64,000 nucleotides of DNA. Origin: Candidatus Iainarchaeum sp. GTDB taxonomy: Archaea > Micrarchaeota > Micrarchaeia > Anstonellales > Bilamarchaeaceae. Under the pieces are notes generated by a model, which had not been told where the DNA came from, did no database searches, and saw only the letters and a program-made list of their open reading frames with translations. The translations under genes and the position numbers were made by a program. The stretch spans positions 17,194-81,193 of the forward strand of contig JAQUBA010000001.1 of assembly GCA_028686985.1 (NCBI GenBank), written 5' to 3'. The stretch's first letter is position 1. Every line of letters starts with the position of its first letter. Shown here piece by piece: positions 1 to 64,000 of this stretch.

Positions 1-440
1 ACCTCTGAATCCACAGTTCCCTCAAATTTAGCGCCCCTTTTCTCGAATCCACCCCTCAGTTCAGTATAATTCGCTATGTGACCGTTGTGCGAGACGGCGA
101 GCCCAATCTTTTGCAGCACCGAGGGCTGCACGTCCTCAATCCCGAACCCTTCCGTGGTCGGGTACCTGGTATGGGCAATTCCGATGCCGCCCTCCATTGC
201 GATGTCCTTTTCCGAAAATATGCGGGAGACCAATCCGAGCCCCTTCTTCTCGTTAAGCTTCTTTCCGTCGTAGATGACCATGCCTGCGGCATCCTGGCCC
301 CTGTGCTGGAGCGCAAGCATGCCGTTGTAAACATAATTAGCCACGGGCTTGCTGTTTTTGGATACGACAGCGACTATGCCGCAGCTTTCTCTCTTTTGCT
401 CTCCAGCCCATATATCGGGCTGTCGATCAAACTTTTCCAT
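1..440 (-). CDS. purF: Amidophosphoribosyltransferase (class-II glutamine amidotransferase), N-terminal part; the gene runs off the window start
   Basis: Hand translation of the minus strand from ATG at 440 gives MEKFDRQPDIWAGEQKRESCGIVAVVSKNSKPVANYVYNGMLALQHRGQDAAGMV...GIAHTRYPTTG...SHNGHIANY. A nucleophile Cys after a short propeptide and the LQHRGQ motif fit PurF rather than GlmS. It is absent from the ORF track because it has no stop inside the window. Confidence 0.6.
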   Translation of the reverse strand, partial: MEKFDRQPDIWAGEQKRESCGIVAVVSKNSKPVANYVYNGMLALQHRGQDAAGMVIYDGKKLNEKKGLGLVSRIFSEKDIAMEGGIGIAHTRYPTTEGFGIEDVQPSVLQKIGLAVSHNGHIANYTELRGGFEKRGAKFEGTVDSE

Positions 441-490
441 ATCATCCCTTTGCCGTTGATGTTTTAAAAGCATGTTTTTCTGTCCTTTAT

Positions 491-506
491 TGTAACCATG
501 GTTACA
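491..506. promoter_or_regulatory. Perfect 16-nt palindrome TGTAACCATGGTTACA (copy 1 of 2)
   Basis: Read directly. It lies 7 nt after the TAG stop of the Nre gene (minus strand) and about 20 nt upstream of a TTTTAAAA box that precedes the purF ATG at 440. A 15/16 identical copy is at 12431..12446. Confidence 0.6.
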
Positions 507-513
507 TACAATC

Positions 514-1701
514 CTAGAAAAATTCATCCAGCCTTCTCTGCGTCAGGATTTTGCTCCTCTCCGCATACGCCGAAATCCCCTTCCTCAGCCTGCTCCCCAT
601 GGAAGCAAGCGCCTCTCCCAGTGTTGAGTATTTCCTCACGCTCAGCGTCGCATCCCGCACGTTCTCCCGCACCTGGAACACCCCCACCGGCACCTGATAC
701 CCCTCATAAATCTCACGAATGGACATCACCCGCGCCTGCTTCCTTATCCTGTCCAGGAACTCCAGCACCCCTATGCGCACCGCATAATACCCGCCCGCCT
801 GCGCATCCGCATACTTCGTCCTGCCTTCAAACGGCTCGTGCTCCTCGCTCACGCGGAAATCCGAACCACCCATGGTCCAAATCGTGCCCGGCGACCACGC
901 CTCAAAATTCTCAAACTCCCATTTGCCGGGCATCACGAGAATCTCAAAGTGATTAGATAATGACTCATGGCTCAGCACATAGAAGTCCGAAACCTCCGCA
1001 TACCCGCGCACCCTCCCCATCAGGTATTTCCCCAGCATGTCGTCCGTGGCCGTGATGCTCCACCTTGTGGGCACCATCTTCCTGTCCGCCTTCATCCCCA
1101 GCAATCCAGCCGACAAAACCTTAGTAATGTAATAGTTGTCCAGCCCGGTCTCAAACATCTCCGTTACAATCTCCCGCGCCCGTGCCTTCTCCTGCAATAG
1201 TTCATCCGCTTTCTTAGGAATCTTCGGATTCTCGCACAGCCGCACGTCCTTCATCGTCCCCGAAGCGCCGATGGGCTGCGCCACTGAAGAAAACTTCAGG
1301 CTGAACACGGGCTCCTTTGAGAACAGCATCTCCACATCCACGGGCCGCACGCTCATCGCCACGTCCTGCGTTTCTTCCGCCATTCTTCCAGCTGGCCTTA
1401 TTCCCCCGTACCTCTTCCCGCGCACCACATTCACGCGGTGCTCAATAATCTTCTCATACCCCATCTCATAGATGTCCCGCTCTCCCGCATACTCCTGCAG
1501 GGGCACCACCGGCCCCCACGAGACCGAAGGATACCCAAAACTCCCGACAAAAACTTCTGCGCTCTCCCCGAAGACCGTTTTCTTCCCCAAGCTCTCCGCA
1601 CCCCTTCTCATTGCGGCAATCTTGCTGAGGAGGGGGCAGTAGTCCAGCCCGCACATCTTCCGGGTGCCCTTGCATATGTGGCAATAGTGGTCCGGCCTCA
1701 T
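514..1701 (-). CDS. Nre-family DNA repair protein (DUF650/DUF651 type)
   Basis: ORF 514..1800. The family-typical N-terminus (MRPDHYCHICKGTRKMCGLDYCPLL, a Cys-rich zinc-type motif) begins at Met34, so the start is placed at 1701. The upstream 33 codons are G/R-rich and look non-coding. Confidence 0.6.
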   Translation of the reverse strand: MRPDHYCHICKGTRKMCGLDYCPLLSKIAAMRRGAESLGKKTVFGESAEVFVGSFGYPSVSWGPVVPLQEYAGERDIYEMGYEKIIEHRVNVVRGKRYGGIRPAGRMAEETQDVAMSVRPVDVEMLFSKEPVFSLKFSSVAQPIGASGTMKDVRLCENPKIPKKADELLQEKARAREIVTEMFETGLDNYYITKVLSAGLLGMKADRKMVPTRWSITATDDMLGKYLMGRVRGYAEVSDFYVLSHESLSNHFEILVMPGKWEFENFEAWSPGTIWTMGGSDFRVSEEHEPFEGRTKYADAQAGGYYAVRIGVLEFLDRIRKQARVMSIREIYEGYQVPVGVFQVRENVRDATLSVRKYSTLGEALASMGSRLRKGISAYAERSKILTQRRLDEFF

Positions 1702-1818
1702 CGCACGGACATCTCTTCCGGCGCTAAAAAGCTTATGCCTGCCCCGATTCCGGTTTCCGCCGCCCACCCCGGTACGCTGGCATCGGCAGCCGCCGCCCAC
1801 CGTCGGTCCCCAGATAGC

Positions 1819-1826
1819 TTTAAATA
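1819..1826 (+). promoter_or_regulatory. TATA-like box TTTAAATA for the tfe gene
   Basis: AT-rich octamer 31-38 nt upstream of ATG 1857. This is typical archaeal spacing for a near-leaderless mRNA. Confidence 0.5.
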
Positions 1827-1856
1827 CAACTTCAGCGTAGGTATAGAAGTGATAAG

Positions 1857-2639
1857 ATGGCAGTAAGGGCCACGCGTCCTTCTAAAGGAAAAAAGACCCC
1901 CAGCAGAAGGAATTCCCGCAAGGTTTCTAAACCCAAAACATCCGTTTCCAGCCGCAAGGCCGCGGCAAGGCCAAAATCTGGAGCAAGGTTCCTAAGGGCG
2001 AAGGCAAGGTCCTCAAAAATAAAGGCAAGCTCTTCAAAGGCAAGGCAGGTAAAATCCTGGTCCAAGCCCAAGCTGGGGAAGCTTAAGGCGCGGCTAAAGA
2101 AGCCATCTCCCGCCCCGAAGCTTCCAAGGAAGGCGCCCGAGCCGAAGCTCAATGCTGAGCTGGACGCGGTGCTCTCCAACTCCCGCGTGCGCCAGTTGCT
2201 CGTTGATTCGGGGGGAGAGAGCGCCCTTGACATAATGCGCGCGTTCACCAAGGAACTCTCGGACGACGACCTAGCCAAAAAGCTCAAGATAAAGATAAGC
2301 GACGTGCGCGCCACGCTCAACCGCCTGCACAACCTGGGCATAGTCCAGTACAACCGCTACAAGGACGCGGAGACCGGCTGGTTCTCCTACTATTGGTCCC
2401 TCAACCTGGAGAAGACCAAGGGCTGGGTGGATGAGCAGCTCATGAAGGAGTCCGCACCCGGCGATATCTCAAGCTCAGAATACTATTTCTGCCCCAAATG
2501 CGGCACCGAGAGCGTGTACGAGTTCGCGGCCGCCTCGGACTATTCCTTCCGCTGCCCGCTCTGCAACAAGGCGCTTGAATTCGTTGACGAGGATGCGGCC
2601 AAGGATTTGTTCCCCCGCATGCCCAAGAGGCCCATCTGA
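1857..2639 (+). CDS. tfe: Transcription factor E (TFE-alpha) with a ~100-aa basic low-complexity N-terminal tail
   Basis: The C-terminal ~160 aa has a winged helix (LSDDDLAKKLKIKISDVRATLNRLHNLGIVQY) and a zinc ribbon (CPKC...CPLC). The N-terminal ~100 aa is K/R/S/A/P-rich. The TATA position supports ATG 1857. Confidence 0.8.
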   Translation: MAVRATRPSKGKKTPSRRNSRKVSKPKTSVSSRKAAARPKSGARFLRAKARSSKIKASSSKARQVKSWSKPKLGKLKARLKKPSPAPKLPRKAPEPKLNAELDAVLSNSRVRQLLVDSGGESALDIMRAFTKELSDDDLAKKLKIKISDVRATLNRLHNLGIVQYNRYKDAETGWFSYYWSLNLEKTKGWVDEQLMKESAPGDISSSEYYFCPKCGTESVYEFAAASDYSFRCPLCNKALEFVDEDAAKDLFPRMPKRPI

Positions 2640-2704
2640 TTCGCCATTGGGCGCCGCGCTCCGATTACCTCATTCTTTTATCCCTTTCCTTCCAATCCAT
2701 AGCT

Positions 2705-3109
2705 ATGGGAAAGGAGAAGCAGGGGAAGCGCATCCAGGAGCTTAACGCTTATCTGGTCCCGTCTTTCCAGGGCAAATTCCTCGTCCTGCGCCGCAGGGGC
2801 TCCAGCATATGGGAATTCCCCGGAGGCGGCGTGGACTGGGGAGAGGACCCCTACACCGCCGCAATACGCGAATGCAGGGAGGAGATACGGCTTTCCCCCC
2901 ATTCCGTCAAATTGGTGGGCATAACTTCCGCCACCTACGACAAGGACGGAATTGAAAAGCACTCCATTTACATCGTCTATAAGGGCGAAATCAGCTCGGA
3001 CAAATACGAGCTTGGATTGGAGCATGAGGAGGGCAGGTGGGTCTCCCTAACCGAACTGCAGTTCATGCACCTTGGATTGAACGCGCAGGACGTTGCGCAG
3101 ATGCTCTAG
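2705..3109 (+). CDS. NUDIX hydrolase
   Basis: Nudix box GGGVDWGEDPYTAAIRECREEIRL (Gx5Ex7REUxEE). Confidence 0.8.
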   Translation: MGKEKQGKRIQELNAYLVPSFQGKFLVLRRRGSSIWEFPGGGVDWGEDPYTAAIRECREEIRLSPHSVKLVGITSATYDKDGIEKHSIYIVYKGEISSDKYELGLEHEEGRWVSLTELQFMHLGLNAQDVAQML

Positions 3110-3822
3110 TTTCGCTTCTTTTTCTTAAGGAAAAATATGTATTTCTCCGCCCGTTCCAATTGCCCCCTCAATCTCCTCACTTCCGAATCCCTCGCCACCT
3201 CCCCAACCCTTGCGTTCTTCGCCCTCTTCAGTTCCGCTTCCAGCCCGTCCGCCCTCACCTTCTCCAGTTCATACGCCTTCCTTATGTTAACGTTCTCTTC
3301 CGCCAGCCGCGCAACCCTCTCATCCCTCTTCTGCGCCCCGCCCCCTCTCTTAACTTCCTTCTCCTCGTCCGCACCTACCCTCTCCCCTTCTTTCCTCGTC
3401 AGCATCAGCTCCGCATTATGCAGCGAGTACCCCTGCACCACCATGTGCTTGAGCAAATCCTTGTCCAGTGCCGTGTCCATCCTTTCAATCTGCCTGAGCC
3501 GGTTCTCATAAATATGATAAGCTTTCATGGCGGCACCGTACGCATCCCGTATGTGCACGTCGTCAATGAACCCGCCCATCTGCTTCTTTTCCTCCTGCGT
3601 GAGGCTCCGCACAGGGTAGGACAGCCGCACGTTGAACCGTGCCGCCACCTTCTGCACGAAGCTCGGAGGAGGATTCACGTCGCTCGCAATAAGGGATGGC
3701 ACGCCCACATGCCTTATGATTTCCACCACGCGCTCGTCGCTCGCCTCCTTCTCGCATCCAGAGGCGACCAGTTCGCCTTTCAGGTTAAGTGCCGCAAAAG
3801 CAGTGTATACGCCCGGGTCCAC
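3106..3822 (-). CDS. DUF460/COG2433-like protein (RNase H-fold putative nuclease plus coiled coil), short form
   Basis: The N-terminus ..IVGVDPGVYTAFAALNLKGELV resembles the RuvC/YqgF-like start of DUF460. The C-terminal half is a charged coiled coil. The track start at 3822 is GTG, and a stop lies 7 codons upstream. Confidence 0.5.
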   Translation of the reverse strand: MDPGVYTAFAALNLKGELVASGCEKEASDERVVEIIRHVGVPSLIASDVNPPPSFVQKVAARFNVRLSYPVRSLTQEEKKQMGGFIDDVHIRDAYGAAMKAYHIYENRLRQIERMDTALDKDLLKHMVVQGYSLHNAELMLTRKEGERVGADEEKEVKRGGGAQKRDERVARLAEENVNIRKAYELEKVRADGLEAELKRAKNARVGEVARDSEVRRLRGQLERAEKYIFFLKKKKRN

Positions 3823-3855
3823 TCCAACGATAAGATGCTGTATTCAATCGCCTTC

Positions 3856-5082
3856 CTATTCCGTAGTCACGTGCTCCTGCTTCAGGAACAGCTTCTGCCC
3901 GCTTCTCAAATTTCTGTTCACGACCACCCCGCTTCCAATCCAGCATCCATTCCCAATCATCTTTCCGGGCATGGTGCAGGAGAGCACCCCGAACTTCGTC
4001 TCATCCCCCACGATTACACCCAGCTTCTTCCTTCCGGAATTTACCCATCCCTTTTCCGTGAGAACGTTCACGTGGCCGGCATCAAACCTGTAATTCGCCA
4101 CCTGGGTCCCGGAGCCGAAATTCACACCCTCCCCAACCACGCTGTCCCCTATGTAGGTAAGGTGCTTTGCTTTCACCCCATCAAACAAAATGCTGTTCTT
4201 CACAGTAGTGGATTCCCCAATCTCGCAATTCCGGCCAATGGAGTTAAATCCCCTCAAAAGTGCATGAGGCCCTATTTTGGTCCCGGCCCCGATGTATGAG
4301 GCCCCCTCCACGAAACTATCCACGACCTCCGCGCCCTCCTCCATTATGAGCTTGCCTTTCACAGTGGAGTTCTCCACCAGCCCGGTGTTTGCCTCCATTT
4401 TTCCAAGGAGATACTCATTCAGCGTAAATAGGTGCCACGGATACCCAACGTCCATCCAGAAGTCTTCCGTCTCCACAACGTGCGCCCCCTTCAGCACGTC
4501 CGTAATCTCGTATTCCCCGCGAGGGGAGGGCGCCAATTTCCTAATCTCGTCAAATACGCTCTTATTGAACGCATAAACAGAAATGTTCGCCAGATTCCCT
4601 TTAGGATGCTCCGGCTTCTCCACCATGCCCGTGAGCACGCCGTCCTCCACTTCCGCAATCCCGAACCCATGCGGGTTATCCACCTTCTTCAGCCCGACCG
4701 TCTTGCTTCCCCTGTGCTTCTCCACCACATCCCGGTAAATCTCCGAATCACAAACATTGTTCCCATCCACGACCAGGAAGTCCTCTCCTGTTTTTCCCAG
4801 TGCCGCCTCAATCGCCGCGGCGGTCCCGTGCTTCTCGCCCTGAACCGCGAATTCTATGCCCATCCCCAATTTCTCTTTAGCCAAATAATCTATGATTTGC
4901 TCCTTCCTGTACTTTACCACGACCACAGCTTCCTTTATGCCCGCCTTCTTCAGATTAGAGAGCACGTGCCAGATTAGCGGCTTCCCTGCCACCTGCAGCA
5001 TCGCCTTTGGCCGCGTATATGTAAGGGGGCGCATCCTTTCGCCCTCCCCCCCTGCGAGTACGACTGCTTTCAACCATTCCAC
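3856..5082 (-). CDS. glmU: Bifunctional sugar-1-phosphate nucleotidyltransferase/acetyltransferase (archaeal GlmU-like)
   Basis: N-terminal LAGGEGERMRPLTYTRPKAML nucleotidyltransferase motif plus C-terminal left-handed beta-helix hexapeptide repeats. The start is GTG 5082 or TTG 5073, the latter giving MKAVVLAGG. Confidence 0.8.
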   Translation of the reverse strand: MEWLKAVVLAGGEGERMRPLTYTRPKAMLQVAGKPLIWHVLSNLKKAGIKEAVVVVKYRKEQIIDYLAKEKLGMGIEFAVQGEKHGTAAAIEAALGKTGEDFLVVDGNNVCDSEIYRDVVEKHRGSKTVGLKKVDNPHGFGIAEVEDGVLTGMVEKPEHPKGNLANISVYAFNKSVFDEIRKLAPSPRGEYEITDVLKGAHVVETEDFWMDVGYPWHLFTLNEYLLGKMEANTGLVENSTVKGKLIMEEGAEVVDSFVEGASYIGAGTKIGPHALLRGFNSIGRNCEIGESTTVKNSILFDGVKAKHLTYIGDSVVGEGVNFGSGTQVANYRFDAGHVNVLTEKGWVNSGRKKLGVIVGDETKFGVLSCTMPGKMIGNGCWIGSGVVVNRNLRSGQKLFLKQEHVTTE

Positions 5083-5125
5083 CCGTATTTATTCCTGCGC
5101 AAGAGAATAAGAAATTAACTAACGC

Positions 5126-5173
5126 CTAAACCGCCTTCCTAATGGCTTCCCTCGCCTTGCCCGCAACCTTATC
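5126..5173 (-). pseudogene. Relic duplicate of the last 15 codons plus stop of glmM
   Basis: The minus strand reads GATAAGGTTGCGGGCAAGGCGAGGGAAGCCATTAGGAAGGCGGTTTAG, translating DKVAGKAREAIRKAV*. The live glmM end is DKVCSKAREAIRNAV* (5206..5253). By hand count 12/15 aa and about 34/48 nt are identical. Confidence 0.6.
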
Positions 5174-5183
5174 CCCGAACCGC

Positions 5184-5201
5184 GGAGGGGGGCGCCCCTC
5201 C
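5184..5201. repeat. G-run/C-run hairpin GGAGGGG-GGCG-CCCCTCC (4th copy of the hairpin seen next to tRNAs)
   Basis: Read directly: 7-bp stem and 4-nt loop, starting 5 nt after the glmM stop codon. It is the same type as the hairpins at 15310..15326, 24177..24194 and 24543..24560. Confidence 0.6.
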
Positions 5202-5205
5202 CCCA

Positions 5206-6543
5206 TCAAACTGCGTTCCGTATGGCTTCTCTTGCTTTACTACAAACCTTATCCAGCAATTCCTTCGTCTTCGCTTCCGCCGTCAGCCTGATGATGCTCT
5301 CGGTCCCGGAAGCCCTGACCAGAACCCAGTATCCATCCCCGTCTATGCGTATCCCGTCCCCGGTTTCCCGTTTCCCTTCCAATTTGAGCGTCCCGGCTAT
5401 CTTCTCCATTGCCCTCACCCGGTCAGCCGTCTTGAACTTCTCCCTGGCCATGGGATTGGTCTTGAATCTGGAGGCAAGAACGCTCAATTTTCCCTTCCCA
5501 CAAAACAGCTCGACATACTTTGCCGCAGCCATAACCCCATCCGGCACGAGCACCCCTCCCCTAAAAACATATTCCCCTGCAGGTTCCCCGCCGAAGACCG
5601 CCCCGCTCTTCTCCATCTCCTCGCTCACATGCACGCTTCCCACAGGGGTCAGGACAAACCGCCCTCCATTCCCCTCAACAGTCTCCTTCACAATGAGCGA
5701 GCTCTCCACCGAGCTGATGATTTTCCCCTTCTTCCGCGCAAGCTCCTCCCCAACCATGAGCGCAAGCTGCACGTCCGCATTCAAGAGCTCGCCGCGCTCA
5801 TCCACAATAGCGCACCTGTCCGCGTCCCCGTCATGCGCAATCCCGAAATCAGCCCCGCAGCTCCGCACAGCCGAGCTCAGCCACGACAAATTCTCCTTAT
5901 TCGGCTCAGAAGGCCGGTTGAACCCGCGCGTTTCGCAGTTCAGGGACACAACCTTGCAACCAAGCTCACGCAATAAATACGGCGTAACCAGCGCCCCGGC
6001 CCCGTTGCAGTCCACCACCACCTTCGGCTTCTTTTTCGCAATCAGTTCAGTATCCACATTCTTTTTCACAAGTTCCATATATTCCGGGATGACATCCTCC
6101 CTCCTTCTTTCGCCAGGGGAGGCCCCATATCCCATCCCGCCCCCATGCCTTTCCAACACCCTCTTCTCCTCGGCGCGGCTTATCTCCCGCCCCTTTCGCA
6201 TGAACTTCAATCCATTATACTCCGCCGGATTATGTGAGGCGGTCACCATCAGGCCCCCACATCCGTATTTCATGCTCGCAAACGCCACAAGGGGCGTAGG
6301 GGCTATCCCAAGCCCAATCCCATCGTGTCCTGAAGAAAGAACCCCGCTCATGGCCGCAAAAGCCAGCGGAACCCCGCTCCCGCGCGTATCCCTCCCTATG
6401 CAAACATCCGTTTCAGCAAAGGCATTCGCCAGGCGCAGCGCAAGCTCAGGCGTAATATCCTTTCCATAGATGCCCCTGATACCGGAAGTGCCGAACATCC
6501 ATTCCATTTCCCCAGAAGCCCATTTAAACGTAGTTGTGTGCAT
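5206..6543 (-). CDS. glmM: Phosphoglucosamine/phosphohexose mutase
   Basis: FGTSGIRG N-terminus, the active-site TASHNPAEYNGLKF, and GDGDADR. A TATA-like TTTTAAAATA about 25 nt upstream supports ATG 6543. Internal Met codons at 6507 and 6498 are alternative starts. Confidence 0.85.
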   Translation of the reverse strand: MHTTTFKWASGEMEWMFGTSGIRGIYGKDITPELALRLANAFAETDVCIGRDTRGSGVPLAFAAMSGVLSSGHDGIGLGIAPTPLVAFASMKYGCGGLMVTASHNPAEYNGLKFMRKGREISRAEEKRVLERHGGGMGYGASPGERRREDVIPEYMELVKKNVDTELIAKKKPKVVVDCNGAGALVTPYLLRELGCKVVSLNCETRGFNRPSEPNKENLSWLSSAVRSCGADFGIAHDGDADRCAIVDERGELLNADVQLALMVGEELARKKGKIISSVESSLIVKETVEGNGGRFVLTPVGSVHVSEEMEKSGAVFGGEPAGEYVFRGGVLVPDGVMAAAKYVELFCGKGKLSVLASRFKTNPMAREKFKTADRVRAMEKIAGTLKLEGKRETGDGIRIDGDGYWVLVRASGTESIIRLTAEAKTKELLDKVCSKAREAIRNAV

Positions 6544-6593
6544 TTAAGTGTTAAAGCGTGTATTTTAAAAGCTTTACGCCCCATTATATACAT

Positions 6594-8243
6594 ATGGCAG
6601 ACCAGAATGGGAGACCCAGCGGCCCCCATACAAGAGAAGAGCACTACAGAAGGCTCAGCGCGCAGTACAGGGCGGTGCACGAAAGGATGCGCAGGCATAC
6701 CATGAGTTTCACCCCGTCCCAGCCGGCGGCAGCCCCATTGGTCGCGCCCCCAGCCCCGGGCCGCAGCACTACGCCAACGCTCAAGGGCACTGGTCTCGCC
6801 GTGAATCCGGCACCGGTTGCACCTGCCGAAGACTACTGGGCTGCATTGAAACAAGCCGCGGGGGAGGTTGCGGAGCAGACACAGGCCGAGGACATGCGGG
6901 CCACCCTGATGAAGTCCCCCTTCGGCGAACACGCAGAGTCTTATAGGGACTTCATAGCCAGCGTGGAGAGCGAGTTGGCGCCTGTCCTTAGGGCAATCCG
7001 GGCAAGGCCCGCGGAGGTAAAGGCATACGAAGAGGCCAAGAAGGCGGCCGAGGAAAAGGCCAAGGGGGAGGGGAAGAAAGCCGAGGCCGTGCCGTACCCC
7101 CAGCCAATCGGGCTGGAGGTGGTCTCCTCCGGAGGCAGGGCATACCGCAACGAGGAGGAACAGGTTGGCGTACCGGCAGGCAAGGTCGCCGACACCATAA
7201 TCTCAAATCTCGGGGCAAGGCCGGATGGAAAGATGCTCCTCTGCATGATTGTTGATGCAATCCTCTCCAGCGCGCCGCTAACCGAAACAGAAGGCAAGGG
7301 CGAAACCGATATGAGGAACGGGTTCTACCGTGCGGTTGCCTGGTGCATATGCGCCCAGACCAATCTGCCGCAGCTTAGGGAATACCTGGCAAGGAACCAC
7401 CTGGCGCTCATAGACGCCGTGGGGATCGCTACGGGCGTCTCCGCCAGCGAGCGCCTTGCCCCGGCGGAATCAATGCGCCTTGTCTACGACCTCATGTCCC
7501 ACAAATGGGCCTCCTCGGGCTTCAACCACATGCAAACCATCCTTAGGAAGGCTGGCATGGGCGGGGATGTTGACTTATACCTGGCGTCCCTCTTCATAAC
7601 CGTGCTGCTGGGCGAAGCCGAGAGATACCAGCGCATTTCACAGACCACCTTCTTCGTTTCCACCGAGGCAAGGAATCTATCGGAGAGGTCAAATGAAAGG
7701 GTTAGGCTCCTTAGTGAACGGGACTTCTACGCGCTCCTCAATTCCAGGGGCATGCTTTCGGTTGCCCAGCAGGAGATGGTCGGCAACCTACATATGGCAA
7801 TCGCAGAAAAATTCTCAGGTTATGCCCATGCGCAGGGCGATGACAGGGCCGCCCCCTATTTCGTGGGCTTCAGGCCGAGGGAGATAGCGCATATGTTCAC
7901 AACCCTCATAGAGGGCATCAACTTCATCCTTGACAATCCGCGGATAAAGGAAGCGACGCTGACGCTTCTTGACATAGTCGTGGCCAAGGGCGAGAACCCG
8001 CTCCTGCTCACCGCAGATGCGAGGCTGCAGCTGAACCTCGTTGATTTCAAAAGGATACTGCTGCTGAACCTTTTCACTTCGCAGGCGGACATGCAGAAAT
8101 ATGCGAACCTTTACGGCCTGCTCTCAGGGATGCACATAACGTCGGAGCCGAACCTCGCGGACATCCATGCTGAGTTCATCAAAACGCATGAGGGCGGGCA
8201 GTCCCAGGTGAACCTCTTCCCGGAGGACGACTCTCCGTTCTAA
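6594..8243 (+). CDS. Hypothetical protein, 549 aa, no recognisable domain
   Basis: Long uninterrupted ORF with only short antisense ORFs opposite. The start is moved to ATG 6594 (MADQNG), about 25-30 nt downstream of TATTTTAAAA. It has a Pro/Ala-rich N-terminal region, a KAAEEKAKGEGKK stretch, and no TM segments. Confidence 0.6.
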   Translation: MADQNGRPSGPHTREEHYRRLSAQYRAVHERMRRHTMSFTPSQPAAAPLVAPPAPGRSTTPTLKGTGLAVNPAPVAPAEDYWAALKQAAGEVAEQTQAEDMRATLMKSPFGEHAESYRDFIASVESELAPVLRAIRARPAEVKAYEEAKKAAEEKAKGEGKKAEAVPYPQPIGLEVVSSGGRAYRNEEEQVGVPAGKVADTIISNLGARPDGKMLLCMIVDAILSSAPLTETEGKGETDMRNGFYRAVAWCICAQTNLPQLREYLARNHLALIDAVGIATGVSASERLAPAESMRLVYDLMSHKWASSGFNHMQTILRKAGMGGDVDLYLASLFITVLLGEAERYQRISQTTFFVSTEARNLSERSNERVRLLSERDFYALLNSRGMLSVAQQEMVGNLHMAIAEKFSGYAHAQGDDRAAPYFVGFRPREIAHMFTTLIEGINFILDNPRIKEATLTLLDIVVAKGENPLLLTADARLQLNLVDFKRILLLNLFTSQADMQKYANLYGLLSGMHITSEPNLADIHAEFIKTHEGGQSQVNLFPEDDSPF

Positions 8244-9232
8244 CGTTCCACCCTGGCGGTGTAATTCCTTCCGTCCCACACCACCTTCACGCTCGTGCCC
8301 CTGTAATTCTCCAGCACGGGTATGTTCCTTACGGTCCCCAGTTGCGCCGCACTTATCAGCGACTGTCTGGAATCCGTCCAGTCCGTGGCGCTCCCGCTTA
8401 TCACTATGACCTCCGGCTCCGTGTTGTCTATGAAATAGTTTATCTCAGTGAGCCCCGCGCCTATCCCATGGTTGGGCCATTGCACAATCCGGCACGGCCC
8501 GCTCAGCTGCGCAACGGTCTGCTGCGCACTCAGGATGCCGCCGGTCAGCAGCACGCAGAACCCGCGGTCCTCTATCTTGACCACAACCCCGTCATTATTT
8601 ACGTCAAAGAACCTTCCCGGCCCTTTTATGGGGTTGAGCACGGTTATGTTCATGCCGTTTATCTGCTTCGTGTCCCCCACGCCCACGACCCTGACGCTCT
8701 CGGCGCCAAGCGAATCCAAGTATGCGGTATAATTATCGCTCCCCTCCTCCGGCCTCCAGAGCTCCCCGAACTTGAACCTGTTTGATACATACTGCAGCCC
8801 GCCGGTTTCCGCGGGGTTGTCGTGGGTTGAGACGACCAGCTCAAAATCGTCAACGCCCGCCTCAAGGAGCATCGTCACCAGGCCCTGCCTCTTCTCCACA
8901 GGCCCGGCATCCACGAGTATGTCCGCATCCCCCTTCTTCACCAGGATGGCGTCTCCCTGCCCATCCCCGTATCCTACGTTGAAGAAATACACATACAAAT
9001 CAGAATTCGGGGTTTCCGTATATCTTACCACCGGCACGGTTTCCCCAGCGTTGCCCTCGCTAACGACCGTCCCCTCACCCTCCCCGATTACCAGGTGCCC
9101 GGAGGCGTTCTGGCTTCCGGTTGCCGGCTGCCCGCCGTTTCCAGCGCCCCCATCACCGGTTCCCGGCAGCGCGCAGCAGCCGAAGATGAGCAAAAGAACC
9201 ATCCCAAATGCAATCCGCTTCATAAATAACAC
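8240..9232 (-). CDS. Lipoprotein with a ComEC-type metallo-beta-lactamase fold and a degenerate metal motif
   Basis: Signal plus lipobox (LLLIFGCC). It has FFNVGYGDGQGDAILV...ILVDAGP like the ComEC/Rec2 MBL domain, but HxHxDH is replaced by THDNPAETGG and HHGS by PNHGIG. Confidence 0.6.
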   Translation of the reverse strand: MLFMKRIAFGMVLLLIFGCCALPGTGDGGAGNGGQPATGSQNASGHLVIGEGEGTVVSEGNAGETVPVVRYTETPNSDLYVYFFNVGYGDGQGDAILVKKGDADILVDAGPVEKRQGLVTMLLEAGVDDFELVVSTHDNPAETGGLQYVSNRFKFGELWRPEEGSDNYTAYLDSLGAESVRVVGVGDTKQINGMNITVLNPIKGPGRFFDVNNDGVVVKIEDRGFCVLLTGGILSAQQTVAQLSGPCRIVQWPNHGIGAGLTEINYFIDNTEPEVIVISGSATDWTDSRQSLISAAQLGTVRNIPVLENYRGTSVKVVWDGRNYTARVER

Positions 9233-9253
9233 CTCCCCATCTTTCCGTAGCCC

Positions 9254-9799
9254 TTATTTTATTAGTTTCCCCCGCGCATCCTCCAATTGAGCGCGTCCGA
9301 CGTCTTGTTTTCTCCGTAACTCCGGCATCAGCGCGCCGGAGAAGTGCAGGGGCCCGACCTCCGCAAAAATCCTTTCCATGAATTCAAAAGTATTTTCCGC
9401 TTCCTTCCTTTCCCCCCTTCGCAGATGGTCAAGCATCCTCCTCTTCAGCTCGCCCATGCAGTCCAGAAGCCCGTCCAGGTAGGATTCATCCCCAACCCCG
9501 ACCTCCGCCTGCGTAAGCATCTTTCCATCCTTCGCTATTCCGAGATACAGCTTTCCCTCAGCGTATTCCGCGTTCGGATGGGACATCCTCTTCTCCAGCC
9601 CCGAGGATTCCCTTTCCATTACATCCAGCACCCGCTTCGCCTCGCCCAGCAGTTTTTCCGCCTCCCCGAAATTCCCCAGATGGGTTTCCTTTATGGACTT
9701 TGAGCAGAAGCGCACCGCCTCCCTCTCCTTCACGATTAGCGAATCCAGCCGCCTTTCCTTCCCCAGCAGCCGCTCTTCTATGTCATTTACAAGCCCCAT
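9254..9799 (-). CDS. Translin-family protein
   Basis: SYLDGLLDCMGELKRRMLDHLRRGERKEAENTFEFMERIFAEV resembles the translin/TRAX C-terminal helices. The ORF track extends to 9853, but that leaves 10 nt to the divergent tpiA. Met19 (9799) lies about 25 nt after the TTAATAAA box. Confidence 0.6.
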   Translation of the reverse strand: MGLVNDIEERLLGKERRLDSLIVKEREAVRFCSKSIKETHLGNFGEAEKLLGEAKRVLDVMERESSGLEKRMSHPNAEYAEGKLYLGIAKDGKMLTQAEVGVGDESYLDGLLDCMGELKRRMLDHLRRGERKEAENTFEFMERIFAEVGPLHFSGALMPELRRKQDVGRAQLEDARGKLIK

Positions 9800-9863
9800 A
9801 AAGTAATCTCCGCCGTTTCGTTTATTAACCTGTTCCATATAATTACTGCACACGGGTGTCCAT

Positions 9864-10514
9864 ATGATAGTCCTTAATCTGAAAAATTACTCCGCGTCCT
9901 TTTCCCGCTGCCTCTCGCTCACTGACGCGGCGGCGAAGGTTTCCCACGACACGGGCGTGCGCATAATAGTGTGCCCGCCGCCCACGCACCTCAACTGCTC
10001 GGCCTCCATGTACAAGGACGTGTTCGCCCAACACACGGATGCGTTTGAGCAGGGGGCGCACACGGGTTTCATACTTCCCGAGGCCCTCAAATCCATTAAT
10101 GTAAAGGGCTCGCTGGTAAACCATTCCGAGCACCGCATCGGCGCGGAGAACGTGGGCAAAACAGTCCAGCTCCTCAAGCAGCACGGATTGGAGACAATAG
10201 TTTGCGGGGAGAATGCGGCCGAATGCGCGGAACTGGCCAAATCCACTCCCGATTATATCGCAGTAGAACCCCCGGAACTCATCGGCTCCGGCATTTCCGT
10301 CTCCACAGCAAAGCCGGAGGTAATCTCCTCCACAGTAGAGGCAGTAAAGGCCTCAAATTCCGCAGTAAGGGTCCTGTGCGGCGCAGGAGTCTCCACCAAG
10401 GAAGATGTAATCAAATCACGGGAACTGGGCGCAAAAGGGGTGCTTCTCGCCTCCGCGTACGTAAAGGCAAAGGACCCGGTCAAGTTCCTTCAGGAGTTCG
10501 CCGGGGCATTCTAG
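9864..10514 (+). CDS. tpiA: Triosephosphate isomerase (short archaeal type)
   Basis: NLKNY, SLVNHSEHR, AVEPPELIGSG and CGAGVST motifs; 216 aa. Confidence 0.9.
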   Translation: MIVLNLKNYSASFSRCLSLTDAAAKVSHDTGVRIIVCPPPTHLNCSASMYKDVFAQHTDAFEQGAHTGFILPEALKSINVKGSLVNHSEHRIGAENVGKTVQLLKQHGLETIVCGENAAECAELAKSTPDYIAVEPPELIGSGISVSTAKPEVISSTVEAVKASNSAVRVLCGAGVSTKEDVIKSRELGAKGVLLASAYVKAKDPVKFLQEFAGAF

Positions 10515-12415
10515 CCGTAGAATATCGGCCTCAATGAAAGCTCTTTTGGCAAGCTCAATTGTTCAAACGGCTTCCCTTCCGTTTTCTTCCTAATCTCCGC
10601 AGCCAATTCCTCAGCCGCCATCTCCTTCTTCGCCCCAGTCTCACGAATAGTAACGGATAATTTCCCGGCCTCCATCTCCTTGTCCCCAACCACAGCTACA
10701 TAGGGAACCCAGTCCTTCTCCACCTGCCTTATCTTCTTCCCAAGCGATTCTTCCCTGTCATCTATGTCCGCCCGCACGCCATCAAAAGAGGAAAACAGTT
10801 TCCCCGCATATTCCATATGCTTCTCAGAGATGGGAATAATTCTAACCTGCGTCGGAGAAAGCCAAAGAGGAAGAAGGGCCTTCTCCCCCTTCTCCATCCG
10901 CATTCCCTCCTTCTCCAGCAGCGCATACACGACCCTTTCCAAACTCCCGGAAATGGATGCATGCGTAATCACGGGCTTCTTCTTGCTCCCGTCCTCATCC
11001 ACATAATTTATCCCGTAGGTGTCCGCGTTCTCAACGTCAATCTGCACCGTAGTAAGTGCAGAGGCCTTGTCCATGGAGTCTATAAAATTGAACTCAAATT
11101 TGGTGATAAAGTACGCATACCTCTCGTCAAACATCTCCACGAGCACCGGCTTCCCAATCTTCTTCACCATCCGCGCATACCACTCCTTGTTCTTCTCGTA
11201 GAAGGCGGTTTCAATCCTAAATCCGACCTCCGCCTCATCATACAGCCCGACAGAAGAGAGCCAGGAAATCCCCAATCCCAACTGCCTCTCAAACTCCTCC
11301 TGTGACTGCGGAATGTCCCTGCAGAAGGCATGCATATCCGGCATCGTGAACGCGCGCAATCTTTTCAGCCCTGCGAGCTCCCCGCCCTGTTCGCGCCTAA
11401 ATGAATACCGGGTAAGCTCATACATTTTCAGGGGAAGGTGCCTGTGTGAAATCACCATACCGGTAGCCATAAGGAACTGCCCGAAGCACGCAGCAAACCG
11501 CAAAAACAATTTCTTCTCATCAGAGAGCACCACATACTGCCTCGCAGGGAAGCGGTCCAGGTACTTCTTCAAAGTAGGGTGCTCAAAATCGTACATCACC
11601 GGGGTCTCCACTTCCATCGCCCCGTAATCCACGCAAAAGTCGGTGATGCTCTTCTCAAGGATTTTCTTTATGAGCCGCCCGTTCGGATACCAGCGGAAGT
11701 TTCCCTGGTCCGTCCCTGGCTCGTAATCCACAAACTCATGCTCCTTCATTATCTTTATGTGCGGCGGCTCCTTCTCATAAGCCCGGACCTTCTTCGTCTC
11801 GTATTCCATGAACTTATGCAACCCTTCATGCCCCGTGTAGTTGAACTTCCCGTGTTCAACCAGTTTCCCGTCCGGTGTAAGGACATAGAACCTGCTCTTC
11901 AGGCCCGCTTCCTTCTTCAGCGAATCGGAAACCCGCTCTCCCGCATCAACGCTCTTTACCTCCGTCTCCTTCTTCTCGGCCTTCCCGCTTGTTGAAAACA
12001 CGCGCGAAAGCTCGCTCAAAGGATGCCCCTTCGCATAAACCGTGAATTTCTTGTAATACCCGAAAGGCGCCCTGACCACGTTGAACCCGTTCTCCTTCAG
12101 CGCCCCCTCCATGTCCTTCAGCACCTGGAGGGCGGCTTCCGGGGAAGCAGGCGTGCTCCCAAAAAGCAAATGCGCATACGGGTAGAGCATAACATTCTTG
12201 CACTTCACCTGCTCGGAAACCGAAATCAAATCCTCAACCGCCTGCTGCGCAATCCCGTTCAAATCCTCTTCATCCGACTTCTCCGCCGCAATCCGAACCC
12301 AGATTACGTCCTTCATCTCGCCTCTTTCCATCTCCTTGGAAATCTCTTCGGCGACCTTCGTCTTCCTGGTCGTCTCGTAGGAAACCTTGTCCGCGTGGAT
12401 AATGAGCTCCTTCAT
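10511..12415 (-). CDS. thrS: Threonyl-tRNA synthetase, archaeal type with N-terminal editing domain
   Basis: 634 aa. Class-II core motifs (FRREQGGELAGLKRLRAFTMPDMH), a C-terminal anticodon-binding domain, and an archaeal N-terminal editing-like domain. Confidence 0.9.
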   Translation of the reverse strand: MKELIIHADKVSYETTRKTKVAEEISKEMERGEMKDVIWVRIAAEKSDEEDLNGIAQQAVEDLISVSEQVKCKNVMLYPYAHLLFGSTPASPEAALQVLKDMEGALKENGFNVVRAPFGYYKKFTVYAKGHPLSELSRVFSTSGKAEKKETEVKSVDAGERVSDSLKKEAGLKSRFYVLTPDGKLVEHGKFNYTGHEGLHKFMEYETKKVRAYEKEPPHIKIMKEHEFVDYEPGTDQGNFRWYPNGRLIKKILEKSITDFCVDYGAMEVETPVMYDFEHPTLKKYLDRFPARQYVVLSDEKKLFLRFAACFGQFLMATGMVISHRHLPLKMYELTRYSFRREQGGELAGLKRLRAFTMPDMHAFCRDIPQSQEEFERQLGLGISWLSSVGLYDEAEVGFRIETAFYEKNKEWYARMVKKIGKPVLVEMFDERYAYFITKFEFNFIDSMDKASALTTVQIDVENADTYGINYVDEDGSKKKPVITHASISGSLERVVYALLEKEGMRMEKGEKALLPLWLSPTQVRIIPISEKHMEYAGKLFSSFDGVRADIDDREESLGKKIRQVEKDWVPYVAVVGDKEMEAGKLSVTIRETGAKKEMAAEELAAEIRKKTEGKPFEQLSLPKELSLRPIFYG

Positions 12416-12430
12416 GTTTCACACCACATA

Positions 12431-12446
12431 TGTAACCATAGTTACA
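12431..12446. promoter_or_regulatory. Palindrome TGTAACCATAGTTACA (copy 2 of 2)
   Basis: Read directly. It lies 1 nt after the TAG stop of secD and 16 nt upstream of the thrS ATG. The only difference from copy 1 falls in the central 4 nt. Confidence 0.6.
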
Positions 12447-12447
12447 T

Positions 12448-14088
12448 CTAGTCTCCAATCCCCTCCACTATGGCGGCATACGCCGGCCTGGAAAGCAAAA
12501 GCCCCAGCAGCGCCCCCAATATTGTGGAAATCGAGAACCCGATAATCTCAACCATTCCCGAAAACAGCAAAGGCACCATCGCAAACACGGCCACCGTTAC
12601 AGTGGTGGTCACGATGTCAAACGCCTTCGCCAGCTTCTCGTCCCTTGAGCCCTCCTTCTTGAGCAGCTCGTCCGTAATCACAATCTGCGAGTCAACACCC
12701 ACCCCGATCGCCGCTATTATGCCCGCCATCGCCGCCAAATCAATGGTAAAGGACCCGATGACCGAAAGCAGTATTATCATCTCGGAGAAGCTTATCGCTA
12801 TGATGGGCAGCAGTATGCTCATCTTCCTGTACCTCAGCGAAACCAGCGCGGAAATCGCCACCAGGGAAAGCCCAAGCCCGATGATGCTCATCTTCAGGAA
12901 CTCCTCCCCCAGGGGGGCAGGGATGACTGTCTTTGAACCTATGGAAATCTGTATGGGCAGCGCCCCCCCCTTGAGTATGGATTCTATCTTCCTCGCGCTC
13001 TCATATGCCGAAAGCGCCTTCTCGTTCCCGGCCCCCTGCGCAACCCCGCCAATCCTGAAGTTGTACGCCGGTATCCCGGTGGTTATGTCCGGGGAAAGGC
13101 TTGGGGAAGAAAGCAGCCCGACCGCGGACCATTCCTCCACAATGTATTCCTGGGTGTCCTCCCCATACATCAGCACGGGCGCAATCCCGTCCTCCGCCAC
13201 CACGACCTGGAACCCCCTCCCCCTGAGCTCCCCCCGGATGCTCGCGTTCATCTCCGCCGATATTATCGCCTTTGTCTGGTTCGTTCTCGGCTCAATCCCG
13301 CTAAGGTTCCCGTCATAAACATAAAGCCCGATATCATTCCCTTCCAGCGCGAGCGCCTTCCCCATTGCCGTGAGCATGCCCGCCCTGTCTACGACCTGCC
13401 CCGTGCCCTTCAGCTCGTCCCACGAGGCCACGATGACCGCATCGTTCGGCCTGTCCAAGAACATGTATACGGGATAATATGCCTTTCCATCCACAGTCCT
13501 CGCGAACAGCTCCGCGCCCTCCCTATTCACCGAGAAGCTCACGCCCCAGTCCTCCCCCTGCAATTGTGACGCTGAAAGCCGGTAGATGGTGCCCGGAAGT
13601 ATGTACTCGCCCTTCATCGCGGCCTTCCCATCAACGACGCCCGTATAAACTCCCTGCTGGGACAGCACGTCTTCCACGGATTTGATGAACTCCGGGTCCG
13701 AACTGGGCACCTCCACGTTTATCTGCGTGTCGCCGACTGCCCTCACCTTCACCTCCGTGAGCCCGAAGGCCGACGCCCTCTTCTTTATGGAATTCACCAT
13801 TTCGTCCATCACTGTTCCCTGCGCTGGCTGCTCAAGCACCACGGGAATTCTGGTCCCCCCGCTGAAATCTATCCCGAACTTCATCCCGTGCAGCACGATG
13901 TTGAAGCCCGCGAGGAGTATTATCGCGCCCAGGCACATGAGCTTGAGCTCCCTGCCCTCCCAGAAGTGGGAGAGCGCGCCGAACAGTATGAGCGCGCATA
14001 TCAGCACCAGCCCGGCGAACACCGGGTATGCGTATATGCCCGCCGCGAACAGCAGCACGAGCGCCGCGAGTATCTTCCTATTGTCCAT
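12448..14088 (-). CDS. secD: Protein-export membrane protein SecD
   Basis: N-terminal TM, a large periplasmic-type domain, and a C-terminal 5-6 TM bundle (GVGVDSQIVITDE). Its ATG overlaps the secF TGA by 1 nt. Confidence 0.85.
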   Translation of the reverse strand: MDNRKILAALVLLFAAGIYAYPVFAGLVLICALILFGALSHFWEGRELKLMCLGAIILLAGFNIVLHGMKFGIDFSGGTRIPVVLEQPAQGTVMDEMVNSIKKRASAFGLTEVKVRAVGDTQINVEVPSSDPEFIKSVEDVLSQQGVYTGVVDGKAAMKGEYILPGTIYRLSASQLQGEDWGVSFSVNREGAELFARTVDGKAYYPVYMFLDRPNDAVIVASWDELKGTGQVVDRAGMLTAMGKALALEGNDIGLYVYDGNLSGIEPRTNQTKAIISAEMNASIRGELRGRGFQVVVAEDGIAPVLMYGEDTQEYIVEEWSAVGLLSSPSLSPDITTGIPAYNFRIGGVAQGAGNEKALSAYESARKIESILKGGALPIQISIGSKTVIPAPLGEEFLKMSIIGLGLSLVAISALVSLRYRKMSILLPIIAISFSEMIILLSVIGSFTIDLAAMAGIIAAIGVGVDSQIVITDELLKKEGSRDEKLAKAFDIVTTTVTVAVFAMVPLLFSGMVEIIGFSISTILGALLGLLLSRPAYAAIVEGIGD

Positions 14089-15179
14089 CAGGCGCCACCC
14101 CCCTTGTGCTCCCTATAATACAGCACTATGACCGCGTTCAGCCCCCACGTCGCGAAAACGTCCCCCACGAGCCCCGCCAGCGCGACCGCGGAAATCTCAT
14201 AATACGTAGCCACGTGCGTGAGCATGGATACCGCGAACAGCACAAGGAACGCCACCATCGCGGAGAAGCTCATCGTCATCCCGGTCTTCATGGCGTCCCA
14301 TGCGTTCTCCCTCGGGTCGCCCCTGCGCTTCACCAGCCTCGTCGTGAGCAGCACGTCCGTGTCCAACGAGAACCCAATCAGCATCAGCAGCGCGGCAAAT
14401 GAGGGCAGCGTGAGCGGTATCCCGAAGAAGCTCATCGCGCCCAGCGCTATTATGATGTCGCTCGCGGCGCCCGTGAGCACAGCTATGCTGGGCACCACCG
14501 CCCTGAAGAAGAAGAACACGAGCGCCACGCTGAGCAGCGCGGACATGAGGACCACGCCACCCGCCTTCTCAAGGAAGTGCGCGCTGAGCGCCGGGCTCAC
14601 CGTAGTCGCGGATTTGCTGCTGTACTGCGCATACTGGTCTATTGTCTCCATCACCTGCTCAGTCTGTATGTCATTAACCCGCATGTATGCCTCATTGAGC
14701 TTGTCCTGCAGCCGGTTCAGGTTGTCATACATGCCAGCCTCCGTGTTCAGCCCGCCCAGCCCAAACATCTCGTCCGCTATGGCATCCAGTTTCGCCCTCT
14801 CCGTGCGGTATTCCGCCTCCTTGGACGCATTCGTGTTCGCCTCCGCCTCCAGGAAGGCGACCTCGTCCAGCTGGGCCGCGAACTCCTTCTTCAGTGCCTC
14901 AGCCCGCACCATTTGGTCCGTTTGCGACACCTCCACCTCCGCAACCCTGCCCAGCTCGCTCTCATACACCTTGACATTGGCATCAAATCCGTTCGCCAGC
15001 AGCTCGCCCTGCAGTGCCGCAGCATCCGGCTGGTTCGTCAGGTGCAGGGTGATTAGCGTCCCTCCCCTGAAATCCACGCCCATTTTCAGGTCCGGCAAAT
15101 AGTATATTGATAAAGCCACGAGTATGAGCGGGAAGATTATCAATAGGCGGTAATCCCCCTTATAGATGTTAGAAATCAT
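14088..15179 (-). CDS. secF: Protein-export membrane protein SecF
   Basis: MISNIYKGDYRLLIIFPLIL...GVDFRGGT and the C-terminal TM bundle. The track ORF (to 15356) runs through tRNA-Gly, so the start is placed at ATG 15179. Confidence 0.85.
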   Translation of the reverse strand: MISNIYKGDYRLLIIFPLILVALSIYYLPDLKMGVDFRGGTLITLHLTNQPDAAALQGELLANGFDANVKVYESELGRVAEVEVSQTDQMVRAEALKKEFAAQLDEVAFLEAEANTNASKEAEYRTERAKLDAIADEMFGLGGLNTEAGMYDNLNRLQDKLNEAYMRVNDIQTEQVMETIDQYAQYSSKSATTVSPALSAHFLEKAGGVVLMSALLSVALVFFFFRAVVPSIAVLTGAASDIIIALGAMSFFGIPLTLPSFAALLMLIGFSLDTDVLLTTRLVKRRGDPRENAWDAMKTGMTMSFSAMVAFLVLFAVSMLTHVATYYEISAVALAGLVGDVFATWGLNAVIVLYYREHKGGGA

Positions 15180-15227
15180 CCATTCTACCCCAAAACCTGT
15201 TTCTATTGGCTGATAATCTTTATAAAA

Positions 15228-15298
15228 TGCGGCCGCCGGGATTTGAACCCGGGTCGTTGGCTTGGAAGGCCAAAATCCTACCGCTAGACTACGGCCGC
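15228..15298 (-). tRNA. tRNA-Gly (anticodon UCC)
   Basis: Hand-folded sequence GCGGCCGTAGTCTAGCGGTAGGATTTTGGCCTTCCAAGCCAACGACCCGGGTTCAAATCCCGGCGGCCGCA. It has a 7-bp acceptor stem, anticodon loop CTTCCAA and T-loop TTCAAAT. No CCA is encoded. Confidence 0.9.
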
Positions 15299-15449
15299 TC
15301 AAAGAGGAAGGGGGGAGCGTCCCCCCTCTTCGTTCTCCGCCCCTCTTCCATTGCAACTCCTTGCAACGGGGCGTCGAACGAATCTCTTTATGGTAATCAT
15401 AACCCCCTTCAACTTCGCCCCATCACTCTTCGCTCGTGCTCCTTACGCC
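15299..15449 (-). repeat. tRNA-upstream conserved module, copy A (expanded by a ~50-nt insertion)
   Basis: It shares with copies B and C the hairpin (GGGGGGA-GCG-TCCCCCC, 15310..15326), the pyrimidine leader next to tRNA +1, and the core CTCTTTATGGTAATCAT...CTCCTTACGCC (15384..15449). The insertion forms its own TTGCAA-CTCC-TTGCAA hairpin (15351..15366). Confidence 0.65.
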
Positions 15450-15476
15450 GGGCGGGGTATTCCTAATATGCCCACA

Positions 15477-15490
15477 GAAGAAAATAAAAA
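15477..15490 (-). terminator. Oligo-T tract (TTTTTATTTTCTTC on the minus strand) after the K+ channel gene
   Basis: T-rich run beginning 4 nt after the stop at 15494. Archaeal intrinsic terminators are oligo-T tracts. Confidence 0.5.
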
Positions 15491-15493
15491 CCC

Positions 15494-15859
15494 TCATTTG
15501 CGGTCCGCCCGCCTCATGTACTTGGATACATCCGGCTTCTCCTCCTTCTCCCCGCGAATCTTGCTCATCAGCCCGCGCAACTTCGGGTCAAATGCGGCCT
15601 CCCGGTACATCGAAATGGTATATATGAGGTAGAACCCTATTGAAATGCCCACCCAGCTGAAGGCCACAGTCATCAGCTTTCCAATGTCCGTGTGCGGCAC
15701 CACGTCCCCGTATCCGACCGTTGTGATGGTCGCGGTCATGAAATACACGGAATTTATCCAGTCCCAGCCCTCAACGTTCTCGTAGAGCAGCACCCTGACC
15801 GCATAGATTATCAGCACCAGCAATACGGAGAAGAAAAGCCTCTTTCTCAATTCATCCAT
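15494..15859 (-). CDS. Minimal 2-TM potassium channel (121 aa)
   Basis: Selectivity filter TTVGYGD flanked by two TM helices. The start is placed at ATG 15859 (MDELRKRLFF); the upstream part of track ORF 15494..16150 is antisense to yjbQ. Confidence 0.8.
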   Translation of the reverse strand: MDELRKRLFFSVLLVLIIYAVRVLLYENVEGWDWINSVYFMTATITTVGYGDVVPHTDIGKLMTVAFSWVGISIGFYLIYTISMYREAAFDPKLRGLMSKIRGEKEEKPDVSKYMRRADRK

Positions 15860-15910
15860 ATGCACGTTTTTCTGTGCGTGTTTTTTAATCCTAACCCCGG
15901 AAATCCATCC

Positions 15911-16291
15911 ATGGATTCCTTCCGGGTGCGGACCTCCAGGAAAGTGGAAATCCTTGACATCACTTCCGAGGTGTCCCGCCGCCTGAAGCCAGGCTCCCTC
16001 CGCGCCCTCTTCACGCCGCACACAACCGCCGCCATCACGATAAACGAGTTCGGGCCGGGCATGAAGGCGGACTACGAGCGATTTCACTCTTCCATAGTGA
16101 AGGAAAAGGGCTGGAGGCACAAATCCGTTGAATCTAACGCGGAGGCGCACCTGCTCTCATCCCTTATTAAGCCCTCCATCTCAATTCCAATTGAGGGCGG
16201 CTCCCTTGCTCTGGGAACGTGGCAGAAAATCCTCTTAGTAGAGCTGGACGGCCCGCGCACGCGCACCGTCGGCATGCAAGTGATAAAATGA
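15911..16291 (+). CDS. yjbQ: YjbQ/UPF0047 family protein (secondary thiamine-phosphate synthase type)
   Basis: FTPHTTAAITINE...NAEAHLLSSL...GSLALGTWQKILLVELDGPRTR. Start at ATG 15911. Confidence 0.8.
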   Translation: MDSFRVRTSRKVEILDITSEVSRRLKPGSLRALFTPHTTAAITINEFGPGMKADYERFHSSIVKEKGWRHKSVESNAEAHLLSSLIKPSISIPIEGGSLALGTWQKILLVELDGPRTRTVGMQVIK

Positions 16292-16986
16292 AAGCAAAAA
16301 TACTCCACAACAAAACCAAGGATTGGGCGGCCAAAACCGCGAAGGAGGTTTCCGCGTTCCTCAAATCCACGAAGGTGCAGGAGGTTGAAAATGGCGCTGA
16401 CCTCACGATAACCGTTGGCGGCGACGGCACCATACTCTATTACAAGAACGAATTGGAGGGCGCGGTCTTCGGAATCGGAGGCGAGAAGAGCCACATGTGC
16501 CGTTCCATGCAGCACAACTGGAAAGAGGGGCTTTCCGCATTCCTGAAGAACCCGATTGCTGAGGAGCGCATGATGCTCTCCGTGCGCATGGGCGGGAAGG
16601 AGGCAGGCTTCGCGATAAACGACGCCGTAATAATCTCCAGGGACCATGGCATCCTTGAGGTTTCCGTCTCCATAGACGGCAGGCAGGCCTCGTTTGAGGG
16701 CGATGGCGTAATCGTGTCCACGCCCACCGGCTCCACCGCCTACTGCTATTCCGCTGGCGGCGCCCCCATGGACGAATCCCTGGATGCGTTTGAAATAGTC
16801 CCCATTGCCCCCTTCCGCCGCGCCTTTGACCCCATGGTGGTGGATGCGCGCAGGGAAGTCATAATCTACTCGCCGCAGCCCTCGCACCTGCTCATAGACG
16901 GCCAGCAGCTCGTTCAGCTTAGGGAGGGCGTCCGCGTCTCCGTAAATAAGCACAAGAGCAAAATAAGGTTCGCGATGGTCCCATGA
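16288..16986 (+). CDS. nadK: NAD kinase
   Basis: GGDGT motif (TVGGDGTILY) and TPTGSTAY. The ATG at 16288 overlaps the yjbQ TGA (ATGA). Confidence 0.85.
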   Translation: MKAKILHNKTKDWAAKTAKEVSAFLKSTKVQEVENGADLTITVGGDGTILYYKNELEGAVFGIGGEKSHMCRSMQHNWKEGLSAFLKNPIAEERMMLSVRMGGKEAGFAINDAVIISRDHGILEVSVSIDGRQASFEGDGVIVSTPTGSTAYCYSAGGAPMDESLDAFEIVPIAPFRRAFDPMVVDARREVIIYSPQPSHLLIDGQQLVQLREGVRVSVNKHKSKIRFAMVP

Positions 16987-17240
16987 ACACCGAACTCGTA
17001 AAAAAGGGGAGGGCAGAGGCCCACATCCGCATAGCCGGGCTCCTCCAGCTCCACCCCTTCATCGTAGTGAGGGAAAAGACCGCATTCGGCGAAATCCCCG
17101 TCCTTGTCCCGGAAAAGAAGGTCATCCTTCCCCTCACCGAGGCCATAAAGGTGGCGAACGAGCTGGACCTGCCGGTCCGCTGTGCCTCGGGGTTGGTTTT
17201 CCCAACCGGAAAGTTTGCAAGGGATTTCGCGATGAAGTGA
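16983..17240 (+). CDS. Hypothetical small protein (85 aa)
   Basis: ATGA overlap with the nadK stop, and 4 nt before thyX. No motif recognised. Confidence 0.4.
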   Translation: MNTELVKKGRAEAHIRIAGLLQLHPFIVVREKTAFGEIPVLVPEKKVILPLTEAIKVANELDLPVRCASGLVFPTGKFARDFAMK

Positions 17241-17244
17241 TTCC

Positions 17245-18606
17245 ATGCCGGAAATGCGCATATACCCGCTCACAGGCATTACAGAGGAAGTCGCAGCCGT
17301 CGCCTTCGCCAAGACCAGCCGCTCCCCGGAGCCGTTTGACAAGATAGCGGCAGAACTCAGCGCGGAATCCTCCTCCAAATTCCACGAGAAGTGGGTGGTG
17401 GGCTACGGCCACTCCAGCGTAGCCGAGCACGCGGTCGCCCACCTAGCGGCTGAGGACATCTCCCGCCTCGCGGTGGAATCCATAGAGTCCAACCGCCTCG
17501 GCTCCTATACCGAAAAGTCCACCCGCTACCAGCGGTTGGACAGGTCGCACACCCACCTTCCTGAGGAGGTAAAGGGCACCCCCCTCCAGCGCGATTATGA
17601 AGACGCCATTGGCGCTCTTTTCTCCACATACGAACGCTCCATCTCCGCACTCACGGATTTCTATTCCTCCCAATCCAAGCCAGAACCCGGAAAGGAAAAG
17701 GCGCACGAAATAAAAATGAAGACGATGGCGATGGACTCCGCCCGCTTCCTCCTGCCCAACTCCACGCTCGCCAACGTAGGCATGACCATGAATGCCCGCG
17801 TCCTTGAATACGCGCTCATAAAGATGCTCTCCAGCCCCCTTGCGGAGGTGCGGAAGGCGGGCACAATGCTCCGCAGCGCAGGCGCACAGGTGTTCCCCAC
17901 GCTCCTGAAGAGGGCCGAAGAAAACACCGCCCTTGCCCGGTTCCAGGGCGAATCCAGGAAGGAATTCAGCCGTTTCTCTTCTCCGGTAGGCAGCAAGCAT
18001 GCCCGCCTAATCCACTATGATAAGAATGCGCTGGAAAACCTCTCCGCGTCCATCCTGTACCGGTGGAGCGGCCTCTCCTTTGGGGATGCACTCGCCCACA
18101 TTAAATCCCCCGACCCCTCAGGCGCGATGGAGCTGTTCAAATCAATCTCCTCCCGCTTCCCGGAAGGGCTGAAGCCCGTGCGCGAACTGGAGCACGTCAC
18201 TTACACTTTTGACCTCCTTATGGACCAGGGCGCCTATTACGAATTCAAGCGCCACCGCATGATGACCATAAGCGCGCAGGAGCCCACGGTTTCCCTGGGC
18301 CATAGGATTCCCGAAGACATGGGAAAATGCGGAATGAAAAATGAATTCCAGGAAGCGATGAAGGAGAGCGCGGAATGCTTCCAGAAAATAGAAGAAGCCC
18401 ATCCCTTTGCCTCCGGCTACATCGCCACCAACGCGCACTACCGCCGCGTCCTCGCGACCATGAACCTGCGCGAGCTATCCACATTCATAAAATTGAGGAG
18501 CGCCCCCTTCGCCCACTTCACCATACGCGAACTGGCTTTGGAAATGCTGGAAGAATTGAGGAAAGTGCACCCGGAATTCGCCGAGTTCATCAAGCCAGGT
18601 GCCTGA
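17245..18606 (+). CDS. thyX: Flavin-dependent thymidylate synthase, double-length ThyX-like
   Basis: The first half has GHSSVAEH and SNRLGSYTEKSTRY (ThyX motif spacing, RH replaced by SN). The second half has KRHRMMT. Length is 453 aa against about 220-250 for canonical ThyX. Confidence 0.7.
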   Translation: MPEMRIYPLTGITEEVAAVAFAKTSRSPEPFDKIAAELSAESSSKFHEKWVVGYGHSSVAEHAVAHLAAEDISRLAVESIESNRLGSYTEKSTRYQRLDRSHTHLPEEVKGTPLQRDYEDAIGALFSTYERSISALTDFYSSQSKPEPGKEKAHEIKMKTMAMDSARFLLPNSTLANVGMTMNARVLEYALIKMLSSPLAEVRKAGTMLRSAGAQVFPTLLKRAEENTALARFQGESRKEFSRFSSPVGSKHARLIHYDKNALENLSASILYRWSGLSFGDALAHIKSPDPSGAMELFKSISSRFPEGLKPVRELEHVTYTFDLLMDQGAYYEFKRHRMMTISAQEPTVSLGHRIPEDMGKCGMKNEFQEAMKESAECFQKIEEAHPFASGYIATNAHYRRVLATMNLRELSTFIKLRSAPFAHFTIRELALEMLEELRKVHPEFAEFIKPGA

Positions 18607-18609
18607 TGC

Positions 18610-19575
18610 ATGGAAACCATCTCGTTCCGCAACAACGCCCTCTTTCTCCTTGACCAGAGGAAGCTCCCCCACAAGGAGGAGCGGGTGAAGTGCAAGACCT
18701 ACGCGGAAGTCTCCTCAGCCATAAAGAACATGGTGGTGCGCGGCGCCCCCGCAATCTCCGTGGCCGCGGCATATGGCTGCGCATTGGGCGCAATCGCCGG
18801 AAAGGAAACCCAAGCGTACCGCTCCCTGATATCCTCCCGCCCCACCGCGGTGGACCTCGCCAACGCAATAGGTTTCATGCGTGCCAACCGCACCCGCAAA
18901 AGCCCCCTCACGCTCGCGGGGGAATGGGAAAAAACCGTCTATGACAAATGCAGGCGGCTCCGCCTGCACGGGGCAAGGCTCATCCCCAGGAACCCAAAAA
19001 TCCTTACCCATTGCAACACCGGCCCGCTGGCGGCCGGGAAATACGGCACCGCCCTCGGCGTAATCGCCGCCGCGCACAAATCCGGAAAAAGGCCCTTCGT
19101 ATGGGTAAAGGAGACCCGCCCCCGCTTCCAGGGCGCCCTCACTTCCTGGGAACTGGGGAGGATGCGTATCCCACACAGGGTAATCGTTGATTCCGCCGCC
19201 GCTTCACTCATGGCGGGTGGGGAAGTGGACCTGGTAATCCTCGGCGCGGACCGCATATGCAGGAACGGCGACTTCGCGAACAAGGTTGGCACCTACGACC
19301 TCGCCGTGCTCGCGCACGCGCACAAGATTCCCTTTTACGTAACCGCCCCGTCCTCCACCCTGGATTCCCGCCTCAAGTCCGGAAACTCAATCCAGATAGA
19401 GCGCAGGGACGAAAAAGAGGTGCTGGAATTCTCCGGGAAGAGGATTTATGCTAAAGGCACGAGGGCGCTCAATCCCGCCTTCGACGTCACTCCGCACAAG
19501 CTTGTAACCGCTTACATAACCGAAGACGGAATATTCCGGAGCCCGGATGCGCTATGGAAAGGTACGAAGGCGTGA
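18610..19575 (+). CDS. mtnA: Methylthioribose-1-phosphate isomerase family (aIF-2B-I / MtnA type)
   Basis: LLDQRKLP...MVVRGAPAISVAAAYG and ETRPRFQGA...GADRI..NGD.ANKVGTY. Confidence 0.8.
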   Translation: METISFRNNALFLLDQRKLPHKEERVKCKTYAEVSSAIKNMVVRGAPAISVAAAYGCALGAIAGKETQAYRSLISSRPTAVDLANAIGFMRANRTRKSPLTLAGEWEKTVYDKCRRLRLHGARLIPRNPKILTHCNTGPLAAGKYGTALGVIAAAHKSGKRPFVWVKETRPRFQGALTSWELGRMRIPHRVIVDSAAASLMAGGEVDLVILGADRICRNGDFANKVGTYDLAVLAHAHKIPFYVTAPSSTLDSRLKSGNSIQIERRDEKEVLEFSGKRIYAKGTRALNPAFDVTPHKLVTAYITEDGIFRSPDALWKGTKA

Positions 19576-20087
19576 AATTCAGGGCAATAAAAGTCCCAGG
19601 TGAAATCCCGGCCTCCTGCGCCTTCCGCCTCCTGTCCATGGACGCAGCCCTCAAGGGGCTCATCTCCACATCCGCTAATGAGGGCAACCTCAGCGTACGC
19701 TGCGGAGGAGGGTTTGTGATAAAGGGCGCCGGTTCCAGGCTCACCCTCATGAAGAGGGATGACATCTCCCACGTCCTTTCCGCAAATGAAAACGATTTCT
19801 CCCTTTCCTATTCCGGAGCCCTCCCCTCCTCCGAGTCCTTCATGCACCACCTCATCTACCGCGTAGTCCCAGCCTCCGCAATCCTGCATTTCCACGACGC
19901 TCCCCTGCTCTCCAAAAAGCTTTCCTTCCCTTCGGTCCCCAAGCTCCCCTACGGCTCCCCGGAGCTTGCAAAGGCGGTCTCCTCAAAGGCAAAGGCAGGC
20001 AAAATAGTCCTTATGGAAGGCCACGGGTCCGTAATATGGGCCGAAAAAGAAGGCGAACTAATCCCGCTCCTCAAATCTATCCTATGA
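19554..20087 (+). CDS. Class-II aldolase/adducin-family protein (MtnB / Ald2 / FucA-like)
   Basis: PSSE, HFH and GHG motifs at the positions of the catalytic Glu and zinc-binding His residues. It overlaps mtnA by 22 nt. Confidence 0.65.
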   Translation: MERYEGVKFRAIKVPGEIPASCAFRLLSMDAALKGLISTSANEGNLSVRCGGGFVIKGAGSRLTLMKRDDISHVLSANENDFSLSYSGALPSSESFMHHLIYRVVPASAILHFHDAPLLSKKLSFPSVPKLPYGSPELAKAVSSKAKAGKIVLMEGHGSVIWAEKEGELIPLLKSIL

Positions 20088-20445
20088 TTACCGTGCCGTG
20101 CGAATTGCTTATGCTTATCCCCCCGGAATGTTCCCCGCCGCACTCCACTCCGCAGCCAGGCACCCCCGCAGAGGCGGTTTCATTTCCCACACTTACTGAA
20201 ATAGTATTCCCGGTGCATTCCAGCACCGCGCTTTCCATAGAATAAGCCCTGCTATTCCCGTCGCCCAGCGCGCAAACCTCGCTTGCAATGGAAGACAAAT
20301 CCCCGGCAACCATCCTTGCCTTCTCCCTCGCATAGACCGTCCCCTCCGCGCCTTTTATCGTGGATAGCGCGGCAAGGGAAATCCCAAGCAGAGAAATCCC
20401 TACCGCAACCAAAAGTAGATACTCTGCGGTAACCTGGCCCTTCAT
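20077..20445 (-). CDS. Class-III signal peptide (type IV pilin-like) protein 2
   Basis: MKGQVTAEYLLLVAVGISLLGISLAAL has the KG/Q cleavage motif, Glu at +5 and a hydrophobic helix. Start placed at ATG 20445; the track ORF extends to 20493. Confidence 0.7.
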   Translation of the reverse strand: MKGQVTAEYLLLVAVGISLLGISLAALSTIKGAEGTVYAREKARMVAGDLSSIASEVCALGDGNSRAYSMESAVLECTGNTISVSVGNETASAGVPGCGVECGGEHSGGISISNSHGTVIIG

Positions 20446-20450
20446 CGTGG

Positions 20451-20681
20451 CTACCTGCAACATCCGCTGCTGCACTGCTCTCCATAGCTGCAATCAGAAG
20501 CGTCTGCACAGTGGTTGCAGTTTGCGACGTCGTTTGTGCTCGCCAGCACGTCGTTGGTCCTGCTCTCCACTGCGTCCCTGCTATCATACGCAGTGTTCAT
20601 CAGGGCCGACGCAGCCAGCGCGACAATCGCAATCACGACCGCGAGCAATATCAGCATTTCAGCGGAAACCTGTCCTTTCAT
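20451..20681 (-). CDS. Class-III signal peptide (type IV pilin-like) protein 1 with a Cys-rich C-terminus
   Basis: MKGQVSAEMLILLAVVIAIVALAASAL; C-terminal NCNHCADASDCSYGEQCSSGCC. It starts 4 nt after the PAC2 stop. Confidence 0.7.
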   Translation of the reverse strand: MKGQVSAEMLILLAVVIAIVALAASALMNTAYDSRDAVESRTNDVLASTNDVANCNHCADASDCSYGEQCSSGCCR

Positions 20682-20685
20682 AACA

Positions 20686-21435
20686 TCACCTTATGTACGT
20701 AATGTCTTTATTGCCTCCTGCAGTCTGCTTCTCTATCTCGTTCTCTATCTTCTTTATCATCTTTTCCCTCTCCTTCGCCTCTGCCTCAAGCTGCTCCATG
20801 TCTATTTTGAAGGAAAAGAGCTTCGCGAGCTTCTCCAGCACCGCCTTGGCCGAAGAGGGGTCCACATAGCTCCCGTGCGTCTCGCCCATCACGCACATGC
20901 CGTTTATCCCGCGGATGAGGGCAAGCGCGGGCAGCAGCCCCGCCACCCCCACTATGGAGCCCTTCGTCTCCCCGAACACGAACATGCCCTTATACCTCTC
21001 CATCGTCCTCTGGTTGTTGGAGGCGGCGAACACCTTCTTCTCCCCGCTCATCTTTCCGGAGCTGTACCCCCCTATAGTTATTATCGTCTTGACCTTGTGC
21101 TTCTGCGCGTAATCCAGCATCTTTCCAGCGACCTCATACTGCCCGTTGCCGGTTATCGCCTGCACGTCCCCCACAACCATGATGAGGTCCCTGTCCTTTA
21201 GCCTTATGAGGTAGAATTTGTTCTTCAGCAGCCTGATGCCGCCCTTGCTGGTCATCATGACCTGGTGCGGGAAATGCGGCGAGTACAAATCCGCTATTTT
21301 CTTGCCCCTCAGCTTCTTTATCATGTACTTTGCGACGACTTGGCCCACAAGCCCGATGCCAGGCAGCCCGGTGACCATCACAGGGTTCCGCAGCTTGCCC
21401 ACGCCCTGCTTCTCTAATATCATCGTCTCAATCAT
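20686..21435 (-). CDS. PAC2-family proteasome assembly chaperone (COG1938)
   Basis: VTGLPGIGLVGQVVAKY...GGYS...GVAGLLPA pattern with a C-terminal coiled coil. ATGA overlap with nop10. Confidence 0.7.
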   Translation of the reverse strand: MIETMILEKQGVGKLRNPVMVTGLPGIGLVGQVVAKYMIKKLRGKKIADLYSPHFPHQVMMTSKGGIRLLKNKFYLIRLKDRDLIMVVGDVQAITGNGQYEVAGKMLDYAQKHKVKTIITIGGYSSGKMSGEKKVFAASNNQRTMERYKGMFVFGETKGSIVGVAGLLPALALIRGINGMCVMGETHGSYVDPSSAKAVLEKLAKLFSFKIDMEQLEAEAKEREKMIKKIENEIEKQTAGGNKDITYIR

Positions 21436-21581
21436 AATATTCCCCCCGCTGCCCTTCTGTACTTTGCATAACGGTCGTTAGGATTATAAGGCGGAGGGTG
21501 CGCCATCTTCGGTTTTTTGCCGCAGTGCGCGGCCTTCATGGTGTATCCGCCGCACACAACGCACTTCGCCATCCGCTTCAT
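21432..21581 (-). CDS. nop10: H/ACA RNP protein Nop10
   Basis: MKRMAKCVVCGGYTMKAAHCGKKPKMAHPPPYNPNDRYAKYRR (49 aa zinc ribbon). Only the last third of track ORF 21432..21782. ATGA overlap with the aIF2-alpha stop. Confidence 0.85.
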   Translation of the reverse strand: MKRMAKCVVCGGYTMKAAHCGKKPKMAHPPPYNPNDRYAKYRRAAGGIL

Positions 21582-22321
21582 TTCGCTTCCTCTACAGAAA
21601 ATGTGCAATCCTTGCCCTTCATGCTCTTCTCTATCGCCGCGATCCTCTTCCCCATCTCCTTCTCCCCTGCCTTCGGGTCCTCGGTCTCCAGCCTGAGCAT
21701 GTACCTCCCAGCCCCGAGATAGTGCGCGTCCGCGCCCTCCAGCACCGTTTTCACCACGTGCATCCCATCCGGCTCGTAGCACGTTATCTTCAGCACCTTG
21801 GCGATTTCCGTCACTGGCTTCTTCACGTACTTTACGACCATGCCCTCCAGTTCCTTCTTCAGGGCCTTGTCAATGTCGAGCCCTTCAAATGCGGCGTCGC
21901 CCTCGTCCCTCACCGACTCCAGGAAGTCGTACAGGTTCCCGTACTCGGCGGTTATCTCAGTTTTTAGTGCGTCAAAGGTTTTTTTGCTTTTTGAATTCTT
22001 GAGCGCGACCTGGAGCAGCTTCACCGCCCTGGTCTCCTTCTTCACGCCCTCCACCTTGCGCTTCCGCTCGTCCTCATTCACCCTTTTGAGGGAAACGTCC
22101 ACCTGGCCCTTCGCCGCGTCAACCCTGTGCACTTTGACAACGAGCTTTTGCTTCTCCGACAAGAATTCGTGTATGTTCTTTATCCAGCGCGGGGCGACCT
22201 CGGAGACGTGCATGAATGCCTCCATGTCCCCATATTCGGAAAGGGTGCAGAACGCGCCGTAGGGCATTATCTTCTTGACTACCGCAATTGCAAGTTCCCC
22301 TTCACGCGGAAGCTGCGCCAT
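21578..22321 (-). CDS. eif2a: Translation initiation factor aIF2 alpha
   Basis: S1 domain (GELAIAVVKKIMPYGAFCTLSEYGDMEAFMHVSEV). The start at ATG 22321 overlaps the S27e TGA by 1 nt. Confidence 0.9.
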   Translation of the reverse strand: MAQLPREGELAIAVVKKIMPYGAFCTLSEYGDMEAFMHVSEVAPRWIKNIHEFLSEKQKLVVKVHRVDAAKGQVDVSLKRVNEDERKRKVEGVKKETRAVKLLQVALKNSKSKKTFDALKTEITAEYGNLYDFLESVRDEGDAAFEGLDIDKALKKELEGMVVKYVKKPVTEIAKVLKITCYEPDGMHVVKTVLEGADAHYLGAGRYMLRLETEDPKAGEKEMGKRIAAIEKSMKGKDCTFSVEEAK

Positions 22322-22494
22322 CACTCCATCTCCGCCACGATGGTGCCGCCGACCACCACCGCCTTCCCGCCTTTCGGCTCTATGAGGGGCTTGTTGCACA
22401 CCTTGCACTTCACCCTCGTCGCGGCGTTCTCGGAGGTCACCTGTTCGTTCCCGCACTCACATTTTACCTTCATGAATTTGCCCATAACAATCAT
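22321..22494 (-). CDS. rps27e: Ribosomal protein S27e
   Basis: KFMKVKCECGNEQVTSENAATRVKCKVCNKPL zinc ribbon. The ATG at 22494 overlaps the L44e TGA (ATGA). Confidence 0.9.
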   Translation of the reverse strand: MIVMGKFMKVKCECGNEQVTSENAATRVKCKVCNKPLIEPKGGKAVVVGGTIVAEME

Positions 22495-22772
22495 CTCTTG
22501 AGCTCCACCTTCTTCTTCGTCCTTCCGCGGAGCACCTTCTCCACGCTCTTGTTGCACACCTTGCACGTGAGCATTAGCTTCTGCCTCTTTCCCTGCTTCT
22601 TCACGGTCTTCTTACCCTTCCTCTTTCCGCCGTGCCCGTGCAGGCTCCTCTCGTGCTTCCTGGTGCCCTCCGCGAGGCCCCTCGCCCTCCCCCTGCTGGC
22701 GATCTTCACCTTCATGACGGAGTGCTTCCTGCATGAGGGGCAGTATGTCCTAATCTCCTTTGGAAATTCCAT
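22491..22772 (-). CDS. rpl44e: Ribosomal protein L44e
   Basis: YCPSCRKHSVMKV...GKRRYDRKQ-like basic core and TCKVCNK; 93 aa. Confidence 0.9.
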   Translation of the reverse strand: MEFPKEIRTYCPSCRKHSVMKVKIASRGRARGLAEGTRKHERSLHGHGGKRKGKKTVKKQGKRQKLMLTCKVCNKSVEKVLRGRTKKKVELKR

Positions 22773-22793
22773 TCAAAATCACCGTTTATCTTT

Positions 22794-23315
22794 CTACTGG
22801 AGCAACTCGGCCATCTTTTCCTTGAGAAGCCATTGCGCCTCTTCGCCCGGAAGCTCCGCCTCCTCCCCGTTCTTGTAGGGGCCATAGATTTTCTCGTTCA
22901 GCCCCTTGTACGGGCTTATATCCTTTACGAACTTAATTCTTTTAATATTATCCGTCTTGGGCCCGCAGGCCCTTTCCTCCACCATGCCGAGCATGGCAGC
23001 CTCGTTTTCCGACACCGCGCTCCTCAGCCGTGCGAGGAATTCCCTCTCCTCTTCCGTCAGGCCGGGCACTTCGTCCCTGCCCCTTATGGAGACGAGCACT
23101 ATTTTCTCCATCCTCTTGTTTATGACGGCGCGGGCAATCCTTTTTACATTCTCGCATTCCTTCATCACGAGGAGGTTTTGCGTTGACTTTGCCTCGCCTT
23201 CCCTCGCGCCCAGGAACGCCTTCAGCTCGGTGTAGAACCCATCCTCAAGCCGTGAGAGCTCCGCGTTCTGCATCTCGGCGCGTTGCAGCTCCCTGAGCTT
23301 AGAGTATGTGAGCAT
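22794..23315 (-). CDS. GINS subunit (Gins51/Gins15-like)
   Basis: The N-terminus MLTYSKLRELQRAEMQNAELSRLEDGFY and the C-terminal B-domain-like IKFVKDISPYKGLNEKIYGPYKNGEEAELPGEEAQWLL. The track start at 23339 is GTG; ATG 23315 sits about 25-35 nt after a TTTTTATTGCTTAA box. Confidence 0.6.
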   Translation of the reverse strand: MLTYSKLRELQRAEMQNAELSRLEDGFYTELKAFLGAREGEAKSTQNLLVMKECENVKRIARAVINKRMEKIVLVSIRGRDEVPGLTEEEREFLARLRSAVSENEAAMLGMVEERACGPKTDNIKRIKFVKDISPYKGLNEKIYGPYKNGEEAELPGEEAQWLLKEKMAELLQ

Positions 23316-23409
23316 GAGTCCCCCTTCCAGTTTTGCCACTTAAGCAATAAAAACCGATGCGTTCCGCAAGGAATAATAATTTTCCAGCAGGTTGTTTCCC
23401 GGGGTCCCC

Positions 23410-24090
23410 ATGAAAACAAACGCAATTCTCCCGCTTCTGCTCCTGGCCGTTTTGGCCGGCTGCCTGCAGCAGCGCATAACCTACATATGCCCCGACGGCT
23501 CGGTGGCCAACAGCACCTACCTGTGCCCTCCGGTGCAGCATCCGGAACCGCCCACAGAGGCGCCCGCGCAGGAGGCGCCGACCGCCGTGAATGAAACGCC
23601 CGCCCCGGAGCCGCCCCCCGAGGCCCCGCCGAACATTTCATGCTACAAACAGGGCGGCGACGACAGGTTTTCCCAGTCCATCGCAGTGCTCCGCTCTGAT
23701 TCCACGGTCCTGCAACAGGGGGAGGACGTTTGCCTCAGCCCTTCCGACCTGAAGGAATTCTACTGTGACGGCGATGAAATGGCCTACACGACCTATGCGT
23801 GCGGCAACGGATGCGAGGGCGGACGGTGCAACCGCGAGCTCGTGCGCAGCGAATGCAATGACACGGACGGAGGGGGCGCGGACCACCTTTACCTGAGGGG
23901 GCAGATAATCTACCGCGACTATTATTCGGACGGGAGCACGGAGGAAAGGACTTTGGTGGAGGACTACTGCGACGGCACCACGCTGAACGAGTATTCGTGC
24001 CCAAGCCCTGGATCCACAGTCCACTTCGGCCATTCCGAGCTCGCGTGCCTAGGATGTGCCGATGGCGCGTGCCCTCACCCATATGATTAG
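23410..24090 (+). CDS. Cys-rich lipoprotein with two repeated CxxC-type modules
   Basis: MKTNAILPLLLLAVLAGC lipobox and a Pro/Glu/Ala linker. The repeat EFYCDGDEMAYTTYACGNGCEGGRC recurs as EDYCDGTTLNEYSC...ACLGCADGAC. ATG 23410 lies 26 nt after ATAATAATTTT. Confidence 0.6.
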   Translation: MKTNAILPLLLLAVLAGCLQQRITYICPDGSVANSTYLCPPVQHPEPPTEAPAQEAPTAVNETPAPEPPPEAPPNISCYKQGGDDRFSQSIAVLRSDSTVLQQGEDVCLSPSDLKEFYCDGDEMAYTTYACGNGCEGGRCNRELVRSECNDTDGGGADHLYLRGQIIYRDYYSDGSTEERTLVEDYCDGTTLNEYSCPSPGSTVHFGHSELACLGCADGACPHPYD

Positions 24091-24093
24091 GAA

Positions 24094-24165
24094 AGCCCCG
24101 GAGGGGGATTGAACCCCCGACCTCTCGCTTACGAGGCGAGCGCTCTACCGCTGAGCTACCGAGGC
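24094..24165 (-). tRNA. tRNA-Thr (anticodon CGU)
   Basis: Hand-folded GCCTCGGTAGCTCAGCGGTAGAGCGCTCGCCTCGTAAGCGAGAGGTCGGGGGTTCAATCCCCCTCCGGGGCT. The acceptor stem has one G-U pair and the anticodon loop is CTCGTAA. Confidence 0.9.
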
Positions 24166-24265
24166 GCCAAGAAGAAGAGGGGGCGCGCCCCCTCCCCTCT
24201 TTAGGGTAATCATCCCTCCCCCCGACTTCAACTAAGGGGACGCTTTGCACGTACTCCTTACGCAC
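24166..24265 (-). repeat. tRNA-upstream conserved module, copy B
   Basis: About 89% identical by hand alignment to copy C. Hairpin GAGGGGG-CGCG-CCCCCTC at 24177..24194 and core at 24197..24265. A TATAAAATA box on the minus strand lies at 24271..24279, immediately upstream. Confidence 0.7.
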
Positions 24266-24319
24266 TATCTTATTTTATACAGTTTCCGGAAACCCGAAAC
24301 GGGAAACCGAGAACTGATA

Positions 24320-24402
24320 CGCCGAGGGCAGGATTTGAACCTGCAATTCCTTGCGGAATCGGTTTTCGAGACCGACGCACTGCCGGGTTATGCGACCTCG
24401 GC
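24320..24402 (-). tRNA. tRNA-Ser (anticodon CGA), class II with a long variable arm
   Basis: GCCGAGGTCGCATAACCCGGCAGTGCGTCGGTCTCGAAAACCGATTCCGCAAGGAATTGCAGGTTCAAATCCTGCCCTCGGCG with anticodon loop CTCGAAA. It has no conserved upstream module, only AT-rich boxes. Confidence 0.9.
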
Positions 24403-24460
24403 TAAGAGATTGCAAGTAATTATACTCCACTCATTTTCTTAAACCTAATGAAAAGCAGAA

Positions 24461-24531
24461 TGCGGCCGCCGGGATTTGAACCCGGGTCGCTAGATTGGCA
24501 ACCTAGAATCCTACCGCTAGACTACGGCCGC
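24461..24531 (-). tRNA. tRNA-Gly (anticodon GCC)
   Basis: GCGGCCGTAGTCTAGCGGTAGGATTCTAGGTTGCCAATCTAGCGACCCGGGTTCAAATCCCGGCGGCCGCA with anticodon loop TTGCCAA. Confidence 0.9.
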
Positions 24532-24630
24532 GCCAAGAGGAAGATGGGGCGCACCCCCTCCTCTCTTTAGGGTAATCATACCTCCCCCCGACTTCACTGA
24601 GGGAATTCTTTGCACGCACTCCTTACGCAC
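24532..24630 (-). repeat. tRNA-upstream conserved module, copy C
   Basis: See copy B. Imperfect hairpin at 24543..24560 and core at 24563..24630. The nearest TATA-like boxes on the minus strand are 40-65 nt further upstream (24672..24698). Confidence 0.7.
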
Positions 24631-24750
24631 TTCCGAAAGAAGCGTGCATCTCCTCTAACCGAAGAGCATTCCTATTTTTCCATAAAGCATTTATAAACCA
24701 TTTCACTGCCACCCATTTTTCTTATTAAGCCTTCTGCACAAATCCATGCG

Positions 24751-25833
24751 ATGGCTTCTGTTCATGTAATCGGCGCAGGCCCGGCCGGCTCAGTCGCCGC
24801 AATATCAGCCCTGCATGAAGGGCACAACGTAGAGATAAGCGAGGAGCATCTGGTCCCCGGCCTCCCCACGGACTGTTCAGGCCTCATCTCGAGGGACGGC
24901 CTCAAATCACTCTCGGACATGATAGATTACAGGAGGCACGCAATCCGCCCGATGCACGGTGCAATCCTTGATTTTGCCGGCCACAAACTGACCGTAGATG
25001 CAAAAAAGCCGGTGGCTTACGTAATTGACCGCGCTTCCTTTGACTCCGCCCTCGCAAAAAAGGCGGAATCCGAAGGGGCGAAGCTCAACTGCGGGGAAAG
25101 GATTTCCTCAAAATTCCGCGGCAAATGCATAATCGGCGCTGACGGCCCGAACTCTTCCGTCGCCAGGCGCTTCCGTTTCCCGAAGATAAAAAGGTTCGCC
25201 ATAACCGCCCGCTGCACCGTAAGGTATGATGGCGAAAACCCGGATTTCATACGCGCCTGGCTCTCCAATAAAATATCCTCCGGATTTTTCAGCTGGCTCA
25301 TCCCCCACGACGAAGAAATGGCGGAGATGGGCACCGGCCTCGTGCTCCCCGGCAACCCGCGCCCCTCCATCCAGGCGCTCTCCAGGCTCACCGGCTTCCA
25401 GCCGGAAGGAAGGATCCATTTCGCATTGATCCCACTGGAGTGCAGAAAGAAAACCTCCCTCCGCGCAGGCGGCAGGACAGTTCTCCTGGCAGGCGACGCC
25501 GCGGGCCAGGTGAAGTCCACCACCGGAGGCGGCGTATATTTCGGAACCTCCTGCGCCCGCCTCGCGGGCAGGCACGCAACAAACCCGGAAAATTACGAAA
25601 AGGAGTGGCGCTCCCTCTACCACAGGGACCTGCGCATGCACCGCCTCGCCAATCTCGCGTACGGAATGCTTCCGGATTCCGGCATAAGGCACGCCGGCGG
25701 CCTCCTCTCTTTTTTCAGGATGGACGAATACCTCGCCAGGAAGCAGCAGATGGACAAGCCGAGCCATATACTGGACAGTTCCCTGCTAATGCACGCCGTA
25801 TCCGCCCCGTTCTCCAGACAGAAAACTATTTAA
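24751..25833 (+). CDS. Geranylgeranyl reductase-family FAD-dependent oxidoreductase
   Basis: VIGAGPAGSVAA dinucleotide-binding motif and GDAAGQVKSTTGGGVYFG. Confidence 0.7.
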   Translation: MASVHVIGAGPAGSVAAISALHEGHNVEISEEHLVPGLPTDCSGLISRDGLKSLSDMIDYRRHAIRPMHGAILDFAGHKLTVDAKKPVAYVIDRASFDSALAKKAESEGAKLNCGERISSKFRGKCIIGADGPNSSVARRFRFPKIKRFAITARCTVRYDGENPDFIRAWLSNKISSGFFSWLIPHDEEMAEMGTGLVLPGNPRPSIQALSRLTGFQPEGRIHFALIPLECRKKTSLRAGGRTVLLAGDAAGQVKSTTGGGVYFGTSCARLAGRHATNPENYEKEWRSLYHRDLRMHRLANLAYGMLPDSGIRHAGGLLSFFRMDEYLARKQQMDKPSHILDSSLLMHAVSAPFSRQKTI

Positions 25834-25870
25834 ACAACATAAGTTAGACCTTTAACTGCACTGTGGCGAC

Positions 25871-26434
25871 ATGATACTGAGGTATGAGAAGACCCGTTCG
25901 CAGGAGGAGAGCCAGAAGGAACAAACAGGCTTCCCCTCCACACCGCAATTCCCAGTGCCCATGCTGCCCCACCACTACCAGGCGCTCCCGCAGAACCACC
26001 GGGAGCAGATAATCTGGACCTACGTCCCCCACATACGCTCCCAGCACAACGGAGATTTCTCGCAGATTTTCACCTTAAACCTAAGGGACAGGATGAGAGC
26101 ATACGAGAAGATGGTTGTCCTTGGGCACGACCTTATCAGCGCGATAAACAACGGCGGCTCGTCCGGAAGGGCAAAGCCCGCAGGCATCCAGTTCCCCCTT
26201 TCCGGCATCCCGTCCCCCAGCACCCCGTCCTATCCAATGAAAAAGAGCCGTGCCCCGTCCAAGGACATGCAGAAGGTAATCAGCTTCGTGGAGGAGAACG
26301 CCGGAGTGAAGGCCGAGGACCTCGTGGACTTCGTACCCCCCCGCGTATTCAGCCGCCTCATGCTCTACACCAAGTTCGCAGGCAACAGCCAGGCATCGCT
26401 ACTCGCATTTTTCAAGAACCTTTCCAAGGAATAG
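25871..26434 (+). CDS. Hypothetical protein (187 aa)
   Basis: The only long ORF in this interval. It has a Q/P/H-rich N-terminus and a C-terminal helical segment (MQKVISFVEENAGVKAEDLVDFV). No motif recognised. Confidence 0.45.
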   Translation: MILRYEKTRSQEESQKEQTGFPSTPQFPVPMLPHHYQALPQNHREQIIWTYVPHIRSQHNGDFSQIFTLNLRDRMRAYEKMVVLGHDLISAINNGGSSGRAKPAGIQFPLSGIPSPSTPSYPMKKSRAPSKDMQKVISFVEENAGVKAEDLVDFVPPRVFSRLMLYTKFAGNSQASLLAFFKNLSKE

Positions 26435-26480
26435 GGAGATTTTTAATCCAATTCGCACCATATCCAAAAGAAGTGCATTT

Positions 26481-26765
26481 ATGGAATACATCATCCTTTC
26501 ACCATGCGTGACCGCAAAGACCTGCGAGCTGCGCATGCGCGGCACCATAGAGCTGAAGAAGGCGGAGCAGGCCCTCCCCCCAGAGGCGGAAGTCCTTGCC
26601 CTAACAGAAGTCTTCCTTTCCGCCGCATACAAGGGAAAGCCCTTCTCCCTTTACCAGAGCGGAAAAATAGTCGTGAAGGAGGCGGAATCTGCCGAGGCAA
26701 AAGTCCTCCTCAAGGAAATGCTCTCTTTGCTTGAGAAAAAGGGGTGCCTGGTTGCTAAGGATTGA
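26481..26765 (+). CDS. Hypothetical small protein (94 aa), possibly a TBP-like fold
   Basis: KPFSLYQSGKIVVKEAESAEAKVLLKEM resembles the SGKIV.TGAKS strand-turn of TBP and RNase HIII N-domains. The similarity is weak and judged by eye only. Confidence 0.4.
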   Translation: MEYIILSPCVTAKTCELRMRGTIELKKAEQALPPEAEVLALTEVFLSAAYKGKPFSLYQSGKIVVKEAESAEAKVLLKEMLSLLEKKGCLVAKD

Positions 26766-27378
26766 TTTCCACGTCCATACGTCCCATTCTTTTGACGGAA
26801 GGATCAGCCCCGAACAGCTCGCCGCCCTTTCCAAGAAAACAGGCGTAATCCCGGCAATCACCGACCACGATGGCATAGGCGCGCATTCTGAATTCCGCAA
26901 GTTCGGCGTTCCGTTCATTCCAGGGGAAGAAATAGAAACCGCGCAGGGGGATTTCATAGGCCTTTTCGTGAACGAGCCGGTGAAGCGAGGGGTGGACTTC
27001 TACGAAGCGCTGGACTCCTTCCGCTCCCAGGGCGCCATCCCATACGCCCCCCACATGTTTGATTCCCTCCGCCCCGGCCTGGCAAAGGAGGAGTACGGGA
27101 GGGCCTCGGACATAATAGAGGTGTTCAACGCCCGCTCCCTGGAAAGGTTTGACAAAAAGGCAGAGGAGTTCGCCAAAAGGGAAGGAAAGCCCATGGCCGC
27201 AGGAAGCGATTCCCATTATCCTTACGAATTTGGGACCACTTACACGGAATTGAACCTCTCCGAAGACCAACTCCAGCCAAAGCCCCTGCTCAAAGCCCTG
27301 AAGAATGCAAAAATAGTCGGAAAGCGCACTTCTTTGCTCAAGAGAAAAATAGCAAAATATACGGGAATATACCTTTAG
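26731..27378 (+). CDS. PHP-domain metal-dependent phosphoesterase
   Basis: IDFHVHTSHSFDG...ITDHD...APHMFD...GSDSH metal-ligand pattern. ATG 26731 overlaps the preceding ORF by 35 nt; TTG 26752 is an alternative start. Confidence 0.75.
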   Translation: MRKRGAWLLRIDFHVHTSHSFDGRISPEQLAALSKKTGVIPAITDHDGIGAHSEFRKFGVPFIPGEEIETAQGDFIGLFVNEPVKRGVDFYEALDSFRSQGAIPYAPHMFDSLRPGLAKEEYGRASDIIEVFNARSLERFDKKAEEFAKREGKPMAAGSDSHYPYEFGTTYTELNLSEDQLQPKPLLKALKNAKIVGKRTSLLKRKIAKYTGIYL

Positions 27379-28416
27379 CTAAAACCACTTGTCCAGCGTC
27401 CGCTGCGTCCTCGTCTCCTTCACCTGTTTTATCATCCCTTCCAGCGCCTTGTCAATTCTCTCCAGCGAGAAGTCGTGCTCATCCACCAATAATTCTATAA
27501 CCCCCTCCCGCGTGGGCTTTCCCCAGGTTATATCTCCCACTTCTTTATGCGGAGCGTTCAGGAAGAAGTCATAAACCTCCTCCACATCCTCCGGGAACTC
27601 GTATTCCTTCTCTTTTTTCAGGTACGCCTTCACCTTCCCCAGCGTGTCCTGCTCCTTCACAATTTTCAGCCCGGTCTTCGGCCCAATCCCCCGCACCCCC
27701 TCGTTGAAGTCCGTTCCCACCATTATTCCAATCAAAATCAATTGTTCCCTCGTAACCCCAAGGTGCTTAAGCGTCTCTTCCAATTCCACCAGTTCTATTT
27801 CAATGTCTATGTACCTGTTCTGCTTCGGCACCTTCCTTTTTCCCGTAATGGACAAGTTCCTCAGGAAAATCGGAGAGCCGAAAAGAAGCGAATCATAATC
27901 CTGCGATGCCGAAGCATAGCAGAGCCCCTCCCTTACCATGTACGCACCCTGTGCCTCCCCTTCTGAGGGCGCCTGCACCCACGGAATCCCCATAAGCGAA
28001 AGCAGCCTCTTGCTCTCATCCACCATCTCTTTCGTGAGCCGCGAGCTTCCCTGCGCGTACCTCTTCGCCTCCTCCATCTTCTCCTCAGCCAGCGCCTTCT
28101 TCCACTTGTGCTCCGCCTCCCTCCGCACCTCAATCCTCCCTTCTATGGTTTTCCTCTTGAACTCAGGCGGAGGCCCGTCAAACACATACACCGGCTTTAT
28201 CCCCGCATTCACAAGCCTGATGCTCCGGTAAAACAATCCGGAAAGATGCCCGGTAACCCGTCCCTTCATATCCATGAGCGGCATCCCGTCCTCCTGCCGT
28301 ATGGACGCAAGGAACTGGTAGAGGATATTCATCCCATCTATCGCTACGCACTTCCCTGCAAGCTCCTCCAGCTCGACCTTGTGCTTCACCGCAAGGTCGC
28401 CCAAATCAACTCCCAT
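27379..28416 (-). CDS. fen: Flap endonuclease 1
   Basis: MGVDLGDL...AIDGMNILYQFL, SEGEAQGAY, the H3TH region and a C-terminal PIP-like TLDKWF. Confidence 0.9.
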   Translation of the reverse strand: MGVDLGDLAVKHKVELEELAGKCVAIDGMNILYQFLASIRQEDGMPLMDMKGRVTGHLSGLFYRSIRLVNAGIKPVYVFDGPPPEFKRKTIEGRIEVRREAEHKWKKALAEEKMEEAKRYAQGSSRLTKEMVDESKRLLSLMGIPWVQAPSEGEAQGAYMVREGLCYASASQDYDSLLFGSPIFLRNLSITGKRKVPKQNRYIDIEIELVELEETLKHLGVTREQLILIGIMVGTDFNEGVRGIGPKTGLKIVKEQDTLGKVKAYLKKEKEYEFPEDVEEVYDFFLNAPHKEVGDITWGKPTREGVIELLVDEHDFSLERIDKALEGMIKQVKETRTQRTLDKWF

Positions 28417-28955
28417 TATTTCTCCTTCTTTTTCTTCTGCATCTCCATCATGTCAAAGAGGGTAAGCTCGGTCTTCCCCCCACCACTTTTAGGGGTAGGA
28501 GTGACCGAAACCTCAACCTTCTCCACCAATTTTATCCCAAGCGCCTTCTCCAGCTTCTTCGCCTCTTCCAGGGTGGGCTCCATCCTCTCGTTCTCCACCC
28601 TGTCCAGCCAGGAGGCCTTCTCATTCACTTTCCTCGCCAGTTCGTCAATCGTCATCACGCGCGCCTTCTTCTCCTTCTTCCCATACTCATTGACCTCTTC
28701 ATAAGCAATCTTCACCGCCTCCCGCGCCCTCCGGATTTTCCTCCCGTACCCATCAACAATCTCGTCTTCCACGCGGAACTGCCTGGGGGTGGAGTAATCA
28801 ATCTTCGCAGGCGCCTCCTGTTCGGCCTCCCCACCTTCCAGGGAATGCAGTATCTTCCCGTGGTAGGCGCAGCGGGGGCACACCGCCATCTTGGCGCCCT
28901 CCACCGCTATTATGAAGGCAACCCCCTTCCTGCCGCAGATGTCGCAATCAACCAT
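28416..28955 (-). CDS. mbf1: Archaeal multiprotein bridging factor 1 (zinc ribbon plus HTH), with an insertion in the HTH
   Basis: N-terminal CDICG...CPRC, and a C-terminal cro-like HTH (IDELARKVNEKASWLDRVENERMEPTLEEAKKLEKALGIKL). About 18-20 extra residues follow IRRAREA. Confidence 0.7.
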   Translation of the reverse strand: MVDCDICGRKGVAFIIAVEGAKMAVCPRCAYHGKILHSLEGGEAEQEAPAKIDYSTPRQFRVEDEIVDGYGRKIRRAREAVKIAYEEVNEYGKKEKKARVMTIDELARKVNEKASWLDRVENERMEPTLEEAKKLEKALGIKLVEKVEVSVTPTPKSGGGKTELTLFDMMEMQKKKKEK

Positions 28956-29052
28956 AAGTAGGTTTCTCAGTTATTCTTATAATTCCTATAGGGAGGGCAA
29001 AACCCAAACCAAAACATAAAGGGTTTTAATCCCCCGTGCCCCAATCCCCCCA

Positions 29053-30411
29053 ATGAAGAATGTGAAGCTATTCGCAGTCATACTTCTCACGGCAGTTACC
29101 ATCTGGGCAATAGTGCAAACGGAGCTTCCGCCCATGCTCAAATTCTTCGCATCCATCGCAATCCTCGCACTCTCCGGGGAGATAATCTCAAGGATAGCAA
29201 AGCTCCACAGCGACTGGGGCCTGATGCTCCTGCGCACGCAGAAGGGGATAGACATCGCAAAACAACTGGCAAAACACGAAAAATTCTGGAATTTATTCGC
29301 CGATTTCGGGCTGGCCCTTGCCTACGGAATCCTCTCCTATTTCGTAATCAAAAGGAGCGTGAAGCAGAGAATTACAATAATAATCTCAGCATTAATCACC
29401 ATCACGGTTCTCCTCATATTTGTCTACCCTACCATCCTCCCCTTCCTTTCATACACATTGGGTATGCCGATAGGGGGCGGAAAGGCAGCGACAGCGGACG
29501 CCGGCGACAACACGCTCGCATACATGGTCCTCGCAATCGTCTATCTAGGCGGCTTCGCCTCCTTCATAACCGCGTCCCTGCTCATCTACGCCTTTACCGT
29601 GATAAGCGCGGTCGCATCCACCCTTGTCTTCGGCACCACCGCGATAGATGAAACAGCGCCCGGCCTCACGCTCATCCTTCCAGGCATAAACATCCCGCTT
29701 TTTGAGGGCTTGGCCGCGCTCATAATCATCCTGGTGGTGCATGAGGGCGCCCACGCGGTCCTTTCCGTAATCGGGAAAATCCCAATCCTCTCCTCCGGAA
29801 TTGCATTCTTCGGCATAATACCCATAGGCGCCTTTGTGGAACCGGACGAGAAGCGCCTCTCCACCAAATCCAGAGAGGTGCAGAAGCGGGTGGTGGTCGC
29901 CGGCTCCGCCGCCAACCTAATGTTTTCCATAGTCTTTTTTGTGCTCCTCCTCGCCTTCCTCGGAGTTACCGGCCCGTTCAAGCAGGATGGATGGTACGTG
30001 CTGGATGGGATGGACAACGGCACAATCATCTATGCGATAAACGGAATCCATGTGGAGGACCTCCCGGAAAATTACACCGCCCCCACCTCCACGCTCAACC
30101 TCACCACAAACTACGGGGAGGTGCAGCGCACCATGAACGCAACCGGAGGCTTCGGCATCGCCTATCTTCCCATGGATTACGCGCCCTTTACCATATACAA
30201 TAACCCCGCATTGTCATTCATCTTCAAAACATTAGTGTTGGTGTTCTCCCTCAACTTCATAATCGGGGTGGTGAATCTGCTCCCACTTCCCTTCTTTGAC
30301 GGGATGCGCCTCCTGGAGTTATCCGTTAATAACAAGAAATACACGGACTTCGTGATGTACCTCATCTTGGCAGCGTTCCTATCCAATCTATTGCCGTGGT
30401 TTTTCAAGTAG
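29053..30411 (+). CDS. Site-2 protease family (M50) membrane metalloprotease
   Basis: HEGAH (HExxH) in a TM helix and NLLPLPFFDG (NxxPxxxxDG). It is multi-TM with a central PDZ-like segment. Confidence 0.75.
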   Translation: MKNVKLFAVILLTAVTIWAIVQTELPPMLKFFASIAILALSGEIISRIAKLHSDWGLMLLRTQKGIDIAKQLAKHEKFWNLFADFGLALAYGILSYFVIKRSVKQRITIIISALITITVLLIFVYPTILPFLSYTLGMPIGGGKAATADAGDNTLAYMVLAIVYLGGFASFITASLLIYAFTVISAVASTLVFGTTAIDETAPGLTLILPGINIPLFEGLAALIIILVVHEGAHAVLSVIGKIPILSSGIAFFGIIPIGAFVEPDEKRLSTKSREVQKRVVVAGSAANLMFSIVFFVLLLAFLGVTGPFKQDGWYVLDGMDNGTIIYAINGIHVEDLPENYTAPTSTLNLTTNYGEVQRTMNATGGFGIAYLPMDYAPFTIYNNPALSFIFKTLVLVFSLNFIIGVVNLLPLPFFDGMRLLELSVNNKKYTDFVMYLILAAFLSNLLPWFFK

Positions 30412-30500
30412 TTTTTCCGAATAGAAACCATCACCGGCATCACCGGCACCGAGGTCTCCTTTCCTTTAAATATTGCCCCCCATATAAATACATGTTAGAA

Positions 30501-30520
30501 CAGAACATATATGGGTTCTG
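30501..30520. promoter_or_regulatory. Inverted repeat CAGAAC-N8-GTTCTG between the TATA-like box and the start of the radA operon
   Basis: Read directly. The TATA-like CATATAAATAC is at 30481..30491, so the dyad overlaps the expected TSS. Confidence 0.4.
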
Positions 30521-30536
30521 AAAAAAGGTGGGGAAA

Positions 30537-30842
30537 ATGGAAGAGAAATTGGAGGAGTTTGAAGAAATAGAGGAGAATCCCAAGAAAGGGAAGCCCGCTT
30601 CGGGCGATTCGGAATCAGCGCCAACCGAAAGCGTGGGCGCACGCCCGGATTTCCGCATAGTGCAAACGGAAATGGACAAGGAAGGGAAGACAATCTACAA
30701 GAACGTGGGCGGGATGTGGAAGCGCACAAGCAAGAACGGAAACGTGTATTACAGCATGGGCATAGGCAAGCTCAGGCTGCTCGTATTCCCTAACGACAGA
30801 GATGGTGGTTCCTATGGCAGAGAAGACAGAGAAGAAATATGA
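30537..30842 (+). CDS. Small acidic/basic protein, DUF736-like C-terminal half
   Basis: RPDFRIV...[29 protein letters not shown] resembles the DUF736 pattern (PDYRV...GAAWKKTSKKG.DYLS). ATG 30537 is preceded by GGTGGGG. It overlaps radA by about 30 nt. Confidence 0.45.
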
Positions 30843-31779
30843 GCTCCCCAAGGATTTGGAGGACCTTCCAGGAATAGGGGAGGCGACCGCGGAGAGGCTC
30901 CGCAGGGCGGGCTATACTTCCATCGATCAGATTGCGGCGGCAATGCCCCATGAGCTCGCGGAGGCTGGCGAATTCGGGGCGGAAGCTGCAAAAAAGGCAA
31001 TTGCAGTCGCACAGGAAGCGGTTGAAACAGGCTACGAAACAGCGGACTTGATATTTGAGCGCAGGAAGGAAATCAAGAGGATTACAACCGGCTCCAAGAA
31101 CCTGGATGACCTTATCGGAGGAGGGGTGGAATCCCAGGCCATAACCGAATGCTTCGGAAAATTCTCATCCGGCAAAACGCAGGTTGGCTTCCAGCTTGCG
31201 GTGAATGCGCAAAAAGCCCTTTCCGTGGAAGGGGCCCCGGCAAGGGTCCTCTTCATAGACACGGAGAGCACCTTCCGCCCGGAAAGGATAATCCAGATTG
31301 CCGAGGCGCAGGGCCTGGACCCGCAGGAAGTCCTGAAGAACATACTCGTCGCCAAGGCCGAGAACTCGGACCACCAGCTGATTCTCGTGGAAAAGGCCGG
31401 CAACGTGATAGAGAAGGAGAACATCAAGCTGATAATAGTGGACTCCCTCACCTCCCACTTCCGCGCCGATTACGTCGGCAGGGGCGCCCTGAGCGAAAGG
31501 CAGCAGAAGCTGAACAAGCACATCCACACCCTGCAGAAGTATGCGGACAAGTACAACATCGCAATCTATGTGACCAACCAGGTCATGGACAACCCGGGAA
31601 TCCTCTTCGGTGACCCGACCATGCCGATTGGGGGGCACATCCTGGCGCACGCCGCCACCTACCGCATCTACCTTCGCAAGAGCAAGGAGGAGAAGAGGAT
31701 TGCGAGGCTCGTGGATTCGCCCAACATGCCCGAAGGCGAGACGGTCTTCAAGGTCACCAAAGGCGGGCTTATAGACTGA
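30814..31779 (+). CDS. radA: DNA repair and recombination protein RadA
   Basis: HhH N-domain ([15 protein letters not shown]), Walker A (GKFSSGKTQ) and Walker B (LIIVDS). Start ATG 30814 or ATG 30802. Confidence 0.95.
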
Positions 31780-31783
31780 CCAT

Positions 31784-31809
31784 TCTTTTAATTTTTCTTT
31801 TCTTTTCTT
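31784..31809 (+). terminator. T-rich tract after radA (TCTTTTAATTTTTCTTTTCTTTTCTT)
   Basis: Oligo-T runs starting 5 nt after the radA stop. It may also supply the AT-rich promoter for the next gene. Confidence 0.5.
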
Positions 31810-31812
31810 ACC

Positions 31813-32370
31813 ATGGCGAATGTATTTGAGAGGAAAGCCGGGGCATTCCTCTTCCTTGGGGCAGCCCAGTTCCTCATCCTCCTCATCGTGGCGGAAGCCC
31901 TTTATCCTGGCTACAGCACATCCTCCAACTTCATAAGCGACCTCGGCGTCGGGCCGTCCTCCTACATATTCAACCCATCCGTTTTCTTCCTGGGCCTGTG
32001 CATGGCCCTCGCATCCCATTTCATCTCAAAGGCATCCGGCGGCCGCATCCTACCGGCCCTGCTCCTCCTCTCCGGGATAGGCGCGATGGGAGTTGGAATC
32101 TTCCACGAGACAGACTTTACCCCCCATTACGCGAGCGCCTTCCTGGCGTTCTCCTGCGGCGCGCTCTCCGCCCTATATTGCTTCCGCATCCTGCGCCCCC
32201 CGTTCTCCTATTTCTCGGCCTTTTTGGGCATCTTCTCCCTCGCAGCCCTGTGCCTGTCCATGGCCCATGTGGACCTCGGCCTCGGGCCGGGCGGAATTGA
32301 GCGGATGATTGTCTATCCAATCCTCGCATGGGCGCTCTCCTTCTCGGGGATGCTCCTTTCCAGGGAATGA
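31813..32370 (+). CDS. DUF998-like integral membrane protein
   Basis: Six predicted TM helices and an ISDLG motif after TM1. Confidence 0.45.
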   Translation: MANVFERKAGAFLFLGAAQFLILLIVAEALYPGYSTSSNFISDLGVGPSSYIFNPSVFFLGLCMALASHFISKASGGRILPALLLLSGIGAMGVGIFHETDFTPHYASAFLAFSCGALSALYCFRILRPPFSYFSAFLGIFSLAALCLSMAHVDLGLGPGGIERMIVYPILAWALSFSGMLLSRE

Positions 32371-32422
32371 CCGGCAGCCAGCCCCCGTCTTCTTTTTATA
32401 TCTCATTCGCCCATCCATAAAC

Positions 32423-33748
32423 ATGGAAACAGATTTCTCTCCATTTCTGGAAGCGTGCGCCGAAGCCAGGCGCATTGCCTTTTCTTTTTCCAATCCCTTA
32501 ATCGTCCATCATCTTGATGCGGACGGAGTATCCAGCGGCGCAATAGTTGAATCCGCCTTCCGTACTGATTGGAAAAAGCACCGAAGAATCTGCATAAAGA
32601 AATTGGGCGACACGGAACTGGATTCCCTGAAGGATGAAAAGGAAATCATATTCGTTGATTTGGGCGGAGGAAACCCAAGGGTCAATGAGTTGCAGGACGT
32701 CCTCATCATAGACCACCACCAGACCAAGGATGTCACCAAGCACCAGATCAACCCCCTATTGTATGGAATAGATGGAGGGGACGAACTGAGTGCAGCCGGA
32801 ACCGCCGCCCTCGTCTTTGATACGCACTATGATTTGGGGGTAGTGGGTGCGGTAGGCGACATGCAGTACCCGCTCCGCGGAGCCAACCGCCTCCTCATAA
32901 AAAAGGGAAAAGACCGCGGCGAAATAGAACTCGCCAACGAGCTGCGCATGTTCGGGCGCTACTCCCGCCCCATAGTCCAGTTCCTCGCATACTCCGACGA
33001 GCCTTACCTCCCAGGCCTCTCCTTCAACGAGCTGAATACGGAAAAATTCCTATCGGATTTGCAGATTCCGGTCCGGAAAGGGGAGAAATGGAGGACCTAT
33101 TCAGACCTCACCACCCCGGAAAAGAAGCGCCTTGTTTCCGCACTCGCCGATTTGCTAGTTGAGAAAGGGAGGGCATACGCCTCCCAGAACCTCGTAGGCG
33201 AATCCTACCTGCTCACCAAGAGGGAAAGAACCAGCGAAACATACGACGCCTCCGAATTCTCCACCATGCTCAACGCATGCGGGAGGCACGGAAGGCCGGA
33301 CATAGGCGTAGCGGTATGCTTGGGGGAAAAATGGGCGGAAAAGGAGGCGTCCGACCTCCTGCGCCTCCACAAGACCAGAATCCGGGAGGGAATCCTCTTC
33401 GCCCGGGAATCTATTGTTGATTTCGGCCCCTTCCTCTTCCTGGACGCGAGGGACAAGATAGAGGATTCAATAGTCGGGATAGTCTGCGGGATGGCAATCG
33501 GCGGCTCGCCCAAGCCAATAATCGGAATCGCATCCTCGGAGGACGGCAAAGCGATAAAGGTTTCCTCAAGGGGAACCCGCGCCCAGATAAATGCAGGATT
33601 AAACCTGGGAAATGCGATGGCCTACGCGGTGAAGGCATCCGGAGGGGTAGGGGGCGGTCACAAGATAGCTGCGGGCGCAAACATCCCCGCCGAGAACCTA
33701 AACCTTTTTCTTACGTCACTTGCTGATTTTTTACGTCAAAAGCCGTAG
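32423..33748 (+). CDS. recJ: RecJ-like DHH phosphoesterase (archaeal RecJ/Cdc45/GAN family)
   Basis: HHLDADGVSSG, IIDHHQ (the DHH motif) and the DHHA1 motif GGGHKIAAGA. Start placed at ATG 32423 (METDFSPFLE). Confidence 0.75.
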   Translation: METDFSPFLEACAEARRIAFSFSNPLIVHHLDADGVSSGAIVESAFRTDWKKHRRICIKKLGDTELDSLKDEKEIIFVDLGGGNPRVNELQDVLIIDHHQTKDVTKHQINPLLYGIDGGDELSAAGTAALVFDTHYDLGVVGAVGDMQYPLRGANRLLIKKGKDRGEIELANELRMFGRYSRPIVQFLAYSDEPYLPGLSFNELNTEKFLSDLQIPVRKGEKWRTYSDLTTPEKKRLVSALADLLVEKGRAYASQNLVGESYLLTKRERTSETYDASEFSTMLNACGRHGRPDIGVAVCLGEKWAEKEASDLLRLHKTRIREGILFARESIVDFGPFLFLDARDKIEDSIVGIVCGMAIGGSPKPIIGIASSEDGKAIKVSSRGTRAQINAGLNLGNAMAYAVKASGGVGGGHKIAAGANIPAENLNLFLTSLADFLRQKP

Positions 33749-33799
33749 AGTTATGCGGCGCATAATAAGCTTTTTATATCCATCCGAGACAATACACCC

Positions 33800-34282
33800 A
33801 TGGCGGTTTCTGCAAGGGTTCTGCATCCCAGCCAAGCCACTACGCGTCAGGAGGCAAGGCCCGCTGCAAAAATCATCCCGTTCCAGGGCAGGAGAAGGGA
33901 GCCTCTGGAGGAGCCGATTGCAGGGCGCGCGAACGCGCAGGTAATAGTGCTCCTCCCAACTCTTAATTCGCCTAAGGAGCAGCCATCCGTGCGCCCAAGC
34001 GCCCAGATTATCGCATTCCCTGCCCAGGATGCAAGGCCCATCTCCAAGCCGACGAAATCCCACGAGGCAGAGATTTGCCAGGCCATAAAGATAGAGTCTG
34101 TTCGCGAAGCTAAGGCAAAGGGCCAGTTTACCAGGAAATCCGAAGAAGCCTTGAATATCAATTACCAACTTGCCTGGCTGGTGTGGTTTAGGTATGTAGA
34201 GATAATGCTCTCCATGGGCATAAGGGTCAGCGAGTTCCTCAAGCGCGTGGAATTCCACGACCAGATAAAGCGGGGCCGTTGA
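33800..34282 (+). CDS. Hypothetical protein (160 aa) with repeated hydrophobic-II-x-FP motifs
   Basis: Its stop overlaps the ksgA ATG (ATGA). Motifs KIIPFQG, VIVLLPT and QIIAFPAQ occur in the N-terminal half. A competing antisense ORF (33731..34366) has no such coupling. Confidence 0.45.
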   Translation: MAVSARVLHPSQATTRQEARPAAKIIPFQGRRREPLEEPIAGRANAQVIVLLPTLNSPKEQPSVRPSAQIIAFPAQDARPISKPTKSHEAEICQAIKIESVREAKAKGQFTRKSEEALNINYQLAWLVWFRYVEIMLSMGIRVSEFLKRVEFHDQIKRGR

Positions 34283-35016
34283 TGCCAGCAATAAGGAAAA
34301 GCAAGAGGCTCGGCCAGCATTTCCTGAACAGCCCCCATCTTCTTGAGTTTGAGGCGGATGCCGCAAAAATAGAAGGAAAAGATGTAATAGAAATAGGCGG
34401 AGGCGACGGCCGCCTCACTGAAAAACTATTGGAAAAGAATCCCAAAAGGCTCACAGTAATAGAAAAGGATTCCCGATGGGCGCATTTCCTCAGGGAAAGG
34501 TTCGGAAATAAAATCAACCTGATCGAGGGGGATTTCCTTGAATCCGGGGAGGACGCGGACGTAATCGTGGGAAACATCCCCTACTACATTTCCTCCCCGA
34601 TCATCTTCTCAATCGCAAAAAAGAAATGCAAGCGCTCCCTGCTCATGGTGCAGCTGGAGTTCGCGGAGCGAATGGTCGCGAAGCCCAAATCCTCAAAGTA
34701 CGGCCGCCTCAGCGTGACATCCCAGCTCCTATTCCATGTGAAGCTGCTGAAGAAGGTAAGCAAGGGCGCGTTCTCGCCCCCTCCGGAAGTGGATTCCGCC
34801 ATAATGCTCCTGGAAAAGAAGGCGGATTCAATAGACCCGTGGGTGGAAAAAATAATCATGGCATTATTCCAGCACAAGAACCAGATGCTTTCCAAGGCAT
34901 TGTCCCACGCGGGCATAATCGCGAAAAATCTCCCTAGGAAAAGGGCGAGGGAACTCTCCCCCGAAGAAATAGTAGATATTGCTGAATCAATCAGGCCCGC
35001 AGCTTCTCTTCCATAG
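34279..35016 (+). CDS. ksgA: 16S rRNA (adenine-N6,N6)-dimethyltransferase KsgA/Dim1
   Basis: LGQHFL, the SAM motif VIEIGGGDGRLT, and GNIPYYISSPI. Confidence 0.9.
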   Translation: MMPAIRKSKRLGQHFLNSPHLLEFEADAAKIEGKDVIEIGGGDGRLTEKLLEKNPKRLTVIEKDSRWAHFLRERFGNKINLIEGDFLESGEDADVIVGNIPYYISSPIIFSIAKKKCKRSLLMVQLEFAERMVAKPKSSKYGRLSVTSQLLFHVKLLKKVSKGAFSPPPEVDSAIMLLEKKADSIDPWVEKIIMALFQHKNQMLSKALSHAGIIAKNLPRKRARELSPEEIVDIAESIRPAASLP

Positions 35017-35326
35017 TGAAGTTCTCGTCCCCTTCCACGGTGAGCTTCACCACGTTCTCGGAGAGCGGATAAACGAATTCCAATTTCTCGCCTGGCTTGA
35101 CGTTCTCGCGCACTATGACCATCGGCTCGCCGTCCACCATGTCCTCTATCGTAGCGCGGGCAATGGGTATGAACGTCTGCACAATGACCCTGCTCTTGCC
35201 CTCATGCGCGACCTTCTCCAGCCGCACCTGGGAGCGGAACCTCCTGAAGAACAGGAACAGAAGGAGAATCCCCACTATGAGCGCAAGGAATACGAACGCA
35301 CCTATGAGTATCAGGCCGATGTCCAT
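34991..35326 (-). CDS. Small membrane-anchored hypothetical protein (111 aa)
   Basis: N-terminal TM (LILIGAFVFLALIVGILLLFLFF) followed by a beta-rich domain. TGATG coupling to the upstream PIN gene. Its 3' end overlaps the ksgA 3' end by 26 nt. Confidence 0.5.
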   Translation of the reverse strand: MDIGLILIGAFVFLALIVGILLLFLFFRRFRSQVRLEKVAHEGKSRVIVQTFIPIARATIEDMVDGEPMVIVRENVKPGEKLEFVYPLSENVVKLTVEGDENFTMEEKLRA

Positions 35327-35703
35327 CAGACCACACCGAGCCGCGCGCGGGAGCGCAGCGCAATCATCTTCACACCCGCCTTTTTTAACCTATTCCTGAG
35401 CAGCATGTCGTTTGTCGCCACTACCGCCCCTTCCTTTGCCGCATATTCCACAATCCAGTCGTCCACGTTCCCGGTGCTCGGCACATGCCTCGCCTTTATG
35501 GAATCAAGCAGCTTCAGCGCGAACCTCGCAGCAGAGCCGTCCCTCCCCCTTCCGCGCGCAATTACCTTCAGCTCGCCCACAACTCCGCTTGGGACTACGA
35601 ATTCATGGGGCGCCTCCATGAGCCCCTCCACCTGCTTGAATATATTCACCCCGAACTGTAAGGGGAGGAGAAGGAAATTCGTGTCAAGCACCACCTGCCT
35701 CAA
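35326..35703 (-). CDS. PIN-domain protein, Fcf1/Utp24-like
   Basis: VVLDTNFLL...VVATNDMLLRNRLKKAGVKMIAL, with acidic residues at PIN positions. Confidence 0.65.
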   Translation of the reverse strand: MRQVVLDTNFLLLPLQFGVNIFKQVEGLMEAPHEFVVPSGVVGELKVIARGRGRDGSAARFALKLLDSIKARHVPSTGNVDDWIVEYAAKEGAVVATNDMLLRNRLKKAGVKMIALRSRARLGVV

Positions 35704-37010
35704 GATAGAATCTCCCCTATTATCTTCTCAGCGTCAAACATCTCTATGTCCGAGTAGCCCTGCCCCGTGCCGACGTATATTATCGGGACGCCCGTCATTT
35801 TAGTAATGGAAACCACGGTCCCGCCCTTCGGGTCGCAGTCCAGCTTCGTGAGCACCACGCCATCCAGCCCTATCTCCTTGTTGAACGCCCTCGCCTGCTC
35901 CGCAATCGCGTTCCCGGCTATGCTCTCGCCCACGTAGATCTTCATGTCCGGCGCAATCACCCGGTTCATTTTCCTGAGCTGGTTTATGAGGTTTATGTTC
36001 GTGTCCTGCCTGCCCGCGGTGTCTATGAGCACTACATCTATCTTGTGCGCCTTTGCATATTCCACTGCGTCAAACGCGAGCGCGGTCGGGTCCGAGCCGT
36101 AGGCCCCGGATATGACCTTCACACCCAATTTGTCCCCGTGGTGGATGAGCTGCTCCGCGGCCGCGGCCCTGAACGTGTCCGCTGCCGCAATCGCCACGGT
36201 GAATCCCGCGTCCTGCAGCATTTTCGTGATTTTCGCTATCGTGGTGGTCTTGCCCGCCCCGTTCGGCCCGAGCACCATCATCTTCACGGGCTTCGGCAAG
36301 CCGCGCACCCTTTCTATGATTGAAAACGCTTTCGGGCTCTTCACCAGCGAAACCAGCACCCCCCTCAGCTGCTCCCGTATGAATTCAGCCGTCTTTCCCT
36401 TCGGGACCTTCGCGCCCACCACCCTTCTCTTCAATTCCTCTTTTATGGAATCCGCGACCTCCAGCGCAACGTCGCTCTCCAGCAGCCCCAGCTCCAATTC
36501 TTCCAGCAGCTCCCCAATCTCCCCCTCCCTTATTTCGGCCGTGCCGGAAACCGTTTCCCGCACCGCCTCAAAAATGCCTTTCCTCACCTTTTTCTCCAGC
36601 TTTTCCGTCTCCTTTACCGCAACCTGCCCCACTTCAAGATCGGGCTTCCTTCTCTGCTCAGGAGGCTTCTCCACCACCGGCGGCTTGGGCCCTTCCCGCG
36701 CCTTCTCCACTTTTTCTGGTGCCGTTTTTTTTGTTTCAACAACGGCAGTAGGCTTCGGCACCTCCCTTGCCACCGGCTTCTTCTCATGTTTCTGTTTCTC
36801 AGCAGCAACAGCAGGTTCCGGCTTCTCAACAGATTTAGGTTTCTCAGCCTTTTCCAAAATAACCGGTGCGGGCTTCCGCCCCTCCTTGATTTCCGGGGCT
36901 TCCCGCCCCTCAAAAACAGGCTCCGGCCCCTTCGCCGGCTCTTCCTTCTCCTTCCTGCCGGTTATCTTTCCGACAAAACCCGAAATGCTTCTCTTGAGCA
37001 GGTCAAACAC
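35700..37010 (-). CDS. ftsY: Signal recognition particle receptor FtsY with a long K/E/P-rich N-terminal region
   Basis: NG domain: GPNGAGKTTT, DTAGR and TKLD. The first ~140 aa are low complexity. Confidence 0.9.
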   Translation of the reverse strand: MFDLLKRSISGFVGKITGRKEKEEPAKGPEPVFEGREAPEIKEGRKPAPVILEKAEKPKSVEKPEPAVAAEKQKHEKKPVAREVPKPTAVVETKKTAPEKVEKAREGPKPPVVEKPPEQRRKPDLEVGQVAVKETEKLEKKVRKGIFEAVRETVSGTAEIREGEIGELLEELELGLLESDVALEVADSIKEELKRRVVGAKVPKGKTAEFIREQLRGVLVSLVKSPKAFSIIERVRGLPKPVKMMVLGPNGAGKTTTIAKITKMLQDAGFTVAIAAADTFRAAAAEQLIHHGDKLGVKVISGAYGSDPTALAFDAVEYAKAHKIDVVLIDTAGRQDTNINLINQLRKMNRVIAPDMKIYVGESIAGNAIAEQARAFNKEIGLDGVVLTKLDCDPKGGTVVSITKMTGVPIIYVGTGQGYSDIEMFDAEKIIGEILS

Positions 37011-37433
37011 TCAGGACCCCCCACCTTCTTCTTCGGAGTGGGAATGCCCGGCATGGCCGTGCTTTGAATAGAGCTGCTCCAGCTTCATGAACTCGTCATC
37101 CATCTTCTTCAGCTCGCTGCGGAGGCTCTGCACCGCCTTCTCCGTCATCTTTATCCTCTTGTCTATCTCGGCCTTCGCCGCCTCCACGCCGAATTCGGTT
37201 ATGTAGCCGGCGCCTATGGGCACCAGCACGTTGTCCGGATCCAGCCTCGCCCTTATGAAGGCTCCGCCGCCTATGGGCACCAGCCCGGTCTCGTCCTTCA
37301 TGCTCTGTATCGTGGTGAGCGAGTTGTTCAGGTCCATCATGGAGAGCATCATCCTCTCTATCTCCCTCTCCACGTAGTTCCTCTGCTGCCCGACCATCCT
37401 TGCGCGCGCCACTATCTCTTCCCGTTCCATCAT
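37011..37433 (-). CDS. pfdA: Prefoldin alpha subunit
   Basis: Coiled coil, beta hairpins (LVPIGGGAFIRARL...VLVPIGAGY), coiled coil. His/Glu-rich tail. Confidence 0.8.
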   Translation of the reverse strand: MMEREEIVARARMVGQQRNYVEREIERMMLSMMDLNNSLTTIQSMKDETGLVPIGGGAFIRARLDPDNVLVPIGAGYITEFGVEAAKAEIDKRIKMTEKAVQSLRSELKKMDDEFMKLEQLYSKHGHAGHSHSEEEGGGS

Positions 37434-37606
37434 GCCACCTTCTCAACCTTCTCAATGCTTATCTTGCTGCGCGGCACGCCGTTCGCGGCGCCCAGGAGCA
37501 TATATGTCTTCTCAACCGCATAGTTCTCGGTCTCGGCTTCAAGCTCCTTGCCGAACTTCCTGGTTTCCCGCCCAACCCTCATGGTCCCGCTTATCTTAAA
37601 TCTCAT
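37430..37606 (-). CDS. rplX: Ribosomal protein LX (L18Ae/eL20 family)
   Basis: MRFKISGTMRVGRETRKFGKELEAETENYAVEKTYMLLG pattern, in its conserved position between aIF6 and prefoldin. ATG 37606 is preceded by GGTGG; the track ORF extends to 37627. Confidence 0.65.
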   Translation of the reverse strand: MRFKISGTMRVGRETRKFGKELEAETENYAVEKTYMLLGAANGVPRSKISIEKVEKVA

Positions 37607-37631
37607 AATTCCACCTTTTTTATCCATCAGT

Positions 37632-37952
37632 TCACCCTATCCTACTCCCTTCCTTCATTTCCCTGTCGAGCGTGAGCAGCACGACGTTGCCTTCGTCCCA
37701 CGCAGCAAGCAGCATTCCCTGCGATTCCAGCCCCTTTATTTTCCTAGCCTCAAGGTTCGCGAGCACCACTATCTGCTTCCCCACAACCTCATCCGGGGCA
37801 TAGTGCTTCCCTATCCCGGCGACAAGCTGCCTTTTTTCCACGCCCAAATCCACCTCCAGCCTCAGGAGCTTGTCCGAGCCCTCCACCCTTTCCGCGGAGA
37901 GCACCCTGGCGGCGCGCAGGTCCAGCTTCTCAAATTCTTCGTACGCAACCAT
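37632..37952 (-). CDS. tRNA-binding domain protein (Trbp111/CsaA/EMAP-type OB fold)
   Basis: FEKLDLRAARVLSAERVEGSDKLLRLEVDLGVEKRQLVAGIGKHY...VVLANLEARKIKGLESQGMLLAA. Only the C-terminal 106 aa of track ORF 37632..38234. Confidence 0.8.
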   Translation of the reverse strand: MVAYEEFEKLDLRAARVLSAERVEGSDKLLRLEVDLGVEKRQLVAGIGKHYAPDEVVGKQIVVLANLEARKIKGLESQGMLLAAWDEGNVVLLTLDREMKEGSRIG

Positions 37953-37956
37953 CGCA

Positions 37957-38631
37957 TCACCCCAGGAACCCGAGCGCGTCCTCCACGCGCCCCATCTCGT
38001 ACGCGGTCGTGGTCTCCCCCACGACGTATCCCTTGTCGTTGGCGAGCATGCACACCGCCACGAACCCGGTCCCGGTGTTCGCCGAGCCCTTCGCCCCGCC
38101 GACCTTGAATATCCCTTCCAATTGCTCCATTTCGTCCTCGCTCGTCGCATAATGCGCGAGGAAGCCCTTGTTGTTCGCCACGCACAGCGCGCCCACGGCC
38201 TTGTACCTGCCGATTCCCATCGGCACCAGCTCAACGCCGAGGCAGTCTTCCATCTCCTTCCTCTCCCTTGCCCCTATTATTTCGCTTATGATTCCGCCCT
38301 TGTCATTCACCGCGACGTTGTTCCTGTGCGCATTCCATCTCTCAGCGCTTACGAGCACTTCCAGCCCCGTGGCCTCGCGCACAGCCTTCGCGGCGCCCCC
38401 GTCAAATTTCGGGAGCACTATCCCGCGCGAGTTCATCACGCAGTATATCCCGTCCAGGTTGGTGCCGCTCACGTTGCACATGACCGCTTCCGTCCCTAGC
38501 GCCGCGCACGCCTTCTCCACGAACTTCCCGGATGCGTCCTCAGGGATTAGGGTGTGCTTGTTGTTGGTAGAGGCGAATATCCCGAGGAACGGGTTGCCGT
38601 GGTACGTTGCCTTCCGTGCTTCGGATGCCAT
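37957..38631 (-). CDS. eif6: Translation initiation factor aIF6
   Basis: Pentein repeats, including YHGNPFLGIFASTNN, GTNLDGIY and NDKGYVVG. Confidence 0.9.
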   Translation of the reverse strand: MASEARKATYHGNPFLGIFASTNNKHTLIPEDASGKFVEKACAALGTEAVMCNVSGTNLDGIYCVMNSRGIVLPKFDGGAAKAVREATGLEVLVSAERWNAHRNNVAVNDKGGIISEIIGARERKEMEDCLGVELVPMGIGRYKAVGALCVANNKGFLAHYATSEDEMEQLEGIFKVGGAKGSANTGTGFVAVCMLANDKGYVVGETTTAYEMGRVEDALGFLG

Positions 38632-38633
38632 GT

Positions 38634-39095
38634 TCAGCCTTTCTTGACTTCCCCCTTCTTTTCGGGCTTGCCCGGCGCCACCGCGGGCTCCTTTTTCTGT
38701 TCCGCCGGGGCCTCTTTCTTGGGCTCTTCCTTTTTGGCCGCGGGCTCCTCCCCCTCCTTAGGGGCGGCTTCCGGCTTCTTGCCGGCCTCAGGGGCCTTCT
38801 TCCCCCCCTTCTTTTCTTCCTTCACCTCCCCAGCCTTCTCGTCCATGAGGAACGCCAAAACCCTGCCCGCATCCTTCACCGCCCTTATCTTAATCTTTCT
38901 TGGCGGCTTCTGGATGCCCCTGGCCCACACGAGCTCGTTTATGCCCATGCTAACCCTCACGTCATCCTCCCCGGCCTTCATGTGCCTCGCGAGGAACGAG
39001 CGGATCATCTTCACAGCGGTCCGCGCCCTCCTCACCCGGGTGTAGTCGTAAGACTTTCCCAACGGTATAGTGTAAACCCTTTCAAGCTCTGCCAT
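38634..39095 (-). CDS. rpl31e: Ribosomal protein L31e with a ~60-aa K/E/P/A-rich C-terminal extension
   Basis: MAELERVYTIPLGK...VKMIRSFLARHMK...NELVWARGIQKPPRKIKIR core (~90 aa), followed by EVKEEKKGGKKAPEAGKKPEAAPKEGEE... Confidence 0.85.
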   Translation of the reverse strand: MAELERVYTIPLGKSYDYTRVRRARTAVKMIRSFLARHMKAGEDDVRVSMGINELVWARGIQKPPRKIKIRAVKDAGRVLAFLMDEKAGEVKEEKKGGKKAPEAGKKPEAAPKEGEEPAAKKEEPKKEAPAEQKKEPAVAPGKPEKKGEVKKG

Positions 39096-39099
39096 GCCC

Positions 39100-39261
39100 T
39101 CAGTCCTCCTTTATCCTAAGCTTGCCTGTCCGCCATTCCCTCCTCCTGTTGTTGGAGGCGACCTTCCTCTTGGTCCTCACGGTCACGAACACCGGCATGC
39201 GCCTGTTCTGCTTGCACGCCTTCGCGAGCCTTCTCTTCTTAGTTTCGCTCTTTTTTCCCAT
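39100..39261 (-). CDS. rpl39e: Ribosomal protein L39e
   Basis: Hand translation [53 protein letters not shown] (53 aa). Too short for the ORF track. Confidence 0.85.
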
Positions 39262-39273
39262 ATGAACACCTTT

Positions 39274-39564
39274 TCACTTGAATGTTATCTTCGTCTCCCG
39301 TTCCCCGCCGCGCATCGCCCTCAGGAGCGCGAGCACCTGGGCATCGCCCAGTTTTTTGCCCCCCTTCCCCGCGTATGCGAGTATCTGCCTCACGGCCGCC
39401 GCATACAGGTCCGGGTTGGCCATCCGCACGTTCGCCATGCGCTCGCATGCTTCCGGAGTCAGGCACATCCTGAGCGCCGCCTTCAGCTTCGCCTCGGCGC
39501 GCCTGGCCTCAAGGAGTTCAGCCTCCCTGTCCTGCGGGGCCCCTTCCCCTTCCAATCCCACCAT
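39274..39564 (-). CDS. PDCD5/TFAR19-like dsDNA-binding protein (COG2118)
   Basis: LTPEACERMANVRMANPDLYAAAVRQIL pattern, in its conserved position beside rps19e and rpl39e. Confidence 0.7.
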   Translation of the reverse strand: MVGLEGEGAPQDREAELLEARRAEAKLKAALRMCLTPEACERMANVRMANPDLYAAAVRQILAYAGKGGKKLGDAQVLALLRAMRGGERETKITFK

Positions 39565-39593
39565 CTCCGTTTCCCGTTGCCGGTTTCCAGCCC

Positions 39594-40007
39594 TCAGGCC
39601 TTCACCGAACCGGCGGACTTGTCCAGGAGCGCCCTCCCCTTAGGGGTGAGCTTCCTTCCCTTCTGCGCCTTCTGCATCAGGCCCGCCTTCTCCAGCGCCT
39701 GCATGGCCTTCCTTATGGTGGAGCCGCCGGCGGGCACATGGTGTTCCGGCTTCGCGCCGAAGTTCTTCCTTCCGCCATAGTGCCTCCTGAGCCTGTGCAC
39801 GCCAACGCCCTCGTTGACGTATGCCTGCCTAAGCACGGATGCGCACCGCACATACCAGAAGTCCGGGTCCTCCGGGGGCCTCTCCGCATGCGCCCCGCTC
39901 TTCACGAGCCCGACGAACGCCGGCTTGTCTATGCCAATCTCCTTGAGCCTTCCGGCTACCTCCTTCACGAGCCTGTTTGGCTCTACGTCATAAGCCCTAA
40001 CCATCAA
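39594..40007 (-). CDS. rps19e: Ribosomal protein S19e
   Basis: VKSGAHAERPPEDPDFWYVRCASVLR...GGRKNFGAKPEHH...GSTIRKAMQALE. Confidence 0.9.
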   Translation of the reverse strand: MMVRAYDVEPNRLVKEVAGRLKEIGIDKPAFVGLVKSGAHAERPPEDPDFWYVRCASVLRQAYVNEGVGVHRLRRHYGGRKNFGAKPEHHVPAGGSTIRKAMQALEKAGLMQKAQKGRKLTPKGRALLDKSAGSVKA

Positions 40008-40097
40008 TTCACCTTCTGCTTATAGCTTGCAACTCTAATAAGCTGGAATTGTAAGTCAATATATTCTTTGGTTTCCTATTTAAACCTTATTGATTAG

Positions 40098-42017
40098 TCA
40101 GATGAACTCGGATAGCCCCTCTATGGTGGTCACCACCACCTTCCCGTTCTCCATCTTGAGCTCTATCTCCGCCCTGGAGAATGGCTCCATCGCCTCAAGG
40201 AACCCGTCCTTCTCCTCCTCGTTCTCAAACACCAGTATGAGCTTCTTGGCGGTGTTGAAATACTCCGTTGAGACGATGCGCCTGCCCATCTCGAACCCGC
40301 CCCACGCGTCCTTGAACTTCTCCCCAGCCAGCACAAGTGCGTCCCTCATCCTCCTCCTGATCACGTTCTTCTTCGCGTCGCCCCACCCGTGCAGCTGGTA
40401 ATAGTCCCCATACCTCTGGACAACGCCCCTCTCCTCCATCTTCTTCATCAGCCCCTCCACGTCGCCGTCGTACATGTCCATGCCGTCAGTTATGTTCTTC
40501 TTGAAGCTCTGGGTGATCTCCTTGAGGGAGATGGGCACCTCCTTCCACCCATAGCTCTTCTCAACGTCCATCATGGCGTCGGTTATCTGCCCCGGCGAAA
40601 CCTTCAGCCGCGTCGCCTGCTTCTTTCCCATCCTCTCCACGCGCAGGCGGTAGGTCGGCTTCCTCCTCGCGCTCGCCACGACATAAACGCCTGCGACCAG
40701 CAGCACGCCCGGTATGAGCCATTTCGCATACACGTCCAACAGGCTTTCTTCGGTCTGGTTGTAGCTGATTATTGTCACATACTCCAGGTATTTCACGCGG
40801 ATGCTGTTCGCCCCGGAGGTGAGCCGCACCGGCACCGACATCCTCCCGTCGCTTATGGAGAACTCCCTTTCCTCATCCGCGTTCAGGGAGACGGCCGCCT
40901 TCCCGCTCTTCACCGGCATCCCGTCCACCGTCACGTTGAACTCCATCCGCACGTCCCGCACTTCGGAGACGCTGATGTCTATCGCCTTCACGTGCATGTG
41001 CGATGAGCCGAGCGTGCCGGAGCCGTCATACACCCAGAACAGGTAGTCTCCCGGCTCTTCAAACTCAAAAGTGTAGAAGAACGCCTTTTCCGCGCCCACG
41101 TACCCGAGCTCCTCCGCCGCAATCTGCCCACCGTCCTTCTCAAGCGTGTAAAGCACCCTGCCGGTGCTCTGGTTCATCGTGAAATACAGCTCTGCCTTGT
41201 CCCAGGGATAGATCTCCGGGGTTGCCTTCACATCCAGCTTATCGGCCGGAAGGCTGCCCGAGTCCACGAACCCCCTATCCCCTCCCGCGTCGTAAATGAA
41301 CCTGTAATATCCTCCATCGCTCACCGGCACGAATAGCGTCTTCCTCCCCGAGAATCCGCTGAACGGGAAAAGGGCGTCCCCTTCCTGCGCCCACCTGTTC
41401 CTCAATATCTGCCCATTGAGCTCCGCCGCAGCCCCTGGCGTGTCCAAAAAGTCCCCGAGCCGCATCTCCTTTATGACCAGCTTATCGGCGCTTCCGTTCT
41501 CCAGCTGCGCGAGCCAGTAATCCCGCCTCAGCTCGGCCCGGTTCAGCGTGAAATCAGTCTTGCCTATGTAGATTATCCTGTTGCCGCGCGCATGAAGCGT
41601 CGCGAGGTCGTCCAGCACGTACCTGGGCATCGCGCCGTTCACTATCACTATCACGGAGTCCCGCACCGTGCGTATGTCCGCGGGGCCGATGACCTCCACG
41701 TTCATCCCGTACTCCTCAAGCGTGCCCAGCTTCCCGACGAACTCGTCAAACCTGTCCGTGGTCTCATCGTCTATTCCGGTCTCGCTGAGCACGACCACGG
41801 TTGTCTTCGGCTTTTCAGAAAGGGAGATGAGCTCCGCGCTCCCGCTCCCGTTCCCCCCGAAAAGGAAATATGCGTCCGTGCCCGCCCTGCCGCCCTTTAT
41901 CGGCTCTATCCAGCCCGAGGCCGCCTGGGCCTCCTTCTTCGGCACGACGCTCAGCACGACCACTGCCACTAGGAAAAGCACCACTACCCCGACTGCGATT
42001 ACCTTTTTGTTCACCAT
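40098..42017 (-). CDS. Large bitopic membrane protein of unknown function (~639 aa)
   Basis: N-terminal signal-anchor (VIAVGVVVLFLVAVVVLSVV), a ~420-aa external region, a second TM (WLIPGVLLVAGVYVVASA), and a ~190-aa cytoplasmic tail with a winged-helix-like segment (ERGVVQRYGDYYQL). ATG 42017 lies 1 nt after the pheS stop; TTG 42035 is an alternative start. Confidence 0.6.
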   Translation of the reverse strand: MVNKKVIAVGVVVLFLVAVVVLSVVPKKEAQAASGWIEPIKGGRAGTDAYFLFGGNGSGSAELISLSEKPKTTVVVLSETGIDDETTDRFDEFVGKLGTLEEYGMNVEVIGPADIRTVRDSVIVIVNGAMPRYVLDDLATLHARGNRIIYIGKTDFTLNRAELRRDYWLAQLENGSADKLVIKEMRLGDFLDTPGAAAELNGQILRNRWAQEGDALFPFSGFSGRKTLFVPVSDGGYYRFIYDAGGDRGFVDSGSLPADKLDVKATPEIYPWDKAELYFTMNQSTGRVLYTLEKDGGQIAAEELGYVGAEKAFFYTFEFEEPGDYLFWVYDGSGTLGSSHMHVKAIDISVSEVRDVRMEFNVTVDGMPVKSGKAAVSLNADEEREFSISDGRMSVPVRLTSGANSIRVKYLEYVTIISYNQTEESLLDVYAKWLIPGVLLVAGVYVVASARRKPTYRLRVERMGKKQATRLKVSPGQITDAMMDVEKSYGWKEVPISLKEITQSFKKNITDGMDMYDGDVEGLMKKMEERGVVQRYGDYYQLHGWGDAKKNVIRRRMRDALVLAGEKFKDAWGGFEMGRRIVSTEYFNTAKKLILVFENEEEKDGFLEAMEPFSRAEIELKMENGKVVVTTIEGLSEFI

Positions 42018-42018
42018 C

Positions 42019-43473
42019 CTAATAGTCCCTTCCAATCCTGCTTCCTTTCAGCCACTCCAGGTCATTCTTATAAAATGTTCTGATGTCGTCCAGCCCTTCC
42101 ATTAGCATCATCGGCCTCTCCAGGCTGAGCCCCCACGCGAGCACAGGATAAACGCCGCAGAGCGGCTTCGTCATCTCCGGCCTGAATATCCCCGCGCCGC
42201 CCAGCTCCATCCACTCGCCCCCCCCGCTGCCCCTGCCTTTCCGCTCAAAGAAGACCTCAATCTCCAAACTCGGCTCGGTGTATGGGAAATAGCTCGGCCT
42301 GAACCTCACCTTCTCAAACCCCAATCTCCTGTAGAACTCCTTCAGCAGCCCGAGCAGGTGCGTGAAGTTCGCGCCGTCCCACGCCACAATCCCCTCCACC
42401 TGGTGGAACTCGGCGAGGTGCTTGAAGTCCGTGGCCTCGTTCCTGAAAACCCTCCCAACGCAGAAATATTTCTTTCCCTTGCCCCCGCCATTCTTCAGCG
42501 CGTCATCCAGTTTTGCAAGGTATCTCGCGCTCACCGCGGTCGTGTGCGTCCTGAGCACGCTCCTCTTCGCCTCCTCCGCGCTCCAGGCGTACTTCCATCC
42601 CTTCTCGTGGCTGCCCTTCACCCTCTCCACCAATTTTTTTTCTGGCAGCCCGGTTTTGCCCTCCATGTAGAACGTGTCCGCCAAATCCCGCGCCGGGTGG
42701 TCCTGCGGCTGGAACAGGGCGTCAAAGTTCCAGAACGAGCTCTCAAGCATGGGCCCCTCCATCTCCTCAAAGCCCATCTCCAGGAATATCCTCCTTATCT
42801 TCTCGGTCATCCTCGTGAGCGGGTGCATCTTCCCAATCGGCTCGTCCGCGGCGGGCGCGACCGCATACGGGCTGAAGGCCGCGCCCTTCCATTTCCCGCC
42901 CGTAATCATCTCGTGCGTCAGCTCGCCGATTTCCTCCTTTATCTCGCCGATGCCACGCGCCACCTCCTCGCCCCTTTTTGTTAGTGAGATGAAGGTGCTC
43001 CTGTGCCCGCTCTGCACGAGCAGCCCCCTCGCCACGAGCGCATCCAACTCGTTCTTCCCGGCCCCCCCCGGGTTCCGCGCCGCCTTCTCCAGCGCGTACT
43101 CCCCGGGCTTCTTCACGGCCTTTATGCTCCCGTTCTCAATCACAATCCACCCATTCTTCTTCGCCCACATTACCCCTATCCGCTTCTCCTCATCGCCCAG
43201 CTCCGCTATGGGCTTCCCGCCCCTGCCCGCCACGCGGACCTCCGGGAACCCCTCCTCCAGGAACCTTTCACACTCCCTGCTCCGCCTATACGCATTCTCT
43301 GCCCGCTCCTCCACCTCCGCGAGCCCCTTCTCCTGCAGCCAGAGCGCAGCCCTCCTGAACGCGTCCCTCTCGCCCGCATCCTGCGAAAGCTCGTCCACAT
43401 TTTTAGTCTTGCCAGCGCCCCGCAGCTTCTTGAGCAAAATCTTCTCCTGCCTGTGCAATATCATAAGAGTCAC
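42019..43473 (-). CDS. pheS: Phenylalanyl-tRNA synthetase alpha subunit
   Basis: Class-II motifs (HPARDLADTFY, FRNEATDFKHLAEFHQVEG, GAGIFRPEM). Start GTG 43473 (GTGA overlap with the upstream gene) or ATG 43464. Confidence 0.9.
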   Translation of the reverse strand: MTLMILHRQEKILLKKLRGAGKTKNVDELSQDAGERDAFRRAALWLQEKGLAEVEERAENAYRRSRECERFLEEGFPEVRVAGRGGKPIAELGDEEKRIGVMWAKKNGWIVIENGSIKAVKKPGEYALEKAARNPGGAGKNELDALVARGLLVQSGHRSTFISLTKRGEEVARGIGEIKEEIGELTHEMITGGKWKGAAFSPYAVAPAADEPIGKMHPLTRMTEKIRRIFLEMGFEEMEGPMLESSFWNFDALFQPQDHPARDLADTFYMEGKTGLPEKKLVERVKGSHEKGWKYAWSAEEAKRSVLRTHTTAVSARYLAKLDDALKNGGGKGKKYFCVGRVFRNEATDFKHLAEFHQVEGIVAWDGANFTHLLGLLKEFYRRLGFEKVRFRPSYFPYTEPSLEIEVFFERKGRGSGGGEWMELGGAGIFRPEMTKPLCGVYPVLAWGLSLERPMMLMEGLDDIRTFYKNDLEWLKGSRIGRDY

Positions 43474-44279
43474 GCCGCCTTCTTCTGCTTGGATTGCAGG
43501 TAGAGGTACGAGCCCGCGAGTATCAGCACCAGCGCGGCCGCAGGAAGCCCCTCCGGCCCGCTCAAAAATTCATAAAGCTTGCTCCTCGCGCCCATGAAGA
43601 AGCCTATCACTTCCTGGTCAAGGCCCTCCTCCTTCTCAAAGACGATGGAGAAGTGCGCCAGCACCTCGTTCTCCCAGCTCAGCTGCTGCCTGCCGTCCCC
43701 GGTCTGCTCCGTGTTGCTGGGCAGGGGATTCACATACGCGACCTTCGCGCCCCTCGGCAGCAGGAAGGAGAGCCGCTCGTCCTCCCCGAGCACCACGTCC
43801 CCCAGCTCGCTTGTCTGGAACTGGAGCGCGCCCTCGTTCAGCGTATACCTCGTGGTGCGCGGCTTGTACTGCTCCACAGTTAGCAGCCCGGTGCCAGGGA
43901 CCGTGCTCCCGTCCGCCCTCAGGTACGGCTCCGCCTCGTATGTCACCGTGAGGTCGCCGTGGCAAAGCTCGGCCAGCGGGTTGCACCTTGAGGTGGGGCT
44001 TGCCCTGACAATCACGTTTTCCACGCTCACCACCCTGTTGTCGAGGTGGGACCTCACCTCGTCCGAGCCCACCAGCCCGCCCCAGGAGCCGATGTCGGTC
44101 TTGACAATGTTTGATTCGTAAAGCGAGATATGGTATGAGCTGGTTATGATGTAATGCAGCTTCTCGGTCACATGTGCGCCCCCCTGCACGTCCACATCTA
44201 CCAGCACGTCCATCGCGGTCAGCGTGAATTCCGCGTATGAGGCCGCAAGCAGCAGGAGGACAAAGAAGGCCTTTCGCAT
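43470..44279 (-). CDS. Secreted protein with a C-terminal TM anchor plus basic tail (269 aa), unknown function
   Basis: Signal peptide MRKAFFVLLLLAASYAEF and C-terminal GLPAAALVLILAGSYLYLQSKQKKAA. Start placed at ATG 44279, about 20 nt after AAATATAATAAAGG. Confidence 0.6.
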   Translation of the reverse strand: MRKAFFVLLLLAASYAEFTLTAMDVLVDVDVQGGAHVTEKLHYIITSSYHISLYESNIVKTDIGSWGGLVGSDEVRSHLDNRVVSVENVIVRASPTSRCNPLAELCHGDLTVTYEAEPYLRADGSTVPGTGLLTVEQYKPRTTRYTLNEGALQFQTSELGDVVLGEDERLSFLLPRGAKVAYVNPLPSNTEQTGDGRQQLSWENEVLAHFSIVFEKEEGLDQEVIGFFMGARSKLYEFLSGPEGLPAAALVLILAGSYLYLQSKQKKAA

Positions 44280-44300
44280 GCGTCCCTTTCTTCCCCAACC

Positions 44301-44310
44301 TTTATTATAT
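44301..44310. promoter_or_regulatory. Shared AT-rich box TTTATTATAT between divergent genes (bidirectional TATA candidate)
   Basis: It lies 21-30 nt from ATG 44331 (plus strand) and 22-31 nt from ATG 44279 (minus strand). Confidence 0.45.
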
Positions 44311-44327
44311 TTGCCGTCTTTATTCCC

Positions 44328-44705
44328 GTGATGCTTCCGCATGAGGAAAGCCTCGGGAAGAGCCTGGAGGGCAAATCCTGGGCAGAGATAGCGGCGCTCG
44401 CCCGCTCGCTCCAGATTAAGCTGGAAAGGGAGGACGACGAGGCGAAGAACCTTGAAGCCCGCCTCCGCGTCATAAAACAATCCCTCATAGAGCACATGGA
44501 GCACCCGGGGATGGACTCACGCACCCAGGGCCTTTACACCTCCCTCTCGGCGCTCATGGATTCCATGGAGGAGGAGCTCATGAAGCACGACATAGAGCGC
44601 CACGAGTTCGTGGAATTCCTGCGCGCGCTCCTGTCCAAGCTGAAGACCGACAAGATGAAATCCGGAATCCCGCGGAAGGCGGCATTCACCCGCCACAAGA
44701 AGTGA
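44328..44705 (+). CDS. Hypothetical coiled-coil protein (125 aa)
   Basis: A helical, charged ORF. Start GTG 44328 or ATG 44331. No motif recognised. Confidence 0.45.
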   Translation: MMLPHEESLGKSLEGKSWAEIAALARSLQIKLEREDDEAKNLEARLRVIKQSLIEHMEHPGMDSRTQGLYTSLSALMDSMEEELMKHDIERHEFVEFLRALLSKLKTDKMKSGIPRKAAFTRHKK

Positions 44706-44711
44706 CCCCCC

Positions 44712-45422
44712 ATGATTCTATACGAAAAACCGTTCAGACTAGAGCTTCTTGGCCGCACCCTCATCAAGGACGGCGAGGAATGGCCCTTCACCGCCAGGAA
44801 GGTTTCCGAATTGAAGGAGGTGATGATGGAGCCGCACCTGATGGGCCCGGACGGAATAGCATACTATATGTTCCGCGGCGTCCACCAGTGGGAGAACCTC
44901 CGCTACGACATCACCCTCATAGAGCCCCGCTTCTACGGGGACGAGTACGCAAAAACCCTGGGCCATTACCACCCGCCCTCCAAGGCAAGCCAGGCATATC
45001 CCGAAGTTTACCAGGTTTTGAAGGGGAAGGCATCCTTCGTGCTCCAGCGCAAGCACAAGGACGAGAGCGTGGACTGCATCATGGTGGAGGCGAACGAGAA
45101 GGAGTCTTTCATCGTTCCCCCGGGTTACGGCCACGTATCCTACAACACCGGCGATTCCCCGCTCGTGCTCGCCAACATAGTTGCCGGCTTTGATTCCCGC
45201 TACGACGAATACCTGGAGAACCACGGCCCGGCCTTCTTCTGCACGCGCTTCGGCTACAAGCAGAACACCTATTACATCATAAAGGGGCAGGAGAAGCTCT
45301 CCCCCCGCCAGATAAACAAGAGGTACGGCGTGATCCTGGGCGATTTGCTGGGGATGTTCTACAACAAGCCGCAGAAGTTTGACTTCCTATCAGACCCCAC
45401 AAAACTCACTCCGGTCCTATAG
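44712..45422 (+). CDS. pgiA: Cupin-type glucose-6-phosphate isomerase
   Basis: The cupin motifs TLGHYHPPSKASQAYPEVYQVLKGKA and PPGYGHVSYN match the archaeal cPGI signature (TxGHxH...E.Y; PPxxxH). Confidence 0.7.
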   Translation: MILYEKPFRLELLGRTLIKDGEEWPFTARKVSELKEVMMEPHLMGPDGIAYYMFRGVHQWENLRYDITLIEPRFYGDEYAKTLGHYHPPSKASQAYPEVYQVLKGKASFVLQRKHKDESVDCIMVEANEKESFIVPPGYGHVSYNTGDSPLVLANIVAGFDSRYDEYLENHGPAFFCTRFGYKQNTYYIIKGQEKLSPRQINKRYGVILGDLLGMFYNKPQKFDFLSDPTKLTPVL

Positions 45423-48059
45423 CTTCCCGGAAACAATCCTCTCGTTCCCGCCGCCCTTCGCGCCCTTCTTCTTCAATTCCTCAAACAGCTGAAGCGCATT
45501 CCTCTTCGCCCCCTTCCCGGCCGCGCAAACGAAATTCCCCTGGGAATTGGTAAGGACAACCATTGCGCCCCCGCTCTCCGAAACCAACGCACCTATTTTC
45601 GCGAGCACCTTCGCATCCTCTTCTATTCTCTCCCCCACCACGCCTTCCTTCGCGCTCCTCTCCGCAATCTCCTCGGCCCGCGCGGAAATGAACTCCCCCT
45701 TCAATTTCTCTATTTCCTTGCGCTGCGCCTTCCATTCCTCGAAGAACCTCTCCATCGCGGAGGGGAGCTGGTGCTCGGAGACGCTCACCACCCCAGCCGC
45801 TTTTTTGAGCAGCGCCTCGCGCTCCTGCGCATATCTCACCGCGGCCTCGCCCACCTTGTAATATATCCTCTCCACGCCGTCCTGCACGCTCTCCCTTTTC
45901 ACAATCCTGAAATATCCCAGCTCGCCGGTGGTGGAATTCATCTGGTGCGTCCCCCCGCACGCCTCCGCGTCAATGAGCTTCGCCCCCTCCCCGATCTTCA
46001 CGACGCGCAATTCCTTCCCAGGGACCGCCCCCCCCTGGTATAATGAAAATCCATATTTCTGCTCTGCAACGGTCCGCGGCAGCACTTCCACTTCTATTTT
46101 CAAATCCTCCATGATGTACCCGTTCACTTTCGCCTCAATCTCGTTCAACTGCCCGTCCGTAATCCTCTTGTAATGAGTGACGTCCAGGTGCGCCTCCTCC
46201 TCCTTTTTGCCGCTGCCGCCCTGCCAGATGTGCGTTCCCAGGATTTCCCTGCACGCCGCGTTCAAAAGGTGCGCGGCGGTATGATGCTTTGAAACCCCCT
46301 TCCTCCTCCCAACATTTGCCTTGCCTTCCACAGAAGCCCCCTCCCTGAATTTGCCTGCGTCTTCAACATGATGCAGCACCACGCCCGCCTGTTTAGCAGT
46401 ATTCGTTACCTTCACTCCGCCCAGCTCGCCGTTGTCCCCGACCTGCCCCCCTCCTTCCGGGTAGAATGCACTCTTGTCCAGCACCACAAATTTTCCTATT
46501 ATCCGCAAAACCTTTGCCTTGAACGTCCCGTTCGTGGAATACCAGAGCCCCTCTGTTTTCGGTATCCCCTCCACATCTATTTTCTTCTCCCCGCCCCCTT
46601 CCTTGTCCACGTCCTCCTCTTTCCCGCGCACCTTGTCGTAGAAGTTCATCGGAACCTTCACTTCCACGCCCTTCGCCTTCGCAATCTCCGCCACCATTTC
46701 CGGAGGAACCCCATGGCTCTCATAGAGCACGACCAGCTCCTTTTCCCCGATGCCCCGCCCAAGCATGTTCGTGACCTTCCCGGCAGCCCCGTCTTTCGTC
46801 GCCTTATATTTCCTCTTCTCCTCCGCAATCACGTTAGAAGTGCTCTCCACCCCGTCCGCCAGTTCCGGGAATATTCCCTTCAATTCCTTCGCATGCCCCT
46901 CCAATATCTCCGCATAATCCACGTCCCAGCCGAACTCCTCGGCAATCCCGAACGTGCGCCTCAAAACCATGCGCAGGTTGTACCCGCCCCCAGCATTTGA
47001 TGGGAGCATCCCATCCTTCACCGTAAATAGAAGAGTAAGCAAATGGTCAAGGGATGCATACAATCCCTGCAGCGGCGCAAGCGCCTTCTCAAAGCCAGGA
47101 TACCCAATCTCCTGCTCAATCCTGCGCACCTCTGCCTCCGGGTCCGCGACCTCGTCCACATCCAGCCCGCCAACCCTCTTGGCGAATTCCAGATATTTCT
47201 TCTCATCCACCTTTATGCCGAATTTCTTCTTATATTTCGGCACCATCTTCCCGAACACCACTGAATAGGAGTCCGGGGTCCCGTGCGTAATCCAGCACAG
47301 CCGCGAAAGCCCGGCCCCCATATCAATCGTCTTCGTGCTCAATTCCCTGCTGCCCCCATCGGGCAAAACCTCATACTGCATGAACACGCAGTTCCCCAGC
47401 TCCAGCCCCCCGGAGAAATACTCTATGCACGGGCCGTAGTTGCCGCCGCCCATCCAAACATCCTCCTGGAAGACCAGATCCTCCGGCTGCACCCCCAGCC
47501 TTTTCAAATATTCTATATCGTGCCTCAGCGCCTCATCTTTCCAATAGAATAACCCCGTCTTCTTCGTATTGAAGGCGTGCTGCCCCACCATCACGAAATT
47601 CGTATAATGCCTTCCTGTAACCCCCACATTTGCAATATCCGGAAACCTTATGCACACCTGCGGGATTATGAGCGGATTTGCCGGCGCCTCCAGCTCCCCA
47701 TTAACCACATACGGCTGGAACCCGTTAATTGATGCAATCGTAAAATACAAATCATCCCTCCACCTTGCGACAGACGGATAGGATTTTATGCTCCCGTGCC
47801 CGTGCTCCACGAAATACTTCTCTATGGTTTTCCATGTGTCCACATACGAGAGCTTCCTGTTGCTGGGCGCGTTCCCTATGAACGTGTATCCGGTGCAGGA
47901 CGCGTCCCCGCAAAGCTCCCTCTCTTCTATGCTCCAGAAGTTCTTGCCGCACTTCGCGCACTTGCCGCGCCTGAAGCCGCGCTCCTCCAGCGCCTTCGTC
48001 TTGTAATGCTTCTCCCATTCCTTGGAGAACTGCGCGCGGAGCTCATCCTTGCTAAGCAT
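45417..48059 (-). CDS. alaS: Alanyl-tRNA synthetase (archaeal type)
   Basis: 880 aa. An N-terminal class-II core, the editing-domain HTAAHLL / CGGTH motifs and a C-terminal DHHA1-like domain. Its 3' end overlaps pgiA by 6 nt. Confidence 0.95.
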   Translation of the reverse strand: MLSKDELRAQFSKEWEKHYKTKALEERGFRRGKCAKCGKNFWSIEERELCGDASCTGYTFIGNAPSNRKLSYVDTWKTIEKYFVEHGHGSIKSYPSVARWRDDLYFTIASINGFQPYVVNGELEAPANPLIIPQVCIRFPDIANVGVTGRHYTNFVMVGQHAFNTKKTGLFYWKDEALRHDIEYLKRLGVQPEDLVFQEDVWMGGGNYGPCIEYFSGGLELGNCVFMQYEVLPDGGSRELSTKTIDMGAGLSRLCWITHGTPDSYSVVFGKMVPKYKKKFGIKVDEKKYLEFAKRVGGLDVDEVADPEAEVRRIEQEIGYPGFEKALAPLQGLYASLDHLLTLLFTVKDGMLPSNAGGGYNLRMVLRRTFGIAEEFGWDVDYAEILEGHAKELKGIFPELADGVESTSNVIAEEKRKYKATKDGAAGKVTNMLGRGIGEKELVVLYESHGVPPEMVAEIAKAKGVEVKVPMNFYDKVRGKEEDVDKEGGGEKKIDVEGIPKTEGLWYSTNGTFKAKVLRIIGKFVVLDKSAFYPEGGGQVGDNGELGGVKVTNTAKQAGVVLHHVEDAGKFREGASVEGKANVGRRKGVSKHHTAAHLLNAACREILGTHIWQGGSGKKEEEAHLDVTHYKRITDGQLNEIEAKVNGYIMEDLKIEVEVLPRTVAEQKYGFSLYQGGAVPGKELRVVKIGEGAKLIDAEACGGTHQMNSTTGELGYFRIVKRESVQDGVERIYYKVGEAAVRYAQEREALLKKAAGVVSVSEHQLPSAMERFFEEWKAQRKEIEKLKGEFISARAEEIAERSAKEGVVGERIEEDAKVLAKIGALVSESGGAMVVLTNSQGNFVCAAGKGAKRNALQLFEELKKKGAKGGGNERIVSGKL

Positions 48060-48101
48060 GCTCCTGAAATTATAGAATAAGGTATTTTAACCCACTTCCC
48101 G

Positions 48102-49001
48102 TCACGAATAAATCTTGACCAGCCGCCCAATCCCCTCTTCCAGCGAAACCTGCGCCTCAAACCCTACCTTCTCCTTCGCCTTGCTGGTGTCCGCCTGGGT
48201 GAAATCCACATAATTCTTGATTGGATTCGCCACATATTTTGGCTTTATGTCCTTCCCAAGCGCCTTGTTCAGCATCCCCACCATATCGTTGATGGTATAT
48301 GTCTTCCCTGTCCCCACGTTCAATGCCTCAAACCCCTTGACCTTCTGCGAAGCCAGCAGGTTCGCCCTCACCACATCCTCCACATAGGTCAAATCCCTCG
48401 TCTGGCTCCCGTCCCCGTAAATCACGGGCGCCTCATCCTTCTGCATGGCCCAGAGGAACTGCGAAACAAGGTTCGCGTACTGCTTCTTCGCCTTCTCCCC
48501 AGGCCCATAAACACTAAAGTACCGAAGCCCGGCAATCCTCATCCCGTACAATTTCACGTACAGCGTGGAAATCCTCTCCATGTACAATCTCGTCTCGGAG
48601 TAAAGGTCCATCGGCTTTATCTCCGCATCCTCCCTTTGCGGCGGCTTCACTCCGTTATACACGGAGGAGGTGGAAGCAAACACGAGCGGGCAGTCGTTCT
48701 TCCTGCAGAAGTCCAGCATTTTCAAAAAGTCGTCCAGCGCCTTCGCCAATCTTGCGGGGTCCTCCTTGTACATGGGCGCCGAGGAATAAATCCCCTGGTG
48801 GAACACCGCCTCCATCTTGGGCAGCTGCAATTCCGAAACCTTCCCGCTCACGCCTTCGGTCACAACCGCGCCCTCCGGCTTATTTTCATACGAGCCGGTG
48901 TGCAGGTTGTCAATTATCCAAACCCTGTTCCCGTCCGCAATCAGCTTCTTCGCTATGTTTGAGCCGATGAACCCTAGCCCGCCAGTCACAAGACAGTTCA
49001 T
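48102..49001 (-). CDS. NAD-dependent sugar epimerase/dehydratase (SDR)
   Basis: VTGGLGFIGSN Rossmann motif and YSETRLYME (YxxxR/K region). Confidence 0.75.
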   Translation of the reverse strand: MNCLVTGGLGFIGSNIAKKLIADGNRVWIIDNLHTGSYENKPEGAVVTEGVSGKVSELQLPKMEAVFHQGIYSSAPMYKEDPARLAKALDDFLKMLDFCRKNDCPLVFASTSSVYNGVKPPQREDAEIKPMDLYSETRLYMERISTLYVKLYGMRIAGLRYFSVYGPGEKAKKQYANLVSQFLWAMQKDEAPVIYGDGSQTRDLTYVEDVVRANLLASQKVKGFEALNVGTGKTYTINDMVGMLNKALGKDIKPKYVANPIKNYVDFTQADTSKAKEKVGFEAQVSLEEGIGRLVKIYS

Positions 49002-49013
49002 GCAAATCCCATG

Positions 49014-50822
49014 TCATTTCCGCTCGTATATTAAAAATATGTTCTGCCCGCCCACCTGCACCGCCTTCACAGGGCGGAACTCCTGCATGAGCACCGGGCT
49101 TATGGGCCCGCCCCCCTCCATGTAAGGAAGCGCGACAATCAGGTCATAAAGCGGCACGTTTGTGGGAGGCGCCGGGTCCATGCTCATCGTCACGGATATG
49201 TACGACACCCCGTTCGCATCCCAATAAGCCCTGTTCGTGGGATTGTCAGGCACGTCCAGCGGGTCAAAGAAGCCCAGCAGCTCCCCCTCCTCGGATACCC
49301 GGAACTCGTTGCTTACCCAGTTGTACGTCACAAGCAGGTATTTCACGCCATACTTGTCCAGCAGTTCCTTGGTCTTCGCCGCATTCGTCCCGTACACCAT
49401 CACCGCCTGGTCCGCCATGCGCGCATGCATGTCCGTGTACGGGCTGGAGTGCGCCCTCCTGTAGGAAACCACCTTCCTTCCAGTGAGCGCGTTCATCATG
49501 AACCCATCTTCATTTGTGGTAAGGAAAACATCATTCACGTTTGTATTCTCCTTTATCCATCCCCCAAGCTCCGCATAGTACCCCGGCAGGGGCCCCGCCT
49601 TCGCCATAATGCTCCACTGGCCGGCGCCCTTTGACGCGATTATGTCGCCCACAGCCATCCCAGCCAGCAGGATGCATGAAGCCATAACCGCCACCTGCAC
49701 TTTCCCGTCCTTCAGCATGCCCAGCAGGTTGACCAGCCCCACCGCAACCAGCAGCGCCGCGGAGAGTGTCGCCACCCTTCCGTACATCATCGTGCTCATC
49801 AGCTGCGTATTCAGCAGCGGTTCGGTGATTGCAGGGTGCAGAATCCCTATGACCGCAGCCACGAACACCACGAGCACGATTCCATATTTCCCGGGGTCCT
49901 TGGCCATGAAATAAATCCCCGCCACGTTCAGCGCCGAGAGCGCGATTCCGGGGGAGCCCAGCCCGAACGGAAGCAACAGCTCCTTTAGCAGGCTGTACGA
50001 CATGTCAATGAAAACTGAAAGCCTCGTCACGTCGGGGTAGGTGATGTTCTGGATGTCGTTCGGCGTGTATCCATGGAAAACGAATATCGGCCTGAACCAG
50101 AACAGGAGTGAAATCGCAAACCCCACCAGGAAAAGTACGGCCAGCACCTTCAGCAGTTCCTTCTCCGCCTTCAGGGTGTCCAGCTTCCACCCGTTCTCCT
50201 TGAATTTCGGATAAAGCATATGGATTGCGGCAAGCCCCAGAAGGATTATGCCGACGAAGAACGCCTGGGTGTTGCTCAGCGCCATGAGCCCCATGAGCAC
50301 GCCTGCAATCGCCGCGCTTTTCAGGTCCCTCTTTTCCATGAACAAATAGAGCCCAAGCGCGAACGCGGGCACGGTCAGCACGTTCGCGAAATCCGAATAC
50401 TTGAATATCGGGAAGTCGCGCAGGAACAATATGGCCGCTATTATCCCGGCATACCTGTTCCCCGAAACCTTGCCCACGAACACGTATGCGACTATGAGCG
50501 AAAGCACCTGCACCACCAGTGAGAAATAGATGAGCGCGTGCTCCGTGTCCAGCCCGCTTGCCCATGAGAATCCCGCTATTGAAAGATGGTAAAGCCACGG
50601 CACCCAGGGCGCCTCCCCGGCCATCTGCGCGCTGTCCAGCACGTTGCCTCCGCTGGCTATGTGGTTCACTCCCCCCAGCCCGTTGTAATAATCCCCGCCG
50701 TAAAGGGGGCTGGGAAGCTGCTGCAGCTGGCCAAGGTAATCGTTCTGCATGACCAGGCTTGCAATCAGTACGAGTGCAAAGACAAAATCCGCATTCCCAA
50801 CCTCTTTTCCCAGGATTTTCAT
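49014..50822 (-). CDS. Polytopic membrane protein (602 aa), GT-C-like putative glycosyltransferase
   Basis: About 12-13 TM helices followed by a ~170-aa soluble C-terminal domain, embedded in the glycan operon. No WWDYG (AglB/STT3) motif was seen. Confidence 0.45.
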   Translation of the reverse strand: MKILGKEVGNADFVFALVLIASLVMQNDYLGQLQQLPSPLYGGDYYNGLGGVNHIASGGNVLDSAQMAGEAPWVPWLYHLSIAGFSWASGLDTEHALIYFSLVVQVLSLIVAYVFVGKVSGNRYAGIIAAILFLRDFPIFKYSDFANVLTVPAFALGLYLFMEKRDLKSAAIAGVLMGLMALSNTQAFFVGIILLGLAAIHMLYPKFKENGWKLDTLKAEKELLKVLAVLFLVGFAISLLFWFRPIFVFHGYTPNDIQNITYPDVTRLSVFIDMSYSLLKELLLPFGLGSPGIALSALNVAGIYFMAKDPGKYGIVLVVFVAAVIGILHPAITEPLLNTQLMSTMMYGRVATLSAALLVAVGLVNLLGMLKDGKVQVAVMASCILLAGMAVGDIIASKGAGQWSIMAKAGPLPGYYAELGGWIKENTNVNDVFLTTNEDGFMMNALTGRKVVSYRRAHSSPYTDMHARMADQAVMVYGTNAAKTKELLDKYGVKYLLVTYNWVSNEFRVSEEGELLGFFDPLDVPDNPTNRAYWDANGVSYISVTMSMDPAPPTNVPLYDLIVALPYMEGGGPISPVLMQEFRPVKAVQVGGQNIFLIYERK

Positions 50823-51787
50823 TCACTTCCCCGATTCGCCTTTATCCACGCGAAGGTCTTCTCCAGCCCATCCTCCATCTCCACCTTCGCCTTCCACCCG
50901 AGCGCCTCAATTTTATCCGTGCTGGGCACCCTCTTCTTCACGTCGTCCTTGAAAACCGGCAGGTGCTTTGTCTGGAGGGGCCTTCCGTCCCCGCACATCT
51001 TCCAAATCTTCTGCGCCAGTTCCATCACGGTATAAGCCCTTGGGTTCGCCACATTGTAGTCGTTGTTGTCCGTCCTCGCGTCAAACGCGAGCGTCCCTAT
51101 GGCATCCGCCAAATCCTCCACATATGTATAGGCCCTCACCTGGCTCCCGTCCCCAAGCAGTTCCAGCGGGTACTGCTTGTCATAATATATCTTCTTTATA
51201 AGGTCCGGAATCACGTGCGCAATCCCCACTTCGTTTTCGGGCACCTCCCCGGGCCCGTATGCGTTGAACGGCCTGAAGATGGTGTATTTCATCCCGTACT
51301 GCTCCATGAACGCGGTGCAGTAGTATTCCCCAATCAATTTGGAAAACCCGTAATGCGTAATGGGGGGAGGAGAGGTGAATATGTCCTCCTCTTTTGATGG
51401 GAAGCTGTTCGTCCTCTCAAATACCATGGAGGATGAGAGGTAAATCATCTTCTTGAAGCCCTTGCTCTTCCTCGCGGAGTCCAGCAGGTTGGAAAACATC
51501 AGCGTATTGTCCCGGATGATTTCCGCGGGATACTTGTGGAAGTACCCGATTCCGCCAATCTTCGCCGCGAAATGGAAGCAATACTCAAAATCCGCCAGCA
51601 AATCCGCCGTTGCCGCTGCATCGCACAAATCAATCCTTGCCAGTTCCACCTTGCCCAAGTCTATATTCTTCACTTGCCCCTTGCTCAGGTTGTCAGCCAC
51701 CGTAACGTCGTGCCCGTCCAGCACAAGCTTCGCGACAACCCTGCTCCCTATGAACCCCGCTCCTCCCGTAACAAGAACCTTAGCCAT
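50819..51787 (-). CDS. NAD-dependent sugar epimerase/dehydratase (SDR)
   Basis: VTGGAGFIGSR and YGFSKLIGE (YxxxK). ATGA overlap with the downstream gene. Confidence 0.8.
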   Translation of the reverse strand: MAKVLVTGGAGFIGSRVVAKLVLDGHDVTVADNLSKGQVKNIDLGKVELARIDLCDAAATADLLADFEYCFHFAAKIGGIGYFHKYPAEIIRDNTLMFSNLLDSARKSKGFKKMIYLSSSMVFERTNSFPSKEEDIFTSPPPITHYGFSKLIGEYYCTAFMEQYGMKYTIFRPFNAYGPGEVPENEVGIAHVIPDLIKKIYYDKQYPLELLGDGSQVRAYTYVEDLADAIGTLAFDARTDNNDYNVANPRAYTVMELAQKIWKMCGDGRPLQTKHLPVFKDDVKKRVPSTDKIEALGWKAKVEMEDGLEKTFAWIKANRGSE

Positions 51788-51788
51788 C

Positions 51789-52994
51789 CTAACACCTGAA
51801 AATCACGGAACCCTTCCCGAAAACGTTCCACACATCTATTACCACGCACCCCGGCTTCACGCGCTCTCTGTACCATTCAAGGGGTTTCCGGTATTCATCA
51901 TGCGGCGTCGCCATCACAAGGAATTCCGCATCCTTCACCGCCGCCTCAAAGTCCGGCCCGTCCCTATACACGTCGTGCGTGACCACGTCCGCGGATTCCC
52001 TCTTGAGTATCTTCTTTATCTTATGCGAGAGGGACAGCCTATCATCGTCCGAGTTCGCCTTGAACGCCATCCCAAGGACGACGCTCTTCGCGCCCTTCAG
52101 CGGTTTTATTTTTTTCGCCTTGTTTATGAGATGCCCCGGAAGGTTCTCGTTTATCTTCCAGGCCGTTGAAATCAAATCCGAAAAAGGAATCGTGCTCGTC
52201 AAAAAGAACCCGTCCTTGAACAGGCACGGCCCCGCGGTGAACCCGGGAATCTTCGGCCCCCCCCTCGGATAATTCCTGTTTGACAATGCCACTATCTCAT
52301 GTATGTTCGCATCCCACTCGTCCGCAATCACGAGGAATTCGTTCCCCACCGCGAAATTTATGTACCTGTACATGTTCGTGAAGAGCTTCAGCAGTTCCGC
52401 ATTGATTGCGCTCGTCCTGTACACTTCCTTCCCCATGCCCCTGAAGAGCTCCTCCGCCTTCTTCCCGCTCCCCTCGTCCAGCGACCCAACTATTTCCGGG
52501 AGCACCTCAAGCTCCTCCATCGCCTTGCCCTCCGCAATCCTTTCCGGGCAGAAAACGAGGTAGAAGTCCTGCCCCACCCTGAACGCGGTTTTCTCCTCAA
52601 TGAAATTCTTCAGGTATTCCGTGCTTCCGGGCGAGACCGTGCTTCTCAAAATGAGCGTCTGCCCCTTCCGGAAATGCTGCTTCATGGAGCCCAGCGCCGC
52701 CTCCAGCTGCGTGTAATCCGGGTTCATGTGCTCGTCAACCGGCGTCCCCAGCGTGAGCACGACATAATCCGCGTCCGCTATCTTGGAGAAGTCCATGGTC
52801 GCCTTGAAGTCCTTTCCATTCACCTTCGCGAGGGCCTCCTCCATCCCCCTTTCCCTGAACGGAACCTTCCCTTCCCTGAGCATGTCTACCTTCTTCGCGT
52901 CCACGTCCACCCCGTAGGTATAAACCCCTTTTGAGGCGAAGAATATCGCGAGCGGCAGGCCGACCCTGCCTATTCCAACAACAGCAGCCTTCAT
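51789..52994 (-). CDS. Nucleotide-sugar dehydrogenase (UDP-glucose/GDP-mannose dehydrogenase family)
   Basis: VVGIGRVGLPLA, GPCLFKD (catalytic Cys) and LGMAFKANSDDDR. Confidence 0.8.
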   Translation of the reverse strand: MKAAVVGIGRVGLPLAIFFASKGVYTYGVDVDAKKVDMLREGKVPFRERGMEEALAKVNGKDFKATMDFSKIADADYVVLTLGTPVDEHMNPDYTQLEAALGSMKQHFRKGQTLILRSTVSPGSTEYLKNFIEEKTAFRVGQDFYLVFCPERIAEGKAMEELEVLPEIVGSLDEGSGKKAEELFRGMGKEVYRTSAINAELLKLFTNMYRYINFAVGNEFLVIADEWDANIHEIVALSNRNYPRGGPKIPGFTAGPCLFKDGFFLTSTIPFSDLISTAWKINENLPGHLINKAKKIKPLKGAKSVVLGMAFKANSDDDRLSLSHKIKKILKRESADVVTHDVYRDGPDFEAAVKDAEFLVMATPHDEYRKPLEWYRERVKPGCVVIDVWNVFGKGSVIFRC

Positions 52995-53713
52995 TTTTTT
53001 CCACCCAAATAAGCCAGCTTGAACATCTTAAGGAATAGCACAAAATAACTAATAAAGGTATTGCCCAGCCTGAACTTCGCCTCGCCCGCGCTCCTGTCCT
53101 CCCAGCTCGCGGGGATTTCGCATATCCTGGCCCCGGCCAGCTTCATCCGTATGAGGATTTCGGCGCTCACCTGGAACCCGCGGGATTCCACCGGCAATCC
53201 CTTTGCCTTCCCCACCCTGAAGCACTTGTATGCATTTGATGCATCGCCCGTGCCAAGGTTGAACGCAATCCCGACCGTCCAGTTGAACAACCTGTTTGAG
53301 GCCATCTTGAGGAAGGGGTACCTCCTCACCTCCGAGCCCTTCATGAACCGCGAACAGACCACGGCGTCGCACCCCTTGTCCATCCTTTCCTTTATTTTCG
53401 GAAGCAGCCCCGGGTCGTCCGAAAGGTCCGCCATCATTATTGCCGCATATTTTCCGGAGGCCATCCTTATGCCATCGCGTATGGAATACCCGAACCCATA
53501 CGGCTCGCTCCGGTTTATGAGCCGCACATTGCCGTTCTTTGCCGCAATCCCCGCGACAATGTCCTTCGTCCCGTCCTTGCTCCCGTCGTCCATGACAAGT
53601 ATTTCATAATCAATGCGTGCCTTTTCGCAGGCCCGTGCAATCTTCCCAAGGGTCCCCTCCACGCACTCCGCCTCGTTCCGCGTCGGGACGATTACCGTCA
53701 TCTCAGCCATCAA
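52991..53713 (-). CDS. Family-2 glycosyltransferase (dolichyl-phosphate sugar synthase-like)
   Basis: VIVPTRNE...VMDDGSKDGT...MMADLSDDP (DxD). Confidence 0.8.
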   Translation of the reverse strand: MMAEMTVIVPTRNEAECVEGTLGKIARACEKARIDYEILVMDDGSKDGTKDIVAGIAAKNGNVRLINRSEPYGFGYSIRDGIRMASGKYAAIMMADLSDDPGLLPKIKERMDKGCDAVVCSRFMKGSEVRRYPFLKMASNRLFNWTVGIAFNLGTGDASNAYKCFRVGKAKGLPVESRGFQVSAEILIRMKLAGARICEIPASWEDRSAGEAKFRLGNTFISYFVLFLKMFKLAYLGGKK

Positions 53714-53821
53714 TCATCAACCCGCAACAGCGCCCTCCACAAACCAAAAGGCACCGCCCGCTCCAACCGCAGCTTATAGCCGTATTAGCATTTTTAATCA
53801 TTCTCAAGCAAATTAACACCA

Positions 53822-54526
53822 ATGCAAAGAGGCGAGGCGGTGCTATCCGTCATAATCCCTGCCCATAACGAGGAGAAGCGCCTGGAGCCCACCGTAAGGG
53901 CGCTGGAAAAGGAACTCGGCAGGATGGGGAAGGATTACGAAATCATAATCGCGGAGGACGGGAGCAGCGACCACACCCTTTCCATCGCGAGGCATCTGGA
54001 GAACGAACGCATAAGGGTCCTGCATTCGGACGCCCGCTTGGGGAAGGGGAAGGCAGTCCAGGACGCCGCGCTCTCCGCAAGGGGCGGCATAATCGCGTTC
54101 ATGGACGCCGACCTGGCGGCGGACCTCTCCGGCCTGCCCGCACTCGTCGGGAGCGTGGAAAATGGCGCACCAATAGCCATCGGCTCCCGCTACGTGCCCG
54201 GCTCGGCCACGAGGAGGAAATTCCTGCGGGGCCTTTACAGCAGGGCGTTCAACCTCGCCGTCTCACTCCTCTGGAATTCCAGGGTGAAGGACCACCAGTG
54301 CGGCTTCAAGGCGTTCAGGGGGAGCGCGGTGCTGCCCTGGATAAGGGAGGTGCAGTCCAAATCCTGGTTCTGGGACGCGGAATTCCTCGTCCGGGCGCAG
54401 GAGAAGGGCATCCCCATCGCGGAAATCCCAATCCGCTGGAACGAGGCCGCCTCCTCCGAATTCCGCTTCCTGGACATCCTTGGCATGATGGGGAGCATAA
54501 TGGGGTTCAGGCTCTTCAGGAAATGA
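53822..54526 (+). CDS. Family-2 glycosyltransferase (dolichyl-phosphate glucosyltransferase-like)
   Basis: SVIIPAHNEEKRL...IAEDGSSDHT...FMDADLA. Confidence 0.8.
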   Translation: MQRGEAVLSVIIPAHNEEKRLEPTVRALEKELGRMGKDYEIIIAEDGSSDHTLSIARHLENERIRVLHSDARLGKGKAVQDAALSARGGIIAFMDADLAADLSGLPALVGSVENGAPIAIGSRYVPGSATRRKFLRGLYSRAFNLAVSLLWNSRVKDHQCGFKAFRGSAVLPWIREVQSKSWFWDAEFLVRAQEKGIPIAEIPIRWNEAASSEFRFLDILGMMGSIMGFRLFRK

Positions 54527-54623
54527 GTTCTTCCGTATCAGTTAGATATTTATTTAGGACCATACCAATGGAGGGTTGAAGGGTGTTTAGCTGGCATTAA
54601 GGGTTGCAATCCTGCAGGCAAGG

Positions 54624-55354
54624 ATGACATCTTCCCGGCTTCCGGGCAAGGTGCTCAAGGAGATTTCAGGCAGGCCGATGCTCTGGCACGTCCTGCAGAG
54701 GCTCAGGAAATGCAAGAGAATAGACAAGATTGTAATCGCCACTACGGTCAACGGGAGCGACGACGCGGTCGCGAAACTCGCGGATGAATCCGGCGTTTCC
54801 TGCTTCCGCGGCAGCGAGGAGGACGTGCTGGAGAGATATGCCGGCGCGGTGGAAAAGTTCGGGGGCGACATAATCGTGAGGGTGACCGCGGACTGCCCCC
54901 TCCTGGATCCGGAGATAGTGGACCGCGCCGTAGGGGAATACGAAAAAGGCGGATATGGATACGTTTCCAACGTCCATCCATCCACTTTCCCGGACGGCCT
55001 GGACGTTGAGGTGTTCTCAAGGGAAGCCCTCATGGCTGCAAACACGGAAGCCCGTCCCGGCCCCGAACGGGAGCACGTAACCCCTTTCATAGTCCGGAAC
55101 AAGGGAAGGTTCAGGCAGCTCAATGTCGCCAACAAAAAGGACCTTTCCTCCATGCGCTGGACCGTGGACGAGCCGCAGGACCTGGAATTTGTCCGGGAAA
55201 TCTACCGTTTGCTCGGCAAAAAGGGGGAAACGCACGATTTCAGCATGGAAGACGTATTGGCACTGGTGGAGGGGCACCCGCAGCTTTCCGGCATTAACAG
55301 CGGGATAAGGCGCAACGAGAAATACGCCGAGCAGGCAAAAAAGGAGGGATGGTG

Positions 55355-55355
<1 letters not shown>
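54624..55355 (+). CDS. SpsF/COG1861-type cytidylyltransferase-like protein; the conserved N-terminus continues upstream of the ATG and is interrupted by TAG
   Basis: MTSSRLPGKVL...RVTADCPLLDP. The in-frame upstream codons read LALRVAILQAR (family motif AIIQARMGSxRLPGK). They are preceded by TAG at 54588 and by TTG-AAG-GGT-GTT at 54576. Confidence 0.7.
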
Positions 55356-56674
<1,319 letters not shown>

Positions 56675-58315
56675 CTATTCCTGCCCCGTCCCGAAGCCCA
56701 TTATCCTTTCAACAGCCCTGATGAAGCCTGCCGGCGCATTCATCCTCCGCAGGCCGGACGAAAGCAGGGAAACATCCTCCTTCTTTATCGCCCCCAGAGC
56801 CATCAACAGGGAGAAGTATAACGCACCGCTGGCCGCAAAAAGCGCCCCCAGCACCGCCAGCTTGACCGCCTTCTGCGCAACCGCCGCCCAAATCCCCTCC
56901 AGCGGCAGTTCTGGGGAGAACCCGGTGAGCGCTCCGGTCCATCCCCTTAGCGCGAGCATCAGCGCAACCGCAATCACAACTGCGGCAAGGGGGGCGTACA
57001 ATTTCTTCGGGAATCCGAGGCCGAACCTTTTCCAGCAATAATAGACCAATAGGACTGTAACTATTGTGAAGGAAATCGCGGACGCGGCCGCAGCCCCGTC
57101 AATCCCATAGACGGGAATCAGCATCCAGTTGAGGGTTATATTTGCGGCTGCCGCCCCCCCCGCCGCATAAAGCTCTATGCGCACGAGCCGCGACGCGGCG
57201 ATTATTGAGCTCTGCACCTGGCTGAGCGAGCGCACGAACATCCCGATGCTGAATATGGCAAGGACCAGTGCGCCGGCAGCATAGCTTGCCCCGTAGAACA
57301 TCTGCAATATCTCCTCCGGGTAGGCCACGAACACAATGGTCAGGGGCGCGGTGAGGAATATTATCCACCGCGCCGCTGAAACGGAGAGCTTAAGCATCTC
57401 GTCCTTTTTCCCCTTTCCGTGCAGTTCGGATATCACCGGGAAGAATATGGAGACAACCGCGCCAGGGAATATCGCTATCACGCCCGCGAGGGCGGTCGCA
57501 ATCGCATATACCGCAACCGCAGCCGCGGCTTCCGGCAGCAGGTAGGCGAGCATCACCTTGTCCGTGTATGAAACGAAAATCCAGAAGGAGAGCACGAGGG
57601 AAAGCACGAGCCCGAACGGCAGCACCTCCTTCAGCATGGCAAACTGTTCCGCGAAGGTTATCCTCAGCCCGCCAATCCCGAGCTTGCCGACATCCCGCCC
57701 CACGTAAAGGAAGGATGCAAGCGCCACTATGACGAAGGAGGCGGCGAATGCAACCGCAAGCGCCTCAATGGTCCCCCCCAGCGCCACGAACAGCAGCAGC
57801 GTTATCACGAGCTTCAGCACGTTCTGGCCGGTGTTGAGGATGTTGTTCTCCTTCACCAGCTTTCTTCCGGAAAGGAAGCACGCGTTGAGCGAGAAGAAGG
57901 TGTTCGCCAGGAAATAGATGGATAATATCCGCAATGGCAATGCGAGGCCCGGATTCCTGAAAAAATCGCCTATCTGCCCTGCAAGCAGGAACACGGCCAC
58001 GGTTGCGATTATGGTCAGCAGCCCGGAAAACAGGTATCCTGTCCTGAGGAGCGCATATGCCTTGCCGTTCTGCCCCTTCCCCACGTAAAAAGGCACATAG
58101 CGCAGGAATGCCGAGCCGAAGCCCATGTCGCTGAACACGGCCATCATGCCCAAAACGCTAAGCGCCAGGTAGAACGTGCCCACATCATTCTGCGAGAACA
58201 GCCGTGCCACTATTATAACATAAATGAAGGAAACCAGCTTCAGGGCTATGCTCCCCGCCAGCCCCCAGAACGTCCCCTTCACGACGCTTTTCTGTTCTTC
58301 CTCTATCCCGTCCAT
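56675..58315 (-). CDS. Oligosaccharide/polysaccharide flippase (Wzx/MOP family)
   Basis: About 14 TM helices. The N-terminus KGTFWGLAGSIALKLVSFIYVIIVARL is typical of polysaccharide biosynthesis proteins. Start at ATG 58315, 2 nt after the upstream stop. Confidence 0.7.
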   Translation of the reverse strand: MDGIEEEQKSVVKGTFWGLAGSIALKLVSFIYVIIVARLFSQNDVGTFYLALSVLGMMAVFSDMGFGSAFLRYVPFYVGKGQNGKAYALLRTGYLFSGLLTIIATVAVFLLAGQIGDFFRNPGLALPLRILSIYFLANTFFSLNACFLSGRKLVKENNILNTGQNVLKLVITLLLFVALGGTIEALAVAFAASFVIVALASFLYVGRDVGKLGIGGLRITFAEQFAMLKEVLPFGLVLSLVLSFWIFVSYTDKVMLAYLLPEAAAAVAVYAIATALAGVIAIFPGAVVSIFFPVISELHGKGKKDEMLKLSVSAARWIIFLTAPLTIVFVAYPEEILQMFYGASYAAGALVLAIFSIGMFVRSLSQVQSSIIAASRLVRIELYAAGGAAAANITLNWMLIPVYGIDGAAAASAISFTIVTVLLVYYCWKRFGLGFPKKLYAPLAAVVIAVALMLALRGWTGALTGFSPELPLEGIWAAVAQKAVKLAVLGALFAASGALYFSLLMALGAIKKEDVSLLSSGLRRMNAPAGFIRAVERIMGFGTGQE

Positions 58316-58317
58316 CT

Positions 58318-59442
58318 TCAGACCTTCCCTGCCGCCAGTTCCTCCGCCTTCTTCCCGAACCTCTCCATGAAATGCGACCACGTGAAATCCTTAACGACCT
58401 TTCTCCTCCCCGCCTTCCCCATCTCCTCGGCCATTTCCGGCCTTTCGGCCAGCTCCCCCATCCTCTGCGCCATCTCCCCCGCGCTGCCCACAAGGAACCC
58501 GTCCTTCCCGCTTTCTATTGTTTCCTTTGGCCCGCCCTCGTTCCTCGCTATGCAGGGCTTTGAAGAGGCCATCGCCTCAATAGGCACCAGCCCGAAATCC
58601 TCGTTCACCGGGGTGTAGAGCACCGAAAAGCATTTCGCATACAGCCCCTTCAGCTCGCCATCGCCCACGTTCGTCCTTATGCTCACGCCCTCCACGCCCA
58701 TGCCCCTTATCTTCTCAAGGTATTTCCTGTGCTCCGGCCTTTCCGAAGCCGCCCCGGCAATGACCAGTTTCCAGCCCTTGCTCCTTACCGAGAATCTCCT
58801 GAATGCCTCAATCGCATATTCCATCTCCTTCTCCGGCACTATCCTTGACGGATAGAAGAAGAATTTCCCGTATCCCTCGCACCTGAATTCCTTCGGCTCA
58901 ACGCCCGGATGGAGTATCTCCGCGTCCCTTTTCAGGTATTTTTTTATGCGGCCCCTGCTGTTCATGCTGTTTGTGAATATGTGCTCTATTTTCGGCACTA
59001 TCCCCGCTTCCACGGACCTGAACGCCTTCACCGCGCCCCAGAATGCGGCCTTCTGCACTGGGCCGCGCCTTTGCATCCTCCATTCGTACAGGTCGTATGC
59101 CTCCCTGTTGGGGCTGTGGCAGTACCATATCATCGGCGCATTCCTGTTGCGCGCCCATTCCGAGGGGCTCTGGTGGGCATTCACCACGTCGTAATCGTGC
59201 AGCTTCAGCGAATGGAAGGCAAGCCCTGCGCCAGCCCCGGAGGCGAGGCGCTCCCCCCCGGGCATCTTCCCAAGCCCTCCCCCGACCACCCGCACGTCCA
59301 TCTCCTTAAATTCCGGATATGTCCTTTCCGGCTTGTAGCTGGCGGCATAGATGGTTGAATCAAAATTCTGCGCTATCTTCATCACTACCTTCTCCACCCC
59401 GCCGTATGCCTCAAGGAACGGGGTGACCATCGCAAGGCGCAT
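58318..59442 (-). CDS. GT-B glycosyltransferase (family 4 / Glycos_transf_1)
   Basis: C-terminal EDFGLVPIEAMASSKPCIA (EX7E region). Confidence 0.8.
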   Translation of the reverse strand: MRLAMVTPFLEAYGGVEKVVMKIAQNFDSTIYAASYKPERTYPEFKEMDVRVVGGGLGKMPGGERLASGAGAGLAFHSLKLHDYDVVNAHQSPSEWARNRNAPMIWYCHSPNREAYDLYEWRMQRRGPVQKAAFWGAVKAFRSVEAGIVPKIEHIFTNSMNSRGRIKKYLKRDAEILHPGVEPKEFRCEGYGKFFFYPSRIVPEKEMEYAIEAFRRFSVRSKGWKLVIAGAASERPEHRKYLEKIRGMGVEGVSIRTNVGDGELKGLYAKCFSVLYTPVNEDFGLVPIEAMASSKPCIARNEGGPKETIESGKDGFLVGSAGEMAQRMGELAERPEMAEEMGKAGRRKVVKDFTWSHFMERFGKKAEELAAGKV

Positions 59443-59595
59443 GCCGAAATTTGGTGTGGTATGGATTAAAGGTTATGCCTCCGCCCCCACGCCGGATGGG
59501 AAAGAGTTTTATATTGTTGTTGTGAACTAAAAATCAACGGGAGAGCGGAGGTTTCTGCTTCAGGAACGCCCATCCGTCCCCGCAGGGTTTTTGCG

Positions 59596-60357
59596 ATGGC
59601 AGAAGACATGCCGGTGCTCATACTTGCCGGGGGCAAGGGAATGAGGATGCGGGACTACAGCGACACCATCCCCAAGGCCCTTGTCCCCATAGGCCCATAC
59701 CCGGTCATCGTCCACGTGATGAAGATATACTCCTTCTACGGGTTCAGGAAATTCGTCATCGCGATAGGCCACAAGGGAAGCATGATAAGGGATTTCTTCA
59801 CAAATCCGGATTCAAAGGAAGCGAAGGAATGGCGCGATTTTGAGATAATCTTCTCCGAAACCGGGGAGGACACGAACACCGGTGGCAGGGTCAAGCGCTC
59901 CGAGAAGCACCTCGGGGACAGCTTTTTCGCCACCTACTGCGACGGGCTCGCGGACGTCAACATAAGGAAGCTGCTCGCATACCACATGGCGCACGGCAAG
60001 GCCGGCACCCTGACCGCGGTGCACACGATGTCCCCGTTCGGGATGGTGGAGATAGGCAAAGACGGCGCGGTCACCGCATTCAAGGAAAAGCCGTTCCTGC
60101 CCGGCTACATAAACGGCGGCTTCTTCGCGTTCAACAAGAAGGTTCTTGATTATCTTGACGACGGCTGCGTGCTGGAAGAGGCCCCCCTCAGGAAAATGAC
60201 GGCAGACGGGGAACTGGCCGCCTACCGCCATGAGGGTTTCTGGACCGCGATGGACACTGCGAAGGACGTGGACCGGCTGAATGCCCTGTGGCGCACCGGA
60301 GTCATGCCGCACACAGATTTCCGCGGCAGGCCGCCCTGGACGCATCTGGAGGAATGA
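59596..60357 (+). CDS. rfbF: Glucose-1-phosphate cytidylyltransferase
   Basis: ILAGGKGMRMRDYSDTIPKALVPIG..PVIVHVMKIYSFYGFRKFVIAIGHKG and FWTAMDTAKD. Confidence 0.8.
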   Translation: MAEDMPVLILAGGKGMRMRDYSDTIPKALVPIGPYPVIVHVMKIYSFYGFRKFVIAIGHKGSMIRDFFTNPDSKEAKEWRDFEIIFSETGEDTNTGGRVKRSEKHLGDSFFATYCDGLADVNIRKLLAYHMAHGKAGTLTAVHTMSPFGMVEIGKDGAVTAFKEKPFLPGYINGGFFAFNKKVLDYLDDGCVLEEAPLRKMTADGELAAYRHEGFWTAMDTAKDVDRLNALWRTGVMPHTDFRGRPPWTHLEE

Positions 60358-60361
60358 TTGC

Positions 60362-61417
60362 ATGAAGATATTTCTGGCGGGCAACCTTGGCTACATAGGG
60401 ACGACGATGTCGCACGTGCTGCACTCCGCGGGCCATACGATTGTTGGCTGCGACTGCGGCTATTACAAGGGCGGTTTCATACGCGGCGATGCGGAAACCA
60501 CGATAAGGGAAAGCGTCTCCAGGCAGATATTCAAGGACGTGCGGGACATTTCCAGGGAGGACATCTCCGGGTGCGACGCGGTTGTGGATTACTCCGGGCT
60601 TGCGAACGACCCTGCCTCGGACCTGAACCCAGGATGGACCGACCAGATAAACCACCTCTCCCCCGCGCGGCTCGCGAAGCTTGCCAAGGAATCCGGCATA
60701 CGCCGCTTCGTTTTCGCCTCCTCATGTTCCATATACGGCGCCCAGAAAGGCGACAATCTCGTGGAGGAGGGCTCCCCTCTCGCCCCGGTCTCCGCCTACG
60801 CTAAGGCGAAGATAGGCGTGGAGCAGGAAGTGGGGAAGATGAAGGGACCCGATTTTTCGCCGACATTCATGCGGAATTCCACGGTTTTTGGCCTTTCCTA
60901 CAGGATGCGCTTTGACCTCGTGGTGAACAACCTCACCGGCTGGGCCTACACCACCGGGAAGGTGAAGCTCCTGAGCGCGGGCACCTCATGGAGGCCGAGC
61001 GTGCACGTGGAGGACTGCTCCAAGGCGGTGCTTGCCGTGCTTGAGTCCCCCGAAGACGCGGTGAGCGGCCAATCCTTCAACGTGGGGATGGATTCCGAGA
61101 ATTACAAGGTAATTGACATCGCAAACATGGTGAAGGAAATCGTGCCCGACTGCGAGCTGGAAGCGGGGAAAGACGCGCCCATAGACCCGCGCTCCTACCG
61201 CGTCTCCTTCAGGAAGATACGCGACACGCTGAAGAATTTCACTCCGTCCTGGACCGTGCGCAAGGGGATAAAACAACTCTACGATTTCTTCGCCGAGTCC
61301 AAGCTTGACTACGATACGTTCTCGGACAAGAGATTTTACGACGTGGAGAGCATAAAGCGGCTCATCTCGGAGGGCAAGGTGGACGGCGACCTCAGGATGC
61401 TGGGCATGAAGGTTTAG
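60362..61417 (+). CDS. NAD-dependent sugar epimerase/dehydratase (SDR)
   Basis: MKIFLAGNLGYIGT and YAKAKIGVE (YxxxK). Start placed at ATG 60362. Confidence 0.7.
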   Translation: MKIFLAGNLGYIGTTMSHVLHSAGHTIVGCDCGYYKGGFIRGDAETTIRESVSRQIFKDVRDISREDISGCDAVVDYSGLANDPASDLNPGWTDQINHLSPARLAKLAKESGIRRFVFASSCSIYGAQKGDNLVEEGSPLAPVSAYAKAKIGVEQEVGKMKGPDFSPTFMRNSTVFGLSYRMRFDLVVNNLTGWAYTTGKVKLLSAGTSWRPSVHVEDCSKAVLAVLESPEDAVSGQSFNVGMDSENYKVIDIANMVKEIVPDCELEAGKDAPIDPRSYRVSFRKIRDTLKNFTPSWTVRKGIKQLYDFFAESKLDYDTFSDKRFYDVESIKRLISEGKVDGDLRMLGMKV

Positions 61418-61421
61418 GCCT

Positions 61422-62318
61422 ATGGAACAGCTAGCCCTCCTTATCCTGTTCCTTGTTTCCGGATACCTTGTGGCACGCTCCGGGCTCGCGAAAAGCCAGG
61501 ACTACAAGGTGCTTGCGAACATCGTTTTCTACATATGCCTGCCGGCATCAATCCTTTCCTCGTTCGCAGGCGTGGAAATCCCCCCCGCCATCTACCTGCT
61601 CATCGCGTTGCTCATCGCGAGCTTCCTCCTTTCCATCCTCCTCAGCTTCATCATCTCCCGCGCCCTCCGCCTTGAGAGGCACGTTTTCTACTGCCTTCTC
61701 ATCTGCGGATTTTTCGGCAACATAGTGTATTTCGGCTTCCCGTTCGTCCAGATGGTCCTTGGGGAAGCGGCACTCCCGCTCGCGGGCATCTATGTTTCCA
61801 TCTACAACCTGTTCGTTTTTGCATTGCTCCTTCCGGCGATTTACATCCTCCTCGGAACAGAAGGGAAGAAGGCAGGGATTGGGAAGGCATTCTGCAATCC
61901 CGTGATAATATTCACGCTAGCCGGGGCACTCGCCCTCGCCTTACAGATAAACCTCTCCGCCCTCATGCCTTACCTGGAAGGATTCTCCTCGCTCACCACG
62001 CCCCTCTCCCTTCTGGCGATGGGGCTTTTCCTCTCGGACAAGTCCAGCATATCACTGGGCCGGAACCTGCTCTCCATCGTGGCGGCGAAATGCCTCATAT
62101 TCCCGCTGATAACCTTCGCCCTCCTCCTCTACACGGGGCTGCTCTCTTCCGGAAAGGAAATCCTCCTCCTCTCCCTCATGCCGGTCGCCATCTCCAATTT
62201 TGTGATAGTGGATTCGCTGGGCCTGAAATTGGAAAAATTGGTGATGGATTCCATAGTGCTGACCAGCGTGGTTTCCATCCTTGCCGTCTTCGCCCTGGAT
62301 GCCATCGGCATATTCTGA
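61422..62318 (+). CDS. AEC-family (auxin efflux carrier-type) transporter
   Basis: Ten TM segments. The N-terminus LVSGYLVARSGL...NIVFYICLPASI is typical of the family. Confidence 0.65.
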   Translation: MEQLALLILFLVSGYLVARSGLAKSQDYKVLANIVFYICLPASILSSFAGVEIPPAIYLLIALLIASFLLSILLSFIISRALRLERHVFYCLLICGFFGNIVYFGFPFVQMVLGEAALPLAGIYVSIYNLFVFALLLPAIYILLGTEGKKAGIGKAFCNPVIIFTLAGALALALQINLSALMPYLEGFSSLTTPLSLLAMGLFLSDKSSISLGRNLLSIVAAKCLIFPLITFALLLYTGLLSSGKEILLLSLMPVAISNFVIVDSLGLKLEKLVMDSIVLTSVVSILAVFALDAIGIF

Positions 62319-62388
62319 CCGGGCAGGCGCGGCCTTCCCGCTCGTATTTTAATATTTGGGCAGCATTCATACCTCTGGTGGAGCAAAC

Positions 62389-63402
62389 ATGCGCTTTGGA
62401 AAAATCAACAATTATATACTCATGGGGCAGGGGGAGGTGCTGTTCCGGCTGGCTAAAATGGTGAAGCAGCGCGGGCACGGCCTTCTTGTCGTGATAAGCC
62501 CGAGGGACAGGGGCGACAAGGTGCCAGTGGACGGGGGTTTCCGCAGCCTGGAGGACCTGCTGAAGTCCGAGTCAATTGAGTTCATGGTTTCCCAGGACAT
62601 AAACAACGAGGCCGCGCTGAAATTCAGGATAACGAAGAATACGCTGGGCATTTCAAGCGGCGCCGCCTGGCTGTTCAAGGGGGCCTTCATAAAATTGTTT
62701 GAGGGCAGGCTCATAAACCTGCACGGCACCCGCCTGCCACAGGACCGCGGCGGGGGCGGCTTCTCCTGGCGCATACTCCGGGGCGAGAGGGTCGGCTACA
62801 GCATAGTGCACAGGATTGACGAGGGCGTGGACACCGGCTCCATACTCAAATGCAGGGAATACGTCTATCCGCATTCGTGCCGCGTGCCCGCGGATTACCA
62901 GAAATACTCGGCATCCAAATACATTGAGATGCTGGAGGAATTCTTGGGCGAGGTGGAAAAGGAGAAGGACTTCCAAGAGGCCAGCCAGCAGGAGTATTTC
63001 AGCGCCTACTGGCCCAGGCTTGCCACGGACATCCATGGCTACATAAACTGGGGCTGGAAGCTTGAGGACATTGACCGCTTCATCTGCGCCTTTGACGACC
63101 CGTACAAGGGGGCCGCGACGTTCATAAACGGCACGAAGGCCAGGCTGAAGAAGAGCGGCACCTGGGTGAACGACGGGCCGTTCCACCCGTTCCAGAAGGG
63201 GATGGTGTACAGGATTTCCGGAGGGAACGTGTTCGTGGCCACGGAATCCGGGACCCTCATACTCGGCAGCGTGGAGGACGACAACGGCGCCAGCATGATC
63301 CAGAAGATAAAGGTGGGCGACAGGTTCTACACCCCGGCCGAGCACCTTGAGAAGGCGATGCAGTTCCGGGCGGTCTATACGTCCACCGGCCTCAAGCCCT
63401 AG
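62389..63402 (+). CDS. Formyltransferase-domain protein (sugar N-formyltransferase / Fmt-like)
   Basis: INLHGTRLPQDRGGG (HxSLLPxxRG-like) and DEGVDTGSIL. ATG 62389 lies about 35 nt after ATTTTAATATTT. Confidence 0.65.
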   Translation: MRFGKINNYILMGQGEVLFRLAKMVKQRGHGLLVVISPRDRGDKVPVDGGFRSLEDLLKSESIEFMVSQDINNEAALKFRITKNTLGISSGAAWLFKGAFIKLFEGRLINLHGTRLPQDRGGGGFSWRILRGERVGYSIVHRIDEGVDTGSILKCREYVYPHSCRVPADYQKYSASKYIEMLEEFLGEVEKEKDFQEASQQEYFSAYWPRLATDIHGYINWGWKLEDIDRFICAFDDPYKGAATFINGTKARLKKSGTWVNDGPFHPFQKGMVYRISGGNVFVATESGTLILGSVEDDNGASMIQKIKVGDRFYTPAEHLEKAMQFRAVYTSTGLKP

Positions 63403-63408
63403 GCGCGC

Positions 63409-64000
63409 TCAGGCAATAGCCGCTATGCACTCTTCCAGCGCGGCCGCCATCTTCTCCGCGTCCGCATCGGTGAGGTCCGTTCTGTTCATCCCGAACCCCC
63501 CCTCTAGGAAAATCAGGTGCTTGTAGTATCTCGCGACCAGCTCCTTCGCCTTTTTCTCGTCCAGCCGCACCTCGCCGTTCGCGAGCCTCATCACGAGCCC
63601 CGGCAGTTCGGTCATGTCGTGCACGGTTATCACGGGCTCCCTGCCCGCGAAGAGCAGGTCGTGCCCGAACGTGACCACGGGCTTGCCGAGCACGAGCGCC
63701 TCGTACCCCGGAGTGGAGTTTATTATGAACACGCCCTTTGAGCCGTTTATCAGGTCTATGGTGCTCACGTCCGGGGAAACCATGCGCACGTTCGGGAGCG
63801 ACGCCACCTCCCTCATCTTCGCCAGGGGGATGTCCCTGCTCTTCCAGTGGGGGTGCGGCTTTATGATGAGGTAATGGCCCATCGGCAGGCTCATGGAAAT
63901 GCTCTTTATGACGTAAAACTGGCTAAGGAACGCCTCCTGGTAGGACGCGTTCGCCTCGTCGTCAAACTGCATGGGGAAGAGGAAATAGTTCATGTTCGCG
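63409..64000 (-). CDS. Capsule polysaccharide biosynthesis (KpsS/LpsZ, Capsule_synth-like) protein, C-terminal part; probably continues past the window end
   Basis: FLFPMQFDDEAN...LIIKPHPHWK...FIINSTPGYEALVLGKPVVTFG. The reading frame is open upstream of the first Met (..ANMNYF) to position 64000. Confidence 0.45.
   Translation of the reverse strand, partial: ANMNYFLFPMQFDDEANASYQEAFLSQFYVIKSISMSLPMGHYLIIKPHPHWKSRDIPLAKMREVASLPNVRMVSPDVSTIDLINGSKGVFIINSTPGYEALVLGKPVVTFGHDLLFAGREPVITVHDMTELPGLVMRLANGEVRLDEKKAKELVARYYKHLIFLEGGFGMNRTDLTDADAEKMAAALEECIAAIA

Follow-up and report, generated by a model that had tools for sequence, protein, structure and literature searches.

Why does a near-identical block of about 100 nt lie directly 5′ of two unrelated tRNA genes, tRNA-Thr(CGT) and tRNA-Gly(GCC), in the 64,000-nt stretch of archaeal DNA analysed here (the window)? 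A first-pass annotation proposed three roles for the block: a co-transcribed structured leader, a regulatory DNA module, or the trace of an element that copies itself into the 5′ flanks of tRNA genes. The last proposal came closest, except for its tie to tRNA 5′ flanks. The module probably belongs to a clade-specific mobile element of small symbiotic archaea of the Micrarchaeota, positioned with base precision at tRNA gene borders.

Module copies in the window and their structure

The similarity of the two blocks is real. The Thr and Gly(GCC) copies are ~90% identical in alignment, with 10 substitutions and one indel over ~99 nt. Their similarity ends on the 5′ side at GTGCGTAAGG, and the flanks further out are unrelated. 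The tRNA-Ser(CGA) gene between them lacks the module, as noted in the first-pass annotation, which counted two copies. A third copy, enlarged by a 56-nt insertion, is located directly 5′ of tRNA-Gly(TCC) (Table 1). The conserved cores ATGATTACCNTAAAGAG and GCGTAAGGAGYRCGWGCRAAG occur exactly three times each in the window, compared to 0.28 and 0.02 matches, respectively, expected from shuffled sequences, and three matches were reached in none of 100 shuffles. The gap between tRNA-Ser and tRNA-Thr is 154 nt in the window and 4–58 nt in module-free relatives. A search of the rest of the window for tRNA fragments of at least 14 nt, as the far end of a larger element, found none.

Table 1. Module copies, hairpins, tRNA genes and promoter-like boxes in the window
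Feature	Position	Strand	Remark	Basis
Type A module copy, 99 nt	24167..24265	-	3′ end 1 nt from tRNA-Thr(CGT) +1	Alignment; covariance model, 104.5 bits
Type A module copy, 98 nt	24533..24630	-	3′ end 1 nt from tRNA-Gly(GCC) +1	Alignment; covariance model, 104.8 bits
Type B′ module copy, 151 nt	15300..15450	-	3′ end 1 nt from tRNA-Gly(TCC) +1	Covariance model, 61.6 bits
Extra stem-loop of Gly(TCC) copy, 56 nt	15328..15383	-	Between TAAAGAG and terminal hairpin	Read from sequence
Terminal hairpin P4, Thr copy (AAGAGGGGAGGGGG-CGCG-CCCCCUCUUCUUCUU)	24169..24201	-		Minimum-free-energy folds; covariation
Terminal hairpin P4, Gly(GCC) copy	24535..24567	-		Minimum-free-energy folds; covariation
Core of terminal hairpin P4, Gly(TCC) copy (AGGGGGGA-CGC-UCCCCCCUUCCUCUUUG)	15300..15327	-	Same hairpin in L006 and L017	
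Small hairpin P3, predicted (GGG-AUGAUUA-CCC), Thr copy	24204..24216	-	Gly(GCC) equivalent 24571-24582	Read from sequence
tRNA-Thr(CGT)	24094..24165	-	Module abuts	ARAGORN and Rfam
tRNA-Gly(GCC)	24461..24531	-	Module abuts	ARAGORN and Rfam
tRNA-Gly(TCC)	15228..15298	-	Module abuts	ARAGORN and Rfam
tRNA-Ser(CGA)	24320..24402	-	Without module	tRNA prediction
TATA-like boxes (GGTTTATAAATGCTTTATGGAAAAATAGG)	24671..24699	-	40-70 nt upstream of Gly(GCC) module; conserved at locus in L002, L012, L047	
TATA-like boxes (TTTTTATTTT, CATATTAGGA)	15461..15493	-	Upstream of Gly(TCC) module; kept in orthologues	

The insertion in the Gly(TCC) copy is a self-folding stem-loop (CGUUC..GCCCC..UUGCAA-GGAG-UUGCAA..GGGGC..GAACG). 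It is missing from the orthologues of this copy in L006, L017, and L028, and insertions of the same type recur in the non-orthologous copies L005, L024, L023, and L036. The Gly(GCC) copy has orthologues in L002 and L012, and a remodelled one in L047. Indels of 1–2 nt and insertions in the 48–56-nt range, not multiples of three, confirm the earlier view that the module is non-coding.

The module is ~97 nt long and is composed of a conserved 5′ domain (GCGUAAGGAG..GUGAAGU), a purine run, a small hairpin (P3), and a long terminal hairpin (P4). The motifs GCGUAAGGAG and GUGAAGU are invariant in all subfamilies. P4 sets the sharp 3′ boundary of the module, with its base 2–3 nt from this boundary and 1–3 nt from tRNA +1. 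The 13–16 bp P4 is the sole well-supported structure of the module: 96.3% of its cells are paired, 7 of its 14 pairs are changed on both sides, and none of 500 shuffles was as good. Pairing is better between cognate strands of P4 than between strands taken from different copies (permutation p < 1e-4), and in all 25 variants the sense (module) strand folds more stably than its complement. The G.U pairs and compensatory changes of P4 are on the tRNA-sense strand.

The conserved hairpin described in the first-pass annotation is thus confirmed. The sequence CTTCYTCTTGG, which had been described as a pyrimidine leader, forms the 3′ strand of this hairpin and is not single-stranded. The proposed small stem GCGUA/UACGU (P1) has no covariation support. 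Support for the other small stem, GGU-AUGAUU-ACC, is indirect, as other stems replace it: P3 is GGUC-AGAAU-GAC(C) in type C copies and GGGUC-AGGAA-GACCC in L047. Type C copies have an A5-stem-U5 architecture, the U tract of which is missing in types A and B.

Pairing of the upstream purine run with the pyrimidine strand of P4, as an alternative helix or a purine-motif triple helix, is attractive by eye in types A, B, and C, but was rejected because cognate partners gave no advantage over non-cognate partners (permutation p = 0.83). The motifs AUGAUUA and GUGAUGA do not identify a C/D-box, H/ACA or K-turn RNA, because a D box is missing and neither motif is conserved. A small open reading frame starting at the AUG of type C copies was rejected, since it shares the frame of the FEN1 copy only in L047 and not in L052. 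An archaeal bulge-helix-bulge intron or split-tRNA leader was rejected, since the L013 boundaries are not complementary on inspection and the module in the RFC gene is antisense to the gene. Inspection revealed no terminal inverted repeats: the 5′ end GCGTAAGGAG does not match the reverse-complemented 3′ end CCAAGAGGAAG or CCAAAAACGC. In an Rfam scan, only the four tRNAs passed the gathering threshold, with no match to tRNA leader, sRNA, riboswitch, C/D or H/ACA sRNA, omega-RNA/HEARO or RNase P families, and when the module region and one type C copy were scanned at permissive settings, all matches were at chance level; the module was not recognised as a described class in the first-pass annotation either.

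Distribution and junctions of the module

The covariance-model search of relatives suggested in the first-pass annotation, combined with a pattern scan, identified more than 40 module copies in at least eight Micrarchaeota MAGs. The pattern scan alone gave 25 matches in seven Micrarchaeota MAGs and 12 metagenome matches, and outside the clade it gave nothing but chance matches; the covariance model extended this set by type C, a second subfamily, and by more copies. One 1.03-Mb genome, contig JBAZFC010000001.1, contains at least 14 copies within the ~60 kb examined. Across the clade, at least ten different tRNA species carry the module, as does a large share of the tRNA loci inspected. Most copies are common to several genomes at orthologous sites, and demonstrably recent insertions are few. 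The sources are all MAG or metagenome assemblies, which repeats may render incorrect; for L013/L031 and for L004/L030, however, two assemblies each gave the structure. Viral contigs (IMG/VR), plasmids, and phages contained no module copy, and literature searches found no description of the module.

The 3′ end of the module abuts tRNA genes in both orientations. In six locus groups it lies at the +1 of a sense tRNA with gaps of 0–1 nt; in another six the tRNA is antisense (convergent), and the module meets its 3′ end at offsets of −3 to +3 nt. Three locus groups have it at partial tRNAs whose sequence recurs in a complete tRNA close by. In about 12 locus groups the module has no complete tRNA next to it, and some of the copies follow stop codons or are inside the RFC and FEN1 genes; 9 of ~30 copies begin 0–45 nt past the stop codon of a co-directional gene. 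The module is therefore neither tied to tRNA 5′ flanks, as had been suggested, nor a dedicated tRNA 5′ leader element, which would always be 5′ and co-oriented. No conserved target motif was found at the junctions, nor any clear tetranucleotide. No transposase, integrase, reverse transcriptase or TnpB gene adjoins any of ~30 copies, and the mobilising activity is therefore hypothetical.

Insertion sites, flanking duplications, and exchange of 3′ domains

The start region of the gene for the RFC large subunit is an empty site in L042 and L044 (91–93% amino-acid identity) and is filled in L029. The 171-nt insert in L029 consists of a 42–46-nt duplicate of the 5′ UTR and first 10 codons, 32 foreign nt, and a 97-nt module that is antisense to the gene. 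At the level of the assembled sequences, the comparison of empty and filled sites proves insertion of the module.

Inserts range from 106 to 630 nt, with no integrase in or near them. The DNA 5′ of the module within the insertion is variable, 14–535 nt long and mutually unrelated, and in one case comprises a whole GNAT gene. Comparison of the sites shows that the module inserts into new sites, with its 3′ end as the fixed junction and a variable 5′ side. Direct flanking duplications measure 17 nt, 18 nt in L013, 20 nt in L018, and 24 nt in L025; in L022, 37 nt of tRNA-Thr are duplicated. The FEN1 C-terminus is duplicated over 45 nt in L047 and 75 nt in L052. Duplications flanking in-gene insertions correspond to 17–75 nt of the conserved gene end, and most module copies lack any duplication.

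The FEN1 duplicates encode the same peptide with 11–12 differing sites. In L047 every difference is synonymous, while in L052 two amino acids differ as well. Codon style is foreign in the copy joined to the gene, with a GC3 of 0.32–0.47 compared to 0.65–0.71 in the gene body, whereas the copy beside the 3′ end of the module has the native style, with a GC3 of 0.80–0.93. These duplicates point to an imported flank. A long in-situ target duplication reaching the 5′ end of the module was rejected, since the foreign segments that separate the left repeat from the module show no significant similarity to the native flank (p = 0.04 in the RFC case and 0.6–0.98 in the others). Because the foreign segments are unlike the native flank and the FEN1 duplicates differ in codon style, a simple staggered-cut duplication is unlikely, and the duplications resemble imported flank more than staggered cuts. 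The duplicated gene ends have kept their coding competence on both sides of the element, which may thus be tolerated via an undescribed RNA- or excision-level mechanism.

The orthologous Thr copies in L012 and L016 are 97% identical in their 5′ halves and 53% identical in their 3′ halves, and the 3′ half of the L012 copy is 98% identical to another module copy in the same genome. These alignments show that 3′ domains have been swapped between copies within a genome. One module copy is nested in L022. Three copies, including those in L047 and L052, retain the 3′ domain only, while no copy with only the 5′ domain was found; truncation is from the 5′ side.

Proposed mobilisation, predicted leader transcripts, and relation to known elements

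GGR-based synteny found no clean empty site for the window locus and yielded module-free relatives with the same tRNAs. In these, which represent the ancestral state, a TATA box lies ~30 nt before tRNA +1, whereas in the module clade the module sits between the TATA boxes and tRNA +1. The TATA-like boxes upstream of the Gly(GCC) module are likely the promoter of a long leader-tRNA transcript. Because of their location between promoter boxes and tRNA +1, the copies would be transcribed as 5′ leaders. We infer that the three copies in the window give rise to structured leaders of 100–200 nt that are removed by RNase P, and the hairpin would then be 1–3 nt from the cleavage site. The co-transcribed leader proposed at first is thus probably real as a consequence for the three sense copies of the window, and not as a dedicated leader. 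In agreement with the first-pass annotation, the module is not a fixed-distance promoter: the 48–56-nt insertions shift the conserved TAAAGAG relative to the tRNA, and the TATA-like boxes lie at variable distances upstream. The 5′ boundary of the module is not a fixed transcription start, since AT content peaks weakly at −25 to −16 and the distance of the TATA-like box varies. In L047, the hairpin persists 1–3 nt before tRNA-Gly(GCC) +1 despite the remodelled element. This persistence, together with the strong conservation of the 5′ domain, could indicate a host function rather than pure selfishness.

The module is probably one of the copy types of a mobile element of ~97 nt that is non-coding, present in many copies, restricted to this lineage, and mobilised from its hairpin end, carrying upstream flank along. 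Its mobilisation would be polar and one-ended. It would start from the base of P4, at a nick or where replication or a transcript ends, and copying would proceed across the module and for a variable distance into the flank upstream. The module with its donor flank would then enter a genome again, often in a related strain; recombination at the homologous locus would make use of the conserved flank and leave a duplicated gene end beside the 3′ end of the module. True new insertions would favour exact tRNA gene borders in either orientation. The enzyme could be an HUH nuclease of the rolling-circle type, like those of IS91/ISCR or IS200/IS605 elements, or a reverse transcriptase.

The constant 3′ junction and the variable 5′ extensions with transduced flank resemble IS91/ISCR and Helitron-like rolling-circle elements with one-ended transposition, which have one fixed end with a hairpin a few nucleotides from the boundary, and a variable opposite boundary beyond which upstream DNA is carried; here the cargo is pieces of flank and the GNAT gene. 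Products of IS91/ISCR are rescued by homologous recombination, leaving partial duplications, and ISCR1 complex integrons are thought to arise in this way. In contrast to IS91/ISCR, the module is only ~97 nt long, lacks a transposase, has no demonstrated GTTC/CTTG-type target, is positioned precisely at tRNA borders, and shows RNA-type (G.U) conservation of its hairpin. Like MITE, REP/BIME, and Correia elements, which are lineage-specific, form hairpins, and are often located just after stop codons or co-transcribed with neighbours, the module is small, non-coding, and multi-copy, and it has presence/absence polymorphism. It differs from these elements in lacking terminal inverted repeats and a short fixed target-site duplication, in having long duplications of gene ends (17–75 nt, variable, mostly none), and in its one-ended conservation and base-precise placement at tRNA termini in both orientations.

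It is also conceivable, at a rather low probability, that the mobile unit is defined by RNA, either as a SINE-like element of archaea or as an element templated by an RNA end in another way. Copying would begin at the 3′ end of a transcript that stops at the P4 hairpin; this end would be produced either by RNase P, cutting at a neighbouring sense or antisense tRNA, or by the U tract of type C. The copy would be joined to the ends or loops of tRNA genes, or converted into resident copies. Such a pathway would explain the fixed 3′ end, 5′ truncation, polar replacement of the 3′ domain, and base-precise tRNA junctions. Yeast Ty3 sigma elements, Dictyostelium TRE elements, and L1 chimeras with small RNAs provide examples of repeats concentrated at tRNA flanks in either orientation, as the module is, and of conserved 3′ ends, 5′ truncation, and variable duplications, which may have counterparts in the module. 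However, the module belongs to an archaeal host with a single RNA polymerase, no reverse transcriptase or poly(A) was found, and its junction is at the tRNA end itself rather than 16–50 bp away.

Alternatively, the module could be a dedicated functional RNA of tRNA loci, either a 5′ leader or a small RNA released by RNase P, with a role in tRNA expression, processing or another process, and its spread would be secondary. The three window copies and six locus groups exactly 5′ of sense tRNAs and downstream of promoter boxes are consistent with this, as are the G.U pairs and compensatory changes on the tRNA-sense strand, the invariant 5′ motifs, and the survival of the hairpin at the remodelled Gly(GCC) locus. 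We nevertheless regard it as unlikely, given the equal number of loci with a convergent module, the ~12 locus groups lacking an adjacent complete tRNA, the copies after stop codons and inside RFC and FEN1, and the absence of the module from tRNA-Ser of the same cluster and from all tRNAs of sister lineages. Even less credible is a DNA-level regulatory cassette for tRNA genes, serving as a promoter, terminator or insulator. The A5-stem-U5 of type C could terminate transcription both ways, and the copies starting shortly after stop codons would fit this function, but the distance from TAAAGAG to the tRNA varies by ~50 nt, types A and B have no U tract, the G.U pairing of the hairpin is strand-specific, and the insertions and duplications are left unexplained.

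Two further explanations invoke known DNA elements, and we consider both quite improbable. The module could be a right-end relic or PATE-like derivative of IS200/IS605, a stand-alone omega-RNA-like scaffold with the flank as a guide for a TnpB encoded elsewhere. The sub-terminal hairpin a few nucleotides from the sharp right end, the ~100-nt scaffold, and the following 16–24 target-identical nt match a scaffold-guide layout, and IS200/IS605 elements have been reported in more than 65% of Micrarchaeota genomes (PMC13343696). However, neither TnpA nor TnpB adjoins any copy, the matching targets read from junctions have no conserved preceding motif of 4–5 nt, Rfam gave no match, and there is no second, left-end hairpin; moreover, IS200/IS605 leaves no target duplications, while module insertions do. 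The other explanation holds that each module is what remains of the end (the att-flanking arm) of a classical element that uses an integrase to enter tRNA genes or gene ends and brings a replacement gene end with it. Both e14 and phage 21 integrate at icd in this manner. Similarly to these and to archaeal tRNA-targeting elements, the inserts are flanked by direct repeats of target gene ends, including tRNA 3′ or 5′ ends, one carries the GNAT gene, and the FEN1 and RFC duplicates differ almost only synonymously, with the element-side copy changed and the gene intact. The inserts are, however, of hundred-nucleotide scale and without integrase, their many targets are mutually unrelated and share no core, the module is missing from IMG/VR, phage, and plasmid collections, and most of the more than 14 copies in the 1-Mb genome have no duplication.

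As a mobile element probably mobilised from its hairpin end, the module would add to the few mobile elements described in DPANN archaea, which have tiny genomes. It would be a new element of ~100 nt, found in a large share of the tRNA loci inspected, and it reshapes gene ends. For annotation, orphan tRNA fragments and duplicated gene ends beside the module should not be counted as genes. Judged by TATA spacing in relatives, the element would have converted short-leader tRNA genes into genes with long structured leaders, in which a hairpin lies 1–3 nt from the RNase P site. The base-precise tRNA-border junctions in both orientations and the one-ended carry-over of flank between strains point to a rolling-circle-type or RNA-templated mechanism undocumented in Archaea, or to a new form of tRNA-gene targeting.

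A repeat with a sharp 3' end beside tRNA genes

The blocks upstream of tRNA-Thr(CGT) and tRNA-Gly(GCC), described as near-identical in the first-pass annotation, indeed align with 10 substitutions and one indel over ~99 nt. Their similarity begins at GTGCGTAAGG and stops 1 nt short of each tRNA. A third copy of this module lies immediately 5' of tRNA-Gly(TCC) and contains a self-folding 56-nt insertion, which is absent from orthologues and present in non-orthologous copies. The two conserved cores are each present exactly three times in the 64-kb window, where 0.28 and 0.02 occurrences are expected, and a covariance-model scan of the window detects no further copy. In an Rfam search of the window, tRNAs are the sole matches, and the module matches no family.

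Seven Micrarchaeota MAGs contain 25 true loci by a gapped-pattern scan, which also gives one chance match, and a metagenome pattern scan adds 12 true and three chance matches; the genome of the window lies outside the collections scanned. The pattern has no match in IMG/VR, and the module is unmatched in plasmid and phage collections. The covariance model R1, built on the 25 copies, recovers all of them together with copies missed by the pattern, including the type C subfamily, in which GGUAUGAUUACC is replaced by GGUCAGAAUGAC and the tail is GCGUUUUUGG. The 1.03-Mb genome SO_2017_LW3_140 carries at least 14 copies in the pieces read; genomes were covered in part, so every copy number is a minimum. 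The sequences all come from MAG or metagenome assemblies. The nearest homolog of the window's geranylgeranyl reductase (GGR), from DeMMO3_23, is 89% identical. Genes nearby in the window are of ordinary housekeeping type for archaea (GINS, aIF2-alpha, PAC2, FEN1, GGR, and a PHP-domain protein).

The module 3' end (…CUUCCUCUUGG; …GCGUUUUUGG in type C) forms a sharp junction with varied downstream sequence. It abuts +1 of a co-oriented tRNA with a gap of 0-1 nt (Gly-GCC, Gly-TCC, Thr-CGT, Thr-TGT, Asn-GTT, Ser-GCT), or the 3' end of a convergent, opposite-strand tRNA with a gap of -3 to +3 nt (Val-GAC, Leu-CAG, Leu-TAA, Ile-GAT, and two more). At other relatives' loci, it abuts a tRNA fragment exactly repeating the end of a nearby complete tRNA: 18 nt of Thr-GGT from position 57/58 (L013), 20 nt antisense to Val positions 1-20 (L018), and 24 and 37 nt of Thr-CGT (L025 and L022). 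No tRNA follows in ~12 locus groups. Abutment is base-exact in 12 of ~27 locus groups, far beyond chance, since tRNA genes make up ~0.3% of such a genome. The family strongly prefers tRNA borders, in both orientations. Nine of ~30 copies follow a co-directional gene, starting 0-45 nt past its stop codon.

Features of the window and of related loci
Feature	Location	Strand
tRNA-Gly(TCC)	window 15228-15298	minus
Cys-rich ORF, 232 aa	window 23392-24090	plus
tRNA-Thr(CGT)	window 24094-24165	minus
Densest heptamer cluster	window 24282-24310	
tRNA-Ser(CGA)	window 24320-24402	minus
tRNA-Gly(GCC)	window 24461-24531	minus
PHP-domain gene	window 26731-27378	plus
FEN1	window 27379-28416	minus
Heptamer-like runs	L025 6340-6500; L018 3990-4040, 4130-4150, 4430-4460; L002 about 600-640	
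tRNA-Thr(CGT) with intron	L025 about 6311-6530; L016 downstream of 3378	
Small Cys-rich ORF	L012 2423-2806	
LAGLIDADG-domain ORFs	L045 4800-5504; L046 4820-5047; L047 158-859	
HicA/HicB pair	L044 1616-2072	
Duplicated FEN1 C-terminus	L047 5023-5156; L052 1960-2185	

The window has 20 copies of the heptamer GGTTTCC and 16 of GGAAACC, where ~4 are expected; they cluster most densely (AGTTTCCGGAAACCCGAAACGGGAAACCGAG) in the gap separating tRNA-Ser from the Thr module. In relatives, similar runs lie beside tRNAs and throughout a long tRNA-Thr intron. The tRNA-Thr(CGT) genes of MAG258 (L025; ~160-nt intron) and POMEDNA-A14 (L016) are interrupted at position 37/38, and the window orthologue is intronless; ARAGORN fails to call the intron-containing genes. 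The 232-aa Cys-rich ORF of the window has no Pfam match and converges with tRNA-Thr, stopping 3 nt short of the tRNA 3' end; its flank has a homologous counterpart in L012. A small Cys-rich ORF separates tRNA-Gly(GCC) from tRNA-Ser in L012 (SO_2017); this gap is only about 55-60 nt in the window and L002. ORFs with LAGLIDADG homing-endonuclease domains adjoin tRNA clusters in three Micrarchaeota relatives. A HicA/HicB toxin-antitoxin pair near the RFC gene of L044 is absent from its close relative L042.

The terminal hairpin

The hairpin at the module 3' end, P4, is 96.3% paired across 35 distinct copies. Compensatory changes, looked for in the stems, are present in P4, where both sides have changed in seven of 14 pairs (48 cells); none of 500 shuffles equals this, and slid controls are just 69-78% paired. 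The GCGUA/UACGU stem (P1), noted earlier as retained, lacks covariation support. The small hairpin P3 is no more than plausible, on the ground that each of three sequence states can fold into one.

The P4 base covaries among subfamilies: AAAGAG/CUCUUU in types A and B, AAAAAUG/CGUUUUU in type C, and AACUG/CGGUU in L047. Cognate strands outpair non-cognate ones (p < 1e-4). In all 25 variants compared, P4 is more stable in the module strand than in the complement (-22.0 vs -18.2 kcal/mol), and contains G.U pairs (30 among 360). This strand bias and the G.U pairs indicate that selection acts on an RNA or, at the least, on the module strand. Extra sequence forms self-contained stem-loops, which occupy either a single junction or the loop of P4. 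A purine-run switch or triplex is tempting, but unsupported in the strand-pairing test.

Insertion, exchange, and duplicated gene ends

In L029, the RFC large-subunit gene is interrupted at its start by a type C copy. The corresponding 52-nt intergenic region is uninterrupted in L042 and L044 (RFC 91-93% identical). The filled site is 171 nt longer. This extra sequence comprises a second copy, 42-46 nt long, of the 5'UTR with the first ten codons; a foreign, AT-rich stretch of 32 nt whose TATA-like box now points toward the gene; and the 97-nt module. At the sequence level, this pair of empty and filled sites is proof of insertion. A 17-nt repeat flanks a copy within the tRNA-Val promoter. In L025, the complete tRNA-Thr is separated from its 24-nt repeat by a whole GNAT acetyltransferase gene and the module, and in L022 one copy is nested within another. 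The distant relatives L045 and L046 (GGR 53-54% identical) have the same tRNAs and no module; their tRNA-Ser-tRNA-Thr spacing is 4-58 nt vs 154 nt in the window, and their tRNA-Gly genes have a TATA box ~30 nt upstream of +1.

Copies also exchange sequence. At the orthologous Thr(CGT) site of L012 and L016, the 5' halves are 97% identical and the 3' halves 53%, and the 3' half of L012 shares 98% identity with a different copy from that genome. Judged from these alignments, 3' domains are replaced between copies within a genome. Truncated copies retain the 3' domain, and 5'-domain-only copies are absent among covariance-model matches.

In the window, the flap endonuclease (FEN1) and PHP-domain genes converge at 27378/27379 with zero spacer. 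The same tight junction occurs in relatives and is the site disrupted by the module in L047. A 3'-domain-only copy lies within the end of FEN1 in L047 and L052, with two versions of the last 15-25 codons, one on each side. The L047 versions encode the same peptide (VKESRSQRTLDKWF*) and have 12 nucleotide differences, all synonymous; the L052 versions have 11 in the same 45-nt stretch, and two amino-acid differences across the 75-nt duplicate. The gene-continuous version has an alien codon style (GC3 0.47 in L047 and 0.32 in L052, vs 0.71 and 0.65 in the respective gene bodies). The displaced version, beside the module 3' end, is native in style (GC3 0.93 and 0.80), and its final 27 nt in L047 are identical to the FEN1 end of the window.

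Simple target duplication by a staggered cut is an unlikely source of the two diverged versions observed. The codon-style and synonymous differences argue that the gene-side copy came with the module from a diverged allele. Import from a diverged allele also fits the RFC site, where the gene-side copy has one synonymous change and a different promoter, and the tRNA cases, where the segment joining repeat to module bears no relation to the native flank; the near-invariance of tRNAs from strain to strain accounts for the perfect tRNA repeats.

The duplicated FEN1 C-terminus (PIP box QRTLDKWF) is coding-competent in both copies of both lineages. A Ser/Thr difference between L047 and L052 is shared by the two copies within either genome; from one genome to the other, the displaced copies vary almost exclusively at synonymous sites, and they retain a stop codon. 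Mere decay of an orphaned copy would not account for their coding state.

Proposed mobilization and probable consequences for tRNA genes

The family is a mobile, non-coding, hairpin-ended repeat with a fixed 3' junction and a variable co-mobilized 5' flank. We hypothesize that mobilization would start at the hairpin end and extend variably into upstream DNA, and that the product would enter the homologous locus of a related genome via the conserved flank, creating the duplicated gene end. One-ended transposition with homologous rescue has been proposed for IS91/ISCR, and the module would follow the same logic. An RNA-templated variant suits the data equally well. No mobilizing enzyme is encoded in the neighborhoods of ~30 copies. 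IS200/IS605 elements are common in Micrarchaeota (PMC13343696), and their abundance is the only lead on the enzyme.

The varied sequence after the module 3' end overturns a leader-only reading of the module. The structured leader, one of the roles offered in the first-pass annotation, stands as a probable effect of the module in the window, not as its defining role: three of the four tRNAs there are probably transcribed with structured leaders of 100-200 nt.
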